Assembly (NCBI RefSeq): GCF_004010195.1
Contig: NC_057711.1
Span: 133,071,335-133,134,103, forward strand
Reading direction: 5' to 3'
DNA: 62,769 bases
Origin: Chiloscyllium plagiosum
Lineage: Eukaryota
Of this stretch, positions 1 through 62,769 are shown one piece after another. The position numbers were made by a program, and so were the translations under genes. Position 1 is the stretch's first letter. Every line of letters starts with the position of its first letter. The notes beneath the pieces were generated by a model. The model did not search any database. It saw only the letters and a program-made list of their open reading frames with translations, and was not told the origin of the DNA.

Positions 1-131
1 ACACGGGGAGAATGTGCAAACTCCACACAGTCAGTCGCCTGAGGTGGGAATTGAACCCGGGTCTCTGGTGCTGTGAGGCAGCAGTGCTAACCACTGTGCC
101 ACCATGTCGCTCATATGCCACCGTGCCGCCC
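1..131 (-). mobile_element. HE1-type tRNA-derived V-SINE, 5' half (truncated by window edge)
   Basis: Minus strand has A box TGGCACAGTGG, B box GGTTCAATTCC and the V-core GTGTGGAGTTTGCACATTCTCCCCGTGT. Confidence 0.9.
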
Positions 132-159
132 ATGAGGTAAGTAACTCAGGGTGTTAGAA

Positions 160-1650
160 ATATAGGGACTGGGGCAGGCCACTAACCTTACCGAGTCTCC
201 CCTGCTATTCAATACCACCAGGGCTGGTTGAACACTTCAATGTCTTTTATCCACCTCATTCCCATAACCTGGTCCACCATTGGGAATCAGAAATCTGTCA
301 ACTTCAACCTTAAATGTACTCAAAGTCACAACTTCTACAGCAGTCTGTGACAGAGAATTCCAAAGCTTCACAACTCTCTGACTAAAATGCTTCCTTCATC
401 TTAAATCCAAGTGGCATCCTCTTATTTTCAAATTGCACTCCCTGGATCTAGACTCCTGAACAATGGAAAATCATTATCTGCATCTAACCCTTTCAGTATT
501 TTGTAAGTTTCAATGAAATCCTTTCTCATTCCTTGAGACTCGAAGGTTTAGAGGCCCAATTTGCCCAATCTCTCTTCTAAGGACGGTCCTGCCTTCTCAG
601 AAACAAGTCTGATGAACAAATTCCTCAATGGGCAATAATACTAGGTTGATTCCAGAGTTGAGAGGGTCGGCTTATGAGGAGAGATTGAGTAGACTGGGAT
701 GATATTCATTGGAATTTAGAACAAGGAAGGATCTTATAGAAACATATAAAATTATGAAGGGCATAGATAAGATGGAAGCAGGGATGTTGTTTAAGCTGGT
801 GGGTAAAATTAGAACTAAGTGGTATAGCCTCAAAACAAGGGGACAGGTAGGAGGCTGGAAGAACATAGCAGGCCAGGCGACATGAGGAGGTGGAGAAGCC
901 AACATTTTGGGTGCAACCCTTCTTCATAAGGGGGACCAGACTTAAGATGGAGTTGAGGAGGAACTTCTTCACCCAAAGGGTCATGAATCTGTGGAATTCC
1001 CTGCCCAGTGAAGTAGTTGAGGCTACCTTGCTAAATGTTTTTAAAGCAAAGATAGATGGATTTTTGAAGAGTAAAGGAAGTAAGGGTTATTGTGAGTGAG
1101 TGGGTAAGTGAAACTCAGTCCACAAAAAAGATCAGCCACGACCTTATTGAATGGGGGAGCAGGCTCGAGGTGGCCAGGCGGCCTACTCCTGCTCCTAGTT
1201 CTTATGCTCTTATACTTTTCCTGAGATAAAGAAACCAAAACTGCACACATTACTCCACATTGGGCCTACCCGAGCTCTTGTGTAATTGAAACAAGACTTC
1301 ACTGCTTCTCTATTCAAATCCTCCAGGAATAAAGACTAACATTCCATTAGACTTCCTCATAGCTTGCTGCACCTACATATTAGCCTTTAGTGACTGATTG
1401 ACAAGCCTAGCTGGGGCCCTTTTTCATCTACGTTTTCCAACCTCTTACCATTTAAGAAATACTCATCACCCTGTTCTTCCTACTAACGTGGATCACCTCA
1501 CATTTTACCACATTATACTCTATCTGCCATGTTCTTGTCCATTTACTCAGCCTGTCCAAATCCTCCTGACGTTACTTCGTCACATCCCCATCCAGGTTTG
1601 GGGCGTCTGCAAATTTGGAACTGTTACGTTTGATCCTCAGCTCCATGATT
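160..1650. mobile_element. Old minus-strand CR1 LINE 3' region, interrupted by a younger plus-strand CR1 3' end (~640-1215), which itself contains a PLE fragment (~833-927)
   Basis: ORF 890-1099 contains the CR1 ORF2 C-terminal motif RNFFTQRVMNLWNSLP. The 3' tail GGCCTACTCCTGCTCCT...TCTTATG is at ~1180-1213. Confidence 0.85.
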
Positions 1651-2699
1651 ACACCCTTTTTCTGGAGAGATACCTCATGGCCTTCATTTCTTTGATGTGG
1701 TATTTTCCGCTAACTGTTCTCTATTTTTAACATTGTTATACATTTGAATTAGCTGTTAACTACTCCATTAAAACAGCACAGACTCTAACTTTCTCACTGG
1801 TGTGTTAAAAATTGCACAGAGGAAATTAAACACAGAAGTGGCCACTTGGAATTTTCAATATCAGTACCATTGTTTAGACTTGAGTGAATTCTGATCACAA
1901 TGATAATTACTCTTTAGAACCTCGTGCCTCGGTCTGCAGATTAGTACTGTGTTAATACTAAGCTAAGTGGGGCCTTTCACTATGTAAAAAAGGCTGGAAT
2001 TCAAGTTTTACTTCATTTGGTTGAAAACTAAAGAAGAAAAGGATAAGACATACTCTAAAACAGATGTTTACAATCTGATAGGAATAAAATATACTTGGAA
2101 GACCATAAAATGCAGGAGCAGAAATGGGTCACTTGGCCTATTGAGTATGCTCCATCTTTCAATGAGATTATGGCCATGCAATTTGTAAATGGCAAACCTT
2201 TAAGAAGACTGCAATGGATCATTTGAGGTACTGACCAGGGATTTTGGAGGCAGCAGTGGCCTGATTGTTAAAGTAACGGTTTTTATGAGCACAAGCAAAT
2301 TGAAGGAGAAGATCTGGAATCTATGACTTTGAAGCTGGTGAAGTTGCTTGATTGCATCGTCTTCTTGTGTCCCTCTTTCTGAATGACAGGATCCTGAGGG
2401 TCTTCTCAGCAGAAGCAATGAAAGGTGGGATTGTCCAGAGAGGTTTCAGGAGGCTTCATAGTGACAAAACTCAATTATCTTTCTTTGAAGATCTCATCGT
2501 CTAAATCATGGGGAAAGATTGGCTCCTAAGATCAGGAAAGGTCAGGCAGGTGGATGCCAGCACAGAGAGGGCCGTAGATTTCAGGCAGATGGGCCAGATC
2601 CAGATCAGACCCATCCCTTGCTGGCTATATCTCCACAGGAATCCTCATAACAAATCCTAACCCAAGATTTTCTCTAAAGAGATGTTGGAATTCGGACAG

Positions 2700-5185
2700 G
2701 GCTGGACACTTCAAACACGACTGCATTCAACAGCTAGTTCCTCCCTTGCCTCCCACAATATCCTGGGATATATCCCGGCTGGCACTGGGGACCTGTCTAC
2801 CCGAATGTATTACAAGACACCCAACACTTCCTCCTTCATTTTTTTTAGATTAGATTCTCTACAGTATGGAAATAGGCTCTTTGGCCCAACCAGTCCACAC
2901 CAACCCTCCGAAGGGCAACCCACCCAGGCCCATTTCCCTCTGACGAATGCACCTAACACTATGGACAATTTAGCATGGCCAATTCACCTGATCTGCACAT
3001 GTTTGGACTGTGGGAGGAAACCGGAGCACCCAAAAGAAACCCACGCAGACACAGGGAGAATGTGCAAACTCCACACAGACAGTCATCCGAGGCTGGAATT
3101 GAACATGGGACCCTGGTGCTGTGAGGCAGCAGTGCTAACCACTGAGCCACCGTATGTTGACCTGCCCAAGAGTAACCTCAATATCACTTACGCCCCTCTT
3201 TATTGGTGAATACTGATGTAAAGTACTTATTAAGGATCGCATTCGTTTCCTCCGGCTCAACACATAACCTCCCTCCTTTACCCTTGAGTGGGCTACACTT
3301 TCCCTAGCTACCCTCTTGCTCCAAACATATATAGAAATTCCTTGGGATTCTCCTTAACCAGCTGGCCAAGGGCATTTCATGGTCCCCGTTTAGCCCTTCT
3401 AAATCCCCTTTGAGTTCCTTCCTACTTTCTCTATATTCTTCAAGGACTTCATTTATTTTTAGTTGCCTTGACCTTAGGTATGCTTCTTTTTTTTTTGACT
3501 AAGTTGATAATTTCCCCTGTCATCCAAAGGTTCCGAAATCCTGCCACTCCTGTCCTTCATTTTCACAGGAACATGCCTTTCCTGCACTCTAATCAACTGA
3601 TCCTTAAGAGACTCATGGAATCACAGAGATATACTGCACAGAAACAGACCCTTTGGTCCAACCCATCCATGCTGACCAGATATCCTAACCTAATCTAGTC
3701 CCATTTGCCAGCACTTGGCCCATAACCCTCTAAACCCTTCCTATTCATGTACCCACCCAGATGTCTCTTAAATGTTGAAAACGTTCCAGCCTCCACGAAC
3801 TTCTCTGGCAGCTCATTCCATATACACACCACCCTCTGCATGCGACCCTTTAGGTCGCTTTTAAATCTTACCCCTCCCACCTTAAACAGTCTCTCCCAAT
3901 CCACATTCTCTCTTGTTTAATTCAGTTATAGTTGGCCTTCCCCCAATTTAACACTTTCATTCAAGCTTCACTCTTGCCCTTATCCATAAGTACTCGACAA
4001 CTTAAGGAATTATGGTCACTATTCATGAAATGCTCCCCCACTGAAGCTTAGATCACCTGGCCAGGCTCATTTCCCAACACCAAATCCAGTATGGCCCCCG
4101 TCTCTCATTGGACTATCTGCGTAATGTTTGAAAATACCTATTCAATTGCTTGCCATCCAACTCCCCAGCACTAATCAATACGGGGGAGGTTAAAATCACC
4201 CATCACAACAATCCTGTTATTTTCACATCTTTCCAGAATCTGGCTACATATCTCTTTGTCTATCTCCCATTGGTAGCTGGGAGGTCTGTAGTACAATCCC
4301 AGCATTGTGATTACACCCTTCATATTCCTGAGCTCTAACCATAATGCCTCACTGCAGGGTATGCTGTCTAACCAGTGACACAACTCCCCCATCTCGTTTG
4401 CTTCCTCCTCTGTCTTGTTTAAAACATTAAGTTGCCAATCCTGTCCCTCTTTCAACCATGTCTATGTGATATCAACAACATCCTGACTGCATGCATTAAT
4501 CCAGGCTCTAAGTTTATCCATCTTACCTATTATACTTCTTACTCTGAAGCAAATACAGTCTAAGCCTCCAGTTCTGCTGAGTTCTGCAACCTCTCCCCGA
4601 CTGCTCTTCCTCTTAGCTATATTTGCCTTAGTCTCAGGCTCTTCCCCATTCTCTATATTTTACTGACCGGCTGCCCCAGTTCCCACCATGGGCCCACCCT
4701 GCCCCAGCCCCCACACTAGTTTAAACCTTCCTGAGTGACACTATCAAACCTCCCTGCCAGAATAGCGGTGCTTCTCCAGTTTTGGTGCAACCTGCCTTTC
4801 TTGTACAGGTCCCACCTTCCCTGGAAGACATCCCAATGGTTCACATACCTGAAGCCCTCTCCTGTACACCAGCTCCTTAGCCACATGTTCAATTGTACTC
4901 TGTCTCTGTTCCTAGCCTCAGTAGCACGTGGCACGGGGAATAATCCTGAGAGTACTACTCGAGAGGTCCTGCTCTTTAGTTTACTATCTAACTCCCTGAA
5001 TTGCTGTAGCAGGACCTTGTCACTCCTCCTATCTGCATCATTTGTGCTAATATGGACAATGACTTCTGGCTGTATCTTCTCCCATTTCAGGAAGCCCTGT
5101 ACCTGCTCAGAGTCATCCATGACCCTTGCATTAGGGAGGCAACATACCATCATGGCCACTGAAGCTTCTATCTGTGCCATCGACT
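2700..5185 (-). mobile_element. Degenerate CR1 LINE: ORF1 SGNH esterase relic (4716-5180), ORF2 APE endonuclease relic (4171-4455) and linker; contains a nested HE1 and a nested CR1 3' end (~3610-3890)
   Basis: VCCLPNARV, VIVHISTND and GRLHQN are decayed SGNH blocks of CR1 ORF1. LYYRPP and VVMGDFNLP are APE endonuclease motifs. Confidence 0.9.
2845..3153 (-). mobile_element. HE1 V-SINE, near full length
   Basis: tRNA-like head, V-core, CR1/HER1-like 3' end and (TCTAA)n tail. Confidence 0.9.
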
Positions 5186-5671
5186 ATTGTAGATAACCAT
5201 GTGTAGATGCAGAAGATGTTGAGACTAATAGATTTTTGATGACTAATAGCATTAAAATGCTATAGAATTACTTAGAATAGTAGCATTTAATTGTTTGATC
5301 ATGCTAAAATGGTGGAGCACACATAAACATCCGTTGTCTGGATATCGTATGTTCCTATGGTTCCTGGAGAGTACTTTGTCTCTGTCTTCCCAAAGGAAAG
5401 GGATGATGTAGACAGTCTAGCTACAGAGAAGGAATGTGAAATGCTAGATACAATAATCATTAAGCAGGAGAAAGTACTGAAGAGACTGATATTCGTGAAG
5501 GTGAATAAGTCACCAGAGCCGGATGGATTGAATTAAATCTTTAAAAGAAGCCAGGATGGAAATAACAGATACACAGATTTATTTTAATCCTCACTAGATA
5601 TAGGCATGGTACCAGAGGTTTGCTGATCTGCAAATTGCTTTTAAAGAGTGCAAGGGATAGGTCAAATAAGG

Positions 5672-5850
5672 TAAAGTCACCACAGTCCTACTGGAGCACA
5701 GGGCTGCCCTCCCATTGGAGAGAGATAACCGGTGGTGGTTTAACCTGAGGGGCCACCATGCCTCAGGTGAGGGGTGAGGTTGAAATGGAGAGTCCTTCAG
5801 ATAAACTCAGCCGGTTTGGGAATTCAATTCATGTTGTTGTCTTCACTCTG
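5672..5850 (-). mobile_element. Short tRNA-derived SINE (family with ACCCTCAGGTTAAA core)
   Basis: Reverse complement aligns by eye with copies at 13415-13605, 18846-19040 and 36935-37030. Confidence 0.7.
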
Positions 5851-5855
5851 CTGAG

Positions 5856-6235
5856 ATGGCCACCAATATACAGTACAAACCAACAGACTACCAAAGTTAC
5901 TTTGACTATACATCCTCACACCATTCGTGTAAAGACTCCATTCCATTCTCCAGCTCCTCCATCTCTGCCACATCTGTTTCGATGAGGCCAACTTTGATAA
6001 GGCTGATCTTTACCTACTCCTTTGTTTGTCCAACTGCATTTCTCTCTCTCAACCTGTTGCTTAGTCCTTCCCCCCTCCCCTACCCCTTCTATAGCAAATA
6101 TACCAACCTTTACCTAGCTGCTATCAGTTCTGAAGAAGAGTCACAAGACCCGAAATTCTGATTTCTACCCATAGATACTGGCTGACTTGCTGAGTTTTTC
6201 CAGTAATTTATGATTGTGTTGGATCTCTTGCTGTC
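5856..6235 (+). mobile_element. Penelope-like element relic: RT C-terminal fragment plus 3' terminal repeat with decayed hammerhead
   Basis: TNIQYKPTDYQSYFDYTSSH...KDSIPFS is typical of the PLE RT C-terminus. AGTT-CTGAAGA-A-GAGTC...GACCC-GAAA is at ~6126-6155. Confidence 0.8.
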
Positions 6236-7732
6236 TGTTGTGTGCTTTGGACTTTAATGGGGAGACTTGATTATGAAATTCACAGGTGATATAAAAATTG
6301 GTTACGATGGTGAATAGGATGGGTGTTAACTCCAGAATGATGTCAGTGATTGAGTTGGGTGGGCAGAGAAATGGCAAACAGAATTTAATCGAGAGACATG
6401 TGAGTGAATGCATTTGGGAAAGGCAAACAAAGTAAGGGATTCCACAACAAATGGGAAGATATTGAGAGAAGTAGGAGTAATGAGAGACCTTGGAAATGCA
6501 TGTCCACATGGTTTTGAAGGCAGCAGAGTAAATGGATAAAGTTGTGAAGAAAGATGTGGAATGCCTTTCTCTAATGAGTGAGGTGGAGAATACCAAAGCA
6601 GGGATCCAAAGCTGGTTAGGCTAAGTCTGGAATTTAATTTTATAGGAGGGACACAATTGTTCAAATCAGAACGTTACTAACTTTTAATTCCATAATGGAA
6701 TTTGTGGTACCGAGCGTTATTTATATAGCTCAGCACATTTCCATGTTCGACTGCGAGCAATTAATTGCTGAGTCTGACAATTTGATCCTGTGTAGTGCTA
6801 CCAATCTACTATAACTATAATATTTGTTCTGTAATAATGTTTTCAAATGGTACTCTATTGTGTAGGGGTAGGAGGACCCTGGAGCAAGCTTGCTAATGAT
6901 GTCACAGAGCTGCACATCATTGGGAATAAATAACACACTGTATGCAGGAGTTAGAACAATCTGGAAAGAACAATAGAAGAAGCCCACAGTACAGAGTGTC
7001 TCTCTGAAAGGCTTACAGAGAGCATTTTGATATGAACACAGTAGGAAGGCCTTCATTTATTGCAGCTGTACAGAGTCTTGGTGAGACCCATTTGGCATAT
7101 TATGTGCAGTTTTGGACTCCTTAACTAAAACAAAATAAACTTTTCATCGAGGAAGCAATGGTTCACCAGACTATTTCCTGGGAAGGTAGATTTGTTGTAC
7201 GAGGAGAGATTGGTTCAACGGGGCCTGTATCCTCTGGTGTTTAGATGAATAAGAGGGAATCTCATGGAAACATATAACGTTTTGAGAGAGCAGGACACAT
7301 TAATGTTTCCCCTGGCCAGGTGGCAGCAACAGGAATCACAGTCTTAGGTTTCAGACTGCGATGAGGAGAGGTTTGTTCATTTAGAACCTATGGAATTAAC
7401 TACCAGAGAAAGATGTGGAAGTCAAGGCTCTGAATATATTTAAGAAAAAAACAGGTTTCTAGAGGCCAAAAGTGTCAAGAGCTAGGAGGAGAGTACAGCA
7501 GTATGTGGTTTAGTTAGAGAATCAGCTATGATTACGTAGAAAGATAGAAAATACCAGCATGAGTATTTTCTCTTCAAGCCCTTCAAGCCTGCTCAATCAT
7601 TTAACATGTTCATGGCTGATCATCAACTTAGTACCTAATTCTCACTTTCTGCCCATACTTTTCGATCACTTTATCCAGATGAACTGTATCTAACTTCTTG
7701 TTGAAAACATTTAATGCTTTGGCCGTTTTTTT

Positions 7733-7869
7733 TTAGATTAGATTACTTACAGTGTGGAAACAGGCCCTTCGGCCCAACAAGTTGTGCGTCGGTGTGGACT
7801 TGTTGGGCCGAAGGGCCTGTTTCCACACTGTAAGTAATCTGTAAGTAATCTAATCTAATCTAATCTAAT
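7733..7869. repeat. Head-to-head pair of HE1/HER1 3' ends forming an inverted repeat, inserted in a minus-strand CR1 tail (~7540-8100)
   Basis: 43-bp arms at 7740-7782 and 7798-7840 with a 15-nt spacer; (TAATC)n-type tails point outward on both sides. Confidence 0.85.
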
Positions 7870-10800
7870 TCCTCTCATCTCAGCCCCTCCTGTATCCTTA
7901 GACTTTGACCTCTGGTTCTGGGCTCCCCCGTCAAAGGAAACATCCTTCCTGCATTTATCTTGTCAATTCCTGTTAGCATTTTATATGTTTGGGGGGCTTG
8001 GATCGGCGCAACATCGAGGGCCAAAGGGCCTGTATTGCGCTGTATTTTTCTATGTTCTATGTTCTATGTTTCTATGACATCCTCCAATGAGATTCATTCA
8101 TATTCAATGAGACTGAATGGTGAAGCCCACTCAATTTGCTATGGTTCTGTGATAGAAGATAGATTTGTCACTAATTTAAATATAAGTCAGAGCTTGTTAT
8201 AAGATGATTATTGAAACTAATAGTATGAAGGTATAATAAATAATGTGGGATGAAGATGAGCCTGAAGATAGCCCTTGACTTGCCTTCTCCTTGACTAGAC
8301 TGTCTCAAACCAAAACTGTGATAAAAACACACAATAAAAGATTCTCCGGTCCAGTGCACTGCTTTGTGAAGAAATAATTCTACCCAATGATATACAATTC
8401 TTTCTTCAGTCTGTTGAGTTTCTGGTGGCATTTCCTGATCCACCCAAGCATCTATCTCAGTTCCTGTAGGACAGCATGAAGGAATATTTGCTGAAAAATG
8501 TAAGTCAAATGATGGACAATTTTTCTAAAGAATGGTCATTATCTTTTGCAATTCTTTTTCTGTCAGACATATGTAGTTATCTGCATTTAGACATCAACAC
8601 TCCAAGTACTGGTTATATTAGGATCTTCGAATAAATAAATTGTATGAATTTATGGGATTCACCATCCATTCACCATCCCATTCCACAGAATACATTCAGT
8701 GCACAAGATATTGTTTTCTGAATTTAACCATTTCAGAAATCTGTACTCCGACTGTGCATTGGTGAATATGGCAGATCACACTGGCAGAGGGTTACAGTGA
8801 AATGTTTGCAATATGGTAACTTGGTAAGGGATTGTGGAGAGTATTGGATAATGTTCATTACCTGACCTTATGGCTCGTTTGCTGTTTTCTAGTGTGTATC
8901 AGGCTGACTACATTCAGACATGCAGAATCATGTCAATGAATTTCTTTTTCTCCTGTACGGTGTTTCTGTTGCTGAAGAACTGTAACAGTTACTTTTATAC
9001 TTTTCATTAATTATCTTGCTATCAACTGACTTTGTAATTTAGAAACTCAAGAAAACCTTCACTTGTTCGTTCATGCATTGCATTTTTAGTGAGATGAATA
9101 CAGACACAGACTCAGCACTCTCACAGTATATTACCTATGACCATGGAACTTGCAACCATACAACAATGAAATTAATCTCTGATCTAAGAGTAGAACTTGT
9201 TCTTCAATCATGCATTTCTTGGAAGTAACTTGAGAAGTGTTTTTGCTATATAAATGTTGACCAAATGGAACAATATACAGGTGGTAACCTATCCCAGTTA
9301 GCTTAACATTGCGATTAGTTACACATTATTCCTGTGCAATAATTATTCATACTAGGTCTGAACTGCAACTCAAAATGTATATTGCCTTTTATAATTTTTA
9401 ATGATTTTTCTTTTGAAAATAATGCTAAAAGTCAAATGAAGAGCATTTGTGAATGTACTGTAGAAATGAATCCATGACTAACAGGATGTGACAGGAGAGG
9501 TCTTTTATCTATTTGTAGGACAGTGGAAACCTGCTGGTGCAGAATTGTTTCACTGAGCCTTTATCACTATGGAATTTTTATGGCAATTTTCATTTTATGA
9601 ATTCCACATTTTTGTACAAGATTGCTTGGACTCACGCCATCCTTCAAGTTTAATTAAAGTAATAATTCAGTTTTAAGACAATTTATTGTTTCTTCAGCTT
9701 TTATTGTTATTAGCTGGGAATGTTTGTCCATGCCAAAATAAGACTAGAGTTCTCAAGTGAAACAACAAAGATACCACAGAAGCTTAGCATGCTGATAGAG
9801 TCTGAAGTCACCAGGGCTTAAAATATTTGAACTTGTCTGCATTTATAGCAGATAAATTGCTACTGCATACTACAGAAATTATTCTTTGGGTCTAATCTAT
9901 TTTCAAGATATTGATGGAGTTGAAAAATAACTCGATAGATTAAGAATGAACAGAACCAGAGAGCATATCACATGAAAGGGGGAAACAAGGGGGTGGGGGG
10001 GAAACAAGTTACCAGAAAGCTTAAATTAGCTTGTCCTACTTTCTAAATCTTGAGAACTTTGTAGAGCCCTTTGAAATTTCTCTTTTCATAAACTATAATC
10101 TACCCTGAGTTCCTAAAGGAGAGCAGAGTTTCTGATCTTGAGGTTTAGACAGTAGCACTAGTAAGCAACAATTGAAAGCCACTCTCAGAATCCACATGCC
10201 CACCTCACTGCAAACTGGAGGATGGGATCAATTCGACATGCAGTGTGAATTCCAGTGCGGAATGTGCCTACTTCTGGAAACTCCCGGAGTGAGTTGAGAG
10301 GGGAAAATTCCATGTGCTGTTGCAGTCTTGTAAAACTGATTTGTGAGCGGAGCCACTTAAAGATGTGATGCAAAACATTTGGCGAGTTAATGAATTTGGC
10401 CGCCAAAAAGCAAGAGAGTAATTAGAGTGTCACAGGATGTCCAGCTCACTGTCCATATGTGGTGAAGTGGAGGTGCCCCTACATGAGGTAGTTTGCCAGG
10501 CCAAGAAGGAGGTCTTCATTGACACTACAGAGCACCCTCTCGAAAGAAAATAAACTATACAGCCAGTGTAGGACAGAGTCCGGGAAGTGTTGGAAATGAT
10601 AGCAGACTTTTAAAAAGCTGTAACATAATACTAACCAGCAGTTTCACCTCACTAAGTGTATCAACTGAGAAAGTAAACAATAAAATATTGCCTTTAATTT
10701 GCTACATAGTTACTGTAAGTGCATTCTCAGAACTTAGGTTTCTAGTTTCTTAATCGTAGATGATGCTTATGCATATTGCAACACATTCCAACTGTGACTG

Positions 10801-11169
10801 ACAACTGAAAATCTTGGGACCGTAACATCTTAAAAGCACTTCACCTGGTAAATTATTATAATACAAAATAACTGCAAGATACATTTTTACAGGGGACTGG
10901 CTGCAACCAGAGAAAATGACTTATGTGTCTGCTCCTTCACTTTAGAAAATCCTGATAAACTTACAGTATCATAATCTCAGGGCTGAATTGCTAAACCACA
11001 ATTATATACATTTTCCTGTTGCCACTCAGTATCAAATTTCAACCAACTGATGACTGTTTCATATTAGAAATCCTTCTGCTCTGAATGGAGGTGAACCTGA
11101 CTGTCTTTTGTAATATTGTTCGATCAGACTGATAGTGATTGATTACATGTTTCCTTGAAGTTATTTAAC

Positions 11170-11335
11170 CAGCTCTGTGATGTGGACGTGCCGGTGTTGG
11201 ACTGGACTGGACAAAGTTAAAAATCACACCACACCAGGTTATTGTCCAAGCTGTCAAGCTAGTTCTTCCAAATAAACCCATTGGATTAGAACTTGGTGTG
11301 TGATTTTTAACTACCACTGTGTGGAAGATGTTGCC
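11170..11335. mobile_element. Fold-back fragment of a second PLE terminal-repeat family
   Basis: AGTTAAAAATCACACCACACCAGGTT is followed by its inverted counterpart AACTTGGTGTGTGATTTTTAACT. A related fragment is at 41319-41363. Confidence 0.6.
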
Positions 11336-11347
11336 ATAGTTTTGTTT

Positions 11348-11681
11348 CATTCATTCACGGGATGTGGGTATCGTTGGCAAGCCCAGCATTTATTGCCCAT
11401 CCCTAATTACCCAGAGGGCAGTTGAAAAGTCAGCCACATTACTGTGGGTCCAGACCAGGTACGGATAGCAGTTTCCTTCCCTAAAGGACATCAGTGAACC
11501 AGATGGGTTTTCCCAACAATCGGAAATGGATTCACTGTCATCCTTAGACTCTTAATTCCAGATTTTTATTGAATTCAAATTCCACCATCTGCAACAGTAG
11601 GATTCAATCCTGGGTCCCCACAACATTACTTGGATCTCTGGATAAACAGTCCAATAATAATACCACTAGGCCATCACCTCA
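11348..11681 (-). mobile_element. tRNA-derived SINE with LINE-derived tail (GGGATGGGCAATAAATGCTGG...(TGAA)n)
   Basis: A box TGGCCTAGTGG and B box GGATTGAATCC on the minus strand. Homologous to 20940-21283 and 57465-57802; tail shared with the LINE 3' end at ~36080-36580. Confidence 0.85.
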
Positions 11682-12002
11682 ACCTCCCCTCATTTAGAGA
11701 TACATAATGGAAGGTACAGAGTTAATGGCTCTTGTATCCTTGATATACCATTTTATTTTCATTTTTATTACTTCAGCCTATAGCTAATGCAATTAAAGTG
11801 CATTAAAATAATTCTCGTCATTACTTTTGAACTAATTTGCCATTCAACAGTAAGCTGCCAAGTTGTATCCAAAATTGGCTCAGTGTCAGAGAGCAAAGGG
11901 TGATGAGAGCTAACTGCCTATGTAACTGAAAGGCTGTTTCAAATGCGTTCAACAAGGCTCCGAACTGCTCCCCTTGCTTCTTGTGGGATGTGTGAACAAC
12001 TT

Positions 12003-12675
12003 AGAAAAAAATAAAGATGGCGGTAGCAGCGGCAGGGCAGGAAGTGTTTGGGCTCTGTGCCCGGGCGCTCTCCCTCACCCACCCGGCTGCATTATTCTTT
12101 GATTTTTGTTTTATTTCCTTCATCTCTCTATTGTATGAAAGTTTATCTTTTGTGCTTTTCCACGGCTGCGGTGGAGGAGGCGGTTAACGAGGGCCTGCGG
12201 TGGCAGCAGGGCGGTTGATCCGGATATCCGTACTGTGTGGCCATAGTGACCACAGCTTTATCGAAGGCTCCATCGTTGACGGGCATGGTTCATTCCTGAT
12301 GGCTGGGTGGCGGTTTCAGTGGTCATGGCATGGTGATTCCGGGTCATCCCTTGTGGCTATGGTGGCAATATGGTGGCTTCGGATAGTGACTGAATTGGAG
12401 TGAGTCATTGCTTCAGTATCAGTGACTTGGGTCCATGAAGACCCTCCTTGCTGTAGTGCCCATGGAGTGGCTTCAGCAGCAGCATCTCATGCCCACTCCA
12501 GAAACCCAGGGGCCATGGATAGAACAAAAGATAAGCTTTGACCTAACTTTGTCTCAATTAACTTTTTTTATAATTTCTTTTTATAATTAAAATGGTGCTG
12601 AATTGTGCTGACTTATGTACGTCTCACCACATTTTCATAAATACATGTGGTGATAAATTGCTATTCTATTTCATT
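12003..12675 (+). mobile_element. Unclassified CpG-rich insertion, probably a non-autonomous LINE derivative, splitting a CR1 RT relic (~11860-12003 and ~12840-13150)
   Basis: Starts with AAGATGGCGG, is GC/CpG-rich and ends in an ATAAA plus (CTATT)-like tail. The CR1 RT sequence resumes afterwards. Confidence 0.5.
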
Positions 12676-12676
12676 A

Positions 12677-12834
12677 ATCAAGAGTGAAAAGTATGGCGCT
12701 GGAAAAGCACAGCAGGTCAGGTAGCATCTGAGAAGTAGGAGAGTTGACATTTTGGGCATAAGCCCGTCAGCAGGAATGCTTTTCCACAATTTTCAGCTCT
12801 GACTCTCCAGCATCTGCAGTCCTCACTTTCTCCT
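12677..12834. mobile_element. Fold-back PLE terminal-repeat insertion (decayed)
   Basis: Same family as 16962-17170; ends in CAGCATCTGCAGTCCTCACTTTCTCC. Confidence 0.8.
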
Positions 12835-13414
12835 CATTACATAATTAAGACATTTGACACCAAAATTAGTCATGTGGTTGGATGAAGCAAATGGAAGCTA
12901 TAGACTCCTCAAGGTCAGAAATCAACTGCTCTGGTAGGCAGAAATGAGACAAATAGAATCCAGTCCAGGGAACTGTGAGGGCACACAGTTTGGAATAATA
13001 AAGAAGACAACAGAATGTGCCATATCTAGTAGGTTACTGAGAGGTATAGGGTGCATGACCACAAAGGCTGGTTGATGAAGTGGTTCAGAAGGCATTATTA
13101 GTACTTCACTTTATTAGCCAAGACATGGGATAGAAGCTTATAAAAATTATGCTCATCATCATGATGTGCTTTGTTTGAAGCCAGTTGGCTAATAGACTTT
13201 CCACAACTTTCTGTTCTGTGCCATTCTTTTCATTTACCAATAACTTGCTTCAATTTTCTAGCCAACCAACACTTCCTTTTTCTTATTATACTAGAAATTG
13301 TCCTTCCACAACATCTCTTACAATCCATTTCCTTTTAAAACACACCTCATTCTGTATCTCTGTCTTTTCTGAAATATACTGAATAAATTTCTTTATTCAT
13401 TCATTCTCCAAAGC

Positions 13415-13605
13415 ATGTATTGTGATGCACAGTGATGTTAGCAGTGGGCGTTCAATTCCAGCACCAGCTGAGGTTACCAGGAAGGACTCTTGTTTTTCAA
13501 CCCCATCACCTGAGATGTAGTCGACCCTCAGGTTAAATAATGTCCAGTTTTCTTTCTCTAATGAGAGAACAGTGGTATGGTCTAGCAAGACTGGTGACTT
13601 CGGGT
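13415..13605 (+). mobile_element. Short tRNA-derived SINE (ACCCTCAGGTTAAA family)
   Basis: B-box-like GTTCAATTCC and shared core with 18846-19040. Confidence 0.65.
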
Positions 13606-16269
13606 TACCTTTTCAATTAAGCTGCACATTATTGTGAATAGCTTCTATATGGTTAATAAGAAAACCCCATCTCCCATAGCAAAGAGGTAAGTTACCACTG
13701 AGCATAGATTTGAGGCAATTGTTCGAGGCATTACAGGCACGTTGAGAGTAGTAACAATCTGCAACTCATTGCCTGAAATGAAGCCAGAGTCAGAAATCCT
13801 CATTGTACTTAAAAAATCTTAAATATGCACTGTAGGTGCAGTCATCTACAAGGCTTTGGATAAGAACTGGAAAGCGGGATCAGCCTGGAAGTTCTTTTCT
13901 GACCAGGTCAGACAGGAAAAGATGACTGACCTTCTTTTGCACTGTAAATTTCTATGATTTGTTGATTCACCATTGAACTTTGAAGATTTCAGATCCATAT
14001 CCCGTCACTTCCAAAGCAGTGTGAATTTTGCATTTCAGGCGTCAATTTGATACATTTTCTTGTCTTAGGAAATTGAATTATCTCTCCAAAGGAAAAACAA
14101 CTAACAAAAACCTTTTATAAATTCCTTCCACATGTTGTTTACCTTTAGTCAGCACAATGCCTTGCACTGAGAGCAAGTCTATCTCTAAAAACACTTCAAA
14201 TGTATTCAATTCTGCTCTAGGTCTCCCTTTACATGTTTGATGAAAGATTGGTTATGCTGTAGTACATTCTATGACCATTATAGTCAATTGTTTCCTTCCC
14301 ATTGCTCTCCATATTTAAACATGGCTGAAATACAGTTGTCTACAAGGGAAGATGATCCAATGCTAAATCTAACTGGCTATGTGTTAATCACCATTCCATT
14401 TAATTCAGGTCATTACAATGTGTATTGGTGGCATTTCAAAAATGATTTTAACCACTGAAATCAGTCATTGAAAGAAAATTACACCATACAGCAAAATAGA
14501 GGCACTCTCTAACACACACATCAATGTACATATAAATCTCGTATCTTTAACATTGTAAAATGTCCCAGAGTGCAGAATGATCAAACAAAATTTGGTACCC
14601 AGCCACATTAGGCAATACCCGAACAACTGACTGTAAAGTTGACAAAAACATGCTGAGACTGGAGAGAATTTCAACAATTGAGCTTCAGGTTACTATAGAC
14701 GTAGTCCACAGTGGAGAAGTGATAAAAAAGGACACATGCAAAAGACCAGAACTAGAACCACACGGCAATTCTGGAAGGTTCTGGGCTAGCAAGGTCATCA
14801 GAAATATATACACTTGCTGAAAATCAGATGCACAATTTTGTGGTTATATCCTATTGCAGGTATCTGCGATTATATCCTTTGACTTACACTGTAGCGACAT
14901 TGTAACATACATTACACTATCGTGTTCCTCTCCAAGTGACTCAGTCAGTATTAATTTAAACTTTTGTTTCACTGAATCGAGAAAATAATATATTGTTTCT
15001 CGATAATAGGATTGGTTTTAAGATTTTAATCTCTCTAAAAGTTTCAAACAATGTCATTAATCTATTAGGGGCAGAACAATTTAAGATAATTATCTAACCT
15101 TCCAAATGAAATTATAGCCTTGAAACTGCACTTATCCAACTATACGACTTATGTGAGGGAGTTCATCAGAGATGGGGTTATTTTTTTTTTAAATTGGCAA
15201 TAGTTGTCAGTAAAAGCCAGTGGTCAGTATGTTTCATTTAGTTAGGTAAGAAGCTGTCCTCTTGACAGATTAATGCCTGTGTTGCAGTATTTCTTTATAT
15301 TGGGGAGTAAACATCATTTTTAAACAAAGGAGTAATGCTTTCTATAACTCGACAATGTGATAATTTCACTTGAATTCAAATTAATGTTTAGAAATTTTAT
15401 GAATATTGAATATGAGCTTTAGCTTTAATTCCTATTCTTTTTGTTAAAATTTGCCAATGCGTTTCATCTCCTTGCTTGCTAAAGTTTACATATTAAACTT
15501 GAGTTTGCAGTAGTGCTCATGCAATGGTGCTAATGCAGTAATTGAGGTCATGTTATTGTGAGCTTGACTCCCTGGTGTTCAAAAATCATGAAAATCTCAT
15601 CACTAGTCAACACTACCGCTCATTTGAATGACAAACTGACTTTCCACAACATTAGCATGTGGTGAGTTGACACTCACTTTAAGGCTTATTTTTACTTAAC
15701 TATCAGGAATGTATAAATTGACTAGTTCTAGAGTCCCTCACCAGTGGAATTAATTTATCTGTATCAACCCTGCCATTTCCTGTTAATACCTTGAAACCTT
15801 TGATTGAATCACTTCTTAATTCCAGAGAAAACAACATAATATGTATAATCTCTCGTCATAACTTAACCCCTGAAATCCAGGTATCATTTTCTTGTCCCCA
15901 TCTTTAATGGGCTCACCATTCTCTTTGCTAATCTTTTTCCTTTCATATATCAAAAGTTCTTAAATCAGTCTTTATGTTCCTAGCTAGCTTACATTTATAT
16001 TCTCCTTTCTGTTTCCTTATCTTTTAGTGGATCCTAAATTGATCCCGATCATCAGGCTTACTACAATATCTGGCATTCTTATAAGCCACTTCTGTTGCTT
16101 CCTTCCCTATCTCCTTTATCATTCTTGTCTATCCTCCTAAATGTAGCATATCCTTATATGGTAGTCCAATTGCTCCATTAACTCCAGTGTTGTGGCCAGT
16201 GAAATTTGGATAAGTGCCTACCTTAAATGACTCTAAACACTTGTTTGAGGAAAACAACACCAGAATGTG

Positions 16270-17290
16270 ACGAAGGCCATTGGTCAGAGCATTGAATATA
16301 GGAGTTGGGAGGTCATGTTGTGGCTGTACAGGACATTGGTGTGGCCACTTTTGGAATACTGCGTTCAATTCTGGTCTCTCTGCTGCAGGAAGGATTTAGT
16401 AAAATTTGAAAGGGTTTAGAAAAAACTTACAAGGATGTTGCCAGGGTTGGAGGGTTTGAGCTACAGGGAGAGGCTGATTTGGGTGGGGCGATTCTCCTCG
16501 GATCATCAGAGCCTGAAGGGTGACCGATATAGAGGTTTATAAAATCATGAAGGGCATGGATAGGGTGAATAGTCAAGGTCTTTTCCCTAGGGTAGCAGAA
16601 TCCAAAACTAGTGAATATAGGTTTAAGGTGAGAGGGAAAAGATTTAAAAGGGACCTAAGGGGCAATTTTTTCATGCAGCGGGTGGTGTGTGGACAAACAG
16701 AAAGCTGGACAAACAAAACAAGCCAGGCAGCAACGGGACATGGTGAAGTCAACATTTCAGGTATTAACCTTTCTTCAGGACTTCTCCACTTCTCGATGCT
16801 GCCTGGCTTGCTGTGTTCTTCCAGCCTCCTGCTTGTCTACTTTGGATTCCAGCATCTGCAGTGTTTTTTTGTCCCGATAGAGGAAGTGGTGGAGGCTGTT
16901 TCAATTGCAACACTTAAAAGGCACGTGGATGGGTAAATGAATTGGAAGGGCTTAAAGGGACGAGGAGAAAGTGAGGTCTGCAGATGCTGGAGATCAAAGT
17001 TGAAACTTTATTGCTGGAACAGCACAGCAGGTCAGGCAGCATCCAGGGAACAGGAGATTCGACGTTTCGGGCACAGGCCCTTCTAAGAAGGGCCTGTGCC
17101 CGAAACGTCGAATCTCCTGTTCCCTGGATGCTGCCTGACCTGCTGTGCTGTTCCAGCAATAAAGTTTCAACTTAAAGGGACATAGGCTAAGTGCTGGCAA
17201 ATGGGATTAGATTAATTTGGGATACCTGGTCAGCATGGATGAGTTGGACTGAAGGGTCTGCTTCCATGCTGTACAGCTCTATGACTCTAT
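16270..17290 (+). mobile_element. CR1/HER1 LINE 3' ~0.6 kb with two nested PLE fold-back insertions (16692-16872 and 16962-17170)
   Basis: IEVYKIMKGMDRV...RGNFFMQRVV motif and (CTATGACT)-type tail at ~17278-17290. Confidence 0.9.
16962..17170. mobile_element. Young PLE terminal-repeat insertion forming a perfect palindrome
   Basis: 88-bp perfect arms at 16997-17084 and 17086-17173. TSD CTTAAAGGGAC at 16951-16961 and 17171-17181; the arm overlaps the right TSD by 3 nt. Confidence 0.9.
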
Positions 17291-17789
17291 TGCATCAGAG
17301 TATGGCTGAATGGATTTGGTATAGGGAGGGAAGTTTGAAATGAATCTCATAGAGATCATGGATCTGGTGTGATCCCTCAGCACCTGTAAATGTTCTGTGA
17401 ACTTCCGTTAACCTGGACTCTCCCACTCAGCCGCAGTGACTCAGCCTTTCTTGGATATATCTACAGCCAACTGTGGCCATAGAGTTTACAGGACAGGCTC
17501 AGCTTATTGAATCTGCACAGGTCTTTAACAACCACCTAACTACCCTCATCCTATTTTCCAACACTTGGCCCAATGCCTTGTATACAAGTGCACATCTAAA
17601 TACTCCTTCAATGTTATGAGGGTTTCTGCCTCTCCCATCCTTTCAGGCAGTGAGTTGCAAATTCTCACCCCCCTCTGGTGTCCCAGCCCCTTGACAATTC
17701 TGCAGAGAAAAGCCAGTGACCTGCCTTGGAATGGCCATTTAGTGTCTACAGCTGTACTTCTGATGAAGCCCAGGATTCAAATGTGTGGG

Positions 17790-18300
17790 ACCATTTTAAC
17801 TAGGCAACTGCAGGAGTCCCTGGAGTCTATAACGTTGCAAATTCATTTTTGGAAAACAGTGAGGGTGATGGTTCCTCAGAGAAGCGCACCCAGAACAACA
17901 GCCCACGGCACCATGGGACACTGCACAGGGAAGCAGGAAGAAGATCACAAGAGCAAGAGTGACAGGGGATTCCTTCATCAGGGGATAAGACAGCTATTGT
18001 TGCTTCCCAAGTCATTGAAAAGCTGCAGGACGTCCTTCTGAGGGAGGGAATATTCCAGAAGGTATGGTCCACATTGCTATCATTGACATAAGTAGGAAGA
18101 GGGATGAGGTCCTGAAATCAGAGTTGAGGGAGTTAGAAATTTAAAAGCAGGATCTCGACAGCAGTAATCTCAAGATTGCTCCCAGTGCCATGCACACATG
18201 AACATGAGACCCGGAGGATAGATCTTTGGAATATTTGGCTGGAAAGCCAGTGTAAGAGGGAGGGAATTCTGAGGAATTGGGATTGGTTCTGAGGCAGGTG
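17790..18300 (+). mobile_element. Decayed CR1 ORF1 (esterase) fragment
   Basis: Colinear with the 4716-5180 ORF1 relic (GGGGATTCC..., TGTTGCTTCCCA, GTCCACATTG segments). Confidence 0.65.
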
Positions 18301-18845
18301 GGGTCTGTGCCAGCTGGTGGGACAGATTTGACAGATTGAAGGTATGTTTCTGTTCCTACCTGCAGATATAGAGTACAAACCAGTACAGAGCACAAATTGG
18401 CACCTCAGATTTGAGGCATGTTTATGAGTTCACCTGATTTTGACACAAAGTAGAAAGGACAGGGCAAGGAATTGCATTGGAATGGTTCAGAAAGGTACCC
18501 TTCAGACAAGCCAATCCTAATTACACGCTTGCTGTACCACACAAGGTCTGAGGAAGGCATTTTGTTGGAAGTAATGTCTTGTCTCACCAGCTGGTTACTG
18601 CCTGTACTAAGAAAAGAAGCCTGATAAAACAAAGTGATTTGTTGTGGAAAGGAAGCCTTATCTCCAGAATTCTGAATTAGCCACGTATAGAAGCGCAATC
18701 TGATCGTGCAAAATTATGATTTAAATAGTTGTTAAGATGGTGAGGCAGCTTATTGAAGCACATCCTGCTTTATCCAATATGAGATTTTCTTCCTCTCTCA
18801 ATTCCATGTTGACTAGTTGCTCCCCAGTTACAGCCTACCTTCTAT

Positions 18846-19040
18846 GGTGGGGGTCAGTTAGCTCAATTGGCTGGACATTTGTTTTGTGATGTAGGGTTCA
18901 GTTCCTGCACTGTCTGAGATTAATGAGAAGTTCTCTCCTCCTTGCCTGAGGCATGGTGACCCTCAGGTTAAAGCACCACCATTTGTCCATTCCTCAGGAG
19001 AAAGCGGTCCCATGGTCTGATAAGACTGTGGTCACTTTTA
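18846..19040 (+). mobile_element. Short tRNA-derived SINE (ACCCTCAGGTTAAA family)
   Basis: A box TAGCTCAATTGG and B box GGTTCAGTTCC. Confidence 0.75.
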
Positions 19041-19055
19041 TTTATTCTTCCATTG

Positions 19056-19411
19056 CAGCTCACACAGTCTACTCCTGTTCCCAGCTCACACGGTCTACTC
19101 CTGTTCCCAGCTCACACAGTCTACTCCTGGTCCCAGCTCACACGGTCTACTCCTGCTCCCAGCTCACATGGTCTACTCCTGCTCCCAGCTCACACGGTCA
19201 ACTCCTGTTCCCACCTCACACGGTCTACTCCTGCTCCCAGCTCACATGGTCTACTCTTGTTCCCAGCTCACATGGTCTACTCCGGCTCCCAGCTCACACG
19301 GTCTACTCCTGTTCCCACCTCACATGGTCTACTCCTGTTCCCACCTCACACGGTCTACTCCTGTTCCCAGCTCACATGGTCTACTCCTGCTCCCACCTCA
19401 CATGGTCTACT
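19056..19411. repeat. 26-bp minisatellite, about 13.7 copies, consensus CAGCTCACACGGTCTACTCCTGTTCC
   Basis: Read directly from the sequence; it explains the three overlapping repetitive ORFs at 18953-19494. Confidence 0.95.
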
Positions 19412-19575
19412 TGTGTCTTCACTGTCTTCCTAAAATAACATGGATTATGAATTCAAAGCTGAGGAATTCCTTCTTACAATCAAAGTACAATTAAACTTTG
19501 ACTTATACAATATAAAGAGAATGAATATTCCTGTTTCATCAAAATCTTTGCTTCGATCCTCCCATATGTACTCAC

Positions 19576-19686
19576 CTTTTTTCTTGCCTGCTGTTCTTTT
19601 GTGGAATGTGCCTTCACGTGCTTTCGGAGAGAGCTTGGGTCAGTGTACCGTTTAGTGCAACCTGGGATCTGACATGCATAAGGTTT
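19576..19686 (-). CDS. GLIS3: Next coding exon of the same gene (ZF5 plus basic tail): [37 protein letters not shown]
   Basis: 111 bp, 37 codons, phase 0-0, acceptor tctctctgttttAG and donor GTgagt. It joins in frame to the 23344 exon across a 3657-bp GT-AG intron. GCTKRY and QQARKK match my recollection of GLIS3 rather than GLIS1 (GCSKRY, QQVRKK). Confidence 0.88.
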
Positions 19687-20661
19687 CTAAAACAGAGAGA
19701 GGATACAGCACCAGCTTTAGTACAGCACAAACTCACTTGATATGAAGTTTCTAATCAAAAACTGGTTAGGAGCATTCTCCTGGACTGTCCACTAATCTGA
19801 CCTCACATTAATCACCTTCACCTGCAGTCAGGCATGCACAAACTCAAATATAAGTCGAAGGTCACAAGGAAACATCCATTTTCCAAATGCAAATAACGTA
19901 ACCTCATAGGGCTACATGCTAACTATTGAATAAAATCACATGCATCCCCTACCAGAAAAATGCACTGTAAAGATTTGAATAAATTCCATTCTCTTGTAGC
20001 GTTTGCCATCTTTGTGAATTTAATTTATTTTTCAGTGAAAACTTGCAGCCGACTTCATAGTTATTGTAATTAGATACTTACAATTATTTCAGTCTCTGAG
20101 ACTCTGCAGCATAGTCAGAAACGATTAGCAAGAGAAAGTATTTAGGTTTTCAGCTCAAGAAACAGCAGAAAGGTCCATGTAATAGTATCTGATCACTATG
20201 AGAGAAACTAAAATCTGCTAGGAAAGACAGAAAACAAAGATAGAAATAAGAAATTAGTTCTGACACACACTGAGGTTTTAGAAGGTTCGGCATTTTTTCC
20301 AAATGATTTACTTTAGCTCATTAGCCAGTACACCTGTCACCTGACATAGCAACAACTCAAATGGAGCCAATTCTCTTGGGGAAGCACTACTGACCAGTTA
20401 TTACTTAAAGGCAGATACTAACTTTATGAAATAGTACAACCACTGTTATTTAATTTATGGGGGAAGGTAGCTGGTCTAAGAATCTCAACACAGAAAGAGG
20501 TGGTTTTACCTATCTGCTTGTGCTAGTTACTTGCAAGCACTACATAACTCATCTCACTTCACTATCATCACAAATTCTTCATTTTAAAGTATAGCATCAA
20601 TTCTCTTTTGAAGGTCACTACTGAATCTATTTTTCTGCTCCAGACAGGGCCTTCCATAGCA

Positions 20662-20827
20662 GAGGAGAAAGTGAGGTCTGCAGATGCTGGAGATCGAAGT
20701 TGAAACTTTATTGCTGGAACAGCACAGCAGGTCAGGCAGCATCCAGGGAACAGGAGATTCGACGTTTCGGGCACAGGCCCTTCTTCAGGAACGTCGAATC
20801 TCCTGTTCCCTGGATGCTGCCTGACCT
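20662..20827. mobile_element. Young PLE terminal-repeat insertion with partial inverted arm
   Basis: TSD CCTTCCATAGCA(GA) at 20650 and 20828. The first ~123 bp differ from the 16962 copy by one substitution (by-eye comparison). Confidence 0.9.
20757..20792 (-). ncRNA. Minimal type I hammerhead ribozyme motif (PLE type, dimer-dependent)
   Basis: Minus strand reads GTTC-CTGAAGA-A-GGGC-CTGT-GCCC-GAAA-CGTC-GAAT: core CUGANGA/GAAA/GUC, stem II GGGC/GCCC, stem I GTTC/GAAT, loop-less palindromic stem III ACGT. Activity is not demonstrated. Confidence 0.75.
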
Positions 20828-20939
20828 CCTTCCATAGCAGAACAATGTTTGTATTTCAAAGAAAACTTTTGGTTTTTCTTACACTTTTCTCTGCATCTTC
20901 TACTCCCACCTGATTCCTTTGCCTCTAAGCTGTAGTAGG

Positions 20940-21283
20940 GAAATGACAGCCTGGTGATATTATTGCTGGACTGTTAACTCAGGGAGCTAGGTAATGTCCT
21001 GGGGACCTGGGTTCAAATCCTGTTATAGCAGATGAATTCAACACATATCTGGAATTAGGAGTCTGATGATGAATCCATTGCTGATTTTTAGAAAAAAAAA
21101 CATCTGGTACATTAATGTCCTTTAGGGAAGGAAACTGCCATCTTTACCTGATCTGACCTACATGTGACTGCAGACCCAGAGCAATGTGGTTGACTCTTAA
21201 CTGCCCTCTGGGAAATTAGGGGATGGGCAATAAATGTTGCCTATCCTGGAGTGCCCAATCCTGTGAATGAATAAAGAAAAAAA
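20940..21283 (+). mobile_element. tRNA-derived SINE, same family as 11348-11681
   Basis: B box GGTTCAAATCC; tail GGGATGGGCAATAAATG...TGAATGAAT. Confidence 0.85.
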
Positions 21284-23343
21284 ATCCTTTAGCTACCAAA
21301 TCCCCTGTCTGCGGAAACACTCTCTTCTCATCAACCCTATCAAGACCCTTCATATTTCTAAACACTTCTTTTCAATCTACCCTCAGGTTTTGCCATTCTA
21401 AGAAGATTCCCAAATCTCTGCAAACCTGAAATTCCTCATACGAGATTCATCCTGCTAAATCTTCTCTGTGCTCTTTCTAACACTTTGGCAAACTTCCTAA
21501 AGTTTGGGGTTCAGAAGGTGTCCAAATGACAGCAGTTCTAAATGATGACAGGAATGTTATTCTGTTGAGACAGACTAAAAATAAACTGTGCTTTGCTTGT
21601 TAGAACAATGCAGCTTGAGGGACAATTTAACAGAGCTGTTTAAAGCTACGAACGCATGGGTCAGAATCAATAATAGCACAATCATCTCCAGTAGTTAAGA
21701 GATCCATATTTAAGGGTCATTGATGCAAGATTAAATGTAAGAGATTTAGAATAGAGGGCAAAGGAGACAAAGGGAGTTGTGAGACTATGGAATTCACTTC
21801 CTTGCTTAATGGTTGAGACAGAAATTATGTTAATTTTCAAGATTGCATTGGGGAGGTGAAGCAAGAGGGAACAGGATAGTTAAATGTAATTAGAGCTAGT
21901 TAATCTTATGGAGGGCAATTCTGAAGTAAACAGGTTGAGCTGAATAGCTAAAGTTAGTTTTGTAAGATCTGCTTTTCTATCATTAATTCTGCTGCAATCC
22001 AGTAGCAACATAACTCCCTTATTTCTTTGTTGTTCTTTGGAGCTACCATACTTTGCTCATATATTTAATCTGTCAGTGATGCCGAAGGAAAACATCTCTA
22101 TAGTTTACACTGATCTGTACTGAACTTTACATCAGTCAATTTGGTGTGGAAACTGCTCAGGTATTTAAACCAGCCACAACTCTCAATACTCAGCCAAATG
22201 GACTAAGATTACTTCTCAGGTTCCTGAACCCATAATGATTAGTGGAACCAAAATAACTGAGCATTAATGAAAGAGGTGAGAACTTGTGCAGCCAAACCTC
22301 ATTAGTTTATGTTAAGAAATAAGGGAAGTGGATTAATTTCATAATAAGTAGGAAATTGGACTCTGACAATTCTGGCCCATCTTGAAACAGTTCAACCTCA
22401 AAGGCAGCTCAAATCCTCTGGCTTTTGCCCTGTTACACTCGAGATGATTGTTTAGAGATTACTGTTACTCACATAATTCCTGCAATTCCTCATGAAACTA
22501 TTTTAACGCAGCATTTCCACTCCATTCACGTGAGTGCTCATTACTTTGCTGAGACTTCATCTCGAGCCACTTTCCTGGCAGGTTTAACCACTGGTGGTTT
22601 GCCATTACCTTGTACCCTCAGGAGCAGGAAGATGCCATTTCTATATTTATCTCAGCCAGAAAAGGAAACCATTGGCACTACTCTAAAACACACTCTCATC
22701 ATCTAATGAACTGCATTAACCAGTCTCCTAAAACTTGCAGGAACACACTTATTTTAAAATACCAATGTATGTCAGTTATATCCTTAACCAAGTTCTTGGA
22801 ATCATATCTCTTTTCAAACAAGAGCTGAATGGAGTGAAGGCTAAAGTCTATTAATGCATTCATCTCATATGAAAAGCCAATATTTAAACAAGTTTAGATA
22901 TTTTAATTGAAAACATTTGAACTCACATAATGACAGATGAAAATAATTAACTGTTACCAATTATTTTGGGCATTTATATAATAGTAAATAGAGTTAAATA
23001 GTCAATGTGTTATGAATTATACATTCTTAAAATTATGTCCCAAGCAACATCTAATAAAATATTGAACAACAAGAAAGTTTATTTCCCTGATATAGAATAT
23101 GTTATTTCTTAGTTAATAAGTGAGAAGAGCCAGAATAAATGTAACATCTTTGCAAAATATTTCATGTGTCAGAATTGCAGTATTTTAAATATCAAATTAT
23201 GATTAGGAAGTGATTACAATTTAGTTGAGGCAAGACTGAAAATGGGATGAAAAAGTTAATAGATTAACATTTCTTTATGATAAAACTTGAAATTTTTTAT
23301 TTTTTAACAGTAGAGTGCTGCTTTCTGAATTAAAGACTCTTAC

Positions 23344-23505
23344 TGTGTCGAGATGTGTTCTCTGATGCTTGGCACGGTCACTTGAGTTGCTAAAAGCTTT
23401 TTGGCATCCCGGATGCTGACAAAGGTAAGGTTTCTCCCCTGTGTGACTTCGTAGGTGAATCTTGAGATTTTCCAGTCTTGAAAAAGCTTTATTGCAGCCT
23501 TCAAA
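23344..23505 (-). CDS. GLIS3: Internal coding exon of a GLIS-family zinc-finger transcription factor (most of ZF3 plus ZF4): [54 protein letters not shown]
   Basis: Hand translation of the minus strand: 162 bp, 54 codons, phase 0-0, acceptor cctatcctgtAG and donor GTaaga. The peptide is near-identical to GLIS1/GLIS3 ZF3-ZF4 as I recall them. This exon alone does not separate GLIS1 from GLIS3. Confidence 0.9.
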
Positions 23506-23864
23506 CTACAGGATAGGATTGAGAAACTATTGTTAGCAATCAGGAAATACCTCTGTTTTGCAAACTACAGACTTCCACTTCAGATGACGGGTCACATCCA
23601 ATCCATTATCTCCTTATCTTTTCATTCCCGAAAATGAACTACTTATTGTGCATTTCCAACATGTGGTATTTTATTTTCAATAACCAATACTTGTAGAATT
23701 TCTTTGAAAATTTTCGAGGTTCCAAGTTCCACAACAGTTGCATTTTTTCAATTCATACTTTTAAGGCGAGTGTCCAGTTGTTTTGTTAAAACCATCAAAA
23801 CATTGACAATACTTCTGAATATATTGGTAACATTGACTTAAAATTTGATTTTTTTCAATCTTCC

Positions 23865-24613
23865 TTAGAATCACTACAGTGTGGAGCAGACCACTCAGCC
23901 CAACAAGACCACACACATGTTGCCCAGGTTGGAGGGTTTGAGCTATAGAGAGAGGCTGAATAGGCTAGAGCTATTTTCCTTGGAGAGTTGGAGGCTGAGG
24001 GGTGTCCCTATAGAGGTTTATAAAATCACGAGGGACATGGATAGGGTAAACAAGCAAGGTCTTTTCCTTGGGGTGGGGGAGTCCAGAACTAGCGGCCATA
24101 GGTTTAGGTGAGAGGGGAAAGATTTAAAAGGGACTTAAAGGACAACGTTTTCACACAGAGGGTGGTGCATGTATGGAATGAGCTGCCAGAAGAAATGGTG
24201 GAGGCTGGTACAAGTACAGCATTTAAAAGGCATCCAGATGGGCAAATGTATAGGAAGGTTAGAGGGATAGAGCCAAGCGCTAGCAAATGGGACTGGATTA
24301 ATTTAGGATAACTGGTCAGCATGGACAAGTTGGACTAAATGGTCTGTTTCCATGCTGTACATTTCTATGACTCTATGGCTCTCCAAAGACCATCCCTGTA
24401 GCCCTCCATTTTCCATGGCTAATCTACCACATCTCTGGACACTAATGACAATCCACCTAACCTGCACATCTTTGGACTGTGGGAGAAAACCAGAGTACCT
24501 TGAGGAAATGGGGAGACTGTGCAAACTCTACACAGTCACCCAAGGCTGGGATTGAATTCGGGTCCCTGGTGCTCTGGGGCAGCAGCGTGAACCACTGAGC
24601 CACTGTGCTGCCC
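23865..24613. mobile_element. Minus-strand HE1 SINE split by a plus-strand CR1 3' end (~23916-24377)
   Basis: HE1 tail at ~23865-23914 and body at ~24378-24613. The CR1 portion encodes LEGLSYRERLNRL...FTQRVVHVWNELP. Confidence 0.85.
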
Positions 24614-24790
24614 AATCTTCTGCCTAGTTTCAATAATCGCACCTTGTAGATAAGAAATATCGATAGAAGCTTTGAAAAGTGATTTCTCATGCTGGCCACC
24701 ACAAAGATTGTATTCAAAGGGTATAAATAACAAATAACTAGATTTTGTTGGGAAAATAACGATGTCATTATGATAATGATGACTAGTGTG

Positions 24791-25203
24791 AAAATTGACC
24801 ATCAAGTTTAAGGAGTTAGGAGATACATTTTTATGAACTTGTCAGATTTGAACATTGGTTCCTCATTGTGACAAGTTAACAAGATTGATTAACAATCTTT
24901 TAACAACCTCATAAGGTTAATGAAATGCTAGTTAATAAATAATTGAACTTTCAGGAAGTTAATCCTTCTGAGAGAATTTATCAAAGTCAAAATTGACCAT
25001 CAAGTTTAAGGAGTTAGGAGATACATTTTTATGAACTTGTCAGATTTGAACATTGGTTCCTCATTGTGACAAGTTAACAAGATTGATTAATAGCAACAGT
25101 ATCCTTTTAACAACCTCATAAGGTTAATGAAATGCTAGTTAATAAATAATTGAATTTTCAGGAAGCTAATCCTTCTGAGAGAATTTATCAAAGTCAAAAT
25201 TGA
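24791..25203. repeat. Tandem duplication of ~200 bp of unique AT-rich sequence
   Basis: Copy 1 is 24791-24988 and copy 2 is 24989-25195; AAAATTGA occurs at all three boundaries. Confidence 0.95.
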
Positions 25204-25611
25204 AATCTAATTCCTTACTTTTCCTTTTCTGTCTTTTCTCTTTTAATCCAATCTTTCCTTCCTTTTCTTTATTCGTCTTTTGGTACTTGAATAATTGTAT
25301 TCCAACTTGCTTCTGTCATTATTCTTTTTTCTGTTTAGTTTCTCAATTCTTCAGAACATTGATTAAGTATATAGACTGATGTTCTCATTGTACACCAAAA
25401 CAAAAGGATTAGTGTGCCTTGCAGCACCATTATCACTTTCGATAAACTGCCACACAATTTTATTTAACAACAATGACATTTCATCGCACTTTTATCACAA
25501 TAAAACATCCCAAGCTGAATATTGAGATGAAATGTCTCACTGACAGGTGTGTCATGAACTCCTCCTAAAAATTGAAGACCATTGCAGCAAGTTGCAAATT
25601 CAAACATTGTT

Positions 25612-27326
25612 TTAATGAGAAATGGGTGAGTTCCTCAATAAATATTTCTCCTCTGTGTTTACAATGGAGAAAGACATGAAGACTAGTGAACTTGGGGAAA
25701 TTAGTGGTGATATTTCGGGGTCAGTCCATATCACAGTAGAGGAGGTGTTGGATGTATTAGAATATATGTAGGTGGATAAATCTTCTGGTCCTGACCAGAC
25801 ATATCCAAAAACACTGCAAGAGGCTAGAGAAGAAATTGCGGGGGCCCTGGCTGATGTTTTTGTACCATCACTAGCCACGGGTGAGGTTCTGGAAGACTGG
25901 AGGGTAGCGAATCTTGTGCCATTATTTAAGAAGGCCTGCAAAGAAAAGCCTGAGAAATATAGACCATTGAGTTTAACATCTGTGTTATGTAAGTTACTTG
26001 AGAAGATTCTGAGAAATAAGATCTACATGCATTTGGAAAGTCAGGATTTAATTATGAGTAGTCAGCATGGCTTTGTGAGTGAGAGATCATGCCTCACAAA
26101 TTTTTTTAGAGTTGTTTGATGAAGTGACCAAGAAGGTTGACAAGTGCAGGGCAGTAGACATAGTCTATATGGATTTTAGTAAGGCCTTTGATAAGGTTCC
26201 ACATGGTCGGCTGGTGTGGAAGGTTAGATAGCATGAAATTCAGGGGGATCTGGCAAATGGGATACAAAATTGGCATGATGGTGGGAAGCAGAGGGTAATT
26301 GTGGAAGGATGCTTGTCAAACTGGAGGCTTGTGATTAGTGAAATGTCTCAGTGGTCGGTACTGGACCCATTACTGTTTGTTATTGATATCAATGATTTGG
26401 ATAAGAATGCACAAGGCATGATTAGTAAGTTTGCTGATGATACTAAAATAGGAGGTATCATAGACAGTGAGGAACATTACCAGAAATTGCAGCAGAACAT
26501 TGATCAGCTGTGGAAGTGGGCCGAGGAAAGGGAAATGGCACTTAATATAGATAAGTGTGAGGTCTTGCATTTTGGAAAGTCATGAAAAGTTCCATGGTGA
26601 ATGGTAGGGCCTGAAGGAGTGTAGTGGAGCAGAGGGATCTTGGAGTTCAGATTCACAGTTCCCTGAAAGTGGAGTCCCAGGTAGACAAGGCAGTGAAGAA
26701 GGCTTTTGGCATATTGGCCTTCAACAGTCAGATATAGAAGTTGGGAAGTTATGTTGCAGTTATACAGAATGTTGGTGAGTTTTTGTTCAGTTTTGGTCAG
26801 TTTGCTATAGGAAGGATGTTATTAAACTGAAAAGAGTGCAGAAGAAATTTACAAGGATGTTGCCTGGAGTCAATGGTCTGAGCTATAGGGAGAGGTTGGA
26901 CAAGCTAGGACTTTTTTCGTTAGAGCGTAGGAGACTGAGGGGGATCTTAGAGAGGTGTATAAGATCATGAGAGGCAGGGATAGGGTGAATGCACTCAGTC
27001 TTTTTCCCAGGGTTGAGGAATCATGGACTAGAGGGCATCAGTTTAAGGTTAGTCGGGAAAGAATAAAAGGGAACCTGAGGGGAAAGCTTTTTTACACAGA
27101 GGGTATTACACATATAGAATGAGCTGCCAGTGGAAGTGGGTGAGGCGGGTATATTAACAACATTTAAAAGGCATTTGGATAAATACATGGATAGGAAAGG
27201 ATTAGAAGGACATGGGCCAAGTGCAGGGAAATGGGGTTATAGTGGATGGACATTTTAGTCAGCATGGACCTGTTTGGGCCAAAGGGCCTGTCTCCGTGCT
27301 GTAGGACCCTCTAACTCTATGACTCT
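25612..27326 (+). mobile_element. 5'-truncated CR1/HER1 LINE, ORF2 reverse transcriptase pseudogene
   Basis: DKSSGPD, YRPLSLTSV, QHGF, YMDFSKAFDKVPH, ISKFADDTKIGG and C-terminal motifs, with stops and frameshifts; CTATGACT tail. Confidence 0.95.
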
Positions 27327-28019
27327 AAATTGACAAATAATGTATTAAGATATGGGCATTAAGGGAGGCATTCAAATAACAGACTTAATGGGTGGGTCTT
27401 TGAGTCAAGAGAACCCATTTAGAAAAGGTGAATTTCACAATAGAGTGGTGAAGGTCTAGGGTGGCGAAGGAAACTAGCCTGCACCATTTCCAATCTGGCT
27501 GGGATAGGTTACACACAGCTTCTCTCAATTTTCATGGAGTCAGGCCAGGTTGTCCATGACTTGTAATTCACAAGATCTCAGGCATGAAGAACCAATGGTC
27601 TGGATTCAGAAAGTTTATTTCACCTCCATGGTCCCTATTAACATTCCATGTCAACACATACCAACCCATGCTCCCTACCCTTGCCTTCTAACTTCAATGG
27701 TCTCTCTACTCTCCAGGACAATTCGCATTGTTATTCAAAGAGTGTACTCTATGTACTGAACTAATGAATCCTGCAATAGCAACAGCATGTGTGAAATGTC
27801 CTGGAAGAAAACATCCATTTATTTGCATTTGGAAAATAAAACTAGTGTTTATCCAACCTTATAAATGTCAATCAAACAGATGAATTAAACAGCACCAACA
27901 GAAGCTTTAAGTACTTAACACCTCTTGAGCTGGGCTATCAGCCATGCTTGATGGGGTGTGAGTTGATGTGAGTTTGGCACGAAGCAGTGAAGTAGCAGGG
28001 CAATGGGTAGGGAGGACAA

Positions 28020-28295
28020 TAATTAGACTCCTTACAGTATGGAAACAGGCCCTTTGGCCCAACAAGTCCACACCGACCCTCCGAAGAGTAAACCACCCCA
28101 ACCCTATGTTTACCCCTGCCTAATGTACCTAGTACTACGGACAATTTAGCATCTTTTGGATTGTGGGGGGAGAATGTGTAAACTCCACACAGACAGTTGC
28201 CCGAGCCTGGAATCGAACCCAGGTCCCTGGTGCTCTGAGGCAACAGTGCTAACCACTGAGCTACCATGTTGCCCCACTAAGCTATCGTGTCGCCC
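28020..28295 (-). mobile_element. HE1 V-SINE with internal deletion and duplicated 5' tip
   Basis: A and B boxes (GGTTCGATTCC) and HER1-like tail. Confidence 0.9.
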
Positions 28296-29869
28296 CACGT
28301 GTGGGTGAGGAGTACAGGGCCGAAAACGAAAGCAAGCAACTGGGACAAGGTCCCACAGAACTGAACTGAAGCAAACCTTTTAACCAGCCATCCTCAGAAC
28401 TTGTGAATGCCTCCAGTCTGACTTTGGGATATCCTTTCCTCCTATCAACTTCAATTTTAAATTATCACATTTTTGTTATTTCTTTTCATTGTTTCATTTT
28501 CTCTCTCTCTGCAACTCATCCTGTCTTGCAACTGCCTCCACCCCATTCTCCACAAACTTTGTGCCCCTCACACTTGAATCTTGCCAGCATGTTGCCTTTC
28601 CTTTGAATTTAATTGAATTAGCTTTATTATCCCGTGTACTCAAATGACTACCTGTTGCTCCACTATTGGCAGTCTCTTCAGTCACCTAGTACCTCATTCT
28701 TTGTGGTGCTACCCATGATCAATTCCACTTCCCTCCTCTATCAAAAACTTCCTTAAACATACTCCCTCAATCAAGAATCTTCCACAACATATTCCTCAGA
28801 GTAATGTTCATGAACTATATCATAATGAAAATAATAAAATATCAAGCTGCTTCATGCTGTCATTATTAAGTAGGGAATTTTATTTTCTTACACTGCACAT
28901 TTAACTTGTGGTTTGATGTTGCATGGTTGGTATGTCAGCATACCTTAAAAAGACATGCTCAATAATGTATCCCAGTACATGACTTGAAGATATAAAGGAC
29001 TGAGATTCCATCTTATGTAGGTTCACTTGAAGCACAATGTGCTATTTGAATCATATGCTTCTGCTATAACCAAAAAAGCCTATAACTCACCCAGATATTT
29101 GTGGGTCTGTGAAGAAATATTTGAATGTAATATCTAGCTGTAGTAAATGCCAGTGGACCATTCAATGCAATGTTATCCACACCTAGTTTTTATGTTATGA
29201 GGAACAACATAAGCATTATTACAGCATCAGGTGAAGATATCTTCCTGGAGCCAATATCATGGTTAGCAGCAGTGACCATCTATAAAGAGGAAGTTCTATG
29301 ACCTCATTTGCAGATATTTAGAAAACTAATTGAAGATCAACTATACAACAACTTGGGACATCAAAACATTTGGATAATCAGAAGCATCAGCTTCCGTGAT
29401 ATCAGACAGCCACACAGATCTGAAGACCAGCCAGAAGACAGAAGCAATTTCTTTCTGATTAAAATCCAAGTCTTTTTCCAGATGTACAAAATGATTCTCT
29501 GATTGCTTGAATTAAAACTAATAGAAGTCTGAAGTTATAATCGGCTGAAAACAAAAGGCTCAAGCCTGTATATTACCTGGCTCTCCCTTCTTAAACGAAA
29601 GGAAATTAAAAACAAGAGCCTGCTGTTCCAATTTCTGAAAAAGAACACCAACTAGCTGCTGAGTGGTCCTCACATCACGGCTGCAGAACATATGCATTGG
29701 CACTTCAGGCGAAGATACCTCATTGCAGGCAGTACGTAGATAGCACTACATTTATGTTTAAGCACATTTACAATAATTCCTTTAAACTTAAGCATGGTCA
29801 GTAATGTCACACATGGAACATTGGCCCCAAATAGTTCAGAATTAGTGCATTACAGAAGAAGGCCATTTG

Positions 29870-30950
29870 GCCCATTGTACCCAATAGCATACAGCGCTGG
29901 CCCAATCATGAGTAAAAGAGCTGAATTCCAGAAGTGAGGTAAAAGTGACTGCAGTGGACATCATGACAGCAGAGTTTGACATAGTGAGTTTCAATAAAAT
30001 TGGAGTCAATGAGAATCGCTGGGAAACTCTTCATTGGTTGGAGTCACTTTTTAAAAAATTTAACCTATTTTTCTAATCAACTTGCTCAGAGATGTTATTA
30101 ATGACCTCTAGAGCAGGTGGGATTTGAACTGAGCCTCCCAATTGCAGGGGGTAGGGATACTCCCACTGCACACATGAGATGTCCACTGGTTGGAGTCATA
30201 CCAAACACAAAGGAGAAAGTGAGGACTGCAGGTGCTGGAGATCAGAGCCGCAGAAAAGCACAGACGGTCAGGCAACATCTGAGGAGCAGGAGAAATGACA
30301 TTTCAAGCATTCCTGAAGAGCTTATGCTCGAAATGTCGACTCTCCTGCTCCTTGGATGCTGCCTGATTGGCTGTGCTTTTCCAGCACCACACTCTTCAAC
30401 CCTAATACAAAGGAAGATGATTGTGCTTGTAGGAGGCCAATAGATTCAGCCACAGGATTTCATTGTGGGAGTTACTCAGGGTAATGTTCTAGGCTGATGC
30501 ATCATTAACCGTTCCTCCATCATAAGGTCTGAGACAGAGGGGGCTACACATGATTGCGACTTTCAGTCACATTCATGAGTCAATGTATTCACTTTAGCAC
30601 AAGAGCTGGACAAAAGCTTGGTTTGGTTAGAAGCTTGCAACATTCCCATCACACAAGTGACAAGCAATGGTAATTTCCAATGAAGGAGAATCCAACCACC
30701 TCTTTTTGACATTTAATTACATTAGTGTTACCAAATCCTTCAGCAACAACTTCCTGGGAGTCACAACTGACCAGAAACCTCACTGGAGAAGTCACATAAA
30801 TACTGTCTTTACTAAAGCAAGCTTGAAGCTGGCTATTCCACAGTGAGAAACTTGCTTCATGAGTTCTCAAATCCTTTTCTTCATCTACAAGACAGTCAAG
30901 AGTATGATGAAAATTCACAGCTCCGGATGATAGCTCCTTTGCTTTACAGT
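29870..30950 (+). mobile_element. Decayed LINE RT region (L2/CR1-like family), with a nested small tRNA-SINE (~30070-30185) and a PLE fold-back (~30205-30400)
   Basis: GAGCTGAATTC...GACATC...TTTGAC and GGAGTTACTCAGGGTAATGTTCTAGG (GVPQGSVLG-like). Related pieces are at 36080-36580, 51020-51370 and 54090-54430. Confidence 0.7.
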
Positions 30951-32039
30951 GAGAATCTGACTGCAATTTCTACATTTTAAATTGAAAATAGGTTTTCAAA
31001 CACCTTCTCCCTTACATCCTTACATCTTAGCTGTTTTTGAGCTGGAAGATCTCTGATTGACTCTCCAGCATCAAGATTGACTCTGATTGACTCTCCAGCA
31101 TCTCCTACCAACCCAACCTTAATTGGCAACACAGGAACAGGAGGTGTCCATTCAGCCCCTAGAGCCTGTTCCACCATTCAATGAGATCATAGCTGATCTG
31201 TGGCCTAACATAATATACCTGGCTTTGGCCCACATCCTTTAATACCTTTGCTCAACAAACAATTTATCCATCTCAGATTGTTGAACCCACCTCTTGCCAT
31301 CAATTGGTTGCTGTGAGTAAATCACTTTGTTTGATAGTTCTGCACATCTGACACCCATTGGAGCCTGACAACTGGGTTCAGAGGCCCATTGGGATAGTCT
31401 ATTCCTGAACTTATTGAGCAAAGCTGACTGTAAGGCCCTTACTGTGGTGAGCCTTGGATATTGCCTTTGGGCATTTATCACAACAAATTGATTTCACGTC
31501 CACTCCATGTCACAACCCAATTTCTTCTCCAATACTATCTCAAAGCTGGTGAGGTGGTACAACAATTCCAGCAAATTATCTTACAAAATGGTCAAGCATG
31601 AGTTTGTATTTAAATCCTTCATGTATTAAATTCTTGATCTCTATGGTTGTTGTCATAGGAGGAAGCAAACAGTAAGGCAATTATTTCTTCACAGCATAAC
31701 ATTCATAAAAGGGAAATTTCTTGGGTTAAGACCATAAGAAATAGGAACAGGAGTAGGCCATTCAGCCCCTCGAGTCTGCTCTGTCATTCAATAGAATCAT
31801 GGTTGGTCCAATGATTTACAAACGTGGCTGGCTGTTTTGACTATTTGATCTTTCAACTGCAGATAGTGCTTGGAAAGGAAGGGAAAGGAAGGAAGAAAAC
31901 AAATCTGCATTCGCATGAAAAAATCTTCATGTAATGCGATTATTGCACAATGGGTAAACATAGTGCAACTCTTTCAAAAACATATTTAAAGAGGGACATT
32001 TTATGATCATGTTACTTTAGGAGCAGGGAATAGCAAAGC

Positions 32040-32645
32040 TGAAAGAAAAATTTTCCAATTCACTCATGTTATCAACATATCCCAAAAATATTTAATGGCC
32101 AATGATCACCTCTAAAGGACAGTCACTAATATAACAAAGGGAAACACAGCAATTAAATAAATGTATCAAGTCGGCCTTCTTCAGAACTGAATAAGAGTCA
32201 CTCTGGACTTGAAATACTAATACTGTTCCCCTCTTCACACATGCTGCCAAACATGCTGAATTTTTTCATCGTACTGGTTTTAATTTCAGATTTGCAGCAT
32301 CAGGAGAATTTTCCTTTTATGAGAACATCAACAGGTGTCACAGCATGATCCTGTAATGTTAGTGCAACACTGAGCAGCAAATGGATATCAGTGATGTTGG
32401 TTGAGAGGTGAATGTGGCTCAGACTGTTGGGATAACACTACTCTTTTTCCATACAATGTAACAGAAAGTTGCTTGCCTACAGGAGAGACCACATGTGCTT
32501 TGGCTTAACTTCTTACCTGGAAGACAGCAAATCCAAATGTTCAATGCTCCCTTGGTATTATACCAGGGTGGCAACCTAAACTGTATGGTAAAAACTCTGA
32601 AAAGGTTTGAAACTCTTGGACTGAAGAGAGGAGAGTGCTACTGCT
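32040..32645 (-). mobile_element. Old DeuSINE (SacSINE1-like) relic with a PLE fragment (~32170-32320) inside
   Basis: Reverse complement resembles the recalled SacSINE1 layout: AGCACTCTC head, GCTGTCTTCCAGGTAAGAAGTTAAGCC Deu-like core, CTCTCAACCAACATCACT and AGTGACT tail. Highly diverged. Confidence 0.55.
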
Positions 32646-33689
32646 CTAACTATAAACTGAAACCATGGCAAAAACTTCAACATCAATGACTTTCAAGTAC
32701 TATTTCTGACCTGAAGTTATGAACTTTTTTGTGGTAATCAATTTTCAATCTTCATAGGTTAAAAAAAATGGTTACCAATGTGGAGTGAGATTTATTTCAC
32801 ATGTAGAATCAATAATCACATGTGATCCCAATTCAATGTGATATTTTGCTGCCTTAGCTTTATGTGTATACACTATCTAAAGGCAAACAGTATTGATATT
32901 CTTCAGATCAGGTTTCAGTACTGTCTCTGATGTCCGTGAAACTGAAAACATGAAGGATTGTGTGTCAAGTAGATGCCATTTGACTTCAATTAGAAGCAGA
33001 GAGTACAAAGTTGGCCAATTCTATCAGTCAAAGTCCCACACAGCCCTATTATTAGACAGAGGTCAATGGGAGATGCTGTCTATATAACTTGACAGGCAAC
33101 TTTATACTCAAGACCATATTAAACCGTCTGACAACTTAATTACATACATGAACAAACTTGGAAAAATGAAGAGTTTTGCAATACTATGTTAGACTAACAC
33201 TTGCAAAGCTATAGAAATAAGTCTGAGCTTCAAAGCAAACCTCAGTTTCATATTTTCCCTCCAAAAACTTTGAAGGCTGCAAGTTAGTTCATAATTTATT
33301 ATTCTTTTCATCACTGCAGTTAAAGGCCTGCCACAGTTTAATCATTCAGTCAACAACACATTTGTAATGGTATGACCAAGCTGTCTGTAGTAGACATGAG
33401 TTCAAAGGAGAAACCTGTCATATATATGTCTAGGTTCGATATGAGCCATACTGGTGAACATAAGACCAGAAATGGCAGGCTTGATACAATATGACTTTTA
33501 TTCCATGGACAGGTTAAGTCGCATGTTGTGGCATTATAAGTCATTACCATGGATTTCAAGAAAGTAGATCCTGGACTTAAAGGGTTGAATAACTTCTTTT
33601 TTTGCCTTTGCCCTTTAGGATTATTTCAATTAATAAGTATTAAATGAAATAAGAGTTAACTTGGCTATGATTCCTTGAAAAAATAATTC

Positions 33690-33905
33690 CATTTATAAGG
33701 TACTTTTCACAGCCACTGAGTGCTTCAAAGCATTTTGCAGTCAACAAAGTGCTTAAAAGTTTAGTCACTGTTGTAGTGCAGCAAATTTATGTTCAGAAGA
33801 TTCCCACAAAGTTGCCCATTGTCATTGGGAAACATATGCCACAGATTGTGATAACTGGAGGTGCAATATCAGGATTGCTACAGAGAGCCTCTGCTTTGAA
33901 CTTGT
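33690..33905 (-). mobile_element. 3' part of a second DeuSINE-like relic
   Basis: CAAAGCATTTTGCAGTCAA...AGTCACTGTTGTA...AGATTCCCACAAA matches the same tail. Confidence 0.5.
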
Positions 33906-33908
33906 GAT

Positions 33909-34066
33909 CAGCAGGAGAGTCAACGTTTTGAACATAAGCTCTTCATCAGGAATGTGGTCAAGACATCGATTCTCCTGCTTCTCAGATGCTGCTTGACTGG
34001 CTGTGCTTTTCCAGCACCACACTTTTTGACTCTGACCTCCAGCATCTGCAGTCTTCATTTTCTCTC
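33909..34066. mobile_element. Fold-back PLE terminal repeat with mutated hammerhead
   Basis: Minus strand ATTC-CTGATGA-A-GAGC-TTAT-GTTC-AAAA-CGTT; standard family 3' end. Confidence 0.8.
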
Positions 34067-34252
34067 CATTGTGCTTGCATTGCCAAGACATACCAGGCTA
34101 TGGGCCAACTGCTAGAAATGGAATTAGAATAATGAGGTGGTTGCATTGATTGGTTTGGACATGATGGGCCGAAGGGTCTTTTTCTGTGTTGTGAATCTCT
34201 AGGACTCTATGTTCTTTGAGACTGAGCAAAAAGCCAAATTGTGAGAGAAAAG

Positions 34253-34550
34253 GATCATAGCATCCCTACAGGGGGAAACAGGCCATTCGGCCCACCAAGT
34301 ATATGCCAACCCTCCAATCAGCATCCCACCCAGACTCACCCCATCCCTTTAATCCTGAATTTCCCATGGTTAATCCACTCAATCTGCATATCTATGGACT
34401 GTGAGAGGAAGCCAGACCACTCAGAGGAAACCCCTGCAGACATGGGGAAGAAAGTGGAAACTCCACACAGACGGATGCCCAAGGGTGGATTCAAACACAG
34501 GTCCCTGGTGCTGTGAGACAGCAGTGCTAACCACTGAGCCACCATTGTCC
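34253..34550 (-). mobile_element. HE1 V-SINE
   Basis: A and B boxes, V-core and tail. Confidence 0.85.
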
Positions 34551-35060
34551 CAATAGTGACTGCGCCTTCACCTGTATCAACTGTAGGAGGATTTACTGAT
34601 TACATAAAAGTATGAGCGCAATTTACCATTGAGCTTACAAGCAATGAGTGTAACTTTCCTAAACTCTACATCCATGAAGAACTGCCAAGAGAGAAAGTCC
34701 GATTGAAGTTTTCATGCACAAGCAGATCATTTAAACAATTTGACATGTGGTTACATCACTAACCCATTCTTAACATTCCTTCCTTTCAGTTTTCATCTTT
34801 TGCAACTGAATTTTTTAAAGAATGCAGAGGTAGTAATGATAAAATTCACTCTCAAATGATAGGCTGTTAAAATAAAATGATTTTCATTTTGAGATTAATG
34901 ACAACTCAGATTACAGGAGATAAAACAACATTTCCAACCATCTTTACAAAGTACTGCAGTGAGAATGGTGGGACAGTCCATACAAACCTAGTTTCCTGCT
35001 GTACTCTACTTTAAAACTAGAACAACAAAAAAAACATATTCTCTACTTTGGCAAACTTTA

Positions 35061-35387
35061 GATTAGATTCCCTATAGTATGGAACCAGGTCCTTTGCCGC
35101 AACATGTCCACACTGACCCTCTGAAGAGTAACCCACCCAGACCCATTCCCCTACCCTATATTTACCCCTGACTAATAAACTATCACTATGGGCAATTTAG
35201 CATGACCAATCCATCTTATCTGCACATCTTTGGATTGTGGGAGGAAACCGGGTCACCCAGAGGAAACCCGCACAGACACGGGGAGAATGTGCAAACTCCA
35301 CACATACAGTTGCCTGAGTCAGGAATCAAACCCAGGTCCCTGGTGTTGTGAGGTAGCAGTGCTAATCACTGAGCCACTGGACCGCCC
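35061..35387 (-). mobile_element. Full-length HE1 V-SINE with TSD
   Basis: TSD CAAACTTTA at 35052-35060 and 35388-35396. Confidence 0.92.
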
Positions 35388-35439
35388 CAAACTTTAACAA
35401 ACTGCAAATACGTTGGGCAACAAACCAGTTATTTGAGAA

Positions 35440-36580
35440 TCCCATCACAAGAAGATGGGAGGATTTGACATCAATAAAATCGGGAACTAAAGTCTCATGC
35501 TGACTGAGTAAAATTGTCTATTTTCATAAAACTTCCAACTGGTTCACTAATATTCTTTAGGGAAGGAAAACTATCCTCCTTATCTAGCCTGGCCTGCATG
35601 TGAATCCAAACCCACAACCATGCGGTTGACTTATAATTGTGCTCTGAAATTGCCGATCAAGTAATTACATAGAACTTAAAGCTATGCCCCCTCGTAATAG
35701 CTGACTCCATACGTGGAAAAAGGTTCTCATGGTCAACCCTATCTAAACCCCTAATCATCTTGTACACCTCTATCAAGTCACCTCTAAACCTTCTTTTCTC
35801 CAATGAAAACAGCCCCAAGTGCCTCAACCTTTCCTCATACGATCTTCATACCATACCAGGCAACAATTCAGTTGCATCAACTTCTGAAGAAGGGTTAGAC
35901 CCAAAACATTGACTTCTCCACCTCCTGATGCTGCCTGGCTTGCTGTGTTCTTTCTGTTTGTCTACTTTGGATTCCAACATCTGCAGTTATTTTGGTCTCA
36001 CAGCAACTACTATGATGTCTCAATAATAAAGGAACGAAACCAGACAGAACACCTTGCGTCGAGTCAGACGCCAGAAATGACAATGGTCAACTCAGCAAAG
36101 GCATAGAGTGAATTTTGGCCAGGGGAGCTCAAAGTCCATCACCACATGTGGCTTGACATCATGCTTGCTTGATTGGCACAATATCGATAGGCATTCACCA
36201 CATCCACAATTGACACTCAGAAGTGTGAATATGCACCATCTACAAGATGCGCTGTAGAAATTCACCAAGGTCCCTTTAGACAGCAAACCCCATGACCACT
36301 ACCATCTGGAAGGAAAAAGGCAATAGATAAATGGGAATATCACCACCTGGACATACCCCTCGAAGCAAATCACCATCTTGACATGGAAATATATCACCGT
36401 TTCTTCAGTGTCGCTGGGTCAAAATCCTGGAATTTCTCCCGAAGGGCATTGTGGGTCAACCTACAGCATATGGACTGTAGCTGTTCAAGAAAGCGACTCA
36501 TCCCCACCTTCTCAACAGCAACTAGGGCCAGGCAATAAATGCTGGCCCAGCCAGTGATGCCCAGATCCCCTGAGGGAAAG
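35440..36580. mobile_element. Cluster: partial tRNA-SINE (~35440-35660, +), CR1 fragment (~35690-35865, -), PLE 3' repeat (~35878-35998, +), LINE 3' end (~36080-36580, +)
   Basis: By-eye similarity to other copies in the window; the LINE ends with GGCAATAAATGCTGGCCCAGCCAGTGATGCCCA. Confidence 0.7.
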
Positions 36581-38282
36581 TAAAAGAAAACTTAACTCAT
36601 TTAACATACTTTCTGATGTGGATGTGAGAAATAACCAATTGATTTCCAACTGGAAATGAGAAGGCAATTGTATTAAAGCAGTCACTTTTTTCTCCAAAGT
36701 AGATTTTGCCATTCTTTTGCACAAACAGGGCCTTGAACTAATACAATTAGCCTGTGAAATTTTGAGATCTTGATTCCTCTCCCTGTTACAGGTAAATGAG
36801 TTAATGCCTTGACTGAAATAATGGAAAGGAAATTTCATACAATTCGAACAAATTTTTGGCATTGTTGTCCAAAGGTGAAATTTCAGTGCTGGCTGTGACA
36901 GCATAAGTCACTTTGTAATGACATCAAGGCCATTACCTGAGGTCTGGTGACCCTCAGATTAAATCACCACCAGTTTCTTCTCTCTAGTAAGAGAGCAGCT
37001 CCTGTGGTCTGGTAAGATTATGATGACAACACGTAAGGCCATCTCAAAACAGAATTGAATCATAATAAATCTACTTTGGCACTCTTGCAGAATTTGCAAT
37101 AAAAAAAGAATTTGCAGATTTTAAACAATACCTTTGCCTAAAATAAAGGTGATTTTGCTTGAATAGTTTGTTCAGACATAATAATCTAAAACAAAAAAAA
37201 AGTGATGGCAGAACAAAAACATTTAAGATGTATCTTCCGTTTCCATGAAAAGATGGATTTGGATATGTATGTTGGATTGTTAGCCTGGTCACAGAGAACA
37301 AGCAGTTTTAATATCTTTTACTGATTCCCCCAAACCAGGAGTTTTCTTAATCAACAATGCAGATCCCAACAGAATAATTTTATTTGTTCAGTAATGTTTT
37401 GTTAAGATTTTATTTGTGTTGTGGTTAAAAAATTAAATTACATGCTGAAGGTTTCATTTTATCCTAAAGCTGGTATGTGCTACTTGTATTTGTGCAATTG
37501 CATACAAATTCAAACCATACAGGACCACATAAAATGTAATTTCCTGACTGCTTTCATTTCCTGTTTTCCCGGCTCTCTCTTAATGAGTCTCAAATAAAAG
37601 GATTATACCTATTTACATTACATGACTTGTGCTCAGAATATAAAGTGGAGACATTCTGAGCCCTTTAACAAGCTCAACATTTGATGCCAAATCAACGTAC
37701 AGCAAAATGCATCAGAAATTGTTTCAATCTATGCCCGCTTGATTTTTCCTTGCTTTCATAATTTCAGCCTGCTTCACTGCTGATTACAACGGCATTAAAA
37801 TTGAGTCTGGTTTTGATAAAGGCAGGCTGGTTTGATCTTTCCATATCTCTGCTGTACATTTTGTTAAGGTGCTAACTTTTCTGTTGTCAGCCTTCACTTA
37901 AAGCCACTTTTCTTCACTAACAATGTCAAATGTAAAAAGTGTACAGACTGGGCAGAGTGCTGTGAATATGAATACTCGAACGTTTCAAATATTTGTAAAT
38001 TAACTTTGAAATGCTGACATAGTGGATTCTTGTTATGTCACAGTACAAGAGACAAAAAAAATAGACAATGGGTCAAACTCCTAACTCTCTGCATATCTGT
38101 GGATGAAATGTTGCAGTCAAACAGGTCAGACATAAACCCATATACCATGTTTGGAAAGACGAATCTGCATCAGCTAAGATAGGCAGACATACAGCATGCC
38201 TTACAGTTATACTTCCATCATCGAAAGGAAAAATTTGGGCTTTGGAGTAATTCCACGGATTTATATCACTTAGAGCCTAGGA

Positions 38283-38660
38283 GCAGATTACTGCAGATGC
38301 TGGAATCTGCCAATGCTGGAGATCACAGTGGGTCAGGCAGCATCCATGGAGAGAGAGCAAGCTAATGTTTCGAGTCTAGGTGACTCTCCATCAGAGCTGA
38401 TATGAAGCATGGCGTGGGCAGCATTTATACAATATTGGGATGGGGTGGAGGTGGTGATGGGAGGGAGATTTGGAGTGCTGAGATAGAGAGAATGGAATCT
38501 GAATTACCAACATCCTTTCTCTCCCAATATTCCAACCCCAACCCTCCACACTGTTGCACCAATCCTGTCCCCTCCCCTTCAGCTCTGATGAAGAGTCATC
38601 TAGACTCGGAACATTAACTTGCTCTCTCACCATGGATGCTGCCTGACCCGCTGTGATCTA
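38283..38660. mobile_element. Head-to-head PLE terminal repeats, each with a hammerhead-like motif (38360-38398 on -, 38581-38619 on +)
   Basis: AGCT-CTGATG(G/A)-A-GAGTC-A(C/T)CTA-GACTC-G(A/G)AA-CATT-A(G/A)CT in both orientations. Confidence 0.8.
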
Positions 38661-39169
38661 TCTTTGTTTACAGACATTTAGAGAATGTTATGTATCTGGA
38701 CTTTAATATATTTTAAATTTTAAATAATGATTTTATATTAGACACATTGGGCATAACTTCAATCTTGCTCATCCAATTGGATCAAGTGCAATGCTCATTT
38801 GACAGCCCACTTGGGTTTTACTCCTCATTGATTTTAATACACACTAAAATAGATTGGGTTTCAAATCAGAATTCAACTTGACCCTGTCTATTTGTTACTA
38901 AGTTAAAATTACTCCTCAATGGAGTGGATTTTAGAGGGAGGGAGGGCATGTAGATTTCCTCAGATAAATTGCCTAAGTATCAGCATCTTGTCGATATAAA
39001 ATCCAGCTGTTCTGCAGTGATGTCATGGTTGGAGGATGCTAACATTAATCAACACAAGCAGAGAGTATCGAAAAACTCAAAAACACCGATGCCCACACCC
39101 CCAGCTCCTGTTTTGTACAGGTTACTCCCAACATAGCCAACCCATTTTCAACCCTTTTCACTTCTCGTT

Positions 39170-39470
39170 AGCATCCCAGCCAGCATTTATCTCTTTCTCT
39201 CTCAGCTTATCATTAGCTATCCATTTGCTTGCCTATCCCTTTTCGTACTCTTTGAGCACCGTTTCCATGTACTCTATTCATTCCCCTGCCATCCCACCAT
39301 CACAGTGTAAACACCACCCTTTCCCAGCTATTTTCAGTTCTGAAGAAGGGTCACTGAACTTGAAACATTAACTCTGTTTTTCTCTCACCAGGTGCTGCCA
39401 GACCTGTTGGGTTTCTCAAATACTTTCTGTTTTTGTTTCAGATTTCCAGCATTTGCAGTCCTTTGCTTAT
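39170..39470 (+). mobile_element. PLE 3' terminal repeat with decayed hammerhead
   Basis: Pyrimidine-rich tract followed by AGTT-CTGAAGA-A-GGGTC...GAAA-CATT-AACT. Confidence 0.75.
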
Positions 39471-40339
39471 ATTCTAAAATTTGTCAAGACTGGGTTTCTG
39501 ATCTTCAGGAAGAATTGTCAGACAATTTGTTTCCCAAGCAGTTCCACAGCTTCACTAGCACAGAAGAGAATCATCCCACTGCTGGGGTGACATTCAGTCC
39601 CACAGGTGAAGTAACTATCAATATTTCTGGGGATTTTGGGAAGGCGTGGCTGTGAGACCAAAGCAAGGGGAGGCAGAGATTTGGGGATTGTGTTAGACAG
39701 GCCAACAGAAGGGGTGATGGATGGTACTGCCTTTCTCCAAAAAGAGATTACTAAAAAAAGAGTGTAGAAGGATGATGTTTGTAAATAAACAAGGAACGTT
39801 TTATGCACAGATAGAATTTGGTGAACTTGAGCAGTGTAATGTTACATAGAATGACATACTCCATAAGTTTCACTTGTAAATTGGACAACCAGGAATGGAA
39901 AATCAAGCACACTATGTTCACAAATGCAATAAAATTATTACCTGTTATTTGTAAATGTCCCTGATTACAGTGATTTTAAAAATTGCTGCAATAAACAGAG
40001 GAAGCAGTAAAAGGTTTTCTCTCTTGGTTTATGCAGACATATTAAGGAATGCAATTCATCAATAAAGTCATGGTAAAATAAACCAGGCAAGATTAGTTTG
40101 TAAACCAGATAATTTTGAGTGAAACAGACCTGATTCCTTCTGCAATCAGAGCAAACCAATTTCCGGTTTGGATTTTAAAACAGGCATGAGTTCCTTTATT
40201 AGCATATTCATTTTAGACAACCACCAGGGACATCTTTGACATGTCCAAGTCGACGTGAAATAAAATATTTCTCTGACTTTGCTCAATTGGCTGCTCAAGT
40301 GGGCCATTCTGTACCTGCTTTATCAGCATATGAACCAAC

Positions 40340-40810
40340 AGTAGAAGTAGGCCATTTGGCTCCTTGAATCTACACAGCCATTCAATAAAATCATGGCTGA
40401 TCTGTTTGCTTCAAATTCCTTATTCCCATTCACCCCTGGCACACATTACTTCCTTTGTCTAGCAAGAATCCATCTAATTTTGCTTTAAATATATTCAAAG
40501 ACCCGCTTCTCCATCATCTTCAGAAAGTTACATTCACATTACCTTCTGAGACAGAAATAAAAATCCTCACCTTTGTCCTAAAAGGAAGATTCCTAAATTT
40601 TAAAGAGTGTTTCTGGATTAACCCACAAGTGGAAACTTCCTTTTCACATCCATCTTGTTAAGAATGTTCAGGATCTTACCTGTTTCAAACAGGACACCCT
40701 TCACTCTTCTAAATGCTAATGAAAACCAGTCCAATCTGTCCAAAGTTTCTGCATTTGACAGCTGGCTCATTCCAGATATCAATTTTGCAAACCTCCTCGC
40801 TGGTTTTAAT
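40340..40810 (-). mobile_element. Old CR1 3' end
   Basis: RRFAKLISGMSQLS...LDRLDWFSLAFRRVKG is a CR1 C-terminal motif. Confidence 0.75.
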
Positions 40811-41019
40811 GCAGTGTGCCTTTTGAAGGTATACATTGAAGTAGAAATTAAATTAATTCAGGTTAATTACGTCTGGGCCGTTGGTGGAGAGCTCTGAGTA
40901 CTGCAGTAAAATGTTTGTTTCCACCATCAACTGAGTGCAGTTTCAGGAGGATTCTGCATTGTTGGGACAATGTCCATCAGATAAGATGTTATGGCAGGGT
41001 CTGTTCTTCCTATGTACAG

Positions 41020-41228
41020 ATCAGAGTGGTGCTGGAAAAGCGCAGCAGGTCAGGCAGCATCCGAGGAGCAGGAAAATCGATGTTTCGGGCAAAAGCCCTT
41101 CACCAGGAATGGCTTTTGCCCGATACGTTGATTTCCCTGCTCCTCGGATGCTGCCTGACCTGCTGCGCTTTTCCAGCAACACACTAATCTTAACTCTGAT
41201 ATCCAGCATCTGCAGTCCTCACTTTCGC
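41020..41228. mobile_element. Fold-back PLE terminal-repeat insertion
   Basis: Inverted arms meet at the hammerhead region (~41095-41120); this is why near-identical ORFs appear on both strands. Confidence 0.85.
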
Positions 41229-41519
41229 TTTCCAGCGTACAGTACTGCTCTGTGTTCAATATGAGATCTTTCCTGAAATAAACTTAAGATGTCTGACTAC
41301 AGTTTGTCTCCTCTAGTAGACTATAGGACTACAACCTGGTGTTGTGTGATATTTAACTTTGTCCTCTAGTAGAGATCACATCACTATGGGAGATTGCATT
41401 TCAATCCAAATATATACAAACTAAGGAGAGAAACTTGCATGAATTCCTGTGCATATTTTGAGTTACTCAAATTACCAAATTTACACAATCCTGCACATTA
41501 TTCCTGTCAATCTCTGCAT

Positions 41520-44010
41520 AGGCATTGCACACATACTCCTTAAATTGCGCAGGTCTTTAAATGGACAAGGTATTATCACTGGCTAAATATCCAGGTGATG
41601 CTGTCTCCCCATTGTCCATTGTTCCGGCATCATTTATTGTTTTCATGGGGTACCTTTGTTCCATTTCTGCTATTGGGTTGCTGTGGACACCCGGGTATGA
41701 TGGTCGATGTATGATTAGTGTAGCTGGTGTGTTTACCTGCTCCTCACCAGCCATTTGCAGTTATGGATCATGTTCTTCTGTTGATTATGCGTGCCTGTGG
41801 CTGTGATGGTATATATGGTCATTCACTTCCACTGTGTATGACTGAGCTGATAACAGCTCTCTGCTGATCCCAAATTGCTGCTGGTTTTTGTTGTGAGTGT
41901 TGAAGGTTTGTCCTCTATCTGGCTGTCCAAACTCTGATCATGGTTTATCAGTCCTGACAAAACAAAGTTTGTTTTTTTGCCATTTCTTCTTCATGCTGTC
42001 ACTCACACCTCGCTAACTTGTCCTCAGTAGTGTTTTGCTCTTGCAAGAGTGGTTTGGATGTGATGTGACATGAAGCTTTGCAATGAATGACTTTTTATGC
42101 GATTAATAGACGTTTTTCCACTCAAGGATTATCTCAAATAGATTTGCGCAAGATTTTCTTGATTTCTTTATGATTGCTTTGGGTGATTGTCACAGCTCCC
42201 TCCACCTTTCCATTTGATTGGGAATAGTGTGGAGGTGATATGTGATGTTAATTTCCCAATCATTCCCAATGAATCCTTCATTCATGAACTGCAGGCCATT
42301 ATCACCCATGGCAACTTCAGAAATGTTGCAATGGTTAAAGAGTCCTTTTACTCTTTTGACAATCTCACTGGTAGTCAATGAAGTCAGCTCTACCAGATCC
42401 TTGTTCATGCTGTTGCAATTGACTTACAGAGTAGTCTATTCTCTGAACATTGTGCCATGATATAATACTAACGTTACTTTTGAAAGCTTCATTTCAAACA
42501 ATTCTTTGAGAGTCATGACACTTCACTATACACTGGTGTCTGTCAGACACTATGTTGATGATGTTTTCCTTCTGCAGTGCTCATTACAATAGTTACCAAC
42601 CACGTCTCACCCCTTAACTTGTCTGAACTAACCTGCTGCATTGAGTAGTGTCTTGCATTGGAACCGTTAGCCAATACCACTTCAGTGGTCATCTGTCAGC
42701 ACACACCAGTATACAAAATGTTGTTCAGTTTCTTGCAGTGAAATCACTGCTTTCCCAACATTTGACATATGGCAAACAATACAAGCAGCCTCAATGGGTG
42801 TGGCTAGCTCTCACAGACCAGGATTTCTAGATTATTTTCTGTTTTTACATTTAACAAATCTTTTATTCATGGCACCTTTGGGACCAGCAGTTTATCTAAT
42901 ATTCCAGTTGGTCCACATAATCAATGTAAAATCACAAATTAAATAATCAAAATGTAATGCAGGGGGTATACACATCACTATTATACTTTGTTTACAGCAT
43001 ACATCACTTATATAATAAGCAACTTTGCTTTAAATAAAATTTAGCAGCAGAGAGCTTTCTCACTTGAACTTTCAACTGACTACTCAGACATTGTATAGAT
43101 CACGATAATACAGTAAAGTGTTCCAGTACTTCAGGTATATAATTTGTGCCAGTTTATCAAAGTGCCAGTTCATAAGAAACTGGTTAAAACAAAGTTTGCT
43201 GTATTTTCATCTCCTACACATGCAGTCCTCTGCAGTATATGCCTCTTGCCCTTTGTCTGTACCTGTTCTGCCCTTTGACCTTGGAGAATCCATGAGCAGA
43301 ATTCAAGACCTGGTTTGTTCTGCCATTAATCTGCTCTAGCTCTTGTTTCACAATCTTGGCATTTTTGAACAAGTCAGTTGGTCTACTGAGCACAGGTTTC
43401 TCTTCTCTTAGTTGACATGTTCTCACAATAGGATCATTCATACTTAATAAAACCTGTCTTTAATTAGATCATCCTTTGATTGTGAAAAATTAATAGTTTA
43501 AAATGTTATTAATATTATGTGTTGATCAATGGACTCTTTTTCACTTTGGTCCCTAATATTGTATGCATACCATTCATATCTAATACTTGCTTAGGGTTCA
43601 AAGTGGTCTTCAAAGCTTTTCAAATTTCTGATATGTATTTTTTTCTGTTCTTCATAGAGATTTAGGATGGGATATATTTTGACACAGTTTCTTCCTCATA
43701 GTGATAGAAGTGCAGTGACTAGTGACATTCAACAAATCCGTTACTATTTTATAATTCTGCCATTGTGTACGAAAGAAATGCTAATTTTGCTTCATATCAC
43801 CTGCCATTTGAATGGGAATTTGAAAAGCCACAGACATTTTCTTTTGCCCATGGTTTTAGCTGTGGCTTGCCTTGTTGTTCTTCATTTATTGTTTAGTTTC
43901 AATAGCAGCTCCTAGCTCTGCACGCACGTGTGTCCCTCTATCTGTAGCTGTGCTTCCTCATAGCTCTACAACACTCACGTCAGTGTTACATCTTGTACCA
44001 TGTTTCATGT
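41520..44010 (-). mobile_element. Highly decayed Ty3/Gypsy LTR retrotransposon internal region (gag and integrase relics)
   Basis: Minus strand has a PBS-like AACA|TGGTACAAGA near 44000, gag start MSVAFQIPIQMAGDMKQN*HFFRTQWQNY, an FEDHFEPK segment, and an integrase relic KGLF...GDNGLQF at 42190-42408. Confidence 0.75.
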
Positions 44011-44704
44011 GTACAACACAACACTGTTTTCAACATGAGGTCCATATTGACCTCTGCTAACAATGTGTGTGCTTCATGGTGGAGGTCAAATGGCTATGGG
44101 AAACTAGGAAGACATTTATACATGATTGCATTTTAATCCAAACAGTCTGGTTAATACTGGTGCTTTGGATGAAAGTCTCAAAGCATTGGTTCACTGAAAA
44201 ATAATAAGGAACAGTTGAAAGTTCCCCCAATTTAGTATCAATGCATTACCAATTATTGAATGAACACACAAACTATTTGTAAATTAAGTGGAAGAGATGA
44301 TATTTCATTAAATCTAATCTATTAGTTTAAATAAAGATATATTTTAGACGGTCAGGCTATATTAATTGTTTCTTTGATCTACTTTTCCAGCCATGAACTG
44401 ACAAATGTACATGATAATAGCTTGTATATTAAAAATCAAATAATTGAGGGCATTTTCAACACATGTAACAAATCCAGGACCTAACTGTTGATCATGCACA
44501 GCTGAAAGGATGCATCTTGTACCTGTTAACCAAAATAAGGCACAAATCCAAAAGAAGAATGAACAATTATGCTATGCCTAAGAATTATTCTAAGTGTACG
44601 CACATTAAAAACAAATTCATATAGGATGAATAGTTCAATTAGAGACAAATATTATATAGGCTGATGTTATTACGTTTTACATATCTGCTTTTGAGAATAT
44701 CCTC

Positions 44705-45250
44705 TTGAAGAACAACAAAGCAAGCCACAGCTAATACCATGGGTGAAAGAAAATGGCTGTAGTTTCTCTTGAACCAATTCCCATTCAAATAACAGGCGAT
44801 AGGAAGCAAACTTAGCATTTCTTCCACACACACTGGCAGATTCTTAAAATAGCAACAGGTTTGTTGAGCAAGCCAAAAAATTACAAGTCTCTGTTGCACA
44901 TGACCTACCGTAAATACACATTTAACCATTCTGACAACATCTGTTACTGCAATTAAAATTATCAGGCTATTTTAGGGGCAGAAATTAATATTTGGAAAAG
45001 AAATGTGGGCAGTATGTAAGTTGAGCTATGATTTGTTATCATCCATTTCTGGCTGCCATCAAGCCGAACATCTACAAAAGAGCAATCAAAAGAAGATTTG
45101 GGCCAAAGACCATGATATGGAGAATTTGTTCGCAGCATCACTATTCTGGATCTGTATTGAGGACTTTGTTTGCTACACTTGGCAATGTTATTGTCACCTG
45201 TGGGTTGAAGAGTATAATTGACCTTCAGTCAATTGGTGAGCTGTAGCGTT
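44705..45250 (+). mobile_element. Second, inverted fragment of the same Gypsy family (gag start, possible pol relic)
   Basis: 44705-44865 aligns to the reverse complement of 43735-43885. Confidence 0.65.
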
Positions 45251-48200
45251 GAGGCTTTTTAATATTATGAAGCCTTTTTATGAAAAGGTCTCCATTAAAA
45301 CTTGGAATGAAAAGTATAATACTGGTTACCTCAATGTGGGGTGAGAGGGTGGAGGCAGATGCTGAGAAGGAGAAATGCAGAAACCGAAAGGAAAATGCAG
45401 TAAATTAAAATGCATTCTAATTAAAAATTCTAATTAAAATGCAGTAAATACTTAGTAATCAAAAGACTATTTAGTAAAAACATATTTAAGGTATCTTAAA
45501 GACTGGTTAAAAGAAATTTGCGATTTCCTGTACACTACCAATAAACCTAACAAAAACTGAAAGAGAAAGATCAGCAGGTTTAGCAGCATCTGTGGTGAAA
45601 AATCAGGGTTAATGTTTCAGGTCCAGTGACCCTTTCTCAGAACCCTGATAAACTCTATACTGACATTTTCAATCAACTATTCAAATCCTCAATCTATATT
45701 GTGTCATCCATTTCTTAATCATTTTCTTTTGTTGTGATCACTTTCAGTGCCAGATGACAAACACTTTCTGCTGAGATGGTTAAGAGGGGAAAACTTCAGC
45801 CAAATGTAACTTGGTGAAATTGAAGAGAAATAACGGACACAAAACTCTATGTTGACTAAAATGCTCAGGTTTCTGAATGACAGCATTTTGTTAATGTGAT
45901 ACTTAAACTATTTGTTGGCTCAAACTGTATTTGTAAGCTCAAAGTCCTTCCTGAACTGTATTAGCTAATATTTCAGCTTGCTCCTGTACCAGAGAGTTCC
46001 ATTCACATTTATTGTAGAAACTTTTGCCAAACACAGCTAGAGTTGCACCTGCATCTTATTAATTTTGGTGAGTCCACAGGCGCTTGCATTTGTTTTACAC
46101 TGTAGTTACTGAAATGAATGCAGTTCAATTCAATTAGATGCCATCTAAGTAACAGTGCTATCTAATGTAATATTTTATTAAATTATTCAGAGTAAATTGA
46201 ATTAAAATCCAAATTCATAACAAACTTGATAAAGTGAAACAAGTCATTTGCAATGTGGTGAAAAAAATGTCTATTTATAGAGCTGGGTTCCTTTTATAGG
46301 ATTTGTAATTTTGTCATATTCTTGAACCTTTTCTGTTTGATTTAGGGCTTCCAATAAACCCTCACATGGGGCCCACTTTAAGCCAACCATTACCCAATTA
46401 CTTATACAAAGTTAACATCAGCTGTCCTAAGTCTATGGTTAAGTCAGTTATATACACTTTTTCTTAATGGTTAGATGCTGATTCCATGTTCTTCTCTGGA
46501 CTGTGGGGAAGTTGATGGACAGAGATCAGGAGGACAATTCTGGGACTCCAATTGGCATGAGAACTCAAGCTGCAAGACAATATTCTGGCATTATACTCTC
46601 AGGCCATTCTCCAGGGAGTAAGGTAGGGGCAACAGGGCAACTCACCCTCAAAGTGACATGTAGCCCGTTGGCCAATTGAAAAACTAAAACACAGTAAAGC
46701 TGATGAGTGAGATATGCTTGTTCAGATTGCCTTGCAAATTTCGAAATGGAGATCTTGACAGCTAGGATGTTCATTTCCAAATATTACTGGACTTCCCCTC
46801 TACGTAATGGAAATTGAAATGCCACTTGAGTCCAGATGCTGTCTGGGAAGTCCTATTTGTTCCCTGAGACATCAGGGACTAGGCCAGCTACTCCCAATGG
46901 TAGACCAAGGAACCACTGCTGAAGGTACACTTTGAGAATATCCTCTGCCTGCCTGGTTTGGCCATAGGTCTCCCTGAGAAGAGGCAGCTCCCTCCAAATG
47001 TTCGTAAAAGTTAGAAAGAGAATGCCTCCACCTTGACCACTGTCTCTCTTATCTGAACTGAAAGCTGTGGCTTTATCCTTTTGGAAGACATTTTATAGGC
47101 CCTCCAACAATGAGGGCTTGCCTACTATTTTTAATTGGGCACCCAACCAGCCCCAATAATTGACCAATTTGGGGGAAGTCACTGCCCTGTGACTGTTCTC
47201 CATAGAGAATCAGGTTGTGACCCCCTTTTTGTCAGTATCCCCATCTAATACCCAATTTTGAGCCCCAAAAGGGGTGGCACATTGTAGAGAAAGGCAACTC
47301 ACTCATTTTATATATTGACAGCCGCTGGTTAGAATGCATTTCCAATGGAGGCAAGATAAAAGCCTCCTTAATTGGAAGATTGTACTTTTCATCTTAGAAT
47401 TCAGGCATGGACCGAAAAATAATAATCAGCAAAAACAAGGCTAAAAATAGAAATAGCAATGATTACTTAGAAAGGCAATTATTTAAAGACTGACAAACTG
47501 AAAATTTCTCAATGTGACAACGCTGTGACCAAATGTATGATTAATAAACAAAATGCTGAAAATAGAACATTGTAATTATGTCCATCCTAACAAAAACTTC
47601 ATTTATTTCTGGGATGTTTTTAGCACTTACAAATTGTGCAAATTGTCTTGCACAGGTATCAAAACACTGAAAATTTTTGCCAAATTTTATGAGACACTTT
47701 AACCTGTTTTAGAAATGTTTCACTGCCTCCAGTGACCTTCTGAAAATGAGGTTAGAAGTTTTGCTTGAGCTTTTCACACATCAATCTTCTAAAAATACCC
47801 CAACATCTTTACTTTTTCTGTGTGTAATGTTTAGTAAATTTCGCGCAAAGTTTTGTCAGTTGAAATTTTCAATTAATAATAGAAAATTAATTTGAATTGT
47901 AGAACAGATTTTTTTCTGTTTATGTTCACTGGAATTATTATGATTATTAAAGATAGCAATTAACATGAAAAGTCATGATTTCAAATAGCTTCAAATGACT
48001 TCTAAAAATAATGGTTTCAAATGGTCCTAAACTTTTAAAGTTATTCAGCAATTTTCTGAGCAATATTCAATCCTGAGCAATTTATCTATCAGGCCTTATT
48101 TGATGGGATTGCCTGTAAGACAGGGAGGTTTGCTGAGTGAGAGTGCATTCTCAAAATTCAGGAATACATTACCACAGTCAGAAAATTGGTAGGCAGGACA

Positions 48201-48339
48201 TGCCTGAATTGGTAGGCAGGACATGCCTGAATTTTCAATATCTATTCTCTTCAGCCAAGGCACCAGATCTGGAATGTATACTTAGGCAGGGCGTTGGGAC
48301 AAATTTTTATGATCAGAGAAGTAATAGTGATTGTAGGAA

Positions 48340-48802
48340 CAAATTATTGCAGCTGCTGGAACCTGTACGGAAAATAAAATATACTGGCGATCACAGTGGG
48401 TCAGGCAGCATCCATGGAGGGAGAACAAGCTAACGTTTTGAGTCCAGATGACTCTTCAGTGGAGTTCTGGTTGTTGGCGCTGATTGCACATTAAGGGAAT
48501 CTGACACAATACCACTAAGAGAAATGTCATTACTATGAAATCTATTTTGTATTTGGTGTAGAGGATGTCACATTTGAGGACAGGTAGAGACGGATTTTGA
48601 CATTAACTCTGCTTTCTCTTCACATATGCTGCTAGATCTGCTGAGGTTTTCCAGCAATGTCTGATTTTGTTTGAGGTAGATTATGAAGCTGATTTTAGTG
48701 TAAAAGGGAGATAAATGAGTCTAGGAGAAAGTGGAGACTGCAGATACTGGAGATCAGAGCTGAAAAATGTGTTGCTGGAAAAGCGCAGCAGGTCAGGCAG
48801 CA
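48340..48802. mobile_element. Three PLE terminal-repeat fragments (~48340-48460 -, ~48595-48672 +, ~48722-48802 -)
   Basis: Shared GGTCAGGCAGCATC and GAGTC...GACTC motifs. Confidence 0.7.
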
Positions 48803-49218
48803 TGAGTCTGTCATTCACTTTACATCTTTCCCCATTAAGGTAAAATGTTGGAAGATATAGAATGAATTGTTGATTTTCCATCACCTGTTTTACACTTCCA
48901 TGCAAGATTTTGATCTACCCTATGTTGTGGAATGTAACAACATGAAGTGAAGATTTCTTCATGCACAGTGTTGTGAAATTGAACATATTGAGTGTAGGGT
49001 GCATGGAAGAAAATATCTTCAGATACAAATAGTTATCAGAATCAGTTTGTAAATGGCAAGTAAATTTAAATTGCACTGAGTTCTTACAAAATTTTGACCA
49101 CATACCATTACATTTGAGTAACTTAAAACAAGTTACTTTATGTAACAAAATATATGAATGACAGCTTTGAGATATGATTTATATCATTTTCGAATTACTT
49201 AACAGATGTGATGTAAAC

Positions 49219-49452
49219 TGAAATAATTCTACAGAGACTGGGTATCCTGTCACCACGTCACCCTTTATTTACACATGGAGAGAGTCCCTGACACTGATGC
49301 AGTTCCCTCTGAGCCAATTCTCAGAGTGAGCAGAACCTCTGACACCCCTGTTTATATCTGTCAGCCAGGGCTCCCTGGTTGGACCAGGTTAACAGTCCCA
49401 ATCAGGGAATTCACACTCTATGAGGTCAACCTGGCTGACCTCATTACAATCA
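49219..49452 (-). mobile_element. Probable solo LTR
   Basis: TG...CA ends. Minus strand shows an ATTGG (inverted CCAAT) box, GATATAAA and AATAAA in LTR order. TGTAAAC occurs on both flanks, but boundaries are uncertain. Confidence 0.55.
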
Positions 49453-50584
49453 CTGTGTAAACATTAAAATAATTTTGGAGTGTTGACCATCAATTACCAT
49501 TCCTCAGGATTTATAATATTACCTCAGTTATGGGATATATGTGATCAACCACAGCAGCTTACCAGAGATATGTACATAACCCAGGAATAGGTAGGTGGTG
49601 GGGAAGTGAGGAGAAAAATCTAAAATGTGTAGCAAGAGGAACTGTCAAAACACATGGGGAAGAGCTGTCTGAATCACTTGCAAAAGGGAGTTATCAAACT
49701 TTTAATCATTTAAAAGTCTTGCATTTTAAATAGTTGAAAATAACATTTGGAACTTTTAAAATAGAATATTGCATGTTATTTCATGGTGTTTGTTGACATG
49801 AACTCAAGGGTTTCTGTTTCTGGCTTAGTGCTGCATGACTGAGTTCACAACCATCAATTATCCAATGCGGTGTCTGTCATGTAAGTTTGACTGACAGCTA
49901 TAAGCGGTTATAAACTATTTTAAGTGGGTGAACAGCTTCCAACACTTGTTGGCATTAGGGATTATGCAATTGGCTAAAATTGCCAAAGGAATTATATATT
50001 GACAAATTGCGAAGGTAGTAAATAGTTTTTAATGTGCATGTGTTTCCCACATAGTAAAGCCTTCAATAGAAATTTAAAACTTTATTTCATCTTCACCCGG
50101 GTCCTGAGCACTGCCCAGAATATCCACTGAGTGAGTTAGCACGGTTGGTAGGAGGATAGAGGGCATGGATTAGCATGAGTTGCTACAAAGTTGGCGCAGA
50201 CACTATAAAAAATGCCGGGGTTGGTCAGCAAGGAATAGGCTAACATTTAGGATATAATAGGCCATATGATGATGTGAATGTTATGTGAGGCTGTGATGAA
50301 GTGGTACAGGCGCATGGTATGCGTGGAGGGTGTGCAGTGTTATGTGGCAGGTAGATTGTCACACAACACAATAGAGAATAGAGGGCATTGTCTCCATAAG
50401 GACTGGGTAATGGTCAGTCCTACTGATTCTGTCATGGGTAACCTTGCTTCTGCACGGGTAGATTGCTGAGGACTCTGTCATGTAGATTTTCCACTCTTGT
50501 TGGTTCCCTCACCGCTTGCTGCAGATCCAGTTTAGTAGCTATGTCTGTCAGGACTTGGCCAGATGGAAAAGTAGTGCTGCTGCT

Positions 50585-51018
50585 GAGCGACAGTTAGTGA
50601 GGGACAGTTGGTGAGGGACAGTTGGTGAGGGACAGTTAGTGAGGGACAGTTGGTGAGGGACAGTTGGTGAAGGACAGTTGGTGAGCGACAGTTAGTGAAG
50701 GACAGTTGGTGAGGGACAGTTGGTGAGGGACAGTTGGTGAGCAACAGCTGGTGTGGGACAGTTGGTGAGGAACAGTTGGTGAGGGACAGTTGGTGAGGGA
50801 CAGTTGGTGAGCAACAGCTGGTGTGGGACAGTTGGTGAGGGACAGTTGGTAAGGGACAGTTAGTGAGGGACAGTTGGTGAGGGACAGTTGGTGAAGGACA
50901 GTTGGTGAGCGAGTTAGTGAGGGACAGTTGGTGAGGGACAGTTGGTGAGGGACAGTTGGTGAGCAACAGCTGGTGTGGGACAGTTGGTGAGGGACAGTTG
51001 GTGAGGGACAGTTGGTGA
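50585..51018. repeat. 14-bp G-rich minisatellite (GGTGAGGGACAGTT)n, about 31 copies
   Basis: Read directly; the 14-aa periodicity of ORF 50532-51044 equals three units. Confidence 0.95.
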
Positions 51019-51867
51019 GTTGAAGTCTCCTTTCTCAAGTACATTTTGTACCCTTGCCATCCTCAGTGTTCAACATGGAGGAGTACTGATTCATCAACTA
51101 AGAAGGGATGTTTGATGGTAGGTGGCCTGACCGATGTTTGAGTTAATACCATGTGATTTCATGAGGTCCAGGATCAAAGCTGAGAACTCCCAGGACAATT
51201 CCTTCCTGACTACATACCACTGTGCCAATATGTCTGGTGGGTCTGTGGTAGCTCCAGCCTCAACTGTTGAAATGCCGGTGATCGATTATAACCCATATCC
51301 TGAGGTGGGATGCCAAAATAATTGTTTGAGGAAAGTTATGCCAGACCCCAGCTATAAGGATGTTAGTTTCCCAACTTGAAAACAAATCCACCATTCCGGT
51401 AGGGACTAAGTGACCAAAGTTTACAGAACAATGGATGTTGGAAATTTGAAACAAAACCAGAATTTGCTTGCAAACAAGGGAACTTTCCCCTCTCCTGCCT
51501 TGTCACAGGGTCCAATCTCTCTGAGACACCTTGGTCCACTCCTTCATTCCCAACAATCTTCCACAACCCCACAGTACCTTCCCCTGCAATCCCTCCTCAC
51601 TATCCAAGTTCCCAGACACACCTTCAAGGTGAAGCAGTAATTTACCTGCACTTCATTCAATGTGGTCTGCTGTATTCAGTGTTGACAATGTGTCTGCTCT
51701 ATACTGGGGATACAAAAAGCAGCCGGGGTAACTGTTTTGCAAATACCAACATTCTGTCCACAAAAATAACCCAAACATACAGTTGCCATATCAAATTACA
51801 ACACTCCATCTTGTTGCCTGGCCAATGTCTCTGTCCCAGGCTTGCTGCAATGCTCCAGTGAAGCTCA

Positions 51868-52246
51868 AACTCTTCTCCCTCCTGCCATCTGGCAGAAGAT
51901 ACCAGAGCGTTCGGTCTCTCATAACCAGACTGTGCAACAGTTTCTTACCCCAAGCCATCAGGCTCCTTAACACTGTGTGACTGGACTCTTTCTCATCTGA
52001 AATTCTTTGCATCACTTTGAATTGCTGCAAGAAAAATGTCTACTATTTATCATTCTTTTATTACGCTGTAACTTGTGCGGTTTTCACTTCTTACGCACTT
52101 TATGCCTCCCTTTGTATGATCGTGTAGTTTATATTGTCCATGTAGCACCTTGGTCCTGGAGGGACGCTATCTCGTTTTTTTTACTGTATCAGTTGTGCAT
52201 GGTAGAAATGACAAATAAAATCTACTTTCTCTCTCTCTCTCTCTCA
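51868..52246 (+). mobile_element. Rex1/Babar LINE 3' end with (CT)n tail
   Basis: FSLLPSGRRYQS...RLCNSFLPQAIRLLN is the Rex1 C-terminal signature, followed by a 3' UTR with AATAAA. Confidence 0.85.
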
Positions 52247-52379
52247 GCACAAGCTGGAAGAACAGCACTTCATTTTCCACTTGAGAACTCTGCAGCTTCT
52301 GGACTCAATATTGAGTTCAATCATTGTAGGGCCTGAGCACCTTCTCCCATGTCCTGACCACAACCCCTATAGGTCCCCA

Positions 52380-52627
52380 TTAGATTAAATTAGATTACTT
52401 ACAGTGTGGAAACAGGCCCTTCGGCCCAACAAGTCCACACCGCCCCGCCGAAGCGCAACCCACCCGTACCCCTACATTTACCCCTTACCTAACACTACAG
52501 GCAATTTAGCATGGCCAATTCACCTGACCTGCACATCTTTGGATTGTGGGAGCCTGAGACGGGAATTGAACCCGGGTCTCTAGCGCTGTGAGGCAGCACT
52601 GCTAACCACTGTGCCACCGTGCTGCCC
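52380..52627 (-). mobile_element. HE1 V-SINE, young, with internal deletion
   Basis: CpG-retaining copy with A and B boxes and tail. Confidence 0.9.
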
Positions 52628-55600
52628 AATAGTAGCTATTGTTTCCCCCAGACTGACCTTTATGCATTCCTTTGTCTGTCCAGCTGTTTTTCTCTCTCTC
52701 TCTCCAACTTCCATCTCCACTTACTGTCTACTCCAACCCCCACACTGGCACACCACCACAATATATTTACCAACCTTTCCCCAACTACAACCTGTGCTGA
52801 TGAAGGGTCACTGGGCCATAAATGCAAACTCTATTCTCTCGCTTCAGATGCTGCCAGGCTTGCTGAGTTTCTCCAGTAATTTCTGTTAAGGGGCAGATTA
52901 CTTAACATTGATAGATGCAATCATTAATGCATGATATTTCAGCAACTATGCTATTTGACGTATGTAACATAATTCAATCCAGAGTTAGGAACCCCATTTC
53001 GCCAATTTCCAATCGTGCTTCAACATTTAATTCAAAATATTCAGAATAGAACTACAGGTAATGTTTCAGATCGTGAAAATCTGACTATAAGTGAATTGTC
53101 TTTAAACCACAATATCTCAACTATATTACACAGATTTCTATATTGTAAATTCTACACTGTGTTCCTTAAAGATAAATAAAATATGAAATAGAGCTGCAAA
53201 ACAGCAAAAATAAACTGGCTGGAAGGGTCAAGTCAGACATCTGTGTCTCTGCCAACCAACATCTGCTGTCAGGTATCATCACTGCAACTCTCTGACATAT
53301 GTGCAGCTTTTCATATTGACCAGAATGATTCAATAGATAATCAGATAAAAGATGGCCATATCCAACTTCAAAGGCTTTAGGAAAACCATATGAAACTGGT
53401 TATATGTAACACAATATTTTTGCAGCGCTGAAATGATAGGACAATTTTCAGATAAGTGCCATTGTGCACTGAAGCATTTGGATCTGAAGTTCACAGATGT
53501 GTTCTTTAATTTATGGAAGCTGTTTGAAGAAGTCTGAATACCTAGCTTTCAATCTGTCTTATTTAAACTTCAGCCTATTGGGTTTTCTAAGGAATATTTC
53601 CTCTTTTGATGATAAAATATGCCTACTCTCATCAGGCAACTGTTATGAAAATAACTCAAAACAAAGTCAGCAGTGTGTTGGATTATTTTTGTCACTAAGA
53701 TTTTAGTTTGTGAATGTAATTACATGGGCAATCTCTTCAAGTCGCCCTTCTACCATTACTGTTTTATTGCTGGATGTGCAGGTGAAGTTATAAAGATTGT
53801 CTATAAACATAGGGGTGTTTAAGTGTTCAACCTTAAATAGTACCATAATCACAATTTCCTGCCTTTCACAGCCAGCTCACAATTCAATATGGGATATTAC
53901 TTAGCCAACAATTATGCATTAAACTAGAATAATTAGCTGCCTCAGAACTGGCTTAGTTATTCAGAACATAAACAGCAGGATATTAATTTTTAAGTCATCT
54001 ACAAAGGGACCCTGGTAAGTGTCATGATTTTAAATCCATGGGCTGGTGTTATGTTCCTGTCTTTTCTCAGTTAATGAGTCGGTATCCCTTCATGTTGAAC
54101 GTAACATAGAAAGTGCAACAATGAGCTGAATTCTGTGGATGTGATGTGACTCGACTGCTCTTGACAACAATGCAGCATCAAAGAGCTGTAGCAAAACTCA
54201 GTCAATGACAGTTGGGTAAAGTTGTTCACTGGTTGGAGTCATTTTTAGCACAAAGGCGATGAGTATGGTTGTTGGAGACTAGCACCTTAGTCTCACAGCA
54301 TCACTGCAGAATTTTCTCAGGGCAAATATCCTGAGCTGCTACATCAATGACCTCTGTTCCATGATTTTAGAGCTGAAGATGTTTGCCAAAGTTTGCATAG
54401 TACCCATGCATGACTATTCACATTCTGACACAGTCCTTGGTTTTCAGCTTTATGAATTTGTTGCACTAAACTGGTCAGTACCAAACTGAGGTGGCAACAG
54501 CTAAGTAATATGATGAAATAAATCAACATTAATGGAAGATAGAGGAGCTCCCTCTGAAAATTGGATATTTGCAGTTACAGAGCAACTTTACAATCATAAT
54601 CAATTGGCATGTTGAAACATTTAATATTTACACCTTTCAGATAATTTCAACTCAATATTGTAAATACACAATTAATTGTGTTCTGCCCCTCTCACTCTGA
54701 GTAACATTGTTATTCAGTATCATAAACGCAAATGGCTGTGGATATGATGTAAAATAAAATGGAAATGGGTCATTTCTTTATATTTGCTTGTATTCCTATC
54801 AGTGTTCAATCAAGAATTGTTAAGAAAATGACCAAATCCAGTCTCTGTAAATATGGTTTATATTTTCTACTTTCTCTTCCAAAAACTAACTTGTCTTTAG
54901 TTCTAGCCAATGGCTTTCCTTCCCTTTGATAAAACCATCTTATTTAAATTTTAAAAAAGCTGGGAATTCAGTTTTAGGACCTTAATACAATAGTTTTTTC
55001 TTTGGCACAAATATGTCATCTTTTCTCACTTTAGTGTTGTAACTACAATCTTGACAAACTCAATTACTGTCAGCTAAGCTAAATCTCAGCCTGGTCCCTC
55101 CTTTTGTACACAATTACACTTATTCATATGTTCTATAATTAATAGAAAGGGAAAAAAGAGGAGGGAAGAACTGAAGTACTGGAAGGAAATTGGATGAAGG
55201 ATTTATTGTTATAGGTAAGTAAGGATCTACTGACATAAAATATGTAGTGATCTGAGGAGATAAGTGTTTGAGGCTGTGGTCAGTGATGGATATAAATCTA
55301 TTCAAGATGACAGACTAACTCATTCCTCTTACTCCTTCTCATATTCTCCTCATCTCACAACTTTTTCAGATTTGTAACCATGCTCCTCTCGTGCCTGTTA
55401 CCTTTCAGGTACTCAGGAGTACAACCAAGCTTGGCTGTACTGGCAGAGAAAGAGCTGTAATGAAGAAGAAGCTTTTCAAATTAGCTCTCAAACTCTCACC
55501 CATCAACTCAGATACGAACAATGCGTACACATCAGGAAACTACTCTGGAGGGTGAACTATCAGGCTAGTGTAGCCAGGGCAGAATGCAAATGTACTATAG

Positions 55601-56149
55601 TCTTCAGCTTGCTCAAGGAACACACATGGGTTCTGCAGAAAAGAGCTCGATGAGGATGCCATTGGGTCGGCCTATATAAAAAGACAGATGAGTATGAACT
55701 CAGAAATACCTTGTGCAGTGGCAAGCAGCTGAGAAAGCCTGTGTTCAATGTGATGGAGACTGGCGTAGTCTGTCCCAAAGTTGGCACAAAGCTAGAGGAC
55801 CTTTATTTCCAAATTGGTCAACTCTATGAGAACACTTAGGGACCGTTCAGAACACAGAGTCTGTTATCGATGTCTCGGCATCTACTTCTGCAGGACCAGA
55901 GGCCACCCAATGTTAGGAACCTCACACTGATGCCATACAAGGTCAGCTTGCCATGTTAGATGCCAGATGCTGAAACGGGTGGTGGGATGACACAGCGGTC
56001 TTGCTAACTGCCCTGTGACAAATTACTAAGATTACTGAGGTGCAACTTGAGGTTGTACAAGACAAAGGTGAATCATGGCATGTGTTCTGCTGAGTTCAGT
56101 AGGTGATTCAGGTAGTGGAAGCATTACTTAAGCACCACAGTGGCTACAT

Positions 56150-56700
56150 GATAAGACAGCTTTCCTTATAGGAGTGTAGCACTGGAGTCAGGAGAACATG
56201 TGGTCAGTAGGTCTCTATCATCAGTAATCATGGGAAAGAAAACCAGCTTCTTGCAGGTTCTGACAGCCCCAAATGATCTTCCTCTGTTGTCACTGTTTTG
56301 GGGCAACATCAATGTTGATGATAGAACAAATTAGAGTGGGAACCATCCAGCCCTCATCAGTGGAGCCAATTAGATGTGCATCCTCACCCTGATCATGCCA
56401 TTGTTCAACAGCTGCGAGCACCAGGACCATGGGTGTTGCCATGACAACTTTTACTTATCTCTCTGATGGAACAAGGTACTGATTATGATAAGGGTTTGTT
56501 CTCAACATTTTTTCAAGAGTGTGACATTGATGTTGGTTTTCCTAAGCCCTCTCTGCTGATTACGTTTCCCCAGAGCTCTATGTCCTTTCTAGCTTGGGTG
56601 TTGAAATTGTCAAGGAGCATCACCTTAAAAACTGCTGGGACTCATACCAGCTCATGCTGGTGTAAAATTCCACAGTACACTAGTCTCTAGCATCAGTGTA
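56150..56700 (-). mobile_element. Very decayed APE-endonuclease LINE relic (RTE-like)
   Basis: Minus strand VMLLDNFNTQARKD (resembles LGDFNAxVGxD) near 56580-56625 and TDH near 56200. Confidence 0.45.
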
Positions 56701-57464
56701 CTGTTGATGTGTTCACCAGTTCTGGGCAAGGGTGAGCTGAAGGGGTTTGGGGCATTTGTTTACCTCCCCACCCCCACCCTGGCAGGTCAGTTCCTGCCTG
56801 TCAGCTATTACTCTGGTGGTGATGCAAAAGTTAGACGTCTGAGCTCTCGGGCTGTACTAGAATGATCCTGTTGGAGCTGTCTTTTGAGCTCCTGATGTTC
56901 TGGATTCAAGACTTTATCTTGAGACGGTGGAATGTTCCTATCCATGGATTTGTTTAATGTGGCGTGGTACCAGTTGCACTGAGTGAGTCTCGGATCTACA
57001 AGCACACACACTCCTGCTGTACTGCACACTGACAAAGAAAAACATTTCCCCGTGCTCTTGCTGAATAAGGTTGCAGTTCAGATTTTTAAATATTCTTATA
57101 TGCTTCTGTTCTATCCACCAAGTGGAAGGGATAAGGAACCCTCAGGTTGTGTGTCTCAATAGGGATTGAGTTACATCACAGAGACACAGCTGACCTTCCA
57201 ATACTTCCATCTGAAAATGCTAAGAGTGCTTGCTGGATCTTCATACTTCCTGAAGGATTCTTCAGCTGTTGGATGTTGTCAGTAACTATAAGCCCAGTTG
57301 TAATTGGAGTCCAATGGCTTCCATCATTGCACGCAGTGAAAATTGACAACAAAGCCCTCATGTGTGAAATGGTCCTCACTGAAGCTCCTGATTGGTGTAG
57401 AGCTTATTCATAAAGCTCACTCTCTCTGCTTCTCCCTGATAATGGATATTGATGCTTCTTTTTA

Positions 57465-57802
57465 ATTTATTTATGGAATGTGGGCTGGCTGGCTGGCTAG
57501 ATGTATTGTCCATCCCTAATTGCCCAGAGGGCAGTTAAGAGTCAACCACATTGCTGAGGGTCTGGAGCCACATGTAGGCCAGACCAGGTAAGAATAGCAG
57601 TTTCCTTCCTTAAAGGCCCTTAATGAGTCAAATGGATTTTTCCTAACAATTACCAATGGTTTCATGATCATCAGTAGAACCTTATTTCCAGATTATTACT
57701 GAATTCAAATTTCACCATCTGATTTGAACCCGGCTCCCCAGAACATTCTCTGGGTGTCCTGATTAACAGTTCAGTGATAATACCCTAGACCACCAACCTC
57801 CC
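57465..57802 (-). mobile_element. tRNA-derived SINE, same family as 11348-11681
   Basis: B box GGTTCAAATC and shared body and tail. Confidence 0.85.
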
Positions 57803-58444
57803 TGTATTCTACTCTCTTTGTATATGGAGCTCTGGTCACTTTTTTTATGCCATTGGAAGCTATTGCACACTTCAGCCTGGAAGGAGTCTGTTGCATAAAA
57901 GCTCACAATCACTGCCCCTTTCACAGCCACTGATTATACTAGTCTTACCCTGTTTGAGACTCCAGTTGTGTCTACAGCAGGTAGCATCTCGTTAATGAAG
58001 CAGTTTTCTCTCACACTGTTTCTCAATGAGGTTCAGGTAGGCCAATTGCTCTTCAAATACCCTGGGTGGATATGTTCTCCAGTACTTCTCCACTTTTCAC
58101 TTTGATCAATCTGTCCTCTGTGTGTTGTCTCTGCCCATCCTTCTTGTCATGCCATGGGTCAAGATTAATGGACACAACAGCATTTGAGTCTGGAAGCCAG
58201 TGGTCTGTATTGAAAATCTTCAGTCCATCATTCCCCGTAGACTCAGTCACTTTAAATTGGGCTCATAGCAGATTTCACCAGCAAGCTTGAGAGGGCATTA
58301 GTTGAAGCAGGGGTCTCCAAAGTAGTATCACACCCTGATTAACATTATAATCTGCCTACTCTTCACTTTTTAGTGCATTCTAATGCTCCATGTCAGCTGG
58401 GTCTGAGGCAGTACTGTACGTGTTTGTGTGTGTGTGAGTGCGAA

Positions 58445-58722
58445 TGTGCAACGCACCCACCAGCTGGTTTTGCAACAGTTAACACATGCACCAGCTGTTT
58501 TCAAAACAGTTTCTACCCTCCTGTTATTAGAATACTGAATGGACTCACAAACTCTTAACATTCCCCTGTACCTGTGTTTTTTTTGTTTTTGCAGCTGTTT
58601 AGCTATTATTTACTTCTCTGTGCTACTTAACTCTGTGATCTGCCTGTATTGCTCATAAGACAAAGCTATTCACTGTGCCTCAGTACACGTGACAATAAAT
58701 TCAATTCAATTCAATTCAATTC
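58445..58722 (+). mobile_element. Rex1/Babar-like LINE 3' end with (TCAAT)n tail
   Basis: FQNSFYPPVIRILN motif, AATAAA, then (TTCAA)4. Confidence 0.75.
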
Positions 58723-58888
58723 TGTATGTGTGCTGGGTGTGTGTGCTGGGTGTGTATATGTGAGTGTGTCTGTGTGTGGGTGTGCATGAGCTGCGTGTGA
58801 GTGCACACATGTGCGTCTGTGTGCGTGCTGGGTATGTGTGTGTGCCTGTGTATGTGGGTGGATGTGTGTGTGGGTGTATGTGTGTATG
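58723..58888. repeat. Degenerate (GT)n-rich simple repeat
   Basis: Read directly. Confidence 0.9.
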
Positions 58889-61800
58889 CCATTTTTGGGA
58901 ACCAAAGCAGAGTATGTAGCATCAAATATATTGGGAAGATTGGGAAGCGTGCAGAAGCAATTCATTAAGGGTGAGAGGTTTTAATTATCAGTTAAAATGA
59001 AAGACTAGAGAAATTGGGACACTTTTCATTAAATCAAAAAATGTTAAAACATGGTGTGAGATATGTGCTCAATATTATCTTATATCATTTTTATTATTTT
59101 CATCATTAGTGTGTTTGAAATTTGAAAATTTCAGAACACCAGCCCATTGGAGTATGTAACTTGGCAGCTCGAGCCTATTCAGGTCATCAACAGAAGAATG
59201 GAGAGGTTAGAAGATCTTTCTCAAAAATATAGAGAGAAATTAAGGAATCTTATGCCCAGTCAGGAACAATGGAAACAGCAGACTCATAAATAGCTTTAAG
59301 AGTCTATAAATACTTGAAAAGAAACTAAAATGGTCTGGAAAAAGAGCAATAGAATGGGACTCAGTGTTTAATTCTTTCAAAAGAGCGCTTCGTTATCATG
59401 GCTTTAATCACACTTTGCATGTTGTAAAATTATTCCATTTTATGATATTCCCTCTTCATTCCTTTTCCAGCATTTGTTACATAAGGTAATGATTGGGAAT
59501 GGTTAATGTACATTGGCTCAGCCATTTCTGTTGATGTCATGCACAAACTATGGGTTGAGTCAAGGAGTTTTATTTTAACTTTTGGAGTGAGCAGATGTAT
59601 CTGTATCAGCTCTGCAAGGTCCTAGTAATCATGCCTGACCAAATGCAGCTTTGTTTATTTCTGTCATGCAATAAACCTTCTTGTTAACTAAGAAGAATGG
59701 CTCTTCTGCAGATTCTGTACAGTGGTATATCTTCCAACACTAATCAAGCCCAAGACCAGGCAAAGTCAAAGAAGGATTGGTGACAGCAAAGTGCCTCAAA
59801 CAATTCTTGCTCAGTACAACATTCTGGCAGAAATGGCCATTTGGAAAATTCTGAATCTCAACACCACCAATATCCCAGATCCACAGTAGGATCTTTTTCC
59901 AGAGCACCACAATTATGGAGTAATGGTCAGATAAGGTCTAATCCTGCTGAATAAGGAAATATATATTTAAATCTTATAACTTTAAGAAACTGGTTTGTGT
60001 GAAAAAACACTGGATTGATCAGAAACAATGTCTTGTTCACGCATATGCTTTCTTGACTTCACTCAAGTACTGAATCTTCTTACATATGATCATGTTATTA
60101 AGAATGAATGATATTACATTTTTTGGCATCTATCCCTATAAGTTTCTTAATGAAATAATTAAAATTATGGTTTTTGTATTTCCTTATTACTTTAACACTA
60201 TACCAACACAAAGAGAAAATAAAATCATCCATTACTCTGTGGTATTACACGAAAGACAGGGAACTGGAATGATACGATTGTAGCTATTACACATCTTGTT
60301 AATCCTTTTAGAGAAAACAAATTAAATCAAACTAATACAAAAGGGTCAACTGGCATTAGCTCGGATTGTCATGGAGCCCTATAAGTGGATTCTGATTTCA
60401 GACAACAAAGAAAAGAATATGTTCAAAGTTCCTATTCCTCATTGCCATCCAATTACCTTTGACTGAAAACATGCTTATGGGTATCTAAGACAGAAAGTAC
60501 CAGACTTGGCTGTAGCAGCTTCGAATGGTGTGTATGTTGTTCATTCCTCTGACTTGAATGAGTTACTCAGGGCTTCTGTTCCTTATATAACCCCAGAAGG
60601 TCATGGTGAAAAAATACAACAGCTATGTATACTAATAACACAATGTCAATGACATTAAATAAATGTATTAACACCTTTTGTGAACCTGGAGAACCAATCA
60701 TAATTAGCAACAATCTACTGCTCGATACACAATCGGTCAGTGAGGAACTGGAATTTTAACACATTCCTTGCTTGGCTGGCTGATCAACTATTCTGCTTTT
60801 TCTATCAACATGGCAGAATTTCTTTGCTGCGGTTATTAAGCTTGTCAAAACTAATTTGTCAGCCCAACTGTGGACCCTCTTGCATTTGACAGCAGCACCG
60901 GTATCTACCTGCTATGCCAAAAAAACACTGGGCACAGCAAGGCAAGGGATGACAGATTCACAGCAGCACACCGTTTTCACAGGTCAATCTAGTGAACTTC
61001 AAAACTATTGGAGTAAAAGTAATCTCCAGTGTGTGGTATTGCCACAATGGCACACAATGAAGTTTTATTTTACCTAAAATAATGATCCTAACGTCTGTGG
61101 AATGAAGAGCCTTAGAATTGGATCAGATGATTGGAAACAATCACCAGTTCCTGACTCACTCAATAATACTCATTCTTCAATATTTGTCTAATTTCCATAG
61201 ATTTCCAGTTATTCATTTATGTAATGAATGCTGATGGAATTTTCTTTCGCAGCAAAGATTTTTTTGGAAGCAAATAAATGATTCAAAACTTTCCCAATAC
61301 TACCCCTCCTCCCCTTTGTAATGATGTCATTGATTCCACTATCTGTTACATCAGCATTTTTTCCCCCCTCCTTCCTTTGCTAACTGCCACTGAAAACCTG
61401 GCAAACCTGATCTCAGTGGAATTTAGTCGTTTCTCACTGCACTCACAGCCAAAGCCTGCTGAGATGTGAATGTTAAGTTGTTTTCCTTTGTTTCTGCTTT
61501 CGTTGATGCTCTCGAAACCCTGCAATCATTTATGCTGAGGCTATTCTCATATTTCATTCACCCTGCTCTCTGTTCTTCTACAATTCTTGGATGAATCAAG
61601 TTTCATGAATCATTTGAAGCTTCACAAACTTAAGATGTTGCCACAGCATACAACACTAAAATGACATTTTTCAAATAATCCACAAATGGTTAAAAAAAAA
61701 ACTAATGGTCTAATGATTCAGCATGCAACATAAAGCAATTGCAAGTTCTGCAAACACTTTAGAAAACTTGGTAAAAACAATGACTGCAGATGCTGAAAAC

Positions 61801-62157
61801 CAGATTCTGGATTAGTGGTGCTGGAAGAGCACAGCAGTTCAGGCAGCATCCAAGGAGCTTCAACTTGTCTTGTTTCACTTGCAATATGAACATACTGTAT
61901 ATGTGTATCATGATCATACAAATATTTCACAAAGTAATAAAAAACAGAAAGTCAAAGACAAAGTTATTTAATCATATTTTGTTTATAGTTTCTGCTGCTG
62001 TAAAATTCGCACACATGATCTCTAGTGCTGGTAAAGGAATTATGGATTCAAGCACTCCCTAAATTTTCCATTCTTCTGGAATCTTGGGACTTTTAAATTG
62101 ATACTTGGCATTATCTAAGCACTACTTTCCCAGTTCCTTTATATTCTCTGATACTTC

Positions 62158-62378
62158 ATAGAATCATAGAATCTCTACAGTATGGAAGCAGGCCATTCGG
62201 CCTATTGAGTCCATTCTGACTGTCCAAAGAGCATCCCACAGAGATCCTACCTTGTCCCTGTAACTCTGCATTTCCCATGGACAATCCACCAAACCTTCAC
62301 ATCTTTGGAATGTGGGAGGAAACCAGAGCACCTGGAGGAAACCCACATAGACACGGGGAGAATGTGCAAACTCCATAC
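62158..62378 (-). mobile_element. 5'-truncated HE1 V-SINE
   Basis: V-core and (TTCTATGA)-type tail. Confidence 0.85.
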
Positions 62379-62540
62379 TTACCAACCATGGTAAATAGAA
62401 ACATCTGAGTTATAAATTTTCCTTATTAATGACTTAAAAATCTAATTAAAAATTATGCTTTATCCTCTGATTATCTGGCAGAAGTATTAAATGCTATATA
62501 GGTTATAGTTCTGTTGCCTGCTTTGTCTTAATAATATTTA

Positions 62541-62769
62541 AGCTGAAAATGTGTTGCTGGAAAAGCGCAGCAGGTCAGGCAGCATCCAGGGAACAGGAGA
62601 ATCGACGTTTCGGTCATAAGCCCTTCTTCAGGAATGAGGAAAGTTTGTCCAGCAGGCTAAGATAAAAGGTAGGGAGGAGGGACTTGGGGGAGGGGCGTCG
62701 GAAATGTGATAGGTGGAAAGAGGTCAAGGTGAGGGTGATAGGCCAGACGGGGGTGGGGGCGGAGAGGTC
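62541..62769 (-). mobile_element. PLE 3' terminal repeat running off the window, hammerhead motif at ~62600-62635
   Basis: Minus strand ATTC-CTGAAGA-A-GGGC-TTAT-GACC-GAAA-CGTC-GATT, preceded by a pyrimidine-rich tract. Confidence 0.85.

What the first reader, a model, noticed from the sequence alone, without database searches (positions are those of the whole stretch)
20757..20792. Intact-core hammerhead ribozyme motif in sense orientation inside the GLIS3 pre-mRNA
Seen: the minus strand reads GTTC CTGAAGA A GGGC-CTGT-GCCC GAAA C GTC GAAT, which has all catalytic core nucleotides plus stems I and II. The predicted cleavage site is between 20761 and 20760. Known: PLE terminal repeats carry minimal type I hammerheads whose loop-less palindromic stem III (here ACGT) requires dimerisation. 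Inferred: the motif is transcribed within the intron between the ZF4 and ZF5 exons and could cut the nascent RNA if it pairs with another copy, such as the sense-strand copy at ~62600-62635 or the GAAACGTCGAAT half-site at ~17057-17068.
Basis: partly seen in the sequence, partly recalled or inferred. Interest (0 to 1): 0.7.

Follow-up and report, generated by a model that had tools for sequence, protein, structure and literature searches.

The report
Hairpin-silenced Penelope hammerhead in GLIS3 intron
This tiny self-cutting-RNA motif is real, but it is one of over 11,000 identical end-pieces of a known kind of jumping gene; it is missing at this spot in two related species and sits in its own perfect hairpin, which is predicted to stop it from cutting, so it likely does nothing to the GLIS3 gene.

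Summary
The motif is as described (20757-20792, minus strand, sense to a GLIS3-like gene; predicted cut 20761/20760). It is the minimal hammerhead of a young Penelope-like retrotransposon (RT + GIY-YIG) end repeat, with 11,451 exact cores in the genome. It lies in a 164-bp insertion with a 14-bp target-site duplication, absent in two related species. The arm pairs perfectly over stem III, the cut site and stem I; opening it costs a predicted 16-17 kcal/mol, against 0-8 for 22 one-armed copies and 2-3 gained by dimer pairing. Both proposed partners are also fold-back insertions, lie in other introns, and are damaged. Across the gene, similar cores are 20 sense to 21 antisense, so no purge or selection is visible. 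RNA reads gave no test at this locus. Sister families probably do cut sometimes (2 of 30 U6 copies join at the cut bond). All 41 typed two-armed insertions pair one long with one short end, suggesting priming from both DNA strands; this scan has noted that, and the family, many times on other DNA. Verdict: ordinary, likely inert copy of a known kind.

The parts
20757..20792 (-). Minimal type I hammerhead motif: stem I 5' 20792-20789, CUGAAGA 20788-20782, extra A 20781, stem II 20780-20769, GAA 20768-20766, palindromic ACGU 20765-20762, C17 20761, stem I 3' 20760-20757
20664..20827 (-). Whole insertion, 164 bp, a fold-back stub of a Penelope-like pseudo-LTR
   Evidence: TSD; empty site in organisms B and C, contigs jump 20649 to 20828
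20664..20789 (-). Sense arm: hammerhead, pLTR 3' part and the long end with the ~35-nt tail; 125/126 identical to the repeat at the 3' end of GIY-YIG-coding copies
20790..20827 (-). Inverted arm, 38 nt, perfect complement of 20766-20729; joined at a 2-nt TT microhomology; about 31 nt shorter than the usual short arm
20650..20663 (.). Target-site duplication, copy 1 (14 bp)
20828..20841 (.). Target-site duplication, copy 2 (14 bp)
16962..17173 (-).
62505..62769 (-). Sister-subfamily copy with hammerhead at 62600-62635 (stem II G-A mismatch); one arm of a fold-back whose other arm lies beyond the window end
23344..23505 (-). GLIS3-like exon (zinc fingers 3-4; finger numbering recalled)
19576..19686 (-). 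GLIS3-like exon (zinc finger 5), 111 nt, in frame at both ends

Best explanation
The motif is the minimal hammerhead from the end repeat of a Penelope-like retrotransposon, carried in a 164-bp fold-back insertion that two related species lack, and it is likely inert because its own inverted arm is predicted to pair over the dimer-forming ACGU, the cut site and stem I. Shown: sequence, parent element, target-site duplication, empty site, copy number, no strand bias in the gene. Predicted: the 38-bp hairpin and the 16-17 kcal/mol cost of opening it. Inferred origin: the element's endonuclease nicked both target strands about 14 bp apart, each 3' end primed reverse transcription on uncut element RNA, one at the long and normally one at the short internal start site, the copies ran off near the hammerhead's first bases, and they were joined head to head at a TT microhomology. 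In the GLIS3 pre-mRNA it would be a short double-stranded hairpin removed with the intron.
For: 11,451 exact 37-nt cores in G000, control 0. The same core follows an ORF with RVT_1 (over the Pfam cut-off) and GIY-YIG (E 3e-4, just under it) in L054. 14-bp TSD. Single contigs of organisms B and C skip 20650-20827, while runs X1 and X6 of organism A enter the element from the unique flank. Fold z = -9.1; probability of stem I pairs 0.000; C, G, U of ACGU unpaired <0.001; true for all prefixes from 20754 on. Opening cost 16.4-17.0 kcal/mol, against 0-7.8 for 22 one-armed copies (hand-picked) and 28-62 for 12 two-armed copies; ACGU duplex gain 1.7-3.1. 41 cores in the 562-kb gene span (16 kb read N): 20 sense, 21 antisense. 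41 of 41 typed two-armed insertions are long+short. Cervera 2014 (PMC4209133): monomer inactive, dimers weak. Frangieh 2024 (PMC11167929): uncut RNA is the insertion template, both strands primed, two start sites.
Against: No cleavage experiment was run. ViennaRNA does not model the catalytic core or proteins, and Frangieh found the anole hammerhead cuts only with the element's protein, which might refold RNA. 2 of 30 U6 loci join sister-family elements at the predicted cut bond, so these hammerheads probably do cut in vivo. The strand count (41) excludes only strong depletion. No listed contig bridges the inverted-arm junction at this locus (searches show only part of their pieces), so the arm rests on the assembly, the TSD and 9 other loci with the same junction. 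This copy's arm ends 24 nt past the core, not at the short site (~55), which the two-site model does not explain.
Confidence: 0.88

Rival explanations
1. One reading: the motif pairs with another copy in the GLIS3 pre-mRNA and cuts the nascent RNA often enough to matter.
For: Core intact and sense. About 20 sense cores exist in the gene span, 12 with no inverted arm found within 400 nt. Two U6 junctions suggest that sister families cut.
Against: 17 kcal/mol barrier against 2-3 gained. Both named partners are sequestered, damaged and in other introns. Absent in two related species. No depletion of sense cores.
Confidence: 0.03
2. The hairpin is opened now and then, by the element's own protein or by A-to-I editing, and the motif cuts in trans with element RNA in the germ line, without effect on the gene.
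For: Protein-dependent cleavage in the anole element (PMC11167929). This copy has the lowest barrier of the 13 two-armed copies folded. Family RNA is present in run X21.
Against: Needs two rare events together; the barrier is still about twice the highest one-armed value.
Confidence: 0.05
3. The effect, if any, is structural: the 20.7-kb copy and the first arm of the 17-kb copy form an 89-bp duplex that loops out the in-frame 111-nt ZF5 exon, giving skipping or a circle.
For: 17085-17173 and 20697-20785 are 100% complementary and flank the exon; 32 nt of the 20.7-kb partner stay outside its own hairpin.
Against: Each insertion has a local hairpin that is about as stable and closes a much shorter loop. 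One contig of run X23 (RNA by guess) ends at this exon's donor site, consistent with normal splicing.
Confidence: 0.04

Closest known systems
Minimal hammerheads (min-HHR) in pLTRs of metazoan Penelope-like elements (Cervera and De la Pena 2014, PMC4209133; parts 1-2 of 4 read)
   Same: Type I, 4-bp helix I, extra nucleotide between 9 and 10.1, G10.1-C11.1 pair, palindromic 15.2-16.2, no loop 3, mostly scattered single copies.
   Different: Helix II is 4 bp (7-8 in the schistosome motifs). This copy is enclosed in a 38-bp inverted repeat and its outer stem I base is a junction product. The parts read name no cartilaginous fish; supplements not seen.
Insertion units of endonuclease-positive PLEs: inverted 5'-truncated pLTR, 30-40-bp tail at one end, TSD (Arkhipova 2013, PMC3846280; Craig 2021, PMC8557442; passages read)
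   Same: Head-to-head inverted arm, tail on one side only, TSD; parent has the CX2-5CxxC linker of Neptune/Nematis.
   Different: TSDs here are mostly 13-17 bp (8-10 in the rotifer examples). Those papers suggest self-priming on an antisense template or endonuclease resolution; the 41/41 long+short rule fits two-ended priming, which is my inference.
Poseidon element of Anolis, PAc (Frangieh 2024, PMC11167929; parts 1-2 of 4 read)
   Same: Two internal start sites that bound the tail, both strands primed, uncut RNA as template.
   Different: Other clade; biochemistry shown there, only genomic scars here.
Non-LTR retrozymes (bioRxiv 10.64898/2026.07.22.740005; part 1 of 5 and passages read)
   Same: PLE-derived type I hammerhead, non-coding.
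   Different: Defined there as tandem units each with a hammerhead; this copy is solitary and fold-back.
Conserved intronic hammerheads of amniotes (recalled, no call)
   Same: Hammerhead in an intron, sense strand.
   Different: Those are conserved across species and fold as monomers; this is lineage-specific and has no stem III loop.

Membership tests
min-HHR of metazoan PLEs | Conserved core CUGANGA, GAAA, UH | tested here: met
min-HHR of metazoan PLEs | Helix I of 4-5 bp | tested here: met
   GUUC/GAAU with one G-U; native is AUUC/GAAU
min-HHR of metazoan PLEs | Extra nucleotide after A9, G10.1-C11.1 pair, palindromic 15.2-16.2 | tested here: met
   sister families in the gene swap ACGU for AGCU and change stems I and II together (by eye)
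min-HHR of metazoan PLEs | Lies in the pLTR of an RT + GIY-YIG element | tested here: met
   L054 and others
Active PLE hammerhead dimer | Stem I formed and ACGU free in the natural RNA context | tested here: not met
   predicted only:
Active PLE hammerhead dimer | A competent second copy in tandem nearby | tested here: not met
   only other sense core of this type in the window is 42 kb away and damaged; 17-kb copy lacks half the core
Active PLE hammerhead dimer | Self-cleavage at the predicted bond | not testable with these tools
   no reads on unique flanks in X21
EN+ PLE insertion unit | Inverted 5' copy, one-sided tail, TSD | tested here: met
Neptune/Nematis clades | CX2-5CxxC linker between RT and GIY-YIG | tested here: met
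   CNRRRCNTC in L041 and L054, read by eye; definition from PMC8557442
Neptune/Nematis clades | Placement in an RT tree | not tested
   no reference set in hand
Non-LTR retrozyme | Two or more tandem units each with a hammerhead | tested here: not met
   solitary insertion with TSD
Domesticated intronic hammerhead | Conserved at the orthologous site across species | tested here: not met
   empty site in organisms B and C

The most novel reading that the evidence does not exclude
These hammerheads do cut in vivo, and the inverted arm laid down by two-ended priming is a built-in safety catch: open sense-strand copies in introns are purged by selection while fold-back ones such as this persist, so retrotransposon ribozymes shape where Penelope stubs survive in shark genes. 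All three sense copies named in this finding are fold-backs and two U6 junctions point to real cutting, but the count across this gene shows no such bias (sense 8 fold-back, 12 open; antisense 9 and 12), so only a weak genome-wide effect remains possible.
Probability: 0.06. Interest if true: 0.6.

Novelty: new member of a known kind. Interest (0 to 1): 0.14.

Why it matters
The locus itself matters little: it is one likely silent copy among thousands. The useful lesson is that an intact hammerhead core in a Penelope stub is not evidence of activity, because about half of the insertions (43 of 88 sampled) carry an inverted arm that is predicted to bury it. The family-wide scars (always one long and one short end, 13-17-bp duplications, 5' ends at the hammerhead's first bases) give a genomic test of how the inverted repeat and one-sided tail of Penelope elements arise, which the papers read leave open; this scan has reported that pattern before on other DNA.

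Tried and rejected
Rfam scan at E<=1: no hammerhead family; the microRNA hits are palindromic repeats below their cut-offs. RNA: no RNA holder listed. Run X21 gave 472 reads, 469 only partly fitting, none on the unique flanks or exons, no pile-up of ends; X22 gave 0 reads; so no test of expression or cutting at this locus, and a fragmented poly(A) library is a poor test of ends. A self-spreading hairpin element: rejected, because the 10 loci with this exact junction include both arm arrangements (inverted long and inverted short) and have different flanks. An extra cap-derived G at the 5' end: not seen in this subfamily; base before ATT in 40 truncated cores was C 18 (native), A 10, G 8, T 4. 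Type III reading with the inverted arm as stem III: rejected, only one base is left for stem I. Assembly artefact: rejected for the insertion (TSD, empty site, two runs entering it). Safety-catch selection: no support in this gene. U6 junctions to this exact subfamily: 0 of 30 loci read, 18 more U6 hits not fetched. Lunse et al. (PMC5785218) is not held; only its title was seen. The middle of the 62.6-kb insertion reads N and was not seen.

Full report
Observation. C3 is at 20788 and C17 at 20761. A descriptor asking for the core, two 4-bp stems and a palindromic stem III hits only this site in the window and nothing in 200 shuffles. Rfam has no matching family at E<=1. Two zinc-finger exons lie on the minus strand at 23505-23344 and 19686-19576. 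The named proteins most identical to the second exon are cartilaginous-fish GLIS3 or GLIS3-like (97%, with GLIS1-named proteins up to 95%). One of them maps exon by exon over about 560 kb of C2 around the window, with a 50%-identical paralogue on C11. So the motif is sense and intronic, and the whole window lies inside the gene.

What it belongs to. The 37-nt core occurs 11,451 times exactly in G000, control 0. The same core follows GIY-YIG-coding DNA in L041, L050, L053 and L054; L054 has an 833-aa open frame with RVT_1 over the Pfam cut-off, GIY-YIG just under it, and a C-x4-C-x2-C linker. The window's sense arm is 125/126 identical to those repeats. It is therefore the pseudo-LTR of a young Penelope-like element, of Neptune/Nematis type by the linker (PMC8557442, passages); I built no tree. 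The insertion is 20664-20827 with a 14-bp duplication. One contig each from organisms B and C runs from 20649 straight to 20828, the empty site; contigs of organism A runs X6 and X1 pass from the unique flank into the element; the listed pieces of X5 do not reach the site.

The missed feature. Positions 20827-20790 are a perfect inverted copy of 20766-20729. They join the sense arm at a TT microhomology and replace the native upstream sequence, so stem I here is GUUC rather than AUUC. The predicted fold is a 38-bp hairpin (z = -9.1) that takes in ACGU, C17 and the 3' strand of stem I. Stem I has probability 0.000 in the full RNA and in every prefix long enough to form it. Forcing the hammerhead-ready shape costs 16.4 (MFE) to 17.0 (ensemble) kcal/mol. 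The cost is 0-7.8 for 22 one-armed copies (23 picked by hand, one not scored) and 28-62 for 12 two-armed copies; the ACGU dimer helix returns 1.7-3.1. These are secondary-structure predictions that ignore the core and proteins.

The partners. The 17-kb site is a separate insertion with its own 11-bp duplication, a perfect 88-bp palindrome whose centre has removed the CUGA half; its half-site is paired at over 99%. The 62.6-kb copy is a sister subfamily with a G-A mismatch in stem II, 42 kb upstream in another intron, and an inverted arm about 2 kb beyond the window end pairs with it at -171 kcal/mol. Over the gene span (561,769 bases, 15,958 N, stretches scanned separately) a relaxed descriptor finds 41 cores, 20 sense and 21 antisense; fold-back versus open is 8:12 and 9:12, with arms sought only 400 nt upstream and some flanks reading N. 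This shows no purge and no enrichment, though 41 cores exclude only a strong effect.

How such copies arise. I took the first 100 listed cores on C1 (100 of 11,451; not a random sample). They form 88 insertions by script, 43 with an inverted arm (one insertion, L077, was split in two by the script). 3' ends cluster about 55 and about 91 nt past the core. Of 43, 41 could be typed at both ends, and all 41 are long+short, none long+long or short+short (p 5e-13 against even odds); 33 of 43 have a duplication of 13-17 bp. Seventy of 100 cores lack native upstream sequence, 67 of them within 5 nt of the core; copies cut shorter than the core are not counted. Frangieh et al. (PMC11167929, parts 1-2) showed two internal start sites bounding the tail, priming on both strands, uncut RNA as template and protein-dependent hammerhead cutting. 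I infer two-ended priming with run-off near the RNA's 5' end. The layout itself is published (PMC3846280 and PMC8557442, passages), with other mechanisms proposed. This copy's arm ends 24 nt past the core instead of about 55; an aberrant start or a later deletion would explain it, and I cannot tell which.

Does the family cut? Cervera and De la Pena (PMC4209133, parts 1-2) found a monomer inactive and dimers weak. Following notes of this scan, I read 30 of 48 U6 hits: 2 (L128, L145) run straight into a sister-family element at the base that by eye corresponds to the first one after the cut; none joins this subfamily. Stem swaps between families also point to a real, selected ribozyme in the active elements. 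This is family-level evidence and does not rescue a copy locked in a hairpin. RNA runs gave no locus-level test.

Literature and earlier notes. Four searches found the papers above; the search for shark + Penelope + hammerhead ribozyme returned one review, seen as a listing only. The 2026 preprint (part 1 and passages) includes one cartilaginous fish and reports retrozymes under-represented in Xenopus introns. A review (PMC6765202, passages) gives the dimer model. No supplements were read, and those of Cervera 2014 may list related motifs. The scan's own notes describe this family, the run-off ends, the two-ended priming and the U6 junctions in many other windows of this genome; my counts were made before I read them, and their extra-G claim was not seen in my sample.

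Verdict. Observation confirmed; interpretation partly supported. A new copy of a known kind, likely inert (0.88). Interest 0.14.

Noticed in passing
window 17085-17173 and 20697-20785: 89-nt perfectly complementary repeats flank the in-frame 111-nt zinc-finger exon, a possible loop-out for skipping or back-splicing, competing with local hairpins.
   Followed up: partly
L081 (C1:16162851-16163431) and L119 (C1:26522162-26522713): Same-strand tandem runs of three or more cores 224-320 nt apart with no inverted arm found: the copies most likely able to form a hammerhead dimer.
   Followed up: no
L128 and L145: U6 copies joined directly to sister-family elements at the predicted hammerhead cut bond.
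   Followed up: partly
L019/L020, L031, L088, L114, L115: Several ~430-bp two-armed insertions share a nearly identical internal junction and end, unlike most stubs; they may be copies of one another or lie in a duplicated stretch.
   Followed up: no
L017 upstream of the core: The native sequence where most copies begin reads TCATTC, like an initiator element (recalled consensus), which would put the transcript start at the first base of stem I.
   Followed up: partly
window 7744-7836, 38320-38659, 41018-41190: Further palindromic insertions; the one at 7.7 kb belongs to a different repeat family and gives spurious microRNA hits in Rfam.
   Followed up: no
window 18978-19463 and 50509-51090: Tandem arrays with 26-nt and 14-nt units; the first lies about 110 nt downstream of the zinc-finger exon and part of its unit resembles a dispersed repeat at 1179.
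   Followed up: no
window 16778 (-) and 39340 (+): Degenerate hammerhead-like cores of older families.
   Followed up: no
L054: The open frame begins with three near-tandem copies of a ~36-residue stretch before the RT domain.
   Followed up: no
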